Shown: one piece after another, positions 1 through 24,000 of the stretch
Layout of the letters: the number at the start of each line of letters is the position of its first letter
Position numbering within the stretch: position 1 is the stretch's first letter
Assembly (NCBI GenBank): GCA_016840095.1
Contig: JAEOSZ010000111.1
Location: 77,258 to 101,257 of the forward strand
Direction of reading: 5' to 3'
Origin: Candidatus Heimdallarchaeota archaeon
GTDB taxonomy: Archaea > Asgardarchaeota > Heimdallarchaeia > Heimdallarchaeales > Heimdallarchaeaceae
DNA length: 24,000 nucleotides
The notes under the pieces: generated by a model
Database searches by the model: none
What the model was told of the DNA's origin: nothing
What the model saw: the letters and a program-made list of their open reading frames with translations, nothing else
Translations under genes and position numbers: made by a program

Positions 1-789
1 AATGTTATCAGAATCTTTGAAATAAAATGCTGGTCCAAGATTATTGGCAATGGTATTTTGAATAATAGAAGTTAATGATATTTCCCATAGATATAACCCA
101 TTTTCTATATTTTTGAAGCACAGATTCTTTTCTATTAGTGAATTCCTACTAAAGAAAACCTCAATCCCTATTTTGTTTGTTTCACAAAAGTTATTAGAAA
201 TTATTACTTCATCACAAAATCTACTTGTAGCACCATTGCCAGAATTCATCGAAAGAATGTTATTGGTTATTTGACTTTCATCTGAGTCTATACAATTTAT
301 CCCATCTGACCCACTTGCTGTTATTGTGTTGTTATCTATTACAGTTCCTGGTGCTCCCCAAATGTCAATTCCATAAATATCGTGTTCTATTATTGTATTA
401 TTGCTGATTTCTGCAGTTCCAAATGCAATCCAAGAAATCCAGATTCCAATTTGTGTAACATTGATAAAACAATTTTTGATAACAAAAAAATTTGTTGTAT
501 CACTGATATTTATACCACATGTTTGAGTGTTTGAAGAGATATTGAGGTTTTCAAGTCTATATGGATCTTGTTCGGTTCCACTTCCCGGAAAAATTGAGAA
601 ACCACTGTCATTGTATATGTGAACTGGGTTACTTTGAATTAAGTAGGAATTAGGATGAATTTGCTCAGTAAAACCATTCACTACAAGAATAGACTTGTCA
701 TGAAAATTCACCATTGGAGAGATAGTATAGCCTACTACAAGCAATAAGGTTAGGAGACAAGAGTATCTAAAGATTTTTTCCAATGACAT
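1..789 (-). CDS. Secreted or membrane-anchored right-handed beta-helix repeat protein (NosD/pectin-lyase-fold-like). Partial: the C-terminus lies beyond the window edge.
   Basis: ATG at 789 on the minus strand. I hand-translated the frame from 789 to about 540 and found no stop. Beyond that I read it only quickly, and it appears open to position 1. This ORF is absent from the supplied track, probably because it runs off the edge. The N-terminus MSLEKIFRYSCLLTLLLVVGYTISP is a hydrophobic signal or anchor. It is followed by GSGTEQDPYRLENLNI and repeated short N/I/G/T/D-rich segments (NISSNT, ISDTTN, IKNCFINV, ISNNTII, IDNNTIT, ITNNIL, ISNNF) typical of parallel beta-helix (PbH1) repeats. Confidence 0.55.
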   Translation of the reverse strand, partial: MSLEKIFRYSCLLTLLLVVGYTISPMVNFHDKSILVVNGFTEQIHPNSYLIQSNPVHIYNDSGFSIFPGSGTEQDPYRLENLNISSNTQTCGINISDTTNFFVIKNCFINVTQIGIWISWIAFGTAEISNNTIIEHDIYGIDIWGAPGTVIDNNTITASGSDGINCIDSDESQITNNILSMNSGNGATSRFCDEVIISNNFCETNKIGIEVFFSRNSLIEKNLCFKNIENGLYLWEISLTSIIQNTIANNLGPAFYFKDSDNI

Positions 790-921
790 TTTTTCTAATA
801 AATATAGTGTAAAAGAAATTTCTTAAATGCTGCTATATTACTTTCTTACATATAATTTTGATTTGATGATACACAAAAAAATTCATAAGATGCCCATTCA
901 AAATATCCAACGGGTATATAA

Positions 922-2094
922 ATGGCATCTGAAATTGAAATCATTGCATATTTTGAGACTCCAAGAGATCCATTGCCTTTAAGCTACATAGCTAAAGGAT
1001 TAGCAGGAGTTGAAACAATTATTGCTGCTATCAATCCAAGGGCAACTGAGGAAGTTATTCGAGGGATATTAAGATCAGCAAAGAAATCCAAGTCTGTAGT
1101 GATATTTGAATTAGCCTTAAGTGAAATGTCACTAAGTGGAGGATATACAGGATATACTCCCCAAAAATTCGCAGACCGATGTAAATCGGCAGCAGAAAAA
1201 GAAAAATGGTTTGCCTATTCTTTACATGCTGATCACCTTACATTGAAGAAAGGTACAGATGAAGAAATGGCATTTTTAATGATGGAAACTAAAGCCAGAA
1301 TTGAAGCAGGTTTTACAGGTTTTGCAATTGATACTTCTTTCCTCTTTAACAAAGAGGAAGTAACTGTAGCTGGACAATTGAGTGAAATTTTATCGAAGGG
1401 GCTCATTTTATTCCAATTTATCAAAGAGTTAATGGGAGAAAAACCTTATGGGCTTGAAGGCGAAGTTGGGGAAATAGGTATAGCTGATTTTACTTCTGTT
1501 GAAGAGGCAGTTCATTATGTTACAACTCTGATAAGAAGTGATATTTTCATTGATTATCTAGCAATAGCAAATGGGTCAACTCATGGAGTTAGTGTTGATG
1601 CTGAAGGAAAAGTCGTTCCACAACTGGGAATCAATGTTCAAAGAACAGTGGAGATTACTGAAGAATTTAAGAAATTGGGAATTGATACAAGAATTGCTCA
1701 ACATGGAATTACTGGTACTCCTGTTGAAGTCATAGCTTCAACTTTCCCTCATGGTAGCATAGCAAAAGGAAATATAGGCACATTCTGGCAAAGACTTGTT
1801 CAAGATGTACTTGCCAAATATGAACCTGAGCTTTATGGCAGAATAAAAAGTTGGGTTCTTGAAAAATATGGAAAACCGGATGTTGATGAACATAAAACCT
1901 TTGCAAAAAACTCTAAATATGCTTGGAAAGAATTCTTCAATGAAGTTGAGAATATTAGTGAAGAAGCTAAACAAGCTATAATCACACAAGCTGAAGCTGA
2001 TATGGATGAATTCATAAAAGCTTTAAAGATGGAAAATACAGCCAGTTATTGCATAAAATATATGGTTGATAACTTCCTCACAAATACATACTAA
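922..2094 (+). CDS. Class II (metal-dependent) fructose/ketose-bisphosphate aldolase family protein
   Basis: 390-aa ORF with an ATG start. The class II aldolase motifs appear in the expected order: LHADH (HxDH zinc/catalytic), FAIDTS, GLEGEVGEIG (E. coli FbaA has EIELG), IANGSTHGV (GNVHG), AQHGITGTP (HGGSG), KGNIGT (KMNIDT). Confidence 0.75.
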   Translation: MASEIEIIAYFETPRDPLPLSYIAKGLAGVETIIAAINPRATEEVIRGILRSAKKSKSVVIFELALSEMSLSGGYTGYTPQKFADRCKSAAEKEKWFAYSLHADHLTLKKGTDEEMAFLMMETKARIEAGFTGFAIDTSFLFNKEEVTVAGQLSEILSKGLILFQFIKELMGEKPYGLEGEVGEIGIADFTSVEEAVHYVTTLIRSDIFIDYLAIANGSTHGVSVDAEGKVVPQLGINVQRTVEITEEFKKLGIDTRIAQHGITGTPVEVIASTFPHGSIAKGNIGTFWQRLVQDVLAKYEPELYGRIKSWVLEKYGKPDVDEHKTFAKNSKYAWKEFFNEVENISEEAKQAIITQAEADMDEFIKALKMENTASYCIKYMVDNFLTNTY

Positions 2095-2104
2095 GGTCAG
2101 AAAA

Positions 2105-3022
2105 ATGTCTATATTGAAATATCACACACTTGAAGCGTACTTAGAAGATATACCAGAAGATGATCTCAGAGAACTAGTAAGAGAAATAATTGATATTAGT
2201 CTAGATGTACCAAAACAGATACTAACTTTTCTAATAGGAGAAAATGATTATTCAGGGATTATCAACATCTCTGGTGATGAACAATTAAGTCTAGATATCG
2301 CAACACAGGAATTATTCATGCAAAGAATTCCAAACAATCTCTATTCTCTATTGCTGGGTGAAGAGACAGATGAAAATAGCATAATGGAAGGAACAGGAAA
2401 CTTAATCGTTTTAGGTGATTTCATTGATGGTTCTTCCATTATTAGAACAAGGAGTCCTGGAGCAATAGTCAATATTATTGATCAAGAAGGTCATACTCAT
2501 GCAGCTTTAACAGTAAGCTTCACTTTGTTCTTGCGTTTTGATCTGGCCACAGAGTTGGGTTTCATTCAATTTATTTATGATGGAGAGAAGTTTCGAGTAA
2601 TTAGAGATGAACTAGATATCAGTCCAAGTAAAAGCCCTGTTTTTGGATTGGGTGGAAAATATAATGATCATTCTGCAAAACAAAAGCTATTCGTGGATGC
2701 TCTGGATATAAAAGGAAAGAACAGATATGGAGGATGTATGGTCCAAGACATGAATAATGTTTTTGAAAAAACTGGTGTCTTCGGATATTTTGCTCCAAAA
2801 CTTAGATTCTGCTATGAGATTATACCTTATCTTTATATCTTATCCAAAGTCAATGGAGATGGATTTTATATTACTGCAGATGGACATGAAATCAAATTCG
2901 AACGAATAAAACCATTAGATGTAAACAAACTTACCTCTATGCACTATCTGCATCAAAGAGCTGGTTTTGTTGGTGGATCTAAGGATTTAATAGAACTTTG
3001 GTTCAAAATAGAAGATCTCTAA
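2105..3022 (+). CDS. Divergent class I fructose-1,6-bisphosphatase-like phosphatase (FBPase/IMPase superfamily)
   Basis: The track ORF starts at a TTG at 2066 and overlaps the upstream gene. The ATG at 2105 (MSILKYHTLEAY) is the more plausible start. Motifs match class I FBPase: INISGDEQLSLDIATQELF (NVTGDQVKKLDVLSNDL), LLLGEETDE (acidic metal site), LGDFIDGSSII (DPLDGSSNI), RYGGCMVQDMNNVF...GVFGY (RYIGSMVADVHRTL..GGIFLY), KLRFCYEIIPYLYILSKVNG (KLRLLYEANPMAFLVEQAGG). Confidence 0.65.
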   Translation: MSILKYHTLEAYLEDIPEDDLRELVREIIDISLDVPKQILTFLIGENDYSGIINISGDEQLSLDIATQELFMQRIPNNLYSLLLGEETDENSIMEGTGNLIVLGDFIDGSSIIRTRSPGAIVNIIDQEGHTHAALTVSFTLFLRFDLATELGFIQFIYDGEKFRVIRDELDISPSKSPVFGLGGKYNDHSAKQKLFVDALDIKGKNRYGGCMVQDMNNVFEKTGVFGYFAPKLRFCYEIIPYLYILSKVNGDGFYITADGHEIKFERIKPLDVNKLTSMHYLHQRAGFVGGSKDLIELWFKIEDL

Positions 3023-3030
3023 AACCCATA

Positions 3031-3055
3031 TTTTCTTTTTATTTTATTATTTTTT
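3031..3055 (+). terminator. T-rich tract, a possible archaeal intrinsic terminator after the aldolase/FBPase-like pair
   Basis: ttttctttttattttattatttttt begins 9 nt after the TAA at 3020-3022. Oligo-T runs act as archaeal RNAP termination signals. No experimental support. Confidence 0.3.
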
Positions 3056-3125
3056 CAAGGTTCTTGAGTAAAACTTTTAATTAGGAAAATATAATATGTA
3101 TTAACGACCCGTATTATTTACTTAA

Positions 3126-4241
3126 ATGTTTAGGTGCGTGCATTTGGTTAAAACTACAATAAGTCTAATTAAAGCTGACATAGGATCAAGTCCTGGTCAT
3201 GTTACTGTTTATGAGCCTTTAATGGCTAGAGCGGAAGAACTAATGGAAACGGCTAAGGATGAAAATATCATTCTAGATTTCGTTGTGTTCAATGCTGGTG
3301 ATGATACTGAACTCCTTCTATCTCACATTAAAGGAGTTGATAATGAAGTTATACATAAGCTTGCTTGGGATACTTTTATGACGCTTGGTAATGAAGCAAG
3401 AGAAATTGGTCTTTATGGAGCGGGGCAAGATCTCTTGAAAGATACATTTTCAGGTAATATAAAGGGTATGGGACCTGGATGTGCTGAATTTGAGTTTGAG
3501 GAACGTCCAGCTGAACCTCTTTTAGTTTTTGCTATGGATAAAACTGAACCTGGTGCATTCAATTATCCTATATTTCAAATGTTTGCTAATCCGTTTAATA
3601 CTGCTGGATTAGTTATTGATCCAAATATGCATGATGGTTTTTCCTTCACTGTTATGGATGTTTATATTAGTAAATTCGTTGAATTAAGTTGTCCCGAACA
3701 AATGTATGACCTACTTGCATTAATTGGTGCGCCAGGAAAATATGTTGTCAAATATGTAGATAGCAAGAATTCAGACATCGGAAGAGCAGCAGCAATATCC
3801 ACAGATAAACTATCTTTAGTAGCAGGAAAGTATATCGGAAAAGATGATCCTGTTGCTGTGGTTAGAAGTCAAAGTGGATTTCCTGCAGTAGGTGAGATAG
3901 TTGAAGCATTTACTTTAGGACATCTAGTATCTGGTTGGATGCGAGGTTCTCATCGTGGTCCTCTCATGCCTGTACCTTTGGATTATAGTCAGTGTGTTAG
4001 ATTTGATGGCCCCCCTAGAGTGGTTGGATTAGGTTTTCAATTGAAAAATGGTATGTTTAAAGGAGGGGTGGATCTCTTTGATGATCCATCATTCGATCCT
4101 ACACGAGCAAGAGCAAATGAAATTGCTGAATACATGCGCCGTCATGGACCATTTGAACCTGGTCGTCTTCCTCTAAGTGAGATGGAATATACTACTTTGC
4201 CTGGAGTATTGAAAAAACTTGAAGATAAATTTCATGATTAG
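3126..4241 (+). CDS. fbp: Bifunctional fructose-1,6-bisphosphate aldolase/phosphatase (archaeal type V FBPase)
   Basis: Near full-length similarity to the remembered Sulfolobus FBPA/P sequence: KTTISLIKADIGS, LYGAGQDLLKDTFSGNIKGMGPG, DKTEPGAFNYPIFQMFANPFNTAGLVIDP, GKYIGKDDPV, GWMRGSHRGPLMPV, RFDGPPRVVGLGFQLKNG, DLFDDPSFD, YMRRHGPFEP, EMEYTTLP. The true start could be the in-frame TTG at 3144, which gives MVKTTIS, the typical family N-terminus. Confidence 0.9.
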   Translation: MFRCVHLVKTTISLIKADIGSSPGHVTVYEPLMARAEELMETAKDENIILDFVVFNAGDDTELLLSHIKGVDNEVIHKLAWDTFMTLGNEAREIGLYGAGQDLLKDTFSGNIKGMGPGCAEFEFEERPAEPLLVFAMDKTEPGAFNYPIFQMFANPFNTAGLVIDPNMHDGFSFTVMDVYISKFVELSCPEQMYDLLALIGAPGKYVVKYVDSKNSDIGRAAAISTDKLSLVAGKYIGKDDPVAVVRSQSGFPAVGEIVEAFTLGHLVSGWMRGSHRGPLMPVPLDYSQCVRFDGPPRVVGLGFQLKNGMFKGGVDLFDDPSFDPTRARANEIAEYMRRHGPFEPGRLPLSEMEYTTLPGVLKKLEDKFHD

Positions 4242-4244
4242 AAA

Positions 4245-4688
4245 TTATTCACCTTTTTCTCTTTTTCTTTTTTCTTCTCTTGTTTTTTCTTCTCTTATCT
4301 CCTTCTCACTCAGAAGCATGTAAATGAAGTATCTAATTGGTTCATGTAGAGGTTGGTATATGTTAGGATCAAAATCAATAACATGAGCACATAAGTCATC
4401 AATAACGAATTCATCGGTATCGAGATCATAAATTAAAGGATAATATCTGCAGCCTTCAGGTCTATTTTCATAAATTGTGCATCTATTTTCCTTCAGGAAA
4501 AAACACTTACTAGCTATATTCCTTAGAACCATGAAACCATCTTGCTCTTCTAGAAATTCATCAATTTGGAACCCTAATTTTTCAATTCTTGTTATGTCTC
4601 TCTCTGCTAATGGCATTTCTGTTTCTAGACAACATTCGTAACATCTATCAGAGAATGGACAATAGAGTTCTAAATCAGGGATTGTCAT
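4245..4688 (-). CDS. YkgJ-family (UPF0153) cysteine-cluster zinc/iron-binding protein with a Glu/Lys-rich C-terminal tail
   Basis: 147 aa with an ATG start. Cys pattern CPFSDRCYECCLE ... CFFLKENRCTIYENRPEGCRYYP is characteristic of the CxxCxxCC YkgJ family. The C-terminus EKEIREEKTREEKRKREKGE is low complexity. Confidence 0.6.
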   Translation of the reverse strand: MTIPDLELYCPFSDRCYECCLETEMPLAERDITRIEKLGFQIDEFLEEQDGFMVLRNIASKCFFLKENRCTIYENRPEGCRYYPLIYDLDTDEFVIDDLCAHVIDFDPNIYQPLHEPIRYFIYMLLSEKEIREEKTREEKRKREKGE

Positions 4689-4692
4689 AGTT

Positions 4693-6078
4693 TTACCTAC
4701 TTGATTGAATTTCTGTAACAGTATCCATAAGTTGTGTTTTGAATTCTACTGATAGTTTTTCTATGGTTTCTTTGTCATCAGCTTCTATTGTCATTCTGAT
4801 TATAGGTGATGTATTTGAGGGTCTAATTAGAACCCATCCTTCTTGTAAATTGATTCTAACACCATCCATAGTATTTACATTTTCATATTTTGATAGAATT
4901 TTTTGCTTAAGTAAATCCACCACGGCAAATTTCAAATCATCGTCGCATTGAATTTCTTCTTTCCTTAATGGATATGATGGAATTTCATCCACTAAAGTTG
5001 ACATTCCTCTTTTTTCTCTATTAAGTATTTCTGCAATCTTAAGAGGAGTTACTATGGCATCATCGAATAAGAAATATTCTGGTAAAATTATGTGCCCACT
5101 GGATTCTACTCCAAGAGGAGAATCTTCCTTTTTGGCCTCTATTGTAAGAAATGTATGACCAACTGGAATTTGTTTAACTTTGTATCCTAAAACCTCAAGT
5201 TGTTCAGCTACTGATTTTGAACATTCCACATTTGCAATAATTGTCCCTTTCTTTTGTGCTAAACCGTATTTTCCGATGATAATTCCTGTCTGATCAGCTG
5301 AAAGAATTCTTCCTAAATTATCTACTATAACTGCTCTATCTCCATCCCCATCAAAAGCCACACCAAAATCACATTCATGTTTTTTAATTGCATTTACTAA
5401 CTCTGTAAGGTTTTTTGGTTTCGGGTCAGATGGTCTTCCTGAAAATGTAGGATCAGTTTCACAATAGACTGTTATTATTTCAAGTCCTAAGGAAGTAAAT
5501 ATCTTCGGAGCTGATAAGGTAGTACTACCTCCACCACAATCGATTGCAACTTTCAGATTATCTGTAAACTTAAATTTTTGCTTAAAGAAATTCTCATATT
5601 CTTCTTCTATATTATAAGATTTTGAATTTCCTATATCTCTCCAGTCAACAACTGTATATTTCTCATCTATAGCGATATCTCTAATAGCCATTAGTTCTTC
5701 TTCAGCAAAACCAACACCATCAAAATGATAGAATTTGATCCCATTCCATTCAGGTGGGAGATGACTTGCAGTAACAAAAGCAGTTGCTGTTTTCTTCAAG
5801 AACCATCCAGCATAAAGAGTTTGACCAAAAGCTGTAGTTCCTACATAAATGACATTAATTCCTGTTGCTGTTACACCTGAAATAAATGCATGAACCAAAG
5901 GAAAACTTGATTGTCGTATTTCATTTCCAACCACTACTTCTTCCCCATTAAGCATTTCTTTCACATATGTACCAAAAGCCAAACCTATTTTATGCATAAT
6001 AGGTGCTGTAATGTCTTTGTTGTAAACTCCACGTATGTCATATGCTCGAAATATATTTGGAGAGATATCGTTATTCAT
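4693..6078 (-). CDS. Phosphohexomutase (phosphoglucosamine mutase / phosphomannomutase / phosphoglucomutase family)
   Basis: 461 aa. Contains FRAYDIRG, the phosphoserine loop TASHLPPEWNGIKF, the metal loop FDGDGDR, the sugar loop GVESSGH, and IRPSNTSP near the C-terminus. The specific sugar substrate cannot be assigned from sequence alone. Confidence 0.85.
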   Translation of the reverse strand: MNNDISPNIFRAYDIRGVYNKDITAPIMHKIGLAFGTYVKEMLNGEEVVVGNEIRQSSFPLVHAFISGVTATGINVIYVGTTAFGQTLYAGWFLKKTATAFVTASHLPPEWNGIKFYHFDGVGFAEEELMAIRDIAIDEKYTVVDWRDIGNSKSYNIEEEYENFFKQKFKFTDNLKVAIDCGGGSTTLSAPKIFTSLGLEIITVYCETDPTFSGRPSDPKPKNLTELVNAIKKHECDFGVAFDGDGDRAVIVDNLGRILSADQTGIIIGKYGLAQKKGTIIANVECSKSVAEQLEVLGYKVKQIPVGHTFLTIEAKKEDSPLGVESSGHIILPEYFLFDDAIVTPLKIAEILNREKRGMSTLVDEIPSYPLRKEEIQCDDDLKFAVVDLLKQKILSKYENVNTMDGVRINLQEGWVLIRPSNTSPIIRMTIEADDKETIEKLSVEFKTQLMDTVTEIQSSR

Positions 6079-6156
6079 TGTTTTAAGAGTAGATAAGAGG
6101 TATAAAAATTTGCTTACACGTAAATCTTTTATTTAAGTAATATAGTCATCGAAGCT

Positions 6157-6894
6157 ATGCACATTGCTATAGTTTATCTTCTAGTTTTTATTAGCTCATA
6201 TGTTATAGGTTCTATTCCATTTAGCTGGATAATTACTAAAATTAAAACTGGAGAAGATTTGAGAAAAATAGGTTCAGGAAACGTAGGAGGAAGAAATGTT
6301 TATCGAGCTACTAAATCTAGAAACTGGGCATTGTTTGCTGGTTTCTTAGATATCTGCAGATCTTTAACAGCTGTAGCATTAACATTTTATCTTTCAAATA
6401 TATTATATTTCAAAAATCACTCGAAGTATAATTTACCTATAACTGGTTTCTTTCCAGATACTGCTCTTGCATTTAGTCTTACTATAGCTGGAGTTGGGGC
6501 AATTCTTGGACATAATTGGTCTCTATATCTTCTTCCTGGTCACGGTGGTAGAGGTATTACTGTAGTTCTTGCTTCAATGTTGTATGCTAATCCAATAATG
6601 ATTGCATTTTGGATTGTATTATGGCCAATTGTGATAACCATAGTTGGTTATTCCTCAATTACTTACATTGTTACTACAGCTTTGGTTGGAGTTATAGCGT
6701 TATTTTTCCCAGTAGTAATGCCTTGGGTTCCTTATAATTTGGCAATTGCACTTATTCTATTTAGCATATCACTCGTTATGATTAGCCGACAAAGGGACAA
6801 CATTAGGAAGATTAGAACCGGTGAAGCTAAGAAAATGAAAATCTGGAAGGCAGTTTTTGGGAAAAAGAAGATGTCAGATGAGATTCTTAAATAA
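6157..6894 (+). CDS. PlsY-family (DUF205 / glycerol-3-phosphate acyltransferase-like) polytopic membrane protein
   Basis: 245 aa with multiple hydrophobic spans. Motifs in PlsY order: GSIPFSWIITKIKTGEDLRKIGSGNVGGRN (bacterial consensus GSIP...D.R..GSGN.GATN), GFLDICRS (D..KG), GAILGHNWSLYLLPGHGGRGI (GH.fP.f..fkGGKG), RQRDNIRKIRTGEAKK (HR.NI.Rl..G.E). Confidence 0.7.
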   Translation: MHIAIVYLLVFISSYVIGSIPFSWIITKIKTGEDLRKIGSGNVGGRNVYRATKSRNWALFAGFLDICRSLTAVALTFYLSNILYFKNHSKYNLPITGFFPDTALAFSLTIAGVGAILGHNWSLYLLPGHGGRGITVVLASMLYANPIMIAFWIVLWPIVITIVGYSSITYIVTTALVGVIALFFPVVMPWVPYNLAIALILFSISLVMISRQRDNIRKIRTGEAKKMKIWKAVFGKKKMSDEILK

Positions 6895-6903
6895 ATCTAC
6901 ATC

Positions 6904-7854
6904 CTATGGTTTGAAAGCAGTAACTGTGATGCTTTGAATAGCATCCCCAAGAGAATCTATATCCTCTTTGATATCTTCATAATCTTCTATTTCAAGTGGT
7001 TGTCCATCAACCACAAGAACCTTTTCTCCTTGTTTGGTATCAATATCTCCATTAAACTCCTTTTCTACAAGAAGCCCTGAAGTCTTCTCGGTTACTTTTA
7101 TACCCACAAATCCTGCTTTTTTAATGAGTTCTAGATATCTATCTTTAAGCTCAGCTCCAGCAACACATCCAGCTAATAAGTCTTCGTTATTCCTTAATGA
7201 ATCAGGAAGTTCCTTGAGAAGTACTATATCGGAAATGGATAATCTTCCTCCTGATTTAAGAACTCTGAAAGATTCATTGAATACTCGTTGTTTCTCTGGA
7301 GATAAATTGATAACACAATTTGAGATGATAACATCAACAGAATTATCCGCAACCGGAAGATTCTCAATCTCACCTAGTCTAAATTCAACATTTGTATAAT
7401 CATACTTACGTGCGTTTTCTCTTGCTAGGTCTATCATATTTGGTGTCATATCTACTCCTATTACTTTTCCCGAAGATCCTACTTTTTTAGATGAAAGAAA
7501 ACAATCCAGACCTCCTCCAGAACCAAGATCTAAGACAACTTCACCTTCTTTCATTTCGGCAATTGCTGTAGGATTACCACAACCTAAACCCATGTTAGAT
7601 TCTTCAGGGATTTCTGCTAATTCTGCTAAAGTGTAGCCAATTGCTTTACTCACATCTTCTACATTAGGGGTACCACAGCAAGAAGATTCTTGAGATTTCT
7701 TATCAGTATCAACTTGAGTTTCAGAGCTATCACCACAACATGATGTTCTCTGAGTTTTCTTAGCTTCAACAACTGAGTCAATATTCCTTTTTGCTACATT
7801 TCCATATCTATCTCTAACTACTTTTCTGACTTTTTCTTTCTCTAATTCTGTCAT
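6904..7854 (-). CDS. arsM: Arsenite S-adenosylmethionine methyltransferase
   Basis: 316 aa. Long collinear match to remembered bacterial ArsM: [13 protein letters not shown] (present twice), [111 protein letters not shown]. The cysteines equivalent to the As(III)-binding set are present (N-terminal CC, SNCV, GCVAG). An SD-like AGGTGAT lies 4 nt upstream of the ATG. Confidence 0.85.
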
Positions 7855-7863
7855 TTAATCACC

Positions 7864-8154
7864 TTAATCTTCAATTAATTCTTTCATTATTGGTTTGAGT
7901 GATAGTTTGATCATACCATCTATTGGATTTGTTTTCATTAAAGAGATACTTGCTATCTTTCCTCTATCATTCATGCTTATTACTACGAGTTTATCTCCTT
8001 CCTTCAAATCCATTTTCTCTCTTAGGTTTTTGGGCAGAACAATTTGTCCTCTGCTATCGATATTTACAACACCTTCTATATGACAGCAACCTGAACCCTC
8101 ACTACTCGAACTACAACAATCTTCAGTTTGTTTTTTATCACTCATTTTGTTCAT
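7864..8154 (-). CDS. AbrB/MazE/SpoVT (SpoVT-AbrB domain) DNA-binding protein with a Cys-rich N-terminal segment
   Basis: The SpoVT-AbrB signature SRGQIVLPKNLREKMDLKEGDKLVV is preceded by CCSSSSEGSGCC. The track ORF extends to 8220 through an implausible hydrophobic leader (MYFLIFLIFRKIYICLIAS). I chose the ATG at 8154 (MNKMSDKK); the ATG at 8145 is equally possible. The stop lies 9 nt upstream of the arsM ATG. Confidence 0.65.
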   Translation of the reverse strand: MNKMSDKKQTEDCCSSSSEGSGCCHIEGVVNIDSRGQIVLPKNLREKMDLKEGDKLVVISMNDRGKIASISLMKTNPIDGMIKLSLKPIMKELIED

Positions 8155-8266
8155 CTGTGATATAGATGCAATCAGACATATATAAATTTTCCGAAAAATC
8201 AGAAAAATCAGAAAATACACATATTCATAAAAAATGCTTTTAATGTTGTTCAGAAACTAAAAGTCA

Positions 8267-8761
8267 ATGAAAAAAGCACTAATTCTTACTGGAACACCAG
8301 GGACAGGTAAAACTACAATCGCGGATCTATTGGTAGAAAAAGGTTACAGAGCAGTTAATATTGGAGAATTAGTAAAAGAGAAAAAGCTATTTGATTTTTT
8401 TGATGAAGAACGAGAAAGCTATGTAATAGATGATGATGAGCTAAATAATGCTCTTACTGATTTAATTGAAGAAAATACTTCATCCCATGATTTGATAATA
8501 GATGGTCATGTAGCGCGACTCCCTCCCCAGTTGGTATCAAAGTGTATCGTTTTTCGTTGTTCTATCCGTAACCTGAGACAGAGACTTGTGTTACGTGGTT
8601 ATACTGATTCAAAGATTGACGAGAACGTTGAAGCAGAAATAATGGAAGTTATTTACACCGACATGATGCAACTATATGGTAAAGATTTGGTTAGAGTTGT
8701 CTCCACAGATGCTTCCATAGAAGAAACATTTGTGGAAGTGTTATCAATTTTAACAGGTTAG
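8267..8761 (+). CDS. Fap7/AK6-type adenylate kinase-like NTPase (small-subunit ribosome biogenesis factor)
   Basis: 164 aa. Has the P-loop ILTGTPGTGKTT. Overall collinearity with remembered human AK6: N-terminal P-loop, INIGELVKEKKLFD, VIDDDELN, IIDGH, VFRCSIRNLRQRLVLRGY..KIDENVEAEI. Confidence 0.75.
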   Translation: MKKALILTGTPGTGKTTIADLLVEKGYRAVNIGELVKEKKLFDFFDEERESYVIDDDELNNALTDLIEENTSSHDLIIDGHVARLPPQLVSKCIVFRCSIRNLRQRLVLRGYTDSKIDENVEAEIMEVIYTDMMQLYGKDLVRVVSTDASIEETFVEVLSILTG

Positions 8762-8771
8762 TATTTAGGAT

Positions 8772-9122
8772 CTATCCAGTTATTCTGATGGATAGTACTC
8801 CTCTTTTATCTTTGATTACTGAAACTGCTTCATTTGGAGCAACTATCGTAAATCCTTTGTTTTTGGTTCCTTTACCAAAAAGCTTAGCCCATTTAAAGTC
8901 TTCTCCATTCTCGAATGAGAACATCTTGACACCAACAAAGTTTTTGTAATCAATTTTATTCATGGTTCTTTCAATAAGATTGAGCTCCTCAGTGTGAGAG
9001 AGCCCATCCTCTAGAATCAATATGCTATTCCTCATCACTTTAGATAAGATGTAACTGATTTTTTCTTCACTTGAAAGATCATCCGTTTCTGTATATGGAA
9101 TAAAATCTACTCTATACTTCAT
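8772..9122 (-). CDS. DUF2073-like small protein, the conserved archaeal partner of the upstream GTPase
   Basis: The ATG at 9122 is preceded by an SD-like AAGGTGA. A GTG at 9131 overlapping the GTPase stop (GTGA) is the alternative start. The assignment rests on my recollection that DUF2073 proteins follow this GTPase in archaea, and on size (about 116 aa). It has not been verified by search. Confidence 0.5.
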   Translation of the reverse strand: MKYRVDFIPYTETDDLSSEEKISYILSKVMRNSILILEDGLSHTEELNLIERTMNKIDYKNFVGVKMFSFENGEDFKWAKLFGKGTKNKGFTIVAPNEAVSVIKDKRGVLSIRITG

Positions 9123-9127
9123 CCTTT

Positions 9128-9742
9128 TCACCTTACCTTCTTAGCCATTTCGGCTATTTTATTATACAATTGCTCTATGCCATCACCCTGTAACGCAGAA
9201 ACAGGGATAACATGGTAGTCACAAAAAGCATTTTTGATTTCAACTATATCAGCATCAGGTAGATCAATCTTATTTGGAACTAAGATGAAAGGTTTCTTCT
9301 GATGTTCCAAGTTACCAATTATCGTAAAGTTTACCTGATCAAAAGGTGATTTTGCAGCATCTATCACAACGAGTGCTACATCCACATTTTCTAGAAACTT
9401 AATTGCCTCCACTATTCCTCTTGTTGCTTCTTTAGCTCTTTGCATCGCTTCTCCTGCAGAAAGTCCATGCTTCATGAATTCTTTTGGATTTACAGAGGAT
9501 GCTATACCAGGCATATCTATTAGCGTAAGATCTAGAGATGTTCCATTTGAAGAGAAGTTAACCTTCTCAAGCTTCTGAATTGTTCTAGTCTCGTGTGGAA
9601 TTTCACTGACAGTTCCAACTTCTTGCTCAGCCCAATCTATTCCAATTTTGTTTGCAAGAGTGGTTTTACCAGCATTTACTTCACCGTAGAACCCCAAATT
9701 TATTGATTTTGGCTTTGATTTCAGCCACAATCTCCATGACAA
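9128..9742 (-). CDS. Small GTP-binding protein (Era/EngB-like TRAFAC GTPase; resembles the haloarchaeal OapA type)
   Basis: G1 GEVNAGKTT, G3 DMPG, G4 NKID and G5 SAL appear in the correct order. There is no in-frame ATG near the N-terminus. The start is a TTG at 9742 or 9730. Confidence 0.8.
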   Translation of the reverse strand: MSWRLWLKSKPKSINLGFYGEVNAGKTTLANKIGIDWAEQEVGTVSEIPHETRTIQKLEKVNFSSNGTSLDLTLIDMPGIASSVNPKEFMKHGLSAGEAMQRAKEATRGIVEAIKFLENVDVALVVIDAAKSPFDQVNFTIIGNLEHQKKPFILVPNKIDLPDADIVEIKNAFCDYHVIPVSALQGDGIEQLYNKIAEMAKKVR

Positions 9743-9943
9743 TTATTTCACCTACACAAGCTTACTCACTTGTTAACTTAAAACGAAATATTATTGACAT
9801 CACACCCTCGTATTACGTTGTCAGTTTCTGTTACATTTCTTGGTTTTTTTTGCGAAATGGTCATCTAATAAGATTTATTAAGTCAAAAAGAAAGAAACTC
9901 GAAACAAGGATTACCTAATTAGGTTGTGGTTAAGATTTTCATA

Positions 9944-11011
9944 ATGGGTGCTAGTATCAAAGTATGGTTGAGATTTCTTTGGCAGAACAAATTCAACATC
10001 AGCTGGAAATATATCCCGCGAGCATTTGCAATAACGTTGGTTACAGCATTATTTACACCTCTTATAATCTATGAACACCTAAGATTTAATCGTAAAGTTA
10101 GAAGAACAGAGATTAAGGAACCCCCAGTATTTATTATGGGTCATTGGAGAACTGGAACAACTCACTTACAAAATCTCCTCCTCCTCGACGATAAATATGG
10201 ATACTTAGATCTAGTTGAAGCAACTTTTCCTCATCTAATGCTAGGAAGTTACAAGTTTATTGCAGCAGTAATGAAACCATTAATTCCTGCAACTCGTCCC
10301 ATGGATAACATGTCCATGACTGCAGCAACACCACAAGAACATGAGTTTGCCATAGTTGATCTATGTTTACTCTCCCCACAGTCAGGTTTGTTCTTTCCAG
10401 ATAATAGAGACAGTTATCTTAGGTTTGGTACTTTTGAAGAAGCTTCAGAAGAAGAAATTAATGAGTGGAAAGAAAACCTAATGTTCTATTTGAAAAAATT
10501 AACATATAAGGAAAAAGGCAAACCATTACTTCTAAAAAACCCTCTAGATACATATAGAATCAAGCTTCTCTTAGAGCTCTTTCCAGATGCTAAATTCATC
10601 AACATTTATAGAAACCCATACAAAGTCTTTTTCTCAACTGTTAAGCTCCATAAAACCAATACACACTTGTTTTGGCTACAAAAACCGGATTATGAACTTT
10701 ATGATTTCATTCTTGATTTATATGTTGAAATTTATGACAAGTTCTACAAAGATTTTGATTTGATTCCAAAAGAGCAGATTATTGAAATAAAATATGAGGA
10801 TCTTATTGCAAACCCACTAGATGAATTATCCAAAATATACAACTATCTTAACCTAGGTGATTTTGAGCAAGTGAAAAACAAAGTTGAGACTTATCTCTAT
10901 TCTTTGAATGACTATAAGGTTGGAAATTATGAAATATCAAAGAAAGATAAAGAGCTTATTTACTCAAGATGGAATGAAACCATTGACAGGTGGGGTTATG
11001 AAAAACCCTAA
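9944..11011 (+). CDS. Sulfotransferase family protein (bacterial Sulfotransfer_3-like) with an N-terminal membrane anchor
   Basis: PAPS 5'-phosphosulfate-binding loop GHWRTGTTHLQNLL. The later segment LLLKNPLDTYRIKLLLELFPDAKFINIYRNPYKV is the 3'-phosphate-binding region. The N-terminal hydrophobic helix is AFAITLVTALFTPLIIY. The track start is a GTG at 9926; the ATG at 9944 is preferred. Confidence 0.7.
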   Translation: MGASIKVWLRFLWQNKFNISWKYIPRAFAITLVTALFTPLIIYEHLRFNRKVRRTEIKEPPVFIMGHWRTGTTHLQNLLLLDDKYGYLDLVEATFPHLMLGSYKFIAAVMKPLIPATRPMDNMSMTAATPQEHEFAIVDLCLLSPQSGLFFPDNRDSYLRFGTFEEASEEEINEWKENLMFYLKKLTYKEKGKPLLLKNPLDTYRIKLLLELFPDAKFINIYRNPYKVFFSTVKLHKTNTHLFWLQKPDYELYDFILDLYVEIYDKFYKDFDLIPKEQIIEIKYEDLIANPLDELSKIYNYLNLGDFEQVKNKVETYLYSLNDYKVGNYEISKKDKELIYSRWNETIDRWGYEKP

Positions 11012-11029
11012 AAACTATCAGTAAACGTT

Positions 11030-12196
11030 TTACAAGCAAACCATATCTTTTGGGGTATTTGATAATCGAATTACACCATCTTTAGTAACAACACAATCAT
11101 CTTCTAAACGAATACCAAAATCTCCAGCAAAGTATAAACCAGGTTCTACAGTTATTACAGAGTTTTCAAGTAATTCTTTAGCAGGTCTTTCTGGATAAGC
11201 TCTATAAATACCCACTCCGATATCATGTGTCTCAATACCAATTGGGTGACCTGTTGAGTGAATATACAACTTCTCATGATCATATCCATATTCTTCAAAC
11301 TTATCTCGAACTGCCATTTCTACATCATGAGAAGAAACTCCTGCTCTAATTTTTGTGTATGCAGCTTCTTTTGCTTCATGTACAGCTTCATGTGCTCTAA
11401 GAACTTCTTCTTTTGGTTTGTTACCTATCCAATATGTGTGAGTAATGTCTGAATTAGACATCTCGTAGGCTACTCCATAATCAATTAAAAGCACTTGATT
11501 TTTCTCTATCTTCCCTGTTCCTGCTTTATGGTGAGGTATAGCTGCATTTGGTCCTGATGCTACAATGGGCTCAAAAGCTACTCCCCCTCTTTTGTTACAT
11601 TCAAATTCTATTATAGCTGCTAATTCTTTTTCAATCATACCAGGTTTGATTAAAGGTTCAATAACCTCTTCCATCAATTCTTCAGCTAGCTTAGCAGCAA
11701 TTTTGTGGTTCTCAATTTCCTTTTGTGTTTTAACAGCTCTTACATCAAAAATGATATCTTTAGCAGAAACATAATTTAGATTTTTGTTCATACTAGTTAA
11801 CGCATTAAAAGTTCCACTGGTTAATATATCAGAACTAAATTTTGAAAATACTTCACTAGCCTCAACGTAATTTAATGCAACTGTGGATTTATCTAAGAAA
11901 CCATTGAATAAATTCTGTACTAGCTCTGTTAATTCACTACCTTTTTTGTATGCTTTGACTTCGTAAATTTCTTCATCTACTAGCATTGCTTCCATCTGAG
12001 ATGTTATAACTGATGGTTTTCCTCTCTTAGGAATCAGAGTCAAAGTTGGTGATGCAAACCATTTTTCTAGTAAATATTTTTGGTGTATATCGTATGAATG
12101 GTGGCAAAATACTATCCATCCATCTACATTATGATTGTCTAAAACTGCTTGAATTCTATCAATTTTTTCACTCAAAATCCACACATTCCTTAACAA
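11030..12196 (-). CDS. M24-family Xaa-Pro aminopeptidase/dipeptidase
   Basis: The pita-bread metal ligands are in order: LIDYGVAYEMSNSDITHTY (D, D), HSTGHPIGIETHD (H), VEPGLY (E), IRLEDD (E). The start is uncertain: TTG at 12196, GTG at 12184 or TTG at 12175. All three overlap the cofC stop at 12168-12170. Confidence 0.85.
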   Translation of the reverse strand: MLRNVWILSEKIDRIQAVLDNHNVDGWIVFCHHSYDIHQKYLLEKWFASPTLTLIPKRGKPSVITSQMEAMLVDEEIYEVKAYKKGSELTELVQNLFNGFLDKSTVALNYVEASEVFSKFSSDILTSGTFNALTSMNKNLNYVSAKDIIFDVRAVKTQKEIENHKIAAKLAEELMEEVIEPLIKPGMIEKELAAIIEFECNKRGGVAFEPIVASGPNAAIPHHKAGTGKIEKNQVLLIDYGVAYEMSNSDITHTYWIGNKPKEEVLRAHEAVHEAKEAAYTKIRAGVSSHDVEMAVRDKFEEYGYDHEKLYIHSTGHPIGIETHDIGVGIYRAYPERPAKELLENSVITVEPGLYFAGDFGIRLEDDCVVTKDGVIRLSNTPKDMVCL

Positions 12197-12788
12197 TTTG
12201 TTTAATGTTATCCGGTAAATAATCGTTCTTTTCTAAATCTATTAAATCTTTAAATTTGTCTATATCACTGTATGCGTTTTTACTTTCTAAAATCTCAAAT
12301 GATAATTCAAGTTTCTCAAATACATCTCTAAATCTTAAAGCAGAGTTCTTACCAAAAACTAATGGGAAAGTGTCTCCTTTATTGAAAATCAAAATACTAG
12401 TTCCATTGTCCTTAGTAGGTCCAAGTAGTATTTTCCTCTCATTATAATTCTTATCAAGAATAAATTGTAAATCTTCGGATTTAATTAAAGGTAGATCTGC
12501 CATAACAACAGTAATTATATCTTCTTGAATCTCCTTGAAGGCTTCATTTAATGATTCATTTAATTCATCCCCCTTGTCATGAAGTATAGAGAAATATCCT
12601 GAAAAATCTAATTTTTTCTTTTTTGTAAGGATATACAAATTTGCATCATGTTCAAGTTTAGCAATTTCATCTATTAGATTCTGAGTCATATGATGAAGCA
12701 GTTTTTCAACCGATGAATCTTTTAAACTGGATCGTAATCTACTCTTATCGTTTATTGTTCCTCTGTATGGTATTATTATTGCTTTCAT
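12168..12788 (-). CDS. cofC: 2-phospho-L-lactate (or PEP) guanylyltransferase, F420 biosynthesis
   Basis: MKAIIIPYRGTINDKSRL matches the CofC N-terminus (M..iIPv....KSRL). LNESLNEAFKEIQEDIITVVMADLPLIKSEDLQFIL aligns with remembered M. jannaschii CofC LNNAIKQAFEEIEDEEVIIIPADIPLIKKEDIEEIL. Confidence 0.7.
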   Translation of the reverse strand: MKAIIIPYRGTINDKSRLRSSLKDSSVEKLLHHMTQNLIDEIAKLEHDANLYILTKKKKLDFSGYFSILHDKGDELNESLNEAFKEIQEDIITVVMADLPLIKSEDLQFILDKNYNERKILLGPTKDNGTSILIFNKGDTFPLVFGKNSALRFRDVFEKLELSFEILESKNAYSDIDKFKDLIDLEKNDYLPDNIKQIVKECVDFE

Positions 12789-13578
12789 CAGCTATTCTTC
12801 CAGTATAATCTGATACTAAATATTGCATAAATTCTGGGTTTTGCATTAGTGGTCTAGCAACAGAAGCTGCTTTTGCTCCTGCTTTTAGCATTGTATGAAT
12901 GTCATTTATTGTTCGAACTGAGTTATTTCCTATTATTGGGATATCCGTTAATTCTACAAATTTTCTAATTATTTTAATGTTAGCTCTTTTTTGACCTGGT
13001 AACATAGCATCAACATGAATGTAGGAAATAGAATAATCTTCCAAAATCTTTGTTAGACCAGAATAATCACCAATAATATGTCCTCGAATTTTTATTCCTA
13101 GGGGAAAAGAGGGTAATAGTTTTCTTATCGAATCAAGCAGAGTTTCAAGTTTTTCAGGTTTTAAAAGTAAATTATGCCCACCATTAATTTTTAGAATCTC
13201 TTCTTGTCTACAATGAGCATTAATTTCTACAATATCAACAAACTTTGTGACTTCATTTAGCCATACTTCAGAAAAATAATCTGCATTTATGAGTCGCACA
13301 TTGAAACTAACTAGTTGATGATTAGTCTGTTTCTCTAAATTTAGGTTTTCTAAACACCATGATTTAACTTGATCAACTTTGAATTGGAGGAGGAATTCAT
13401 CTCTACCTCTTTCTATCATTCTTGTTGTGGTTAGATGTGATTCACGGTCTATTGAAAATCCTCCTAGTGTTACCATTCCTGCTCCATAATTTAGAATCTT
13501 TTGGCAAAAAGCTCCATCTGAAATTCCTGCTATAGCTGATTGAACAATTGGTGGTATAAATCTAGGATTTGCACTCAA
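12745..13578 (-). CDS. DUS-like (NifR3/dihydrouridine-synthase-related) FMN-type TIM-barrel oxidoreductase lacking a C-terminal helical domain
   Basis: Collinear with Dus motifs: SAIAGISDGAFCQKILNYGAGMVTLGGFS (LAPMAGVTD..FR.....GAGL...EM), VEINAHCRQEEI (IDIN.GCP), LGIKIRG (KxR), IHVDAML (HGRT), IPIIGNNSVRTINDIHTMLKAGAKAASVARPLMQNP (IPVIANGDI.s.eDa......GaDgVMiGRgal.nP). It is only 277 aa. It starts at a TTG at 13578, 8 nt downstream of an SD-like AGGGGGT. Confidence 0.6.
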   Translation of the reverse strand: MSANPRFIPPIVQSAIAGISDGAFCQKILNYGAGMVTLGGFSIDRESHLTTTRMIERGRDEFLLQFKVDQVKSWCLENLNLEKQTNHQLVSFNVRLINADYFSEVWLNEVTKFVDIVEINAHCRQEEILKINGGHNLLLKPEKLETLLDSIRKLLPSFPLGIKIRGHIIGDYSGLTKILEDYSISYIHVDAMLPGQKRANIKIIRKFVELTDIPIIGNNSVRTINDIHTMLKAGAKAASVARPLMQNPEFMQYLVSDYTGRIADESNNNTIQRNNKR

Positions 13579-13584
13579 GATAGT

Positions 13585-14511
13585 TTACCCCCTATTTAGG
13601 ATAAATGATGCTAGATTTTTTGATATACCTTTTTCATTGAATAAGATATTCTGTGTTATTACTTCTAAGTTTGTTTCATTTTCTATATCTTTCCTGAAAT
13701 TTCCGTCCGATTCATGAATAATTATTGTGGAACAAACATCTTTGTAGAGCCTAGCAATACCTAAAGGAGATACCTCAAGTCCTTTTGCTTTCATCAGATT
13801 TTCTGTTGGTCCGCTTATTGGCTTATCCCCTATAATTGGACTGATAGCTATACATTTACTCTTATTCTTTTCGAGTGTTTCTCTTATTGCGGATACATCT
13901 AATATTGGTCCTATGCTGGTTATGGGATTACTTGGGCCTATAATTATTGTATCAGAGTTAACCAATTCTTCTTGTGCAGAACGAGAAAAAATAGCATTTT
14001 CCACATTTCTTACATAGATATTCTTTATTTCTGTTTCTCCTTTATGTTTAACCCAAAATTCCTGGAAGTGAATATCTTCATCGTTGTTTGTAACTATACG
14101 CGTTTCAATGTGGTTTTCTGAACTTGGATAGATTTTACTTCTTATTCCTAACTTGTTTATTAAAGAATTAATTATTGAAGACTGGTTCTTTCCGTTCTGC
14201 ATTTCAAATGTTCTGAAAATATGCAAACCTAAATCTTTGTCTCCTAATCTGAACCATGTATCTATTCCATATCTGTTTAGAGCATTTAATGTATTGAAGG
14301 ATTCATCCTTTACGCCCCAATATTTTTCAACATCTAGTAATTCACTGAAAAGATAGAGTATTGTGTCGATATCTGGTGAAACATATAATCCATAGATCCA
14401 GATATTATCAGCTGAATTTGCAATAATAGCTAGTTTATCATCATTAATAATTTCTCTGAATCCTTGTATTAGTTTAGGGGTTCCTGTTCCTCCAGATAGG
14501 AAAGTAATCAT
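13585..14511 (-). CDS. cofD: LPPG:FO 2-phospho-L-lactate transferase, F420 biosynthesis
   Basis: 308 aa. The N-terminus MITFLSGGTGTPKLIQGF matches the CofD signature (vLSGGTGtpKLl.Gl). Also has the later IIGPSNPITSIGPIL and ISPIIG motifs. Confidence 0.85.
   Translation of the reverse strand: MITFLSGGTGTPKLIQGFREIINDDKLAIIANSADNIWIYGLYVSPDIDTILYLFSELLDVEKYWGVKDESFNTLNALNRYGIDTWFRLGDKDLGLHIFRTFEMQNGKNQSSIINSLINKLGIRSKIYPSSENHIETRIVTNNDEDIHFQEFWVKHKGETEIKNIYVRNVENAIFSRSAQEELVNSDTIIIGPSNPITSIGPILDVSAIRETLEKNKSKCIAISPIIGDKPISGPTENLMKAKGLEVSPLGIARLYKDVCSTIIIHESDGNFRKDIENETNLEVITQNILFNEKGISKNLASFILNRG
13587..13593 (-). promoter_or_regulatory. Shine-Dalgarno-like element (AGGGGGT) preceding the TTG start of the DUS-like gene
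   Basis: The minus-strand sequence reads AATAGGGGGTAAACTATCTTG. The purine-rich element overlaps the cofD TAA stop and is spaced 8 nt from the TTG at 13578. This fits translational coupling. Confidence 0.35.
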
Positions 14512-14539
14512 TTTGAACCCTCAAATCTTGAAAAATACC

Positions 14540-15490
14540 TTATTTTTTAGCTGTCTTCTTTGCAGTTGTTGTCTTCTTTGCAGTTGTTGTCTTCTTTGCA
14601 GTTGTTGTCTTCTTTGCAGTTGTTGTCTTCTTTGCAGTTGTTGTCTTCTTTGCTGCTGTAGTTTTTGGTTTAGCTGTAGTTTTTGTTGCTGTTGTCTTCT
14701 TTGCAGTTGTTGTCTTCTTTGCTGCTGCTGTCTTTGGTTTAGCTGTAGTTTTTGTTGCTGTTTTAGCTTTAGTCTCTGGTTTTGTCTCCTCTTTTTGTTT
14801 TTCTGGAGTTTCCTTAGGTTTTACTGGTGCAGTTTTCTTTGGTAGTTTTTTCTTGGGAGTTCCTGTTTCCACCAATCGTAATCTAGAAGTTGATTTTATT
14901 ACAACTCTATAGTAGGAACCATTTTCTCCCATATCTGGGTTTCGAACGATTTTGATAACATCACCAGGTTTTGCTTGTATTGCTTTTACTGCAGCATCAG
15001 TTTCTAGTATCTTTGGTATTTGATGTTTCTGAATCTGATATCTTTCCAAGAATCCTTTTATGTCTCTAGTTCTGAGCTTAACATGCTGACGAACTAGTTG
15101 ATGCTCAAAGATATTAAACAATGGATTAGTGCTACTAATAATTTCAATTCCTAATTTTACAGATTCCTTTTTTGCATAATGTGTTAATGGGGATTCTGCA
15201 ATTAGTAAGGCTTCATCTAGTTCCTCTTCTTCTTGTAATTTACCTAGAAGTCTGATTAATTTCACACCAATTTGAGGATTTTTTGGGAATCGTGCAATAG
15301 CTGTTACTGTTTCTTTTTCCTCACTAAGCTTCTTAGCATATACATCTAGAAAATCATCGTCTTCTTTTGTATCACTAATCTTAAATCCTCTAAACTCAAG
15401 AATTTCCTTAACTCCATCCACAATCCTCTTTTCCTTGGCTTTTTGTTCCTTAGAAGACAAGTAAGTTACCTCGGCATCCTTAATAATCAA
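14540..15490 (-). CDS. rpoH: RNA polymerase subunit Rpb5/RpoH homologue with three parts: Rpb5-N-like domain (aa 1-125), RpoH/Rpb5-C core (aa 126-198), and a Lys/Thr/Ala/Pro tandem-repeat tail (aa 199-316)
   Basis: The core NIFEHQLVRQHVKLRTRDIKGFLERYQIQKHQIPKILETDAAVKAIQAKPGDVIKIVRNPDMGENGSYYRVV matches the RpoH/Rpb5-C consensus (HxLVPxH..l..eE...LL..Y.i...QLP.I...DPva...g.k.GdVvKI.R.S.taG....YR.V). See findings for the N-terminal similarity. The start is a TTG at 15490. There is no in-frame ATG in the first 180 codons, so the exact start is uncertain. Confidence 0.8.
   Translation of the reverse strand: MIIKDAEVTYLSSKEQKAKEKRIVDGVKEILEFRGFKISDTKEDDDFLDVYAKKLSEEKETVTAIARFPKNPQIGVKLIRLLGKLQEEEELDEALLIAESPLTHYAKKESVKLGIEIISSTNPLFNIFEHQLVRQHVKLRTRDIKGFLERYQIQKHQIPKILETDAAVKAIQAKPGDVIKIVRNPDMGENGSYYRVVIKSTSRLRLVETGTPKKKLPKKTAPVKPKETPEKQKEETKPETKAKTATKTTAKPKTAAAKKTTTAKKTTATKTTAKPKTTAAKKTTTAKKTTTAKKTTTAKKTTTAKKTTTAKKTAKK
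14549..14771. repeat. Coding tandem repeat: 18-bp unit GCAGTTGTTGTCTTCTTT in 5 perfect head-to-tail copies, nested in a 68-69-bp higher-order duplication
   Basis: Perfect copies lie at 14562-14579, 14580-14597, 14598-14615, 14616-14633 and 14634-14651, with a sixth at 14703-14720. Block 14634-14702 is repeated with a few changes at 14703-14770. On the minus strand this encodes (KKTTTA)n. Confidence 0.9.
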
Positions 15491-15537
15491 ATTAATTAAA
15501 ATCTTTTGACAAGTGAGAGGTTTTAATTAAGTCTATT

Positions 15538-15888
15538 TCATTCTTCTTCTGTTTGAAATTTGATGTAATAAGAACCATCTTTATTTCGACTTATAATTGG
15601 TTTAGTGTCACCATTTTCTGTAAGTAATTTTTCTATATCTACTTCAAAAATTCCTTCACTTGTAAGTCTGATTGCTTCTAGTCCATCTTTTATATCAGTT
15701 TGATGAATCTCTTTCTCGACAATAAGATCAAGTTCTTCCTCTTTCTTCTGGTCAGTAGATCTTTCCTTATAGGTTTTGAATTTAAATGACCCACAATGTG
15801 GGCATCCATTAAGTAGAATTTGACTGTTCAATTCAAGTTCTTGTTCGCATAATGCACAAATTGTGATTTTATTAGATGGATTTGACAT
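15538..15888 (-). CDS. Zn-ribbon protein, DUF2072-like (resembles the haloarchaeal OapC type)
   Basis: The N-terminal ribbon CALCEQEL...CPHCGS is followed by an acidic linker and a conserved-looking C-terminal domain (GLEAIRLTSEGIFEVDIEKLL...GSYYIKF). ATG at 15888; the track uses the ATG at 15900. The family name is from memory only. Confidence 0.5.
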   Translation of the reverse strand: MSNPSNKITICALCEQELELNSQILLNGCPHCGSFKFKTYKERSTDQKKEEELDLIVEKEIHQTDIKDGLEAIRLTSEGIFEVDIEKLLTENGDTKPIISRNKDGSYYIKFQTEEE

Positions 15889-15916
15889 ATAATCACACAT
15901 TCTTCTTGTTTATCAT

Positions 15917-16777
15917 TTATTCAAGTTTAATACTAGAATTATATAGGAAAGGACCTCTATGATCACATTTTGGACATCCTTTTCTTTCTAATTCTTCTAT
16001 AGTATTGAAACCTCCTTCAGAACCAACAGTAAAGACTTCACCACATATCGTTTTACAGCTATAAGTTTGCAACTTACTATTACTCTCTCTATAATACATC
16101 GGTCCATAATAGTGATTAGGAATTGTTTCTTTTGAATTTGCTTTTACTTTGATAATGTACATATCTGATACAGATTTGTTCAGTGGTGTATCATGTTCAT
16201 ATGTATTGAAGTCTGTTTTTTTCTCTTCAATTTCTAAGTTCATTTTCTCAATCAATTTTTCTAGAATACACATCCTTTCATCTTGAATATCAAAGGAAAG
16301 GAAAATTTTGGAGGATGTATTCTTGTTTGCACATTGAACAGCTCTTGTTAAACCTATTTCCAATCCTTCCTCAGTCATTGGAGGTTCAAGAAAGATATAG
16401 TCGAATTGATCTTTGAGAATAATTATCATTCTGATTCTAATATCATGGTTTACATATCTTATAGATCTGATTTTTTGCTTAACTTTCATATTAAAAACGA
16501 TTTCAGGTATTCGTTTGTCAATGTCTAAAACTGCTAAATCCTTTGGTTTTGAAAGAACTCCGATAGGTAAAGAAGTCAAGTCCATATCTCCTAGAAAAAT
16601 TATCCTCTTTCCATTATATTCATCAGGATTTATAACTAGAGCTCTCTCTAAACTCGAGCTTTTTGTAACAAAATATTGATCAAGCTCCTTATTTGGTGTC
16701 CCTCGCAGTTCATTCAATTCAAGAAAAGCTTTGTCAATTTTTTCAAAAAGCTCATCTTTTCCTGGATTTATACTCAT
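15917..16777 (-). CDS. BpsA/DUF43-family aminopropyltransferase-like protein with a C-terminal zinc ribbon
   Basis: Collinear with remembered T. kodakarensis BpsA. QYFVTKSSSLERALVINPDEYNGKRIIFLGDMDLTSLPIGVLSKPKDLAVLDIDKRIPEIV aligns with QAYVTPETTVARVALMHSRGDLENKEVFVLGDDDLTSVALMLSGLPKRIAVLDIDERLTKFI. FDYIFLEPPMTEEGLEIGLTRAV aligns with FDTFITDPPETVEAIRAFVGRGI. The C-terminus has CKTICGEVF...CPKCDHRG. Confidence 0.6.
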   Translation of the reverse strand: MSINPGKDELFEKIDKAFLELNELRGTPNKELDQYFVTKSSSLERALVINPDEYNGKRIIFLGDMDLTSLPIGVLSKPKDLAVLDIDKRIPEIVFNMKVKQKIRSIRYVNHDIRIRMIIILKDQFDYIFLEPPMTEEGLEIGLTRAVQCANKNTSSKIFLSFDIQDERMCILEKLIEKMNLEIEEKKTDFNTYEHDTPLNKSVSDMYIIKVKANSKETIPNHYYGPMYYRESNSKLQTYSCKTICGEVFTVGSEGGFNTIEELERKGCPKCDHRGPFLYNSSIKLE

Positions 16778-16821
16778 TAAGATTGGCTTATTATACTAAT
16801 TTAAAAAAGGTTCGCTGCATC

Positions 16822-19089
16822 TTAAGAAAGAAAAGTTAGCTGTTTTAGAACGTTAAATAATTCATCGATTGGAAGCTTCTGTAATTTCTCATTTTCTCTT
16901 GTTTTTCTGTCTAATTCTTTAAGCAAAATACTGAACTCGTAGGCTGATTTAGATAATTGTGCAAATGTTGAATCATATTGAGCAATTGATTGTAAATGAT
17001 CACTAGCATCCTTTGCTGCCTTAGCACCATCGTTAAAGTGAGAAGCAGCTTTGTAATTTTCCTTATTTGTATTTGCACCAATTCCGAAAATTGCTTTTTT
17101 GGTTGCTTCAAGAAAATCAGTTAGAGCTAGCGATAGAATCTTCTTAATTTCTATTGCACCCCAATTAATATTTGAATCTTGTAAATTAAACATCTCCTTG
17201 TGATTCAACAACTCCAAACAATTTTCTGCAATTCGTTTGTTGATTATATCAAATAGTGCAAAATGATTGAAATTATGGTTGATTATGGCAAAATAATTTT
17301 CCTTGATAGAATCTTCTCCAGAAAGAGATAATCTATATCCTTTGGCAATTTTATCGATTACTGTATTCAAAAACAAATATTGTCTTGATAGTTCAAACAA
17401 CCGCAATTCTACATCTTGTCCTTGAATAAATGTTTGACTATACCTGTGCTCTACCCACTCTTTATCAATAATTGATTCACTACTGAGTTGAGATATTTCA
17501 AGAGCCTTTGTAGAGTAATAATGAGCTTTTGCATGATATATTATATCCAAAACTTCGTTTGATTCTTTTTCTGCAAGATTTTGTTCTAAATACATAGAAT
17601 TAGCTAAAAACTCCAAACACTCTATGTCTTTTACAATGTAAACTTTCTTTTCTGTTTTAGGAAGAAAGTATGCAGAAATTTTTACTGTTCCTATATTCTC
17701 TAACAGAGGTTGGATATCATCAAGTTTTATTTTAGTATCTGCTTTCTCTATTTCTATTAATTGTGTAGAAATATCATTGATTGCATATTCCAGTCTTTCA
17801 ATAAAACGAACAAGATTCTGTTCTGCTTTTTTCATTGCTTCAGAGAGAGGAGTATCTTCAAGAAGAGCAATTTTAAGTTCTTGAACAAAATTAAGATAAA
17901 CAAAGGGGAGACTACTAACATAGTTGATATTTACTTTCAGATCTGGTCTGTTAACAATTTCTTCAATTTCTTCAACAATACCTTGGATATTTTCCTTTTT
18001 GTTATCTGTTATAGTACTGTTCAACAAAGAGGTTTTAGCAGCCAGTTCTGCAATTCCATGAAAGAAGCTATGTACTGTTTGATCTTTCTTTATACCTTCT
18101 TTCAGAGCTAAGGTCCTTTCGGTCATTTCTACATTAGAATCTAAGATTGTTAGTGCCTCTCCTTCAAGTCCCAAAACTAAGTTCAAGTACTCTACACTTG
18201 CAATAAAACTATTACTTTTAGCTGCTTCAAAGCTCAATCTTAAATAATGATCTATAAGTTCCTTGTTTCTTTGAGCTTGGTTTAAAGAGATGTGGCTAGT
18301 TTCAATTTCTTTTCCTTTTAATTCTGGATCTTCAGGAATTTGCTTATAATAATCTAGTGCGGTTTCAAGGTGACTTAAGCTTCTCTCAAATGCAAAATGA
18401 GTGGCTACTGAATCTTTCCACCACCAATCTTCTCCTAATCGTTTTAGAAATTGTGCAGTGAATGATACATCAAATTCTGCCATAATTAGTTCATAAGCAC
18501 CTTTTTCCTCAATTAATTTCTCTTCACTATAACCGTTTGGTGATTCTTCTAGTAGATGAATAATCTGTTGTTTTTGATTAAGCAAAAGGAAAGTTAGCAT
18601 CACTTCTTCAATATTTGAAGCTCTTGGATGAGAGGAGTCAAAATAGGTTTGTGAAATAGTGTTGAGTATTCTATATCCTTCGATATATGCAGTACAATAT
18701 TCAGGTGATGGTTGAGTTCCAAAAATTCCTGTATTTACAATATCTGCATAAATGATCATTAGAATTGCTAGTTCCATTTGAAACTCTTGTAAATCTTCTA
18801 ATTTTTGAGTAATTATGCCTTTTCTCTCCTCATCTGCATCTATTTGTACTCTGTCTCTTGTCCATTCATCCAGAAAACGACTATAGAGAAGATGAGATAA
18901 TGAAGAAACATTCGAAAGAGTATCAGCACAGAATCGCGAAAAATCTAACCAAACTTGACTAATTTCATCCAAATCATCAATTTGTACAAAAGATTGGTAA
19001 ATTCTTTCACGTTCTAATTCCATTAATACAAACTGCTTGAATGGTGAATCACTAAGTAGCTTGACTATCTCTTTCGAAAATAACATCAT
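16822..19089 (-). CDS. Large (755 aa) predicted all-alpha-helical protein of unknown function
   Basis: Uninterrupted 2.27-kb ORF with an ATGATG start, in the same orientation as its flanking genes. I recognise no catalytic, nucleotide-binding, transmembrane or signal motifs. The composition (high L/E/K/I/N with regular helix-favouring spacing) suggests a helical-repeat or coiled-coil architecture. Confidence 0.7.
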   Translation of the reverse strand: MMLFSKEIVKLLSDSPFKQFVLMELERERIYQSFVQIDDLDEISQVWLDFSRFCADTLSNVSSLSHLLYSRFLDEWTRDRVQIDADEERKGIITQKLEDLQEFQMELAILMIIYADIVNTGIFGTQPSPEYCTAYIEGYRILNTISQTYFDSSHPRASNIEEVMLTFLLLNQKQQIIHLLEESPNGYSEEKLIEEKGAYELIMAEFDVSFTAQFLKRLGEDWWWKDSVATHFAFERSLSHLETALDYYKQIPEDPELKGKEIETSHISLNQAQRNKELIDHYLRLSFEAAKSNSFIASVEYLNLVLGLEGEALTILDSNVEMTERTLALKEGIKKDQTVHSFFHGIAELAAKTSLLNSTITDNKKENIQGIVEEIEEIVNRPDLKVNINYVSSLPFVYLNFVQELKIALLEDTPLSEAMKKAEQNLVRFIERLEYAINDISTQLIEIEKADTKIKLDDIQPLLENIGTVKISAYFLPKTEKKVYIVKDIECLEFLANSMYLEQNLAEKESNEVLDIIYHAKAHYYSTKALEISQLSSESIIDKEWVEHRYSQTFIQGQDVELRLFELSRQYLFLNTVIDKIAKGYRLSLSGEDSIKENYFAIINHNFNHFALFDIINKRIAENCLELLNHKEMFNLQDSNINWGAIEIKKILSLALTDFLEATKKAIFGIGANTNKENYKAASHFNDGAKAAKDASDHLQSIAQYDSTFAQLSKSAYEFSILLKELDRKTRENEKLQKLPIDELFNVLKQLTFLS

Positions 19090-19166
19090 TTATTGTTTCG
19101 CTGAATAGTAAAAAAACGTTTTGTAACTCTCTATTACAGCTAATGATGAAAAAGACTGTTTTCTTA

Positions 19167-19433
19167 CTAAGAATTAGTCTTCTCTTCTTTACCTTCTTTG
19201 TACCATTCTGGTTCTCTTAGCTCTCCAAGATTTTTATTAAACTCCTGAACAAGTTTTCTAGCTTGAGAATTTGTTTCAACAGCTATTTTTTCTACTTTAC
19301 TAAGATTGATTCTATGTTCACAGTATGGACACATTTTAGTTTTTTGAGTTGCTTTACAATAACTAAACTTCCCACAAGAAATTTTGATGCAGCGTATAAC
19401 ATAATATTCATTTCTAATACTATTACTCTCCAA
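19167..19433 (-). CDS. Small zinc-ribbon protein, DUF1922-like
   Basis: 88 aa. YYVIRCIKISCGKFSYCKATQKTKMCPYCEHRINL forms a 4-Cys ribbon (C..C ... CPYC), followed by a helical basic/acidic tail. The TTG start at 19433 overlaps the yjbQ-like stop by 11 nt. The family name is from memory. Confidence 0.5.
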   Translation of the reverse strand: MESNSIRNEYYVIRCIKISCGKFSYCKATQKTKMCPYCEHRINLSKVEKIAVETNSQARKLVQEFNKNLGELREPEWYKEGKEEKTNS

Positions 19434-19836
19434 CTATTGTGACTGCAACTCTTCGAGATCTAGGTCTAACATCTAAGCAAACAAACACTGGTTGTTGCCA
19501 TGTACCTAATTGTAATTTTCCATCTATTATTGATATCGAGATGCTTGGTCCAATTAAAGATGCTCGAAGATGGGAATGTGCATTAGAATCAATAAAATCA
19601 TGTTTATAGCCAGCTCCTTTTGGAATTAACTTGTGAAGTATTTGTTTAAAGTCATCTAAGACACCACTCTCATATTCTATTGTTGTTAAGGCACCAGTGG
19701 ATCCTATAGTATTTGCTGATAGAACTCCGTTTTTCACTGCTGATTTTGCAACTATTGAACTGAGCTCTCTTGTTAAATCAATGATATCGATTTCACCGTT
19801 TGTATTGAACTGAATAACCTTTGAGAGAACCTGCAT
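19423..19836 (-). CDS. YjbQ/UPF0047 family protein (secondary thiamine-phosphate synthase-like)
   Basis: EIDIIDLTRELSSIV, the GVLSANTIGSTGALTTIEYESGVLDDF pattern, NAHSHLRASLIGPSISISIIDGKLQLGTWQQPVFVCLD and RRVAVTIVG match the UPF0047 signature (NA.aHlka.l.g.s..ipv..G.l.LGtWQ.i.l.E.d). The ATG at 19836 is preferred over the GTG at 19845. Confidence 0.8.
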   Translation of the reverse strand: MQVLSKVIQFNTNGEIDIIDLTRELSSIVAKSAVKNGVLSANTIGSTGALTTIEYESGVLDDFKQILHKLIPKGAGYKHDFIDSNAHSHLRASLIGPSISISIIDGKLQLGTWQQPVFVCLDVRPRSRRVAVTIVGE

Positions 19837-19971
19837 TCTGAACACCTTGTTAATCTATGTCTTATCTATGTGATGTTTGTTAAAAATCAATCGGTAACAG
19901 AATTACTTTATCTATTGTGAAGACTTCCAAAAGAAATAAGAATTAGATTCGCACAATAGTTTTAGAGAAAC

Positions 19972-20676
19972 ATGTCAGACTCAGAAATAAAAATGAATAT
20001 TCTGATTGAAGAAGCAAATGCAAATTACAAAGCAAACAGATACAAAGATGCTGCAAGAACATTTGAACATCTTATTACTTTAGCTATTCAAAACAATGAA
20101 CTTGAAGAAGCTATATATTTTGCATATAGAGCAGCTGATTGCTGGAGGAAGAACAATAACACTATGAATAGAGCAGTTATTTTTAGAGATATAGGAAATA
20201 TGGCATGTAATTTTAGTGTTCAAATCATAGAAGCTTATTTATCAAAACTAAAGGATTTGGAGGAGAAAGCCAAAGCTCTTGAAATTGCTGGTGACTGTTT
20301 ATTGGGAAGGGACACAAAACTTGCTAAAGAAAGATATAATGAAAGCATTGATATCTATAATCAACTTGCAGAAAAGGATAAAGATTCAAACAAAAAGGTT
20401 CAGTTCTTAAGAGATGCCTTGGAAGTTACTATAAAACTTGATAACGCAAAAGCAAAGAAAGAACTAATGATAAGAATTGCGAACACTCATATTTCACTAT
20501 CAGAGGATGAAATGAAGAAAGACACACCTGAAGGAATACAAGTAGCTTTAAGATCCTATGAAGATGCCCTTGAGATGTTTAAAGAACTAAAAATGAAAGA
20601 AGATACTCAAGTAATCACAAAGAAAATAGCGGAATTAAAGAAGAAAGTAGAAGAATACGACCCATTTGCAACCTAG
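19972..20676 (+). CDS. TPR-like helical-repeat protein of unknown function
   Basis: 234 aa with an ATG start. Repeated helix-pair patterns (ANANYKANRYKDAARTFEHLI, LEEAIYFAYRAADCWRK, ALEIAGDCLLG, AKERYNESIDIYNQL, ALRSYEDALEMFKEL). No enzymatic motif. Confidence 0.6.
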   Translation: MSDSEIKMNILIEEANANYKANRYKDAARTFEHLITLAIQNNELEEAIYFAYRAADCWRKNNNTMNRAVIFRDIGNMACNFSVQIIEAYLSKLKDLEEKAKALEIAGDCLLGRDTKLAKERYNESIDIYNQLAEKDKDSNKKVQFLRDALEVTIKLDNAKAKKELMIRIANTHISLSEDEMKKDTPEGIQVALRSYEDALEMFKELKMKEDTQVITKKIAELKKKVEEYDPFAT

Positions 20677-20736
20677 ATTATATTCTCTTTGCAGAAATTT
20701 AGTGTTAATAACAATAGTATTTTTATTTCAGATAAC

Positions 20737-20748
20737 AAAAATATAAAA
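20737..20748 (+). promoter_or_regulatory. Candidate archaeal TATA box for the tRNA gene
   Basis: aaaaatataaaa is centred about 34 nt upstream of the mature tRNA 5' end (20777). This is compatible with a TSS a few nt upstream of the tRNA. It is AT-rich background, so specificity is low. Confidence 0.3.
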
Positions 20749-20776
20749 GAGTAAGATATTTAAACAAAAACAATCT

Positions 20777-20853
20777 GATCCCGTAGCTCAGTTGGATAGA
20801 GCGTTTGCCTCCTAAGCAAATGGTCGTGCGTTCGAATCGCATCGGGATCGCCA
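20777..20853 (+). tRNA. tRNA-Arg (anticodon CCU), genomically encoded 3' CCA, no intron
   Basis: Hand-folded cloverleaf. Acceptor GATCCCG/CGGGATC (7 bp). D-arm GCTC-AGTTGGATA-GAGC. Anticodon arm TTTGC-CTCCTAA-GCAAA (anticodon CCT). Variable loop TGGTC. T-arm GTGCG-TTCGAAT-CGCAT. Discriminator G, then CCA at 20851-20853. Confidence 0.9.
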
Positions 20854-20889
20854 ATCTTCTATTAAATTCCACCTAAAAAAGTGGTAGAA

Positions 20890-21432
20890 ATGAAACAATC
20901 TGTCTCAGTACAAATTCCAGTTTATATTAGTAACTTCAAAACATGTAATCCAAAAATCTGTACTGCAGTCAGAGTGCTAAAATTCAAGAAAGCTAAACCT
21001 ATTTTAATAGAACAGATTAATCCAAAACATATTGTTTTAACTCCTTTTGCAGAATATGCTTTATCTCCTATAGATAGGGAAAGAGCTAAGATTCATGGTT
21101 TAGTTGGTGTAGATTGTTCGTGGAATGATATAGAGGGGGGAAGAAAAGCTTTAGACAAAGGAACTGGTCGAGCTTTACCGTTTCTTATCGCTGCTAATCC
21201 CAATAATTATGGAACCCCTTCTAAACTCAGCACTCTTGAAGCTGTGGCATCAGCTTTGTATATACTAGGTTCAGAAAAGCAAAGTAGAGCTATGTTGTCT
21301 TTGGTAAGCTGGGGAAATGAATTCCATAAAATTAACGAAGACTATTTGAAAAAGTACTCTGAAGCGAACGATAGTAGTGATGTTATTAAAATACAGAAAA
21401 AGATAATGGATAAACTATATAATGAGAAATAA
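20890..21432 (+). CDS. tsr3: Tsr3-type 16S/18S rRNA aminocarboxypropyltransferase (DUF367 family)
   Basis: CNPKICTAVRVLKF (Tsr3 N-terminal C.pkkCT..kL), GLVGVDCSWNDI (lD.SW), RALPFLIAANPNNYGTPSKLSTLEAVASALYILG (R.LP.LvAaNPvNYG.p.kLs.vEAlaAaLyi.G). The ATG at 20890 is preferred over the GTG at 20881. Confidence 0.8.
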   Translation: MKQSVSVQIPVYISNFKTCNPKICTAVRVLKFKKAKPILIEQINPKHIVLTPFAEYALSPIDRERAKIHGLVGVDCSWNDIEGGRKALDKGTGRALPFLIAANPNNYGTPSKLSTLEAVASALYILGSEKQSRAMLSLVSWGNEFHKINEDYLKKYSEANDSSDVIKIQKKIMDKLYNEK

Positions 21433-21498
21433 ACAGCTTTTCTAGAAAATGTTCAGTTACAGAATTTTTTTTAATATGTGATTTCATTGAAGAGTGAT

Positions 21499-22620
21499 AT
21501 GAAAATAGGAATTAACTGCTTTCCAACTGTGGGCGGTTCAGGTATTGTTGCAACACAACTAGCTATCGAACTTGCCAAAAAAGGTCATGATATCCATCTT
21601 ATTAGTTACGACACCCCATTTTTACTAAGGACTTTTAGACACCCCAATATTACTCTAGATTTGGTTGACATTATTTCCTATCCCTTGTTTAAAGATATTG
21701 GAGCTCCTTATACAATTTTAGCTGGTTCAAAATTGGCAAAAATCGCAGAAAAATCTGATCTTGATTTACTTCATATACACTATGCTATTCCTACGGGAGT
21801 ATCTGCATATCTTGCAAAACAGATTTCTAATGTGCCTGTTGCAATTACTGCTCATGGTTCAGATATACATACACTAGGAATAGATCCAGCCTACAATCCT
21901 GTTATATCACATGTTTTTGATAACATTGATGGTTTGTCAACTGTATCAGAATACATGAAAAGGGAGATGGAAGAAAAATTTTCGCATAGTAAGGACATCG
22001 AGGTTTTATACAATCCTATTGATATTGAGAAGTACAAAAGAATAGATACTAAGCTTTGTGATTTTAGAATACAATATGAGAATAATTTTGTACATGTTTC
22101 AAACTTCAGACCTGTAAAAAATGCTCCATTTATCGTTGAATCATTTGCTGAAGTTGTAAAAGAACATCCTGATACAGGTTTAATTATGGTTGGAGAAGGA
22201 CCTGAGAGAAAGAAATGTGAAGAACTGGCAAACAAATTAAATATCAGAGATAATGTTATATTCCAAGGAGTAAGGGTTTCAATCACTCCAATCTATAACT
22301 GTGCTTCAGCTCTAATATCTGCCAGTAGCAATGAGAGTTTTGGTTTAACTTTAGCAGAAGCAATGTCTTGTGAAACTCCAGTTATTGCACCTAAAGTAGG
22401 TGGAATTCCAGAAGTAATAGACCATGAAATTAATGGCTATGTCTACGAATTAGGAAACAATGAAATGTTAACAAAATATATGCTAGAATTGCTAGAAGAT
22501 TCCCGAAAAGTAAGAGAGATGGGTGCTAAAGGTAGACAAAAAGTTGTAGAAAAATTTGAAGCAAGTAAAATTGCAGATAGATATGTTAATTGGTACGAAA
22601 GAATTCTTGAAGAACTATAA
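21499..22620 (+). CDS. bshA: GT4-family glycosyltransferase closely resembling BshA (N-acetyl-alpha-D-glucosaminyl L-malate synthase)
   Basis: Collinear with remembered B. subtilis BshA. [36 protein letters not shown] vs [56 protein letters not shown] vs [39 protein letters not shown] vs [28 protein letters not shown] vs HISNFRKVKR. VGEGPE vs [42 protein letters not shown] vs [36 protein letters not shown]. ATG at 21499; the track starts at a GTG at 21478. Confidence 0.8.
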   Translation: [373 protein letters not shown]

Positions 22621-24000
22621 TCGAGCATTAATATATCCAATTCCTCCTATTGGAGAATCTTCAGAATAGTAGCGTCGATATGATGCTAAATAATCACTTA
22701 AACCTGTTACACTTGCCATGATGAACCAAGGCCAACTTACTTCTTGCCATTTGTGATTATCATCATACATTCCAAACTGCCAAGATTTGTATTTCTCAAT
22801 ATTACTATTTTGTTTATCGGAGATTTTTGTTATTTCTAACATTTTTGCTTCAATAATCTTTGCAAGATTACTAGATTCAGCTGTCAATTGTTCTTGTTCT
22901 CCCTTCCTTCTAGCTTTGGCTAATCGTCCTAAAGTTTTAAAGAAATCTCCTGCAAAAAGAGATAAAGTCTCATCTCCAAGCTCTTGATTTAGATTTTCAA
23001 TCCATGGAGTATTATATAACATTCTTGTATATTTTACATATATTGGAAACTGAAGGCCTATTTTTCTAGTTGCTGGAATTACTTGAGCATTGTAGTTTAT
23101 CTCTCCTGGACCAGAAACTCTGATGTATACTGGCATTATAGATTGAAGCAGAGCTTGATTAGTATCTAATCGAGGTACTAATCTCAATGGAAGATTAGAT
23201 AGATCAATGTTTTTTTTATCCACGACAAAAGAGTAGACTGTTTTATCGTTTGGACATATCCCAGTGAAGTAAAGTGAGTCTTCCTTATCTTTGCAAGATA
23301 ATTGAATCCTGTGACCATCTTTTGGACTCTCATAAAAGAAAGGAGCGTAATCTTCATCTTTCTTTGCAGTTGTAAACTGATATCCCAATTTTTCAATTGC
23401 TTCTGTAGCTTTATTAAATTCTTCAATATATTCAGTTCGTTTTTTGATAAAGGGTCTGTATCCATCAACTGATAGTTTCCTTATCTCTGGATGAGATGAA
23501 GGAAAGAAAACAACACCCCAATCATTGAAGATATTGGCTTGGATTCCCCAGAGTAAAGTTATCCATTCTCCTATATCTTTGGAAGATCTATAAGTTTCTC
23601 TAATGAAAGTGAGAATATGGTCTACTTTTTCTGTGAAAACCTTCTGAGAGGTTTTATCCAGGGAGGTTCTAAACTCGTTAAAGATATTTCTAATAATAGA
23701 AAGATTTTCTTCAAGCCATAAATATTCATTTGAAGCAATTTTGCTAGAAACTAAACCATCAATTGCACTAGTTAACGAAATTGGTTTGCTTGCAGATGAT
23801 TGATTATTGGGAAGATGAATGGTAGTGATTTCAGGTTGAATACTATCATGAGTATTAACTAAGAACATAGGAACTAAGTAATGATTTTTCATTTTACTAA
23901 CATCTGAGATTGCAGCAACTGTAGCAATTTTATTCCCAATTATACCTGAACCCCCAAAAATTGTAGCTTGTTGTCCCCCTAAAACTACTCCTTTGTGAAT
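22615..24000 (-). CDS. bshC: BshC-like protein (UPF0747; putative cysteine-adding enzyme of bacillithiol biosynthesis). Partial: the N-terminus lies beyond the window edge.
   Basis: The reading frame stays open upstream of the track's Met at 23892 through to position 24000: IHKGVVLGGQQATIFGGSGIIGNKIATVAAISDVSKMKNHYLVPMF. This aligns with remembered B. subtilis BshC [30 protein letters not shown]...VPVIPIFWVAGEDHD. Further downstream, IRVSGPGEINYNAQV aligns with AFIAGPGEINYWGEL. The 3' end overlaps the bshA-like stop by 6 nt (convergent). Confidence 0.7.
   Translation of the reverse strand: MHKGVVLGGQQATIFGGSGIIGNKIATVAAISDVSKMKNHYLVPMFLVNTHDSIQPEITTIHLPNNQSSASKPISLTSAIDGLVSSKIASNEYLWLEENLSIIRNIFNEFRTSLDKTSQKVFTEKVDHILTFIRETYRSSKDIGEWITLLWGIQANIFNDWGVVFFPSSHPEIRKLSVDGYRPFIKKRTEYIEEFNKATEAIEKLGYQFTTAKKDEDYAPFFYESPKDGHRIQLSCKDKEDSLYFTGICPNDKTVYSFVVDKKNIDLSNLPLRLVPRLDTNQALLQSIMPVYIRVSGPGEINYNAQVIPATRKIGLQFPIYVKYTRMLYNTPWIENLNQELGDETLSLFAGDFFKTLGRLAKARRKGEQEQLTAESSNLAKIIEAKMLEITKISDKQNSNIEKYKSWQFGMYDDNHKWQEVSWPWFIMASVTGLSDYLASYRRYYSEDSPIGGIGYINARL

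What the first reader, a model, noticed from the sequence alone, without database searches (positions are those of the whole stretch)
12168..14511. Truncated DUS-like FMN TIM-barrel gene wedged between cofD and cofC: candidate missing redox step in F420 side-chain synthesis
Seen in sequence: the order is cofD, a 277-aa DUS/NifR3-like TIM barrel, then cofC. The first junction has a 6-nt gap with an SD-like AGGGGGT and a TTG start. At the second junction the genes overlap by 44 nt. This tight packing fits co-translation. The protein keeps the Dus-like FMN/active-site motif order, including a Cys in INAHC. It ends right after the barrel, so it lacks the roughly 70-aa helical tRNA-binding domain of true Dus enzymes. 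Established knowledge: the Dus/DHOD-type fold reduces C=C bonds conjugated to carbonyls. In bacteria that feed PEP to CofC/FbiD, the product dehydro-F420-0 has an enolpyruvyl group that must be reduced, and in mycobacteria the nitroreductase-like FbiB C-domain does this. In archaea the source of 2-phospho-L-lactate is, to my knowledge, not genetically settled. Inference: this barrel could be a non-homologous dehydro-F420-0 (or enolpyruvyl intermediate) reductase. An archaeal NifR3-related family of unknown function exists, as far as I recall.
Basis: partly seen in the sequence, partly recalled or inferred. Interest (0 to 1): 0.6.

Follow-up and report, generated by a model that had tools for sequence, protein, structure and literature searches.

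The report
Candidate missing reductase for archaeal F420
A small flavin enzyme that databases label an archaeal "tRNA dihydrouridine synthase" sits between the coenzyme F420 genes cofD and cofC in this Heimdall-group archaeon and stays next to cofD across three archaeal phyla, so it is a specific, testable candidate for the unassigned step that makes the lactyl part of F420 in archaea.

Summary
The minus strand carries cofD (13585-14511), a 277-aa Dus/DHOD-like FMN barrel (12745-13578) and cofC (12168-12788), with the stated 6-nt gap and 44-nt overlap.

The middle gene belongs to the uncharacterised MJ0144 family (TIGR00736). It keeps the Dus FMN residues and catalytic Cys but has its own invariant ExNxHCRQxE motif. 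The genome also holds a separate canonical Dus.

Family members lie directly after cofD in Asgard archaea, Halobacteria and Methanomicrobia-like genomes, and one gene further in Methanobacteriales.

Among 102 cofD-positive Asgard genomes:
- 34 carry this gene after cofD.
- 52 carry the known nitroreductase-type dehydro-F420-0 reductase, 50 of them directly before cofD.
- None carries both.

On a CofD tree this split needs only one change, so it counts as one replacement event.

Many cofD-positive genomes have neither enzyme, and a congeneric genome holds only a deletion remnant. The step is therefore not universal.

My best reading (about 0.55) is an FMN/Cys ene-reductase that converts the enolpyruvyl group (PEP, EPPG or dehydro-F420-0) to L-lactyl. 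No paper searched links this family to F420. This scan has reached the same idea before on other genomes.

The parts
13585..14511 (-). cofD (2-phospho-L-lactate transferase), 308 aa
   Evidence: TIGR01819 311 bits over the cut-off, PF01933 155 bits
13587..13593 (-). SD-like AGGGGGT overlapping the cofD stop, 9-15 nt upstream of the TTG start of the DUS-like gene
   Evidence: read directly from the sequence
12745..13578 (-). MJ0144-family Dus/DHOD-like FMN TIM-barrel protein, 277 aa, the candidate enolpyruvyl reductase
   Evidence: TIGR00736 178.7 bits, PF01207 40.4 bits; AF2 pLDDT 93.9 and pTM 0.90; top Foldseek matches are DusB 6ei9, TM0096 1vhn and DHOD B
13198..13227 (-). Family signature E118-I-N-A-H-C123-R-Q-E-E127; Cys123 (codon 13212-13210) aligns with the catalytic Cys of Dus (NxGCP)
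   Evidence: invariant in 82 family members; profile alignment to DusB and TM0096
12168..12788 (-). cofC (2-phospho-L-lactate/PEP guanylyltransferase), 206 aa; its first 44 nt overlap the DUS-like gene
   Evidence: TIGR03552 108 bits over the cut-off, PF01983 77 bits; start confirmed by relatives
11030..12196 (-). M24-family (prolidase/creatinase-like) gene overlapping the cofC end by 29 nt; a conserved neighbour whose membership of the unit is uncertain
   Evidence: PF00557 178 bits; follows cofC in the Heimdall family and in L022, L086, L095 and L090

Best explanation
The 277-aa protein is an FMN-dependent ene-reductase of the F420 side-chain branch. It uses the Dus/DHOD mechanism. Reduced FMN delivers a hydride to the terminal methylene carbon (C3) of an enolpyruvyl group. 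The conserved Cys123 then protonates C2, giving the (S)-lactyl group. The invariant Arg/Gln/His residues that replace the Dus motif are proposed to hold the carboxylate and phosphate. The substrate is either dehydro-F420-0, the product of CofC and CofD acting on PEP (the postulated archaeal 'CofX'), or PEP/EPPG before transfer, which would supply 2-phospho-L-lactate or LPPG. Shown here: the gene order and tight packing, the fold, the conserved FMN and Cys residues, the neighbourhood conservation and the distribution. Inferred: the substrate, the direction of the reaction, the electron donor, and any physical coupling with CofC/CofD.
For: (1) Neighbourhood. In 80 species-representative loci, every Asgard locus with enough flank has cofD directly upstream of the DUS-like gene. 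cofC follows directly in most of them and about 1.9 kb downstream in the Borrarchaeia loci L018 and L022. The Jord/Frey lineages have cofE-cofD-DUS-cofC. Methanobacteriales have cofE-cofD-arfA-DUS. In a 151-genome Asgard sample, 33 of 34 DUS-like genes lie 50-110 nt downstream of cofD, and the gene was found in none of the 49 genomes without cofD. About 25 Halobacteriota genomes also have cofD followed by the DUS-like gene. These include Haloferax namakaokahaiae and Natrinema longum, organisms that to my knowledge do not use methanopterin. (2) Replacement. In 52 other cofD-positive Asgard genomes an FbiB-C/FbiE-type nitroreductase (TIGR03553, 75-175 bits) lies next to cofD: directly upstream in 50 and within 1.4 kb in 2. 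No genome has both enzymes. (3) Chemistry. The AF2 model is a confident TIM barrel nearest to DusB, TM0096 and DHOD B. Cys123, K163, H188, N218/N219 and R242 align with the Dus catalytic Cys and FMN-site residues. (4) Not the RNA Dus. G000 has a separate Dus with the canonical NLGCP/KLR/HAR/ANGDI motifs (PF01207 153 bits against 39-40 bits here). All 101 sampled Methanobacteriota genomes carry exactly one family member, and hyperthermophiles such as M. jannaschii (control genome) and a Methanopyri MAG (L069) also carry one. D is rare or absent in tRNA of hyperthermophilic archaea (PMC7668247). (5) G000 has the rest of the pathway: cofE, cofG/H, cofC and cofD. It has no strong FbiE-type enzyme; the best hit is 45 bits on another contig. 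(6) The gap is real. The lactate kinase 'CofB' has never been identified, and an archaeal dehydro-F420-0 reductase 'CofX' has been postulated but not found (PMC6450877, PMC8498797, PMC8764529). No paper searched mentions MJ0144 or links Dus-like proteins to cofD.
Against: There is no biochemical or genetic evidence of any kind. On a CofD tree the nitroreductase-linked CofDs form one clade (SH-aLRT 100), and the DUS/NTR state needs only one change. The mutual exclusion is therefore a single replacement event, possibly of a whole module, and not many independent trials. The gene is dispensable for keeping cofC/D/E. Sixteen of 102 cofD-positive Asgard genomes and 41 of 118 cofD-positive Halobacteriota genomes show neither reductase. 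The 'neither' label needs at least 5 changes on the CofD tree. The congeneric genome G115 keeps only a deletion remnant between cofD and cofC, yet retains cofE and cofG/H. Archaeal CofC/CofD pairs tested in vitro prefer 2-PL/LPPG (PMC8764529), which fits a dehydro-F420-0 substrate poorly, although it fits a PEP-to-2-PL reductase. White's laboratory reported lactate incorporation and a GTP-dependent lactate kinase activity in extracts (my recollection, and cited). In Archaeoglobi the gene is not near cof genes. In ANME-2/Methanocellales it sits next to CitG-like/DUF447 genes and is fused to the methanogenesis marker 9 domain, so other roles remain possible.
Confidence: 0.55

Rival explanations
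1. It is a genuine RNA (tRNA) dihydrouridine synthase, as most records annotate it, and its position next to cofD is coincidental.
For: It passes the Pfam Dus gathering score (40.4 against 20.4 bits). The catalytic Cys and FMN residues align with Dus, and the nearest solved structures are DusB, TM0096 and DusC. NCBI names relatives 'tRNA-dihydrouridine synthase'.
Against: The genome has a separate Dus with canonical motifs that scores 153 bits. The family signature ExNxHCRQxE, HxDxM, GNNS differs from Dus NxGCP, HxR, NGD in all 82 members. It has no helical RNA-binding domain. In the tree the canonical Dus sits on a branch of 8.5 substitutions per site. The gene was found only in cofD-positive genomes in the Asgard sample (34 of 102 with cofD, 0 of 49 without). 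It is present in hyperthermophilic methanogens, where D is rare or absent (control, L069).
Confidence: 0.07
2. It is a flavin oxidoreductase for another cofactor-related step and not for enolpyruvyl reduction. Candidates are a step in the riboflavin/FO precursor branch (adjacent to arfA), a methanopterin biosynthesis reduction (adjacent to CitG-like/DUF447), or a methanogenesis-marker-9-linked redox function. Under this reading it clusters with cofD only because C1-cofactor genes travel together.
For: In about 47 Methanobacteriales loci GTP cyclohydrolase III (arfA) lies directly upstream, with atwA and Mmp9 downstream. In ANME-2, Methanocellales and Mnemosynella the gene is fused to the Mmp9 domain and followed by CitG-like and DUF447 genes. 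Many F420 producers lack it.
Against: It sits between cofD and cofC with overlapping or abutting reading frames in Asgard lineages. cofD followed by the DUS-like gene is also found in Halobacteria, which do not make methanopterin and have no Mmp9 fusion. G000 has no methenyl-H4MPT cyclohydrolase in an 89%-complete genome. Loss coincides with gain of the nitroreductase-type dehydro-F420-0 reductase next to cofD. CitG-like/DUF447 also sit next to cofD where the DUS-like gene is absent (L103, L107), so that adjacency is not specific to the DUS-like gene.
Confidence: 0.22
3. It is a proofreading or repair enzyme and not a main-line step. Archaeal CofC/CofD mainly use 2-phospho-L-lactate from another source, but leak some PEP into dehydro-F420-0, which this enzyme reduces. 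This is a variant of the best explanation and explains why the gene is dispensable.
For: In vitro, CofC enzymes turn over PEP at 3.5-30% of total, and M. jannaschii CofD has relaxed specificity towards EPPG (PMC8764529). The gene has been lost repeatedly without loss of cofC/D/E.
Against: It is universal and single-copy in 101 of 101 Methanobacteriota genomes, and it has stayed translationally coupled within the operon over long evolutionary distances. Both suggest more than a repair role. No source of 2-PL has been identified.
Confidence: 0.1

Closest known systems
MJ0144 family 'RNA dihydrouridine synthase-like protein' (NCBIfam TIGR00736, nifR3_rel_arch; hypothetical equivalog, function untested)
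   Same: It is the best full-length match (positions 1-226 of 231). The protein shares the invariant ExNxHCRQxE, KxR, HxDxM, GNNS and SxAR motifs, has the same length class, and groups with Heimdall members inside the family tree.
   Different: It scores 178.7 bits, below the curated 218.7-bit cut-off, which was tuned on methanogen members. The Heimdall clade is a divergent branch. The family has no assigned function.
tRNA dihydrouridine synthases (Dus; PF01207, COG0042; e.g. E. coli DusB 6ei9, T. maritima TM0096 1vhn)
   Same: Both are FMN TIM barrels. The catalytic Cys sits in the same loop, and the Lys, His, Asn and Arg of the FMN site align. Both would reduce a C=C bond conjugated to a carbonyl.
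   Different: About 16% identity. The active-site loop is NAHCRQ where Dus has NxGCP. There is no C-terminal helical domain. The gene sits in an F420 operon, and a separate canonical Dus exists in the same genome.
FbiB C-terminal domain / stand-alone FbiE (nitroreductase-fold dehydro-F420-0 reductase of Actinobacteria, Thermomicrobia and Lokiarchaeia; TIGR03553)
   Same: The proposed reaction is the same, with FMNH2 reducing the enolpyruvyl group of dehydro-F420-0. Both genes lie next to cofD, and their distributions in 102 cofD-positive Asgard genomes do not overlap.
   Different: The fold is unrelated (nitroreductase dimer against TIM barrel). The position is the opposite side of cofD. No activity has been shown for the DUS-like protein.
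MurB (UDP-N-acetylenolpyruvoylglucosamine reductase) and class 1 dihydroorotate dehydrogenase / dihydropyrimidine dehydrogenase
   Same: MurB performs the same chemistry, flavin hydride to C3 of an enolpyruvyl ether followed by protonation at C2 (established knowledge). DHOD and DPD share the barrel and the Cys general acid, and DHOD B is among the top fold matches.
   Different: MurB uses FAD on a different fold. DHOD and DPD act on pyrimidines, and the DHOD family scores here are only 22-27 bits.

Membership tests
MJ0144 family (TIGR00736) | Whole-protein HMM score at or above the curated cut-off (218.7 bits) | tested here: not met
   178.7 bits, E 1.2e-52, covering 226 of 231 model positions. 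Other Heimdall members also fall below the cut-off, while Jord/Borr/Sif and methanogen members reach 200-390 bits.
MJ0144 family (TIGR00736) | Family-invariant residues (E118 N120 H122 C123 R124 Q125 E127 K163 R165 H188 D190 M192 N218 N219 R242) | tested here: met
   All are present in the window protein and invariant in 82 aligned members.
MJ0144 family (TIGR00736) | Placement inside the family clade, apart from canonical Dus | tested here: met
   The tree of 87 members plus the genome's canonical Dus puts the window protein in a Heimdall clade (SH-aLRT 97), with the outgroup on a branch of 8.5.
tRNA dihydrouridine synthase (Dus, PF01207) | Pfam gathering score and FMN TIM-barrel fold | tested here: met
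   40.4 bits against a 20.4-bit cut-off. Foldseek top hits are DusB, TM0096 and DusC, E 5e-11 to 1e-8, TM about 0.6.
tRNA dihydrouridine synthase (Dus, PF01207) | Catalytic Cys and FMN-site Lys/His/Asn/Arg | tested here: met
   Cys123, K163, H188, N218/N219 and R242 align with the DusB and TM0096 residues.
tRNA dihydrouridine synthase (Dus, PF01207) | C-terminal helical RNA-binding domain | tested here: not met
   The match stops at model position 225 of 311. The model has one helix (250-268) after the barrel and then a disordered tail. The genome's canonical Dus (256 aa) is also short, so this feature is weakly diagnostic here.
tRNA dihydrouridine synthase (Dus, PF01207) | Forms dihydrouridine in RNA | not testable with these tools
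   This needs a deletion with RNA mass spectrometry, or an in vitro assay.
FbiB-C / FbiE dehydro-F420-0 reductase (TIGR03553, nitroreductase fold) | Nitroreductase fold and sequence homology | tested here: not met
   No nitroreductase family was among the reported matches (E <= 0.001). The fold is a TIM barrel. It would be an analogue, not a member.
FbiB-C / FbiE dehydro-F420-0 reductase (TIGR03553, nitroreductase fold) | Encoded next to cofD/fbiA, and the only such reductase in the genome | tested here: met
   The DUS-like gene lies 6 nt after cofD. The best nitroreductase hit in G000 scores 45 bits on another contig. None of 102 cofD-positive Asgard genomes has both.
FbiB-C / FbiE dehydro-F420-0 reductase (TIGR03553, nitroreductase fold) | Reduces dehydro-F420-0 to F420-0 with FMNH2 | not testable with these tools
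   This needs enzyme assays with LC-MS.

The most novel reading that the evidence does not exclude
The enzyme reduces phosphoenolpyruvate (or CofC-bound EPPG) to 2-phospho-L-lactate (or LPPG). On this reading the long-sought 'CofB' step in archaea is a flavin-dependent reduction of PEP and not a lactate kinase. That would reconcile the two conflicting models: PEP is the metabolic entry point, while archaeal CofC/CofD prefer 2-PL. In class II methanogens the fused Cys-rich 'methanogenesis marker 9' domain would be its electron-input module, which would give that orphan marker protein its first function.
Probability: 0.25. Interest if true: 0.85.

Novelty: new variant of a known kind. Interest (0 to 1): 0.7.

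Why it matters
F420 is the central hydride carrier of methanogenesis and anaerobic methane oxidation. It also matters in Asgard and haloarchaeal metabolism. The origin of its lactyl group in archaea has been unresolved since about 2001: the lactate kinase was never found, and a reductase was postulated in 2019.

A named, widespread gene family now makes the question directly testable with standard assays. If confirmed, four things follow:
- It would complete the archaeal pathway.
- It would correct the 'tRNA-dihydrouridine synthase' annotation on at least 599 species-representative genomes.
- It would provide a second case of non-homologous enzymes for one F420 step.
- It would offer an alternative part for heterologous F420 production.

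Tried and rejected
- **Literature.** Searches for MJ0144, for Dus together with F420 and cofD, for CofX, and for methanogenesis marker protein 9 found nothing that assigns the family.
- **Independence of the exclusion.** I hoped the DUS/nitroreductase exclusion would reflect many independent switches. The CofD tree shows a single change, so I downgraded that evidence.
- **DUF763 as a third analogue.** It follows cofD in several DUS-less Halobacteriota genomes. It is enriched there (33 of 41 against 12 of 77), but it co-occurs with the DUS-like gene in Archaeoglobi-like genomes and occurs in Sulfolobus, which lacks cofD. It is therefore not a clean substitute.
- **Methanopterin role.** Rejected as the general explanation. 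Halobacteria keep cofD followed by the DUS-like gene, and G000 lacks Mch.
- **Thermoproteota locus.** L024 carries that NCBI label but lies in the same genome as G076 of the Asgard sample, so I have no TACK evidence.
- **DHOD, HisF, IMPDH and FabK assignments.** Rejected on scores of 20-38 bits, far below the cut-offs.
- **Ligand docking.** Model coordinates are not exposed to the scripting box, so pocket and ligand analysis could not be done.
- **The 'Ca. H. archaeon' CofC/D pair of Hasan et al.** It is Hydrothermarchaeota, not Heimdall.

Full report
**Observation**

The ORF list gives three consecutive minus-strand genes:
- 13585-14511 (308 aa)
- 12745-13578 (277 aa, TTG start)
- 12168-12788 (206 aa)

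Profile searches identify the outer two as cofD (TIGR01819, 311 bits, over the cut-off) and cofC (TIGR03552, 108 bits, over the cut-off).

The middle protein matches Pfam Dus weakly (40.4 bits, model positions 54-225 of 311). It matches NCBIfam TIGR00736, 'MJ0144 family RNA dihydrouridine synthase-like protein', over its full length (178.7 bits, below the 218.7-bit cut-off).

The sequence shows the cofD stop at 13587-13585, six bases, then TTG. AGGGGGT lies at 13593-13587. The cofC ATG at 12788 lies 44 nt inside the middle gene.

The organism is a Heimdall-group Asgard archaeon. The assembly is 3.44 Mb and 89% complete.

**The protein**

An 82-member alignment has these invariant residues: E118, N120, H122, C123, R124, Q125, E127, K163, R165, H188, D190, M192, N218, N219 and R242.

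A profile search of PDB sequences aligns Cys123 of NAHCRQ with the catalytic Cys of DusB and TM0096 (NxGCP). KIR aligns with the Dus KxR, and the GNNS and ARP segments align with the FMN-phosphate site.

The AlphaFold model is confident (mean pLDDT 93.9, pTM 0.90). It is a TIM barrel followed by a single helix. Foldseek ranks DusB, TM0096, DHOD B and DusC first.

So this is a Dus/DHOD-type flavoenzyme with the Cys general acid. It has its own active-site signature, rich in Arg/Gln/His, and no RNA-binding domain.

The same genome encodes another Dus with canonical NLGCP, KLR, HAR and ANGDI motifs (PF01207, 153 bits). In a family tree that canonical Dus sits on a very long branch outside all 87 family members.

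**Neighbourhood conservation**

A motif-based scan of species-representative genomes found at least 599 carriers. The best 80 loci were examined.
- Every Asgard locus with enough flank (Heimdall, Frey/Jord, Borr, Sif, 'Promethearchaeota') has cofD directly upstream of the DUS-like gene, with gaps of -35 to +53 nt.
- cofC follows directly in most of them. In the two Borrarchaeia loci (L018, L022) it lies about 1.9 kb downstream.
- Frey/Jord lineages also have cofE directly upstream of cofD.
- About 45 Methanobacteriales loci have cofE-cofD-GTP cyclohydrolase III-DUS-like-atwA-Mmp9.

In a 151-genome Asgard sample, 34 genomes have the gene. In 33 of them it lies 50-110 nt downstream of cofD. The gene was found in none of the 49 genomes without a cofD match.

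In a 121-genome Halobacteriota sample, 77 have the gene, and about 25 show the same cofD-then-DUS-like arrangement. These include Haloferax namakaokahaiae and Natrinema longum.

All 101 sampled Methanobacteriota genomes have exactly one copy.

The family tree follows taxonomy. The linkage to cofD is therefore old and has been maintained across phyla.

**Replacement by the known reductase**

I searched the same Asgard sample with the FbiB C-terminal nitroreductase model. The result was bimodal.
- 54 genomes have a 75-175-bit hit. In 50 of them it lies directly upstream of cofD, and in 2 within 1.4 kb. Some are fused to CofE, as reported for Lokiarchaeum (PMC6450877).
- The 2 other genomes with a strong hit (G033, G039) gave no cofD match. 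In G039 the hit lies at a contig end.
- All other genomes have only hits of 66 bits or less, elsewhere in the genome.

None of the 54 has the DUS-like gene, and none of the 34 DUS-like genomes has a strong nitroreductase hit. Of 102 cofD-positive genomes, 34 have the DUS-like gene, 52 have the nitroreductase, 0 have both and 16 have neither.

This is the pattern expected for non-homologous enzymes doing the same job. However, a CofD tree places all nitroreductase-linked CofDs in one clade (SH-aLRT 100). The state needs only one change, so the evidence amounts to one replacement event, perhaps of a whole module.

**Evidence that limits the claim**

- The 'neither' state is common: 16 Asgard genomes and 41 of 118 cofD-positive Halobacteriota genomes. 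No adjacent nitroreductase was found in any Halobacteriota genome.
- On the CofD tree the 'neither' label needs at least five changes.
- In the congeneric genome G115 the locus is syntenic with the window. Only the first 36 or so codons, joined to the last 15 or so, remain between cofD and cofC.
- G115 and G097 still have cofE, cofG/H, cofC and cofD.
- In Archaeoglobi the gene is not near cof genes.
- In ANME-2, Methanocellales and Methanomicrobia-like genomes the gene carries a C-terminal 'methanogenesis marker 9' domain (TIGR03277, 164 bits). In the ANME-2, Methanocellales and Mnemosynella loci it is followed by CitG-like and DUF447 genes.

**Against a methanopterin role**

Three points argue against this as the general explanation:
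- the Halobacteria arrangement of cofD followed by the DUS-like gene;
- the absence of Mch in G000;
- the fact that CitG/DUF447 also sit beside cofD in genomes without the DUS-like gene.

**Literature**

Reviews and primary papers agree on the following:
- The lactate kinase 'CofB' has never been identified.
- Bashiri et al. postulated an unidentified archaeal dehydro-F420-0 reductase, 'CofX'.
- Hasan et al. re-established 2-PL as the preferred substrate of archaeal CofC/CofD in vitro.

No paper searched mentions MJ0144 or links a Dus-like protein to cofD.

Dihydrouridine is rare or absent in tRNA of hyperthermophilic archaea (PMC7668247). The family is nonetheless present in M. jannaschii and in a Methanopyri MAG.

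**Mechanism proposed**

Reduced FMN transfers a hydride to C3 of an enolpyruvyl group. Cys123 then protonates C2 to give the L-lactyl group. This is the chemistry MurB performs on a different fold, and that Dus and DHOD perform on uracil and orotate.

The substrate stage is unresolved.
- Equivalence with FbiE and the gene order favour dehydro-F420-0.
- The 2-PL/LPPG preference of archaeal CofC/CofD favours PEP or EPPG.

The electron donor is unknown. The Mmp9 fusion suggests a dedicated input module in class II methanogens.

**Earlier notes of this scan**

The same idea was reached before on at least seven other genomes, four of them with follow-up reports that agree. I formed my reading before that look-up. 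I add two results of my own:
- the quantified nitroreductase complementarity, with its reduction to one event on the CofD tree;
- the repeated-loss data.

I have not seen whether the earlier follow-ups ran these tests.

**Verdict**

Confidence in the reductase role is about 0.55. It is a new functional variant within a known fold. Interest is high because a long-standing pathway gap becomes directly testable.

Noticed in passing
L118:3611-4717 (P0135); L033:3281-4417; L073:7035-8177; L038:12561-13028: In ANME-2, Methanocellales and Methanomicrobia-like genomes the MJ0144-family barrel is fused to a C-terminal Cys-rich 'methanogenesis marker 9' domain (TIGR03277, 164 bits). In about 40 Methanobacteriales loci Mmp9 is a separate 155-aa gene downstream of atwA. 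This Rosetta-stone link gives the orphan marker protein a partner.
   Followed up: partly
L092:5925-6107 (genome G115, same genus): A locus syntenic with the window carries only a deletion remnant of the DUS-like gene between cofD and cofC. The first 36 or so codons are joined to the last 15 or so. G097 has lost the gene completely. Both genomes keep cofE, cofG/H, cofC and cofD.
   Followed up: yes
window 11030-12196 (-): An M24-family (prolidase/creatinase-like) gene overlaps the cofC end by 29 nt. The same arrangement follows cofC in the Heimdall family and in three other Asgard families (L022, L086/L095, L090). It may be functionally linked to F420, or it may be conserved synteny only.
   Followed up: partly
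L099:4909-6009, L100:4917-6014, L101:2871-3968: DUF763 (PF05559, 452 bits) lies directly after cofD in several Halobacteriota genomes that lack the DUS-like gene. Among cofD-positive genomes it is present in 33 of 41 DUS-less and 12 of 77 DUS-positive ones, but it is not exclusive.
   Followed up: partly
L083:5944-6861, L084:3977-4897, L093:868-1782, L094:1574-2500: In a sister family of the same order, which has cofD but neither the DUS-like gene nor the nitroreductase, a conserved 305-aa protein lies directly upstream of cofD. It has no Pfam match and contains a GPHRGH motif.
   Followed up: partly
window 14540-15490 (-); L086:5932-6507: The RNA polymerase subunit H gene has an N-terminal Mrr_cat-like (Rpb5-N-like) domain and lies directly upstream of cofD. 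A 191-aa version sits in the same place in another Asgard family. This scan has already reported it (e1-2476126).
   Followed up: no
L112:1411-2181 (G000:C163): The genome's canonical Dus, with NLGCP, KLR, HAR and ANGDI motifs, is only 256 aa. It too lacks most of the helical tRNA-binding domain.
   Followed up: no
L103:4897-6304, L107:4918-6341, L073:8156-9576: CitG-like and DUF447 genes, linked to methanopterin biosynthesis in methylotrophs as far as I recall, sit directly after cofD or after the DUS-like gene in several Halobacteriota genomes. G000 also has a CitG-like gene (C25) despite lacking Mch.
   Followed up: partly

Follow-up and report, generated by a model that had tools for sequence, protein, structure and literature searches.

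A long Rpo5 homologue from Heimdallarchaeota with an N-terminal domain related to the Rpb5 jaw and a basic repeat tail

Rpb5/RPABC1 is a subunit common to RNA polymerases I, II and III. Its N-terminal jaw domain (Rpb5_N) lines the downstream-DNA channel, and its C-terminal domain (Rpb5_C) docks on the largest RNA polymerase (RNAP) subunit in known structures. In plants, the paralogues NRPB5, NRPD5 and NRPE5 define alternative forms of RNAP. The eukaryotic Rpb5_N is regarded as a non-catalytic structural domain (PMC3424549), and TFIIB, TFIIF/RAP30 and HBx have been reported to target the jaw (PMC13257274). Reviews and domain catalogues describe the archaeal counterpart, Rpo5, as the C-terminal third of Rpb5 only, and list the jaw as restricted to Eukaryota (PMC3424549; PMC13257274). 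The subunits described as contacting downstream DNA are Rpo5 and Rpo13; Rpo13 is small, lies next to Rpo5 and touches the double-stranded region (PMC7289017; PMC13257274).

A homologue much longer than the described archaeal subunits is encoded in a 24,000-nucleotide stretch of DNA from Candidatus Heimdallarchaeota archaeon (contig JAEOSZ010000111.1), referred to here as the window. The protein is genuine and represents a form of a known subunit that has received little recognition. It is probably the Rpo5 of an archaeon of the Heimdallarchaeia group, in which a canonical Rpb5_C domain is combined with an inactivated, Mrr-derived homologue of the jaw and a disordered polycationic tail, and the two-domain form probably arose in archaea.

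The gene and its start codon

The gene is located on the minus strand and has the following features.

14540..15490, minus strand: long RpoH/Rpo5 homologue, open reading frame as listed; 316 aa, TTG start (ORF list and domain matches)
14540..15460, minus strand: probable true coding sequence; 306 aa from the TTG at codon 11 (MSSKEQ...)
15468..15472, minus strand: Shine-Dalgarno-like motif GAGGT, 7 nt 5' of the conserved TTG; kept in five of six aligned loci
15496..15524, minus strand: conserved promoter-like block AAAACCTCTCACTTGTCAAAAGATTTTAA, ending 6 nt before the first TTG

Six of the eight related loci have CTG or CGG in place of the first TTG of the listed reading frame (15490). By comparison, codon 11 (15460-15458) is TTG in all nine sequences, and MVSKEQ or MSSKEQ is the beginning of many database homologues. 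Since the upstream TTG is poorly kept and the TTG at codon 11 is invariant and preceded by GAGGT, translation probably starts at 15460, ten codons downstream of the listed start, and produces a 306-aa protein. Given this probable start, the residue numbers used in an earlier first-pass annotation of the window are about 10 too high; the numbering of the 316-aa frame is retained below. The core of the promoter-like block, TCACTT.TCAAAAGATTTTAA, is invariant across six aligned loci, including that of a 77%-identical relative (L011), and may correspond to BRE/TATA elements, the TATA-like box being at about 15492-15502. A scan for bacterial-type sigma-70 promoters and terminators was uninformative, the host being archaeal. 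A Cys-rich open reading frame on the plus strand (14513-14845) was considered as a gene and rejected; it is an antisense reading of the repeat that encodes the tail.

When the region encoding the N-terminal domain was compared with related loci, the ratios of synonymous to non-synonymous changes were 44:13, 34:7 and 47:22. This region is, as far as substitution patterns tell, translated and under purifying selection, which rules out that translation starts only near residue 120, a possibility that had been raised in the first-pass annotation.

Domains of the protein

Two domains and a tail were identified, together with a tandem repeat in the DNA encoding the tail.

15119..15460, minus strand: N-domain, residues 11-124; PD-(D/E)XK fold of Mrr type, inactivated, and a homologue of the jaw at the N-terminus of Rpb5
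14897..15118, minus strand: RpoH/Rpb5_C domain, residues 125-198 (Pfam PF01191, NCBIfam RpoH and Rpo5 chain matches)
14543..14890, minus strand: basic low-complexity tail, residues 201-316; 33% Thr, 31% Lys, 16% Ala, 7% Pro, pI 10.8, (AKKTTT)n
14552..14762, no strand assigned: tandem repeat in the tail-encoding DNA; 18-bp unit in 10.3 copies, or 69-bp unit in 3 copies

The Pfam model Rpb5_C (PF01191) matched residues 125-197 over its full length (1-73 of 73) with E=1.6e-21 and 76.3 bits, against a gathering score of 23.5, which confirmed the RpoH/Rpb5-C core that had been recognised by eye at residues 126-198. The conserved motifs of the domain are kept, and it aligns fully to the subunits of Pyrococcus, Thermococcus, Sulfolobus and Methanocaldococcus. 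The alignment with the Thermococcus protein scored 99 bits over 75 residues, in comparison with about 73 bits for the C-terminal part of human RPB5. Several relatives that share 73-80% identity with the window protein were named 'DNA-directed RNA polymerase subunit H' by PGAP. By homology, residues 125-198 would anchor the protein on the largest RNAP subunit.

The nature of the N-terminal domain was less straightforward. The first-pass annotation had proposed that the residues preceding Rpb5_C form a eukaryote-type Rpb5_N domain, but even with matches accepted up to E<=10 the corresponding Pfam model (RNA_pol_Rpb5_N, PF03871) found nothing in the window protein. Six of 27 archaeal relatives matched this model at E<=1, all of them below threshold; the best had E=3e-5, and the relative P0067 reached 17.1 of the 27 bits required. 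Because the Pfam model is silent on the window protein, homology was established by searching the PDB with family profiles and by hhalign. The best PDB match of the N-domain alone was human RPB5 (E=0.0025). A profile of Heimdall N-domains placed RPB5 first with E=5.9e-7 and the top 8 matches were all RPB5, while a broader archaeal profile reached E=4.8e-10 with RPB5 in all of the top 11; RPB5 was essentially the only significant PDB sequence match of these profiles. Comparison of the archaeal N-domain with the eukaryotic Rpb5_N by hhalign gave a probability of 98.4%, E=7e-15 and a score of 84. Positions 2-188 of a profile of the whole family were collinear with residues 2-205 of Arabidopsis NRPB5 (E=2e-27), and one HMMER alignment ran from query residues 62-196 to residues 70-208 of human RPB5 with no gap across the junction between the two domains. 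The spacing between the last strand of the N-domain (IEII in the window protein, LEQF in the human one) and the HxLVPxH motif is identical in both proteins. The similarity of the N-domain to RPB5 is, by these comparisons, greater than expected by chance. The alignments originally made by eye were recovered as well: the HMMER alignment reproduced those of FPKNPQIGVKLIRLLGKLQEEEELDEALLIAESPLTHYAKK with a 41-residue human segment and of IEIISSTNPLFNIFEHQLV with LEQFLQQELLINITEHELV, and the profile/hhalign comparison reproduced that of VKEILEFRGF with IMQLCHDRGY.

The N-domain, of about 110 residues, is compact and well folded in an AlphaFold2 model (pLDDT 86, pTM 0.77) with the topology alpha-beta-beta-beta-alpha-beta-alpha-beta. 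The Foldseek match of this model to RPB5 spans about 79 columns at 2.0-2.5 A; the top match was the nuclease EndoMS/NucS. Structure alone was rejected as a discriminator, since the model matches NucS/EndoMS as well as RPB5. When the full model was used, RPB5 chains were matched over 200-215 columns (E of about 1e-12) and archaeal RpoH over about 75 columns only. The linker between the domains has a pLDDT below 50, and the two domains are oriented towards each other differently than in solved Rpb5 structures (rmsd of about 12 A).

The relation of the N-domain to nucleases was also evident in its sequence. The Pfam family Mrr_cat (PF04471) matched the N-domain alone with 23.4-23.7 bits, above the gathering score of 21, and the full-length protein with 19.9 bits, below it. 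Mrr_cat was found in 26 of the 27 archaeal relatives and NA-iREase1, the 'inactive REase' family, in 25 of the 27; many relatives match the latter as well as Mrr_cat or better. In hhalign comparisons the archaeal N-domain matched Mrr with 99.2% probability and a score of 107, a value inflated by the choice of the Mrr set among matches of the Heimdall profile, and the eukaryotic Rpb5_N matched Mrr with a score of 52. The three scores (107 to Mrr, 84 to Rpb5_N, and 52 between Rpb5_N and Mrr) place the archaeal domain in between, and it looks like an inactivated intermediate on the way from Mrr to the eukaryotic jaw. Because Pfam Rpb5_N fails, Mrr_cat matches nearly all relatives and the hhalign score to Mrr is the higher one, the domain is, on sequence criteria, an inactive domain of the Mrr type with kinship to the jaw and not a eukaryote-type jaw. 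The first-pass reading therefore stood in part. Homology to the eukaryotic domain and the collinear N- plus C-domain architecture of a full-length Rpb5 were upheld; the label 'eukaryote-type' was not, as an insertion present in the eukaryotic domain is also missing, and in score the N-domain is closer to Mrr.

In the alignment, A64-I65-A66 take the place of the catalytic (E/Q)xK motif of the nucleases; A66 hardly varies. The acidic residue that corresponds to the metal-binding Asp, D49, is conserved. The retention of D49, the Mrr_cat score of the isolated N-domain and the name 'restriction endonuclease' given by NCBI to a fragment of the relative P0147 could be taken to indicate an active endonuclease of the Mrr type that is attached to the polymerase or to DNA and serves, for instance, defence or transcription-coupled cleavage. 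This interpretation was rejected as highly improbable on the loss of the (E/Q)xK motif. The equal or better fit of many relatives to NA-iREase1 and the structural, non-catalytic character of the homologous Rpb5_N (PMC3424549) also argue against it. No restriction-modification or defence genes were found near the window gene.

A different question is whether the resemblance to Rpb5 reflects common descent of the two-domain protein. An archaeal fusion of an Mrr-like domain with RpoH could have occurred independently of the eukaryotic Rpb5, the N-domains being kin at the superfamily level only, and the archaeal protein would then be silent on the origin of the eukaryotic jaw. Such convergence is consistent with the preponderance of Mrr_cat and NA-iREase1 over Rpb5_N matches among the relatives, the higher hhalign score to Mrr, a nuclease as the best Foldseek match of the N-domain, the missing insertion and the patchy spread over Bathyarchaeia and Heimdall groups. 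Nonetheless, we consider it quite improbable: domain order and linker length are identical in both proteins and the alignment passes ungapped through the junction, the eukaryotic Rpb5_N is nearer to the archaeal N-domain than to Mrr, and RPB5 is the top and nearly sole significant PDB sequence match of the N-domain profiles. Furthermore, in an exhaustive search of 1.84 billion representatives the eukaryotic Rpb5 (best E=1.3e-7) outranked genuine Mrr nucleases (best E=4e-5), though Mrr is by far the larger family. Under the preferred reading, a dead Mrr domain homologous to the jaw, residues 11-124 would lengthen the lower jaw next to the downstream-DNA channel and may be contacted there by DNA or by factors, in the way that the Rpb5 jaw is in polymerases I, II and III.

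The basic tail, residues 201-316, had been left unexplained in the first-pass annotation. A Pfam scan of the tail alone produced no match; precomputed matches to HC2 (PF07382) exist in two relatives. The model has a pLDDT below 50 from residue 202 onward. The tail is hypervariable: among 36 aligned homologues it is net basic in 31 (65-166 aa), net acidic in 4 and absent in 1. It evolves fast by expansion of the tandem repeat and may bind nucleic acid non-specifically near the polymerase, in the manner of the histone H1 C-terminal tail or Rpo13.

Distribution and genomic context

The two-domain form is abundant in Bathyarchaeia and in bins labelled Heimdall- or Hodarchaeales. The taxon labels of its homologues include Heimdallarchaeota, Hodarchaeales, Bathyarchaeota and one 'Thorarchaeota', with few names besides these, and a homologous, more nuclease-like N-domain is present in hundreds of archaeal Rpo5 proteins. 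The long form is not a signature specific to Asgard archaea; the same architecture is widespread in Bathyarchaeia and therefore does not constitute a synapomorphy of Heimdall archaea and eukaryotes. Some copies already carry the JGI label 'RPABC1'. In the main texts of a largely open-access full-text literature, no description of an archaeal Rpb5_N-like domain was found.

The gene is preceded by OapC-like and BpsA_C-like genes and followed by CofD, Dus-like, CofC and M24 genes. A location of rpoH at the head of an rpoH-rpoB-rpoA cluster is typical of non-Asgard archaea. Seven long-form genes from seven lineages, the window gene included, were examined and none adjoins rpoB or rpoA. This stand-alone location, together with a score of 79.2 bits with the NCBIfam RpoH equivalog (NF007129), narrowly under the curated cut-off of 83, would be expected if a short RpoH served the core polymerase and the long protein were a paralogue that marks an alternative RNAP or acts on DNA away from the polymerase. 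In addition, the accession number of a Bathyarchaeota Rpo5 is two from that of Rpo1 (PMC13257274), which, as far as accession numbers can tell, suggests that some Bathyarchaeia have an rpoH within the operon. However, Asgard rpoH genes normally stand alone, without linkage to rpoB, and the cluster is either headed by rpoA1 or scattered (PMC10833476), so the head-of-cluster position is not a defining one for subunit H in this group. With the operon missing in all seven lineages, genomic position supports neither side. The C-domain of the long protein spans the whole Rpb5_C model with its motifs intact, and the protein is very strongly conserved in 50 or more Heimdall clusters. No short Heimdall RpoH was seen among 52 homologues in a search of limited sensitivity, and at least one annotated 'short' RpoH proved to be a clipped gene call of the long form. 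A division of labour between short and long proteins is, on balance, unlikely.

Evolutionary reading and comparison with known systems

These results suggest that archaea already had a feature regarded as an innovation of eukaryotes. RpoH would have captured a dead Mrr domain in archaea to form a two-domain Rpb5, which eukaryotes would have inherited and diverged further. More specifically, and only tentatively, we propose that the jaw is archaeal, made of RpoH and an inactivated Mrr domain, that its intermediate persists in the Heimdall group and Bathyarchaeia, and that eukaryotes inherited it vertically; the Heimdall lineages could have added up to three tandem jaws and the repeat-built tail. 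If so, archaeal RNAPs were already trying out eukaryote-like peripheral modules. The proposal traces the jaw to a concrete source, an Mrr domain that was inactivated and domesticated, and would add one to the list of 'eukaryotic' RNAP features with archaeal roots. It also makes tractable archaeal proteins available for probing jaw function. The basic repeat tail and the variants with several jaws point to an unexpected plasticity of a core polymerase subunit. Annotation pipelines may clip the N-domain or call it a 'restriction endonuclease', which helps explain why it was overlooked. The significance of the finding is tempered by the presence of the architecture in Bathyarchaeia and by the fact that we infer membership in the polymerase.

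Among known systems, Mrr_cat/NA-iREase1 nucleases provide the best Pfam match of the N-domain and share its alpha-beta-beta-beta-alpha-beta core; the window domain differs in having lost (E/Q)xK, in its fusion to an RNAP subunit and in its non-defence neighbours. The tail resembles those of the histone H1 C-terminal domain and HC2 type in being a repetitive polycation rich in Lys, Ala, Pro and Thr. Unlike these, it is unusually rich in Thr and lacks a Pfam match, and the tails of aligned relatives can be net acidic or absent. Rpo13 of Sulfolobales may be a functional analogue only, as it is a separate polypeptide with no sequence or fold kinship to the window protein. The canonical archaeal RpoH/Rpo5 (about 75-90 aa; HAMAP, NCBIfam PRK09570) aligns over the full C-domain, but the window protein has about 114 additional N-terminal residues that form a folded domain as well as the C-terminal tail, its gene is found outside the rpoH-rpoB-rpoA operon and its score is under the equivalog cut-off. 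In the eukaryotic Rpb5/RPABC1, helix 1 and the first strand of Rpb5_N are separated by about 16-20 inserted residues that are missing from the archaeal profile according to hhalign, while the window protein has a C-domain nearer to archaeal RpoH and an extra basic tail of 116 aa. Both proteins share the same order of Rpb5_N and Rpb5_C, in collinear arrangement and with a conserved linker length, and their N-domains have a homologous PD-(D/E)XK-derived fold in which the nuclease motif has been lost.

The long rpoH reading frame and its start

The minus-strand ORF at 14540-15490 (316 aa from a TTG start) was confirmed as real. It lies in DNA with a G+C content of 31-36%, and its nearest public relatives come exclusively from metagenome bins that bear the label Candidatus Heimdallarchaeota or Heimdallarchaeaceae; the top genome match is Heimdallarchaeota AB_125 (92% identity). 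The protein consists of three parts, an N-domain, an Rpb5_C domain and a low-complexity tail. The clear RpoH/Rpb5-C core described in the first-pass annotation was recovered as a match to the whole Pfam RNA_pol_Rpb5_C model at residues 125-197 (E=1.6e-21; 76.3 bits, cut-off 23.5), and the NCBIfam subunit-H equivalog scored 79.2 bits, slightly below its 83-bit cut-off.

Residues 201-316, the tail, are composed of 33% Thr, 31% Lys, 16% Ala and 7% Pro (pI 10.8), are encoded by about 10 copies of an 18-bp tandem repeat and have no match in Pfam. The tail is confined to the Heimdall family, where it differs greatly in length and repeat unit; among 36 aligned homologues it is net basic in 31, net acidic in four and absent from one. 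A close homologue, P0004, carries a Gln/Asn/His-rich tail (QNQKQHQVRQPQ repeats) in place of the K/T/A tail, which looks like a frameshifted reading of a like DNA repeat, through sequencing error or real frame-switching. The 110-aa Cys/Leu/Ser-rich ORF at 14513-14845 (plus strand) was rejected as a gene, being an antisense reading of the tail-encoding repeat.

The listed start is probably misplaced. The first TTG (15490) is replaced by CTG or CGG in six of eight related loci, while codon 11 (15460-15458) remains TTG in all eight and has a GAGGT motif 7 nt upstream. A conserved intergenic block, TCACTT.TCAAAAGATTTTAA, invariant even in a 77%-identical relative, stops 6 nt short of the first TTG; if it is a BRE/TATA promoter, as proposed, the transcription start would fall downstream of that codon. 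Because of the conservation of codon 11, the GAGGT spacing and the position of this promoter-like block, the true protein is probably one of 306 aa beginning MSSKEQ, as many database homologues do.

Codon changes between the long rpoH and the eight related loci were counted separately for the two domains. Synonymous and non-synonymous changes numbered 44 vs 13, 34 vs 7 and 47 vs 22 in the N-domain, and 20 vs 12, 21 vs 8 and 36 vs 16 in the C-domain, so that the synonymous skew of the former was at least that of the latter. Judged from these changes, the N-domain is translated. A translation start near residue 120, which would have undone the two-domain reading, is excluded because the N-domain changes are mostly synonymous.

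The N-domain between eukaryotic Rpb5 and Mrr-type nucleases

The first-pass annotation had proposed a full-length, eukaryote-type Rpb5. This held in that RPB5 is the best PDB match of the N-domain, and failed in that residues 1-124 have no match to Pfam RNA_pol_Rpb5_N; scanned alone, they gave weak matches to Mrr_cat (23.4 bits vs 21) and NA-iREase1. A phmmer search of PDB sequences with the whole protein returned eukaryotic RPB5 first (E about 8e-16), with single alignments joining residues 62-196 to human RPB5 70-208 and 40-196 to Arabidopsis NRPB5 46-203. These alignments reproduced three Rpb5 matches earlier made by eye. Archaeal Rpo5 chains aligned only from residue 124 on. The N-terminal 126 residues were also searched separately to exclude that the C-domain had dragged the alignment upstream, and the top PDB match was again human RPB5, collinear (63-114 vs 71-122, E=0.0025). 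A profile of 18 Heimdall N-domains found RPB5 at E=5.9e-7, where RPB5 took all of the first eight places and the matches listed included no nuclease; with 27 diverse archaeal N-domains the value was 4.8e-10 and the top eleven were all RPB5, yeast included. The full-length family profile spans Arabidopsis NRPB5 residues 2-205. As far as the aligned sequences go, a single ancestral fusion of N-domain and Rpb5_C is favoured, since the HxLVPxH motif follows the last N-domain strand at the same distance in this protein and in human Rpb5, and the alignment to the latter crosses the domain junction ungapped.

AlphaFold2 models were built with the family alignment for the N-domain alone (pLDDT 86, pTM 0.77) and for both domains (pLDDT 78-95 in residue blocks 21-120, <50 in the linker, 123-128). 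The predicted N-domain topology is helix, three strands, helix, strand, helix, strand. Foldseek placed 35 RPB5 chains, eukaryotic and ASFV, first for the two-domain model (200-215 columns, E about 1e-12), followed by archaeal RpoH chains, whose alignments span just about 75 columns. Flexibility of the linker probably accounts for the global TM of about 0.45 and the rmsd of about 12 A. With the N-domain alone, RPB5 chains superposed at 2.0-2.5 A across about 79 columns, and the first match was the archaeal nuclease EndoMS/NucS (109 columns, E=2.6e-4). This is expected, since Rpb5_N too is counted among the PD-(D/E)XK-fold families (PMC3424549). The modelled fold is consistent with an Rpb5 jaw, without separating jaw from nucleases.

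Comparison by hhalign gave the archaeal N-domain a score of 84 against eukaryotic Rpb5_N (probability 98.4%, E=7e-15) and 107 against Mrr-type nucleases (99.2%, E=2e-19), the latter favoured by the choice of these nucleases from Heimdall-profile matches. Eukaryotic Rpb5_N scored 52 against the same nucleases (95.6%, E=1e-8). These profile scores place the archaeal N-domain between the two families, with which per-member Pfam scans of the 27 archaeal N-domains agree (Mrr_cat 26/27, NA-iREase1 25/27, Rpb5_N 6/27, best E=3e-5). An exhaustive search of 1.84 billion representatives with the Heimdall N-profile returned archaeal two-domain proteins (E 1e-24 to 1e-4), then eukaryotic Rpb5 (best E=1.3e-7), then genuine Mrr nucleases with DGGxD...QCKR motifs (best E=4e-5). 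At the position of the (E/Q)xK motif of nucleases this protein has Ala-Ile-Ala, and Ala is nearly invariant across the family at the Lys position; thus, the N-domain is most likely catalytically dead.

Gene neighbourhood and distribution

The long rpoH is a solitary gene flanked by an OapC-like zinc-ribbon gene and a CofD-like gene, an arrangement kept in the 77%-identical relative (locus L011) and partly in a distant relative.

Genes and other features of the window
922-4241, plus strand: three consecutive gluconeogenic genes, class II aldolase-like, class I-type FBPase-like and archaeal FBPase_3 (E=1.5e-168)
6157-6894, plus strand: PlsY-type glycerol-3-phosphate acyltransferase (bacterial-type lipid synthesis), in an archaeal window
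8772-9131, minus strand: OapB-like gene, at a distance of about 6 kb from the OapC-like gene and rpoH, next to a GTPase gene and an AAA_18 gene
12168-14511, minus strand: CofD-like, Dus-like TIM-barrel and CofC-like genes, downstream of rpoH on the same strand (7922-10279 in L011; 4651-7014 in homologue locus L014)
15538-15900, minus strand: OapC-like zinc-ribbon gene, next to rpoH on its upstream side
16822-19089, minus strand: protein of 755 aa without a Pfam match; the Heimdall relative L011 has a counterpart of 754 aa in the same position
20777-20853, plus strand: tRNA-Arg(CCT), the sole tRNA in the window

The order CofD-like/Dus-like/CofC-like after rpoH is also kept in a distant two-domain homologue (P0082), and links rpoH to F420-type cofactor genes. 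The OapC-like, OapB-like, GTPase and AAA_18 set recurs in L011; these homologues of origin-associated proteins may hint at a replication origin nearby. At 922-4241, two different FBPase types adjoin.

Neither rpoB nor rpoA adjoins the gene in any of the seven long forms examined. A stand-alone rpoH is unremarkable in Asgard genomes, where the conserved cluster starts with rpoA1 or is scattered (PMC10833476). With the gene in this position, a second, short rpoH may exist elsewhere in the genome.

The two-domain architecture extends beyond Asgard archaea. When the diverse N-domain alignment was used as query, 394 clusters were returned, mostly proteins of about 182 aa with N-domain and Rpb5_C; those with a name are Candidatus Bathyarchaeota, including one encoded in a complete genome of 1.5 Mb, and several carry the eukaryotic JGI label "RNA polymerase I, II, and III subunit RPABC1". 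Further two-domain clusters bear the labels Heimdallarchaeota or Hodarchaeales, and in one case Thorarchaeota. Heimdallarchaeota-labelled bins also hold Rpo5 variants of 436-498 aa in which two or three tandem dead Mrr/jaw domains, joined by Lys-rich linkers, precede a single Rpb5_C, which makes them multi-jaw polymerase subunits (P0067, 481 aa; P0068/P0298, the latter 498 aa; P0081; P0090; P0097). Five other proteins (P0075, P0080, P0086, P0098 and P0111) combine the N-domain with a Cys-rich module (CxxC-rich, zinc-ribbon-like), lack Rpb5_C and may be relatives of the jaw domain that exist on their own. N-domain fragments carry the database name "restriction endonuclease". At least one 'RNA polymerase subunit H' entry of NCBI is a clipped gene: P0287 (91 aa, Bathyarchaeia) has exactly the sequence of residues 99-189 in the 189-aa long form P0079, its start having been called at an internal Met so that the N-domain was lost. 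Short RpoH annotations in such lineages may therefore be artefacts.

Proposed role and relation to known Rpb5

To our knowledge, the C-domain of Rpo5/Rpb5 docks on the largest subunit in every solved archaeal and eukaryotic RNAP, and that of the long RpoH would do the same. The dead PD-(D/E)XK domain would form an extension of the lower jaw next to the downstream-DNA channel, and the polycationic tail would bind nucleic acid non-specifically. Downstream-DNA contacts have been assigned to Rpo5 and Rpo13 (PMC7289017), the latter a separate DNA-binding subunit that adjoins Rpo5 in Sulfolobales (PMC13257274).

No description of an archaeal Rpb5_N-like domain was found in the full-text literature searched, the coverage of which was incomplete. 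A PD-(D/E)XK census entered Rpb5_N as Eukaryota-only (PMC3424549), and in a 2026 study on the small subunits of archaeal RNAP the Rpb5 N-domain figures solely as a feature of eukaryotes; Rpo5 of Bathyarchaeota and Asgard archaea was modelled there with no remark on an extension (PMC13257274). Two-domain Rpo5 sequences are already public and partly auto-annotated. Compared with eukaryotic Rpb5_N, the N-domain of the long RpoH lacks the insertion after helix 1.

What the first reader, a model, noticed from the sequence alone, without database searches (positions are those of the whole stretch)
14543..14896. Histone-H1-like (KKTTTA)n tail on an RNA polymerase subunit, encoded by perfect 18-bp tandem repeats
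Seen in sequence: the last 118 codons of the Rpb5-like gene encode a Lys/Thr/Ala/Pro low-complexity tail (TPKKKLPKKTAPVKPKETPEKQKEE...AKKTTTAKKTTTAKKTTTAKKTTTAKKTTTAKKTAKK). The final ~75 residues contain no acidic residue. At the DNA level, five 18-bp units are identical and directly abutting (14562-14651). They are embedded in a 68-69-bp second-order duplication (14634-14702 vs 14703-14770). Inference: perfect nucleotide identity implies recent expansion by slippage or recombination, so copy number is probably polymorphic between strains. A strongly basic, Thr-rich (potentially phosphorylatable or glycosylatable) repeat tail on an RNAP subunit could mediate DNA/chromatin contact or condensate-type interactions. 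This is loosely analogous to H1/Hc1-type tails or, conceptually, to repeat tails on eukaryotic RNAP. That functional reading is speculative.
Basis: partly seen in the sequence, partly recalled or inferred. Interest (0 to 1): 0.6.

Follow-up and report, generated by a model that had tools for sequence, protein, structure and literature searches.

The report
Polycationic repeat tail on archaeal RpoH
The only RNA polymerase subunit H (Rpo5/Rpb5) gene of this Heimdall-group Asgard archaeon ends in a real, disordered, lysine/threonine-rich tail of about 110 residues encoded by fast-changing tandem repeats. The whole genus keeps such a tail, and it most likely acts as a non-specific DNA tether, though nobody has tested that.

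Summary
**Observation: confirmed.** The minus-strand ORF 14540-15490 is the genome's only RpoH/Rpb5 gene. Its last ~112 codons encode a tail that is 33% Thr, 32% Lys and 16% Ala, with net charge +31 and no acidic residue in the last 77 positions. An exact 18-bp periodic run spans 14552-14653. AlphaFold2 predicts the tail to be disordered.

**Conservation.**
- All 23 inspectable same-genus genomes (the AB_125 group) and about 40 database homologues carry a basic tail.
- These homologues form one well-supported clade.
- Charge and length are kept (net +19 to +53), but each species uses a different repeat unit.
- Near-identical assemblies differ by whole units. This fits copy-number polymorphism, although short-read collapse is not excluded.

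**Outside the clade.** Sister lineages have short acidic tails or none.

**Clues to function.**
- One orthologue ends its array in a helix-hairpin-helix DNA-binding domain.
- Subunit H lies next to downstream DNA.
- The closest functional analogue is the Lys-rich tail of Sulfolobus Rpo13.

"H1-like" holds for composition only. There is no linker-histone domain, and I found no histone-fold gene in this genome.

Earlier follow-ups in this scan noted a lysine-rich tail on RpoH in other Heimdall genomes. I found no paper describing it.

The parts
14540..15490 (-). RpoH/Rpo5/Rpb5 gene: 316 codons from TTG 15490, stop TAA at 14540-14542. The more likely start is the TTG at 15460-15458, which is preceded by an SD-like GAGGT. 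That start gives 306 aa beginning (M)SSKEQ, as AB_125 is annotated.
   Evidence: ORF list; Pfam; sequence of the start region; only Rpb5_C gene in the genome; AB_125 annotation P0212
15134..15451 (-). N-terminal domain (aa ~14-119). It has a restriction-endonuclease-like fold and is homologous to the eukaryotic Rpb5 N-terminal 'jaw' domain.
   Evidence: Weak Mrr_cat hit. The orthologue profile aligns to full-length eukaryotic Rpb5 chains at E 1e-23 to 3e-22. The top Foldseek hits are Rpb5 chains. pLDDT is 75-91.
14900..15118 (-). Rpb5_C (RpoH core) domain, aa 125-197
   Evidence: PF01191, 76.3 bits, E 1.6e-21
14846..14899 (-). Conserved post-domain segment IKSTSRLRL...KKK (aa 198-215). Basic-tailed and acidic-tailed family members both have it. 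Eukaryotic Rpb5 and short archaeal RpoH lack it.
   Evidence: I198, K199, S200, R203 and L204 are invariant in alignment A1. Sequences. Eukaryotic Rpb5 ends at the aligned YRLV.
14771..14845 (-). Proximal, non-repetitive mixed-charge Pro/Lys/Glu part of the tail (aa 216-240). It is conserved with AB_125.
   Evidence: Translation; comparison with L002/P0001
14543..14770 (-). Repeat array (aa 241-316): K 34%, T 41%, A 22%, no acidic residue, net +26. It is built of 18-bp units nested in a 69-bp second-order repeat.
   Evidence: TRF; codon table; composition; pLDDT about 30, no secondary structure
14552..14653 (-). Exact period-18 run: 102 bp, with five identical TTTAKK units (ACA ACA ACT GCA AAG AAG)
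   Evidence: Exact-run scan; codon table
14513..14845 (+). Opposite-strand 110-aa Cys/Leu-rich ORF. It is a by-product of the low-complexity repeat, not a gene.
   Evidence: ORF list. It exists only because the repeat is open in several frames.

Best explanation
**Shown.** The genome's sole RNA polymerase subunit H (Rpo5) is a two-domain, Rpb5-like protein. It carries an intrinsically disordered, polycationic C-terminal extension of about 110 residues.
- In-frame tandem repeats encode the extension, and their period is always a multiple of 3.
- The repeats turn over quickly, most probably by slippage or unequal recombination.
- Each species in the AB_125-type Heimdallarchaeaceae genus has its own unit (KKTTTA, PKTTKAK, APSKTTAKPKT, KKPAAKPKEAT, PKPKTTTK, TPAKKT and others).
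- Close strains differ in copy number.
- Length (about 80-170 aa) and net charge (about +19 to +56) persist throughout one monophyletic clade. So selection acts on composition and charge, not on sequence.

**Inferred.** Subunit H sits at the lower jaw, next to downstream DNA. The tail therefore most likely works as a non-specific electrostatic tether to nucleic acid, most probably double-stranded DNA entering the enzyme. That would raise the polymerase's general DNA affinity, its retention on the template, or open-complex stability. The Lys-rich C-tail of Sulfolobus Rpo13 and the lysine repeats of actinobacterial TopA and HU work this way.

**Odds.** My confidence that the tail is a real, selected disordered polycation is about 0.9. 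My confidence that DNA tethering is its main job is about 0.5.
For: **Reality and identity**
-.
- Predicted disorder: pLDDT below 50 for residues 205-316, while the globular part scores 75-91.

**Conservation of charge, not sequence**
- 17 complete same-genus tails are 80-159 aa long with net +19 to +53.
- 11 of the 17 contain exact tandem runs of at least 66 nt, with periods of 18, 21, 24 or 33.
- On the tree of the globular domains, all 40 basic tails, plus 3 proteins whose tails are cut short (at least two of them annotated as partial) and were scored 'mixed', form one clade with 99/99 support. Acidic-tailed and tail-less proteins lie outside it.

**Polymorphism**
-.

**Link to DNA**
- Orthologue L035 has a KPKETA array followed by an HhH_5 domain (51.4 bits against a cut-off of 27). 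The same downstream cofD gene follows it.
- Only five ORFs in this genome have such a polycationic stretch. Three of the other four carry nucleic-acid-handling domains: two Toprim proteins and one HhH_5 protein. The fourth is a 940-aa ORF with only a sub-threshold RAD51D_N match.
- The tail alone draws weak compositional hits to Streptomyces HU and TopA lysine tails.
- Deleting the Lys-rich C-tail of Rpo13 abolishes its dsDNA binding (PMC3479171).
- TopA lysine repeats stabilise the enzyme-DNA complex (PMC5714199).
Against: - Nothing has been tested biochemically.
- I did not establish where the C-terminus of H leaves the polymerase surface.
- Sister lineages in the same family carry short acidic tails (P0041-45, P0209-211). 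Most other two-domain RpoH proteins have no tail. The feature is therefore dispensable for polymerase function in general, and the sign of the charge is not conserved across the family.
- The HhH fusion is a single contig.
- The genome adds charged repeats to other housekeeping proteins, uS4 and uS11. This fits a lineage-wide mutational tendency as well as it fits a specific function.
- Two database versions have frameshifted tails (P0007, P0238).
- Copy number in the window has no read-level check.
Confidence: 0.55

Rival explanations
1. The tail is a tolerated by-product. The C-terminus of RpoH is unconstrained, and A-rich coding repeats expand by slippage in this AT-rich lineage. Lys/Thr/Ala composition simply follows from AAG/ACA/GCA-type repeats. 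The tail has no specific role.
For: Unit sequence, copy number and length vary enormously. Sister lineages carry acidic tails or none. Similar charged repeat extensions sit on uS4, uS11, Toprim and HhH proteins of the same genus. 158 of 207 tandem arrays in the genome are in-frame coding repeats.
Against: Every member of a clade of about 40 sequences keeps a long tail with a strong net positive charge, despite complete turnover of the repeat unit. Drift would be expected to give frequent losses, truncations and mixed charge. The start and end of the tail are conserved (RLRL...KKK...KK[ST][AS]KK). One lineage added a DNA-binding domain to the end of the array.
Confidence: 0.17
2. The tail binds RNA or organises higher-order assemblies rather than DNA. 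It could hold the nascent transcript, couple the polymerase to the ribosome, or drive polyanion-dependent clustering (condensates) of polymerases. Thr or Lys modification might regulate this, which would make it a loose analogue of the Pol II CTD.
For: It is a long disordered polycation with low-complexity repeats. It is Thr-rich, and some orthologues have (S/T)PxK-like motifs such as TPAKK and TPSK. In the same genus uS4, which lines the ribosomal mRNA entry site (established knowledge), carries a charged repeat linker plus an HhH domain that is 53-61% identical to the one fused to RpoH in L035.
Against: There is no heptad or otherwise conserved recognition motif, since the units differ between species. 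The window's own array has almost no Pro. There is no evidence of modification. Subunit H lies on the downstream-DNA side, not at the RNA exit (PMC2847245).
Confidence: 0.15
3. The tail is a docking or charge-balancing element for an acidic partner or an acidic polymerase surface. Candidates include the acidic N-terminal extensions of Rpo6 described in Asgard archaea, or a regulator.
For: Related RpoH proteins have a basic patch followed by an acidic tail (P0041-45, P0209-211). This shows that charge at this position is what evolves. Charged N-terminal extensions of Rpo6 that contact Rpo5 are reported from models in Asgard archaea (PMC13257274).
Against: A net charge of +30 to +50 over more than 100 residues far exceeds what a single protein interface needs. 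No partner has been identified.
Confidence: 0.08
4. The array, or its copy number, is an assembly artefact.
For: Five of 23 same-genus RpoH contigs end inside the array, and one has an N gap there. So these repeats do trouble assemblers. No reads could be examined.
Against: The array lies within a contig of more than 150 kb (one search reports arrays beyond position 150,000 on C122). Unique sequence and the conserved cofD neighbour flank it. The reading frame runs cleanly to a conserved ...TAKK stop. Dozens of independent assemblies give the same architecture. The 102-bp exact run is shorter than a typical 150-bp read (inference).
Confidence: 0.05

Closest known systems
Rpo13 of Sulfolobales RNA polymerase (PDB 4ayb, 4b1o; PMC3479171)
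   Same: It is a Lys-rich, disordered C-terminal tail on a polymerase component placed beside Rpo5 at the downstream DNA entrance. The tail is invisible in structures. It binds dsDNA without sequence specificity, and deleting it abolishes binding.
   Different: Rpo13 is a separate small subunit with a helical core and an acidic N-tail, and its basic tail has only about 22 residues (11 Lys). Here the tail is fused to Rpo5 itself, is about five times longer, is Thr-rich and is built from hypervariable tandem repeats. There is no sequence homology.
Eukaryotic Rpb5 / RPABC1 (e.g. 1dzf, 7eu0_E, 5flm_E)
   Same: The globular part of the protein is homologous over both domains.
   Different: Eukaryotic Rpb5 and ordinary archaeal RpoH end at the last strand of the C-domain (the alignment ends at residue 209 of 210). 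They have no C-terminal tail.
Linker histone H1 C-terminal domain; chlamydial Hc1/Hc2 (Pfam HC2, PF07382)
   Same: All are long, disordered, Lys-rich, repeat-prone tails with few or no acidic residues. Some orthologues contain (S/T)PxK-like motifs and give sub-threshold HC2 matches (34 bits against a cut-off of 40).
   Different: There is no winged-helix linker-histone domain and no HC2 match for the window protein. It has 33% Thr instead of the high Ala/Pro of H1. I found no histone-fold gene in this genome. The resemblance is compositional, not homology.
Actinobacterial lysine-repeat tails: TopA C-terminal domain, HupS/MDP1-type HU (PMC5714199)
   Same: These are Lys/Ala/Thr/Pro repeat tails appended to a DNA-transacting enzyme or nucleoid protein. 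Their length varies between species. In TopA they stabilise the enzyme-DNA complex and raise processivity. They are the only non-RpoH hits of the query (E 1e-4 to 1e-3).
   Different: They are bacterial, sit on different host domains, and the similarity is convergent low complexity.
Bacterial RNA polymerase alpha C-terminal domain
   Same: In orthologue L035 the flexible array ends in a helix-hairpin-helix domain (HhH_5, 51 bits; weak RNA_pol_A_CTD match at E 0.008). That makes a DNA-binding module on a flexible tether attached to a polymerase subunit.
   Different: The window protein has the tether without the folded module. The host subunit is different, and nothing suggests recognition of an UP-element type of site.
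Rpb1 C-terminal heptad-repeat domain of RNA polymerase II
   Same: It is a disordered tandem-repeat tail on a polymerase subunit whose repeat number varies between lineages.
   Different: There is no YSPTSPS-like conserved unit. The tail is strongly cationic rather than neutral, the unit differs between sister species, and it sits on a different subunit.

Membership tests
RpoH / Rpo5 / Rpb5 RNA polymerase subunit | Rpb5_C domain (PF01191) above the curated threshold | tested here: met
   76.3 bits against a cut-off of 23.5, aa 125-197
RpoH / Rpo5 / Rpb5 RNA polymerase subunit | It is the organism's polymerase subunit rather than a side paralogue | tested here: met
   It is the only Rpb5_C match above threshold in the 89%-complete genome. 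There is one match per genome in 40 of 41 relatives.
RpoH / Rpo5 / Rpb5 RNA polymerase subunit | Physical incorporation into the polymerase | not testable with these tools
   This needs purification or reconstitution.
Eukaryote-type two-domain Rpb5 | N-terminal domain homologous to the Rpb5 N-terminal domain | tested here: met
   The profile of orthologues aligns to A. thaliana NRPB5A residues 4-205 and human RPABC1 residues 64-209 (E 3e-22 and 1e-23). The top 36 Foldseek hits are Rpb5 chains. The Pfam RNA_pol_Rpb5_N model itself gave no hit at E<=0.01.
Linker histone H1/H5 | Winged-helix globular domain (Linker_histone) | tested here: not met
   There is no such Pfam hit; only Rpb5_C and a weak Mrr_cat were found.
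Linker histone H1/H5 | Lys/Ala/Pro-rich disordered C-terminal tail | tested here: inconclusive
   The tail is disordered and 32% Lys, but it has 33% Thr, 16% Ala and 7% Pro.
Linker histone H1/H5 | Acts on histone-wrapped DNA | tested here: not met
   I found no histone-fold gene (PF00808, PF00125) in the genome, and no tblastn hit with histones from the same order. The genome is 89% complete, so absence is not proven.
Chlamydial Hc1/Hc2 histone-like proteins (PF07382) | HC2 profile match above the gathering score (40 bits) | tested here: not met
   The window protein gave no hit. The best orthologue match is 34 bits (P0019).
Rpo13-type polymerase DNA-tethering tail | Lys-rich disordered tail at the Rpo5/clamp-head side | tested here: met
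   Composition and disorder. Position follows from its attachment to Rpo5 (PMC3479171, PMC2847245).
Rpo13-type polymerase DNA-tethering tail | The tail is required for non-specific dsDNA binding | not testable with these tools
   This needs EMSA with and without residues 205-316.
Rpo13-type polymerase DNA-tethering tail | Homology to the Rpo13 helical core | not tested
   The tail is fused to Rpo5, and no separate helical core is present in the ORF. I made no direct comparison with Rpo13.
Pol II CTD-like repeat tail | Conserved heptad consensus (YSPTSPS) as the repeated unit | tested here: not met
   Units are KKTTTA here and differ in every species.

The most novel reading that the evidence does not exclude
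In a Heimdallarchaeales lineage that seems to lack histones, the polymerase carries its own regulated chromatin-type tail. This would be a modifiable (Thr/Lys) polycationic repeat domain that clusters polymerases on DNA or couples them to the similarly extended ribosomal proteins uS4 and uS11. It would be an archaeal functional counterpart of a CTD or H1-type tail that arose independently on Rpb5.
Probability: 0.07. Interest if true: 0.85.

Novelty: new variant of a known kind. Interest (0 to 1): 0.5.

Why it matters
Subunit H/Rpb5 sits where DNA enters archaeal and eukaryotic polymerases. A tail of about 100 residues with a net charge of +30 to +50 at that position should change how the enzyme finds, holds and moves along DNA.

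The clade offers a natural series for study: basic tails of many lengths, a basic tail ending in an HhH domain, acidic tails, and no tail. Recombinant RpoH and existing H-less reconstitution systems can test this series directly.

The tail also adds to the picture of Heimdall-group archaea decorating core information-processing proteins (Rpo5, uS4, uS11) with eukaryote-style disordered extensions. If the function proves trivial, the case still documents rapid concerted evolution of coding repeats under selection on charge rather than on sequence.

Tried and rejected
- **Locus search with the single protein.** It found nothing in metagenome or genome contigs. It worked only with alignment A1.
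- **Same-species assembly.** I found none for the window. The nearest is AB_125, at 80% nucleotide identity. Polymorphism could therefore be shown only in relatives.
- **Literature.** Six searches and five papers read (PMC13257274, PMC10881513, PMC10307638, PMC7289017, PMC13556214) turned up no description of a basic tail on Asgard RpoH. The library is incomplete, so this is not proof of novelty.
- **H1 or Hc1/Hc2 membership.** Rejected.
- **Chimeric assembly as the origin of the L035 HhH fusion.** I considered this because uS4 of the genus has a similar repeat plus an HhH domain. I rejected it for three reasons:
  - The HhH is only 53-61% identical to the uS4 copies.
  - The normal downstream neighbour, cofD, follows the stop.
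  - A chimera would therefore need two junctions.
- **Plus-strand ORF 14513-14845.** Rejected as a low-complexity artefact.
- **More HhH-ending RpoH proteins.** A search found none.
Full report
**What is there**

The window is AT-rich (33% GC). It comes from contig C122 of a 3.44-Mb Heimdall-group MAG of 165 contigs, 89% complete. Database names for the homologues and record titles place it with Candidatus Heimdallarchaeota archaeon AB_125.

The finding lies in the 3' third of a minus-strand ORF, 14540-15490 (316 codons). Pfam finds RNA_pol_Rpb5_C at aa 125-197 (76 bits) and a weak restriction-endonuclease-like match at aa 25-119. This is the only Rpb5_C gene in the genome.

A profile of orthologues aligns to full-length eukaryotic Rpb5, including its N-terminal domain. 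The AlphaFold2 model's best structural matches are Rpb5 chains. This two-domain aspect is a separate finding of the scan, and I treat it only as context here.

The likely start is the second TTG, at 15460, behind an SD-like GAGGT. The gene lies between an OapC-like zinc-ribbon gene and cofD, not next to rpoB/rpoA.

- Residues 205-316 are T 33%, K 32%, A 16%, P 7%, with net charge +31 and pI 10.7.
- The last 77 residues contain no Asp or Glu.
- The DNA contains an exact period-18 run at 14552-14653. It is five identical ACA ACA ACT GCA AAG AAG units inside a 10-copy degenerate 18-bp array and a three-copy 69-bp higher-order repeat.
- The chance probability is about 1e-44.
- The array ranks 7th of 207 tandem arrays in the genome.
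- The model gives pLDDT of about 30 and no secondary structure for 205-316, against 75-91 for the two domains.

**The tail is conserved in kind, not in sequence**

Forty of 41 related genomes have one RpoH match. I read the gene in 23 other genomes of the genus.
- 17 have complete tails of 80-159 aa with net +19 to +53.
- 5 are cut by a contig end inside the array, and one has an N gap there.

The repeat unit differs from species to species: PKTTKAK, APSKTTAKPKT, KKPAAKPKEAT, PKPKTTTK, TPAKKT, TPDKKAKA and others. Eleven of the 17 complete tails contain exact tandem runs of 66-128 nt, and every period is a multiple of three. The segment right after the domain (KS[ST]SRLRL, then a KKK patch) and the last few residues are conserved.

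On a maximum-likelihood tree of the globular part, all 40 basic-tailed proteins form one clade with 99/99 support. So do 3 proteins whose tails are cut short (at least two of them annotated as partial), which I had scored as 'mixed'. Outside that clade lie family members with a short basic patch followed by an acidic tail, and further out proteins that stop right after the domain.

Among the 150 best representatives in a 1.8-billion-protein library, most two-domain RpoH proteins are 175-220 aa and have no tail. In a sister family of the order the protein is 430-500 aa, with extra N-terminal domain copies. Its tail is short, acidic, or occasionally basic, as in P0048 and P0074.

**Copy number varies between near-identical sequences**

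| Cluster (at least 90% identity) | Tail lengths (aa) |
|---|---|
| 1 (AB_125 species, six variants) | 113, 128, 134, 135, 135, 143 |
| 2 | 81, 119 |
| 3 | 79, 91, 91, 103 |
| 4 | 95, 114, 114, 118 |
| 5 | 106, 115, 132, 132 |

Every difference is a whole in-frame unit. A metagenome contig and the AB_125 contig are 99.4% identical over 4.4 kb, yet 8 of their 28 differences fall within 16 bp of the array.

Short-read collapse could produce part of this variation, so it is support rather than proof. Two database versions (P0007, P0238) read the array in another frame. They are either sequencing errors or rare real frameshifts.

**Clues to function**

1. Orthologue L035 carries eight KPKETA units followed by a helix-hairpin-helix domain (HhH_5, 51 bits against a cut-off of 27, plus a weak hit to the bacterial alpha-CTD model). 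The usual cofD neighbour comes next, so the array there is a tether for a non-specific DNA-binding module. I found no second example.
2. Only five ORFs in this genome contain a comparable polycationic stretch. Three of the other four carry nucleic-acid-handling domains: two Toprim proteins and one HhH_5 protein. The fourth, a 940-aa ORF, gave only a sub-threshold RAD51D_N match.
3. [quoted passage not shown]
4. Published work also shows that the Lys-rich C-tail of Rpo13, which sits in the crevice beside Rpo5, is needed for its dsDNA binding (PMC3479171).
5. Lysine repeats stabilise TopA on DNA in Streptomyces (PMC5714199). Streptomyces HU and TopA tails are the only non-RpoH hits of the query.

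From this I infer a non-specific electrostatic DNA tether. The steps from composition and position to function are inference.

**What speaks against a specific role**

- Charge sign is not conserved across the family.
- Most relatives outside the genus have no tail.
- The same genus also extends uS4 with a charged repeat linker plus an HhH domain, and uS11 with a long K/E/D-rich N-terminal repeat.
- A lineage-wide tendency to grow charged coding repeats is therefore a real rival. The uniform retention of a strong positive charge in the clade argues that selection is acting.

**Comparison with known systems**

The label "H1-like" is correct only for composition.
- There is no linker-histone domain and no HC2 match.
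- Thr replaces much of the Ala/Pro typical of H1.
- I found no histone-fold gene in this genome. In the order, 7 of 47 genomes gave a match, and none of the 8 high-quality genomes did.
- Two Alba genes are present.

The nearest functional analogue is Rpo13. The nearest architectural analogue for the L035 form is the tethered alpha-CTD of bacterial polymerase. The Pol II CTD shares only the idea of a repeat tail.

**Novelty**

I found no paper describing this tail. PMC3479171 even states that no archaeon has the Rpb5 N-domain. Earlier follow-ups in this scan, on other Heimdall genomes, reported the two-domain RpoH and mentioned a lysine-rich tail in passing.

I rate it a new variant of a known kind, namely polycationic repeat tails on DNA-transacting proteins. 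Interest is moderate. It is directly testable with recombinant protein and existing H-less polymerase reconstitution.

**Limits**

- There is no same-species second assembly for the window.
- There is no structural placement of the C-terminus.
- All functional statements are inferred.

Noticed in passing
L035:2495-3493 (metagenome contig Ga0272441_10015948): An RpoH orthologue whose KPKETA x8 array ends in a C-terminal helix-hairpin-helix (HhH_5) domain, with cofD still downstream. It is the only example found.
   Followed up: partly
L085:1125-2060 (G000 contig C63); L081:634-1719 (G001): Ribosomal protein uS4 of this genus carries a Pro/Lys/Glu-rich tandem-repeat linker of about 100 aa plus a C-terminal HhH domain. 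Many contigs in the genus break inside this repeat.
   Followed up: partly
L081:1728-2402; L079:348-1211; L080:542-1291: The next gene, ribosomal protein uS11, has a long K/E/D/T-rich tandem-repeat N-terminal extension of 90-150 aa before the conserved core.
   Followed up: no
G000 contigs C44:819-2405 and C59:3631-5202 (L074, L075): Two Toprim-domain proteins of about 525 aa have a basic Lys/Pro/Thr stretch followed by Arg/Ser/Pro/Thr-rich repeats (PSRPTDRR-like).
   Followed up: no
G000 contig C128:6782-7660 (L076); C4:1-2820 (L073): An HhH_5 protein is followed by perfect 30-bp repeats encoding KPVTKIPTAK. A 940-aa ORF, open at the contig start, has a Lys/Thr/Ser/Ala/Pro-rich tail of more than 100 aa.
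   Followed up: no
whole genome G000 and 46 genomes of the order: G000 gave no histone-fold match (PF00808, PF00125, or tblastn with histones from the order). Only 7 of 47 genomes of the order gave one, and none of the 8 high-quality genomes, including two single-contig genomes. Two Alba genes are present in G000.
   Followed up: partly
P0041-P0045, P0209-P0211; L026: Sister lineages of the family end RpoH with a short Lys patch followed by a Glu/Asp-rich acidic tail of 30-70 aa. This is the opposite charge at the same position.
   Followed up: partly
L022, L023, L026, L028-L030; P0048, P0074, P0087: In a sister family of the order, RpoH is 430-500 aa, with two or three tandem copies of the N-terminal restriction-endonuclease-like domain before Rpb5_C.
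   Followed up: no
P0007, P0238: Database versions of two orthologues read the repeat array in a shifted frame (a Gln/Asn/His-rich tail). They are either sequencing errors or natural frameshifts.
   Followed up: no
window 15458-15490: There are two in-frame TTG starts. The second, at 15460, has an SD-like GAGGT 7 nt upstream and matches the start annotated in AB_125. Several public gene calls start much later (MDGVKEIL, MDVYAEK, or within Rpb5_C), which removes part or, in the shortest calls, most of the N-terminal domain.
   Followed up: partly

What the first reader, a model, noticed from the sequence alone, without database searches (positions are those of the whole stretch)
21499..24000. 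Convergent BshA-like and BshC-like genes: a bacillithiol-type low-molecular-weight thiol pathway in an archaeal context
Seen in sequence: the GT4 glycosyltransferase matches remembered B. subtilis BshA along its whole length, including blocks that are BshA-specific rather than generic GT4 (KIGI.C.P.VGGSG, HYAIP....AYLAKQ, H.SNFR.VK). The convergent neighbour carries the BshC hallmarks GGQQ...GG near the N-terminus and GPGEINY. Its frame is open to the window edge, so the Met at 23892 is internal. The two genes overlap tail-to-tail by 6 nt. Established knowledge: BshA, BshB and BshC make bacillithiol in Firmicutes, Deinococcus and (as derivatives) Chlorobi/Bacteroidetes. Archaea are usually described as using other thiols. 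The biochemical activity of BshC has been hard to reconstitute. Inference: this organism may make a bacillithiol-like thiol, probably through horizontal acquisition. No BshB (LmbE-type deacetylase) is in the window.
Basis: partly seen in the sequence, partly recalled or inferred. Interest (0 to 1): 0.7.

Follow-up and report, generated by a model that had tools for sequence, protein, structure and literature searches.

The report
Bacillithiol-type thiol genes in Heimdallarchaeon
An Asgard (Heimdall-group) archaeon carries a true BshA gene and a divergent, archaeal-type BshC gene tail to tail, so it probably makes bacillithiol or a close relative, but Asgard homologues of both enzymes were already reported in a 2020 review and the thiol itself has never been measured in any archaeon.

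Summary
bshA (21499-22620, +) passes the NCBIfam BshA equivalog model: 366 bits against a cut-off of 273.7. It keeps the known UDP-GlcNAc and catalytic residues. The convergent ORF (22615-24000, -) encodes residues 80-540 of a 540-aa BshC-like protein. The two genes overlap by 6 nt.

The window is collinear (82% nt) with contigs of Heimdallarchaeota AB_125. The pair is therefore native to an Asgard archaeon and is not bacterial contamination.

The BshC-like protein is not a standard BshC:
- It scores 113 bits against a cut-off of 265.8 on TIGR03998.
- It has no match to the BshC coiled-coil domain.
- It belongs to a separate archaeal clade (Heimdallarchaeia, other Asgard, Bathyarchaeota).
- Its N-terminal domain, the GGQQ and GPGEINY motifs and the predicted fold (top match 4WBD) are BshC-like.

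The bshA/bshC pair is conserved in most related loci with enough flanking DNA. In six deeper Heimdall loci a BshB-like PIG-L deacetylase sits next to bshA. AB_125 has one on another contig.

Asgard BshA and BshC homologues were already noted in a 2020 review, and NCBI annotates them as such. The verdict is a real but largely known pathway with moderate interest. The product is unmeasured, and horizontal origin is not shown.

The parts
21499..22620 (+). bshA. [quoted passage not shown] An alternative GTG start lies at 21478.
   Evidence: TIGR03999 scores 366.1 bits against a cut-off of 273.7 over profile positions 1-374 of 375. The GT4 Pfam domains are present. B. anthracis, B. subtilis and S. 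aureus BshA structures are the top PDB sequence matches, at E 3e-80 to 7e-69, well above all other GT4 enzymes at E 3e-17 or weaker. The protein is 92% identical to the BshA of Heimdallarchaeota AB_125.
22615..24000 (-). The 3' 1386 nt of an archaeal-type bshC-like gene: codons 80-540 plus the stop codon. The first 79 codons lie beyond the window edge.
   Evidence: The translation is 100% identical to P0001, a 540-aa protein. PF10079 scores 75.5 bits for the fragment and 94.9 bits for the full protein, against a cut-off of 27. TIGR03998 scores 90.9 and 112.6 bits, below its cut-off of 265.8. The AlphaFold2 model has pLDDT 95, and its top Foldseek match is 4WBD BshC at E 1.5e-20 and TM 0.69.
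22615..22620 (.). The 6-nt tail-to-tail overlap of the two convergent genes.
   Evidence: bshA ends with TAA at 22618-22620. The bshC-like gene ends with TAG, read from 22615-22617 on the minus strand. AB_125-type contigs show the same overlap; for example, L110 has the genes at 10001-11122 and 11117-12739.
21466..21476 (+). An A/T-rich TATA-like run (TTTTTTAATAT) about 25-33 nt upstream of the bshA ATG. It is a candidate archaeal promoter for a short-leader or leaderless bshA transcript. This is an inference.
   Evidence: The sequence was read directly. No test of function was done.
23722..23763 (-). The GGQQATIFGGSGII motif of the BshC-like protein (residues 87-100 of the full protein).
   Evidence: It aligns with [14 protein letters not shown] of B. 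subtilis BshC. G88, Q90, G95 and G96 are invariant across the 51 archaeal-clade sequences; G87 is not, and varies in deeper lineages.
22876..22899 (-). The SGPGEINY motif of the BshC-like protein (residues 375-382).
   Evidence: It aligns with AGPGEINY of B. subtilis BshC. G376, P377, G378, E379 and Y382 are invariant in the archaeal clade.

Best explanation
The window comes from a Heimdallarchaeaceae-type Asgard archaeon related to Heimdallarchaeota AB_125. Its convergent gene pair encodes the first and last enzymes of a bacillithiol-type pathway for a low-molecular-weight thiol.

Proposed steps:
1. BshA transfers GlcNAc from UDP-GlcNAc to L-malate and makes GlcNAc-malate. This is inferred from family membership and from the conserved sugar and UDP residues.
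2. A PIG-L/LmbE deacetylase encoded elsewhere in the genome removes the acetyl group. This is inferred from AB_125, which has such a gene on another contig, and from deeper Heimdall lineages where it sits next to bshA.
3. The archaeal-type BshC-like protein adds cysteine to GlcN-malate. It has a class-I-aaRS-like Rossmann fold. This step is inferred only, because the reaction has never been reconstituted even for bacterial BshC.

The pair is an old, vertically kept feature of Heimdallarchaeia and is not a recent bacterial import.
For: - BshA passes the equivalog cut-off.
- The residues corresponding, by identical spacing, to S. aureus H118, N171, K209, E280-S-F-G and E288 are all retained. PMC10361700 names these as GlcNAc/UDP contacts or catalytic residues.
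- The BshC-like protein passes PF10079, keeps GGQQ and GPGEINY, and its high-confidence model matches only BshC strongly (4WBD, E 1.5e-20). Class I LysRS is next at 9e-07.
- bshA and bshC-like are adjacent in most related loci with enough flank. These span proteins of 32-92% identity: L001, L003-L006, L089-L091, L093, L095, L097-L105, L108 and L110-L119.
- A PIG-L ORF abuts bshA in L005/L006, L100, L101, L103, L104 and L108. For five of these six the best NCBIfam hit is BshB1; for L101 it is BshB2 (52.2 bits, against 51 for BshB1).
- AB_125, whose BshA is 92% identical to the window's, has a PIG-L gene whose best hit is BshB1 at 94 bits.
- The G+C content of the pair (0.33-0.34) equals that of the rest of the window.
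- The window is collinear with AB_125-type contigs over 12.5 kb.
Against: - No thiol has been measured. [quoted passage not shown]
- The BshC-like protein scores far below the BshC equivalog cut-off and shows no CC_BshC domain.
- The Heimdallarchaeaceae BshA clade has replaced three residues that are invariant in all 72 other BshAs compared: H to T at residue 99, F to P at 173 and R to N at 208. The last two lie next to the N172 and K207 contact residues. The acceptor could therefore differ.
- The BshB-like proteins are all below the equivalog cut-off.
- I could not search the window's own genome for BshB.
- Bacilliredoxins and YpdA were not examined. The 2020 review found only two archaeal YpdA homologues.
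Confidence: 0.65

Rival explanations
1. The genes are the same, but the product differs. The pair would make a bacillithiol-like but chemically distinct glycoside thiol, with another hydroxy-acid or polyol aglycone, another amino acid, or a further modification. The reasons are that the BshC-like enzyme belongs to a separate archaeal clade and that the Heimdallarchaeaceae BshA has altered residues near the active site.
For: - There is a clear score gap between the archaeal clade and canonical BshC. The archaeal clade gives end-to-end matches of 857 down to about 210 bits. Canonical BshC gives 99 bits or less and matches only profile positions of about 5-470.
- PF24850 is absent.
- The clade has a Cys-rich insertion at residues 304-331. 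It reads CxxC...CxxC in some members, and B. subtilis BshC has no equivalent.
- H99T, F173P and R208N are specific to the Heimdallarchaeaceae BshA clade. All 72 other BshAs, and nearly all deeper Heimdall ones, keep H, F and R.
- The deacetylase gene is no longer linked to bshA in this family.
Against: - BshA still scores well above the equivalog cut-off and keeps 57 of 64 near-invariant columns.
- The deeper Heimdall lineages combine the same archaeal BshC type with unaltered BshA residues and a BshB-like neighbour.
- The role of the three changed residues in acceptor binding could not be checked, because the structural papers are not held.
Confidence: 0.2
2. This is not a thiol pathway. BshA would make GlcNAc-malate or another glycoside for a different purpose, such as a compatible solute or glycoconjugate precursor. 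The BshC-like protein would have an unrelated ATP- or adenylate-dependent function.
For: - The BshC reaction has never been shown in vitro for any organism (PMC5790435).
- The archaeal clade is only 16% identical to 4WBD in the structural alignment.
- Neighbouring genes in AB_125-type contigs include a flippase-like LPG_synthase_TM protein with a weak match to a GlcN-phosphatidylglycerol flippase model.
Against: - Tight co-localisation of bshA, bshC-like and BshB-like PIG-L genes recurs across lineages that have diverged to 32-45% identity. This is the same association that originally identified bacterial bshC (PMC5790435).
- Loss of bshC in bacteria abolishes BSH and leads to accumulation of GlcN-malate (PMC5790435).
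Confidence: 0.1
3. The pair is a recent bacterial insertion, or the result of an assembly or binning chimera, and is not a native archaeal locus.
For: BshA and BshC are overwhelmingly bacterial families, and a RefSeq survey found no archaea with the pathway (PMC12719100).
Against: - The G+C content is uniform across the window.
- The flanking genes are archaeal.
- The same gene order recurs at 82% nt identity in independent assemblies, including AB_125 and a closed 3.3-Mb Heimdallarchaeum endolithica chromosome.
- The nearest BshC relatives are all archaeal.
- Heimdall BshAs group together in a rough NJ tree.
Confidence: 0.02

Closest known systems
[quoted passage not shown]
   Same: It aligns over its full length with about 39% identity to B. 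anthracis BshA. It scores above the equivalog cut-off. It has the GT4 two-domain architecture, the GGSG loop, HYAIP, HG(S/T)D, SNFRxVK, ESFG and the E-x7-E pair.
   Different: It is from an archaeal host. The Heimdallarchaeaceae clade has replaced otherwise invariant residues: H to T at residue 99, F to P at 173, R to N at 208, Y to F at 8 and T to S at 147. It is not in an operon with bshB, unlike in B. subtilis.
BshC, putative bacillithiol cysteine-adding enzyme (TIGR03998; PF10079 plus PF24850; structure 4WBD)
   Same: It has the N-terminal Rossmann-like BshC domain and the GGQQ and GPGEINY motifs. Its length is about 540 aa. The overall predicted fold matches 4WBD at TM 0.69. It is genomically linked to bshA.
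   Different: It scores 113 bits against a cut-off of 265.8. There is no sequence match to the coiled-coil domain PF24850. Identity in the structural alignment is 16%. It carries a Cys-rich, zinc-ribbon-like insertion that has degenerated in the window's copy. It belongs to an archaeal clade of about 57 clusters at 50% identity that is distinct from roughly 1,900 lower-scoring clusters; the two of those checked are canonical BshC.
Asgard BshA and BshC homologues reported by Rawat and Maupin-Furlow 2020 (PMC7278568)
   Same: This is the same phenomenon: InterPro BshA and BshC hits in archaea, mostly Asgard, with the suggestion that archaea may make BSH. The window's genes are 92% and 82% identical to those of Heimdallarchaeota AB_125, a genome published in 2017.
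   Different: The review did not report BshB, gene order, the distinctness of the archaeal BshC clade, or the clade-specific BshA changes. Those are added here.
Mycothiol pathway (MshA GT4, MshB PIG-L, MshC CysRS-like ligase)
   Same: The logic is the same: a GT4 glycosyltransferase, then a PIG-L deacetylase, then a class-I-aaRS-fold cysteine ligase.
   Different: MshA scores only 71.8 bits against a cut-off of 462.5. MshC is a weak fold match at E 0.4. MshB and Mca score lower than BshB1 for the linked PIG-L proteins.

Membership tests
BshA (NCBIfam TIGR03999 equivalog) | Whole-protein HMM score at or above the curated cut-off, with end-to-end coverage | tested here: met
   The score is 366.1 bits against 273.7, covering profile positions 1-374 of 375. 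The next family, TIGR03088, scores 121 bits against 409.
BshA (NCBIfam TIGR03999 equivalog) | Residues that contact GlcNAc/UDP or are needed for catalysis (S. aureus H118, T120, N171, K209, E280-S-F-G, E288; PMC10361700) | tested here: met
   The window has H119, N172, K207, E279-S-F-G and E287, and T120 is replaced by S121. The mapping goes through the B. anthracis alignment, and the spacing is identical.
BshA (NCBIfam TIGR03999 equivalog) | Retention of columns that are near-invariant across BshA proteins, as a proxy for acceptor specificity | tested here: inconclusive
   57 of 64 columns are kept. H to T at residue 99, F to P at 173 and R to N at 208 are specific to Heimdallarchaeaceae and lie at positions invariant in all 72 other BshAs. 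The role of these residues in malate binding could not be checked.
BshA (NCBIfam TIGR03999 equivalog) | Enzymatic formation of GlcNAc-L-malate from UDP-GlcNAc and L-malate | not testable with these tools
   This needs an enzyme assay.
BshC (NCBIfam TIGR03998 equivalog) | Whole-protein HMM score at or above the curated cut-off | tested here: not met
   The window fragment scores 90.9 bits and full-length P0001 scores 112.6 bits, against a cut-off of 265.8. Other archaeal-clade members score 70-99 bits.
BshC (Pfam architecture PF10079 + PF24850) | N-terminal Rossmann-like BshC domain (PF10079) | tested here: met
   The score is 94.9 bits against a cut-off of 27, covering profile positions 21-376 of 380. 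The fragment scores 75.5 bits.
BshC (Pfam architecture PF10079 + PF24850) | C-terminal coiled-coil domain (PF24850, CC_BshC) | tested here: not met
   There is no hit at E up to 1 in four archaeal-clade proteins. Two canonical representatives score 100-130 bits. The model does have helices at residues 430-470, and Foldseek aligns the full length.
BshC (structure 4WBD) | Overall fold similar to B. subtilis BshC | tested here: met
   The model has pLDDT 95 and pTM 0.94. 4WBD is the top Foldseek hit at E 1.5e-20 and TM 0.69 in both directions, with 16% identity. Class I LysRS is next at 9e-07.
BshC (functional definition) | Co-occurrence and co-localisation with bshA, which is how bshC was first identified (PMC5790435) | tested here: met
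   The genes are adjacent in most of the related loci that have enough flank.
BshC (functional definition) | Addition of cysteine to GlcN-malate | not testable with these tools
   The reaction has not been reconstituted in vitro for any BshC (PMC5790435).
BshB (NCBIfam TIGR04001/TIGR04000; PIG-L/LmbE PF02585) | A PIG-L deacetylase present in the window or in the same genome | tested here: inconclusive
   None is found in the window or within 10 kb in Heimdallarchaeaceae loci, using a custom PIG-L HMM. The relative AB_125 has one on another contig (L018:4538-5254), whose best hit is BshB1 at 94 bits against a cut-off of 182.5. The window's own genome could not be searched.
Complete bacillithiol system | Detectable Cys-GlcN-malate thiol, plus bacilliredoxins and the YpdA reductase | not tested
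   There are no chemical data, and genome-wide searches for Brx and YpdA were not possible. The 2020 review found only two archaeal YpdA homologues.

The most novel reading that the evidence does not exclude
Heimdall-group Asgard archaea, the closest known prokaryotic relatives of eukaryotes, would make an undescribed bacillithiol-like thiol using an archaeal-type BshC. That enzyme is a separate clade: it has no recognisable coiled-coil domain and carries an ancestral zinc-ribbon insertion. In Heimdallarchaeaceae the BshA also has a remodelled site next to the acceptor. This divergent BshC might be more tractable than the bacterial enzyme, and could finally reveal the unknown cysteine donor of the BshC reaction.
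Probability: 0.2. Interest if true: 0.7.

Novelty: new member of a known kind. Interest (0 to 1): 0.35.

Why it matters
If the pathway is active, bacillithiol-type redox buffering extends from bacteria into Asgard archaea. That bears on how the archaeal relatives of eukaryotes handle oxidants and electrophiles. A 2025 RefSeq survey (PMC12719100) states that no archaeon has the pathway. The bshB-bshA-bshC clusters found here in Heimdall metagenome-assembled genomes contradict that statement for uncultured lineages. The archaeal BshC clade also gives a second, very divergent version of an enzyme whose reaction has resisted reconstitution for 15 years. The basic observation is already in the literature and in NCBI annotation, and everything here is inferred from sequence.

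Tried and rejected
- Exact look-ups of the window's BshA (both candidate starts) and of P0001 found no indexed contig. The window's own assembly therefore could not be extended or searched for BshB.
Because the scan is pattern-limited (VAHPDDEI, LAWMT[AS]GE), its failure to hit some Heimdall genomes says nothing about absence.
- The structural papers on BshA and BshC (Winchell 2016, Royer 2019, Parsonage 2010, VanDuinen 2015) are not held. The malate-binding and ADP-binding residues could not be checked against the primary sources.
- The sigma-70 promoter and intrinsic-terminator scan gave chance-level counts and does not apply to archaea.
- The conserved YfcE-type metallophosphoesterase near bshC was considered as an alternative deacetylase and rejected, because it is the wrong enzyme family.
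- The VOC/glyoxalase neighbour was considered as a FosB- or glyoxalase-I-like user of the thiol. It has only weak generic matches.
- The NJ tree of BshA has no support values and few named taxa. It is used only as a rough indication.
Full report
**1. What is in the sequence**

The ORF list shows a plus-strand ORF at 21478-22620 and a minus-strand ORF at 22615-23892. The minus-strand frame stays open to base 24000.

The bshA stop TAA (22618-22620) and the bshC-like stop TAG (22615-17, minus strand) give the reported 6-nt tail-to-tail overlap.

The window fragment equals residues 80-540 of a 540-aa database protein, P0001.

Homologues of the glycosyltransferase are 371-373 aa long. An A/T-rich TTTTTTAATAT run lies about 25-33 nt upstream of ATG 21499. 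I take 21499 as the start.

**2. Which organism**

The rest of the window is plainly archaeal:
- the origin-associated proteins OapB and OapC, plus a GTPase gene (9128-9742) next to oapB that I take to be oapA
- an Rpb5-type RNA polymerase subunit
- Tsr3
- the bifunctional FBP aldolase/phosphatase
- CofC and CofD
- a BpsA-type polyamine synthase

G+C content is flat at 0.30-0.36 across all 24 kb, including the pair.

The nearest relatives of both proteins are labelled Candidatus Heimdallarchaeaceae or Heimdallarchaeota.

The window's BshA falls in the same 90% cluster as OLS32137.1. That protein maps to contig MEHH01000068.1 of Heimdallarchaeota AB_125.

The window is collinear with AB_125-type contigs over 12.5 kb at 82% nucleotide identity. 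Amino-acid identity is 92% for BshA, 82% for BshC-like and 80% for Tsr3.

The locus is therefore native to an Asgard archaeon of the AB_125 lineage. It is not a bacterial contaminant or a recent insertion.

**3. The glycosyltransferase is a BshA**

- It scores 366.1 bits on the NCBIfam equivalog TIGR03999 (cut-off 273.7) from end to end. MshA scores 71.8 bits against a cut-off of 462.5, and every other GT4 model is far below its own cut-off.
- Against solved structures, the five best sequence matches are the BshA proteins of B. anthracis, B. subtilis and S. aureus (E 3e-80 to 7e-69). The next GT4 enzyme is at 3e-17.
- PMC10361700 names the residues of S. aureus BshA that bind GlcNAc/UDP or matter for catalysis: H118, T120, N171, K209, E280-S-F-G and E288. 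Using identical spacing in the B. anthracis alignment, the window has H119, S121, N172, K207, E279-S-F-G and E287.

One nuance deserves mention. Of 64 columns that are at least 95% conserved among 80 non-Heimdallarchaeaceae BshAs, the window keeps 57. Three of the seven changes are non-conservative: H to T at residue 99, F to P at 173 and R to N at 208. They are shared by the whole Heimdallarchaeaceae clade, whereas all 72 other BshAs and nearly all deeper Heimdall BshAs keep H, F and R. Two of the three sit right next to contact residues N172 and K207. I could not find out whether they touch malate, because the structural papers are not held.

**4. The neighbour is BshC-like but not a textbook BshC**

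Evidence that it is BshC-like:
- It passes Pfam PF10079 (94.9 bits full length, cut-off 27).
- GGQQ (residues 87-90) and GPGEINY (376-382) align with the same motifs in B. subtilis BshC.
- An AlphaFold2 model built on 51 homologues is very confident (pLDDT 95, pTM 0.94).
- The model's only strong PDB match is BshC 4WBD (E 1.5e-20, TM 0.69, 16% identity). Class I LysRS follows at 9e-07, then other class I aaRS enzymes and MshC at chance-level E-values.

Evidence that it is not a standard BshC:
- It scores only 112.6 bits on the BshC equivalog TIGR03998 (cut-off 265.8).
- It has no match to the BshC coiled-coil domain PF24850 even at E = 1. Two canonical BshC representatives score 376-428 bits on PF10079 and 100-130 bits on PF24850.

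A profile of the Heimdall proteins searched against 1.84 billion representatives shows a clear break. About 57 clusters match end to end, with scores from 857 down to about 210 bits. Scores then fall to 99 bits or less for the roughly 1,900 remaining hits, which match only profile positions of about 5-470; the two of these I checked (P0315, P0318) are canonical BshC.

Named members of the high-scoring group are Heimdallarchaeota, Kariarchaeaceae, Promethearchaeota, Candidatus Harpocratesius and Bathyarchaeota. This is therefore a distinct archaeal-type BshC clade.

The clade carries a Cys-bearing beta-insertion at residues 296-345. It reads CxxC...CxxC in some members (for example P0052). It has decayed to C...C/D in Heimdallarchaeaceae and to S304/C328/D331 in the window's protein. 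B. subtilis BshC has no cysteines there.

**5. Linkage says the genes work together**

I collected loci through exact-protein look-ups and one metagenome scan. In most of those with enough flank, bshA and bshC-like are adjacent. The arrangement is usually convergent, as in the window, and twice co-directional. The proteins involved range from 32% to 92% identity to the window's.

Within the window's family the order is fixed: Tsr3, then bshA, then bshC on the opposite strand, then a YfcE-type metallophosphoesterase.

In six loci of deeper Heimdall lineages a PIG-L/LmbE ORF lies directly beside bshA: L005/L006, L100, L101, L103, L104 and L108. For five of them the best NCBIfam family is BshB1; for L101 it is BshB2 by a narrow margin (52.2 against 51 bits). 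Best scores are 52-90 bits, below the 182.5 and 195.25 cut-offs.

No PIG-L ORF is in the window or within 10 kb in the window's family. AB_125 itself, however, encodes one on another contig (L018:4538-5254, OLS31904.1). It scores 94 bits on BshB1 over nearly the whole profile.

The three-enzyme set therefore exists in the closest sequenced relative, and it exists as a compact cluster in sister lineages.

**6. Mechanism proposed**

Shown here:
- family membership of BshA
- fold and motifs of the BshC-like protein
- gene linkage
- presence of a BshB-like gene in relatives

Inferred:
1. BshA makes GlcNAc-malate from UDP-GlcNAc and L-malate.
2. An unlinked PIG-L enzyme deacetylates it.
3. The BshC-like enzyme adds cysteine.

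The last step is the weakest. The BshC reaction and its cysteine donor are unknown even in Bacillus (PMC5790435).

I put 0.65 on bacillithiol or a simple derivative, 0.2 on a chemically distinct relative and 0.1 on a non-thiol function. Contamination or recent transfer is essentially excluded.

**7. Horizontal acquisition**

Nothing in the window points to a recent transfer. Composition is native. The locus is syntenic across species and present in a closed Heimdallarchaeum endolithica chromosome.

In a rough NJ tree, Heimdall BshAs group together, apart from the Bacillus and Bathyarchaeota groups.

The archaeal BshC clade has no close bacterial counterpart.

An ancient inter-domain transfer remains possible. 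Its direction and timing need proper phylogenies.

**8. What is already known**

- Rawat and Maupin-Furlow (2020, PMC7278568, section 13) reported 39 archaeal InterPro hits each for BshA and BshC, mostly Asgard. [quoted passage not shown]
- NCBI already names several of these proteins BshA and BshC.
- A 2025 RefSeq-based survey states that no archaeon has BshA, BshB and BshC (PMC12719100). The clusters seen here in MAGs qualify that statement.
- No held paper links bacillithiol with Heimdallarchaeia beyond the 2020 review.

The core finding is thus a new member of a known kind. What this analysis adds:
- the BshB-like linkage
- the delineation of an archaeal BshC clade that lacks the coiled-coil signature
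- the zinc-ribbon remnant
- the family-specific BshA substitutions

**9. Verdict**

Interest is moderate at 0.35. The finding is real, biologically meaningful for Asgard redox biology and possibly useful for the BshC problem. It is also already noted in the literature, already annotated and untested chemically.

Noticed in passing
window 20881-21432 (+); also L103:1745-2212, L104:9239-9748, L105:11616-12095: A Tsr3 (rRNA aminocarboxypropyltransferase, PF04034) gene lies immediately upstream of bshA throughout the window's family. It also lies next to or near the bshC/bshA pair in three much more divergent Heimdall loci. This may be simple synteny or may mean something; I have no explanation.
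   Followed up: partly
BshC-like protein residues 296-345 (window about 22984-23133, minus strand): The archaeal BshC clade has a beta-rich insertion with a zinc-ribbon-like Cys pattern. It reads CxxC...CxxC in P0052 and C...CxxC in Hodarchaeota-like and Kariarchaeaceae-like members. It is degenerate in Heimdallarchaeaceae, and in the window's protein it reads S304, C328 and D331. B. subtilis BshC has no cysteines there. The related CysRS and MshC use zinc to bind cysteine (stated from my own knowledge).
   Followed up: partly
window 21793-21795, 22015-22017, 22120-22122 (BshA residues T99, P173, N208): These are Heimdallarchaeaceae-specific replacements of residues (H, F, R) that are invariant in all 72 other BshA sequences compared. 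Two of them are adjacent to the GlcNAc- and UDP-contacting residues N172 and K207. They may signal an altered acceptor site.
   Followed up: partly
L110:12821-15552 and L114:3608-6339 (just beyond the window's right edge in AB_125-type contigs): Several genes lie upstream of bshC-like. Diverging from it is a 120-aa VOC/glyoxalase-family gene; this is the superfamily of FosB and glyoxalase I, but the matches are only weak and generic. Next come a flippase-like LPG_synthase_TM protein and a YfcE-type metallophosphoesterase. After those are IFT52-GIFT-like and Arf/RagA-like GTPase genes typical of Asgard genomes.
   Followed up: partly
window 14540-15490 (-), tandem repeat 14552-14762: The Rpb5/RpoH gene has an N-terminal Mrr_cat-like domain and a C-terminal tail rich in Lys, Thr and Ala. 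The tail is encoded by about 10 copies of an 18-nt tandem repeat (TTAKKT units).
   Followed up: partly
window 8772-9742 (-) and 15538-15900 (-): Genes for origin-associated proteins lie in the window: OapB, an adjacent GTPase likely to be OapA, and OapC. Cumulative GC skew reaches its minimum near 19-20 kb. A replication origin may be close by.
   Followed up: no
window 922-4241 (+): Three consecutive genes relate to fructose-bisphosphate metabolism: a class II aldolase-like gene, a class I FBPase-like gene and the archaeal bifunctional FBP aldolase/phosphatase (PF01950, 561 bits).
   Followed up: no
L007-L011 (Theionarchaea contigs) and L013 (Thorarchaeota): A tight clade of 226-aa PIG-L deacetylases, about 44% identical to the Heimdall BshB-like protein, belongs to Theionarchaea and sits next to a Clp1-type kinase gene. 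A Thorarchaeota ortholog also exists. Together with the Bathyarchaeota BshA and BshC-like hits, this suggests that bacillithiol-type genes are spread more widely in archaea than only in Heimdallarchaeia.
   Followed up: no
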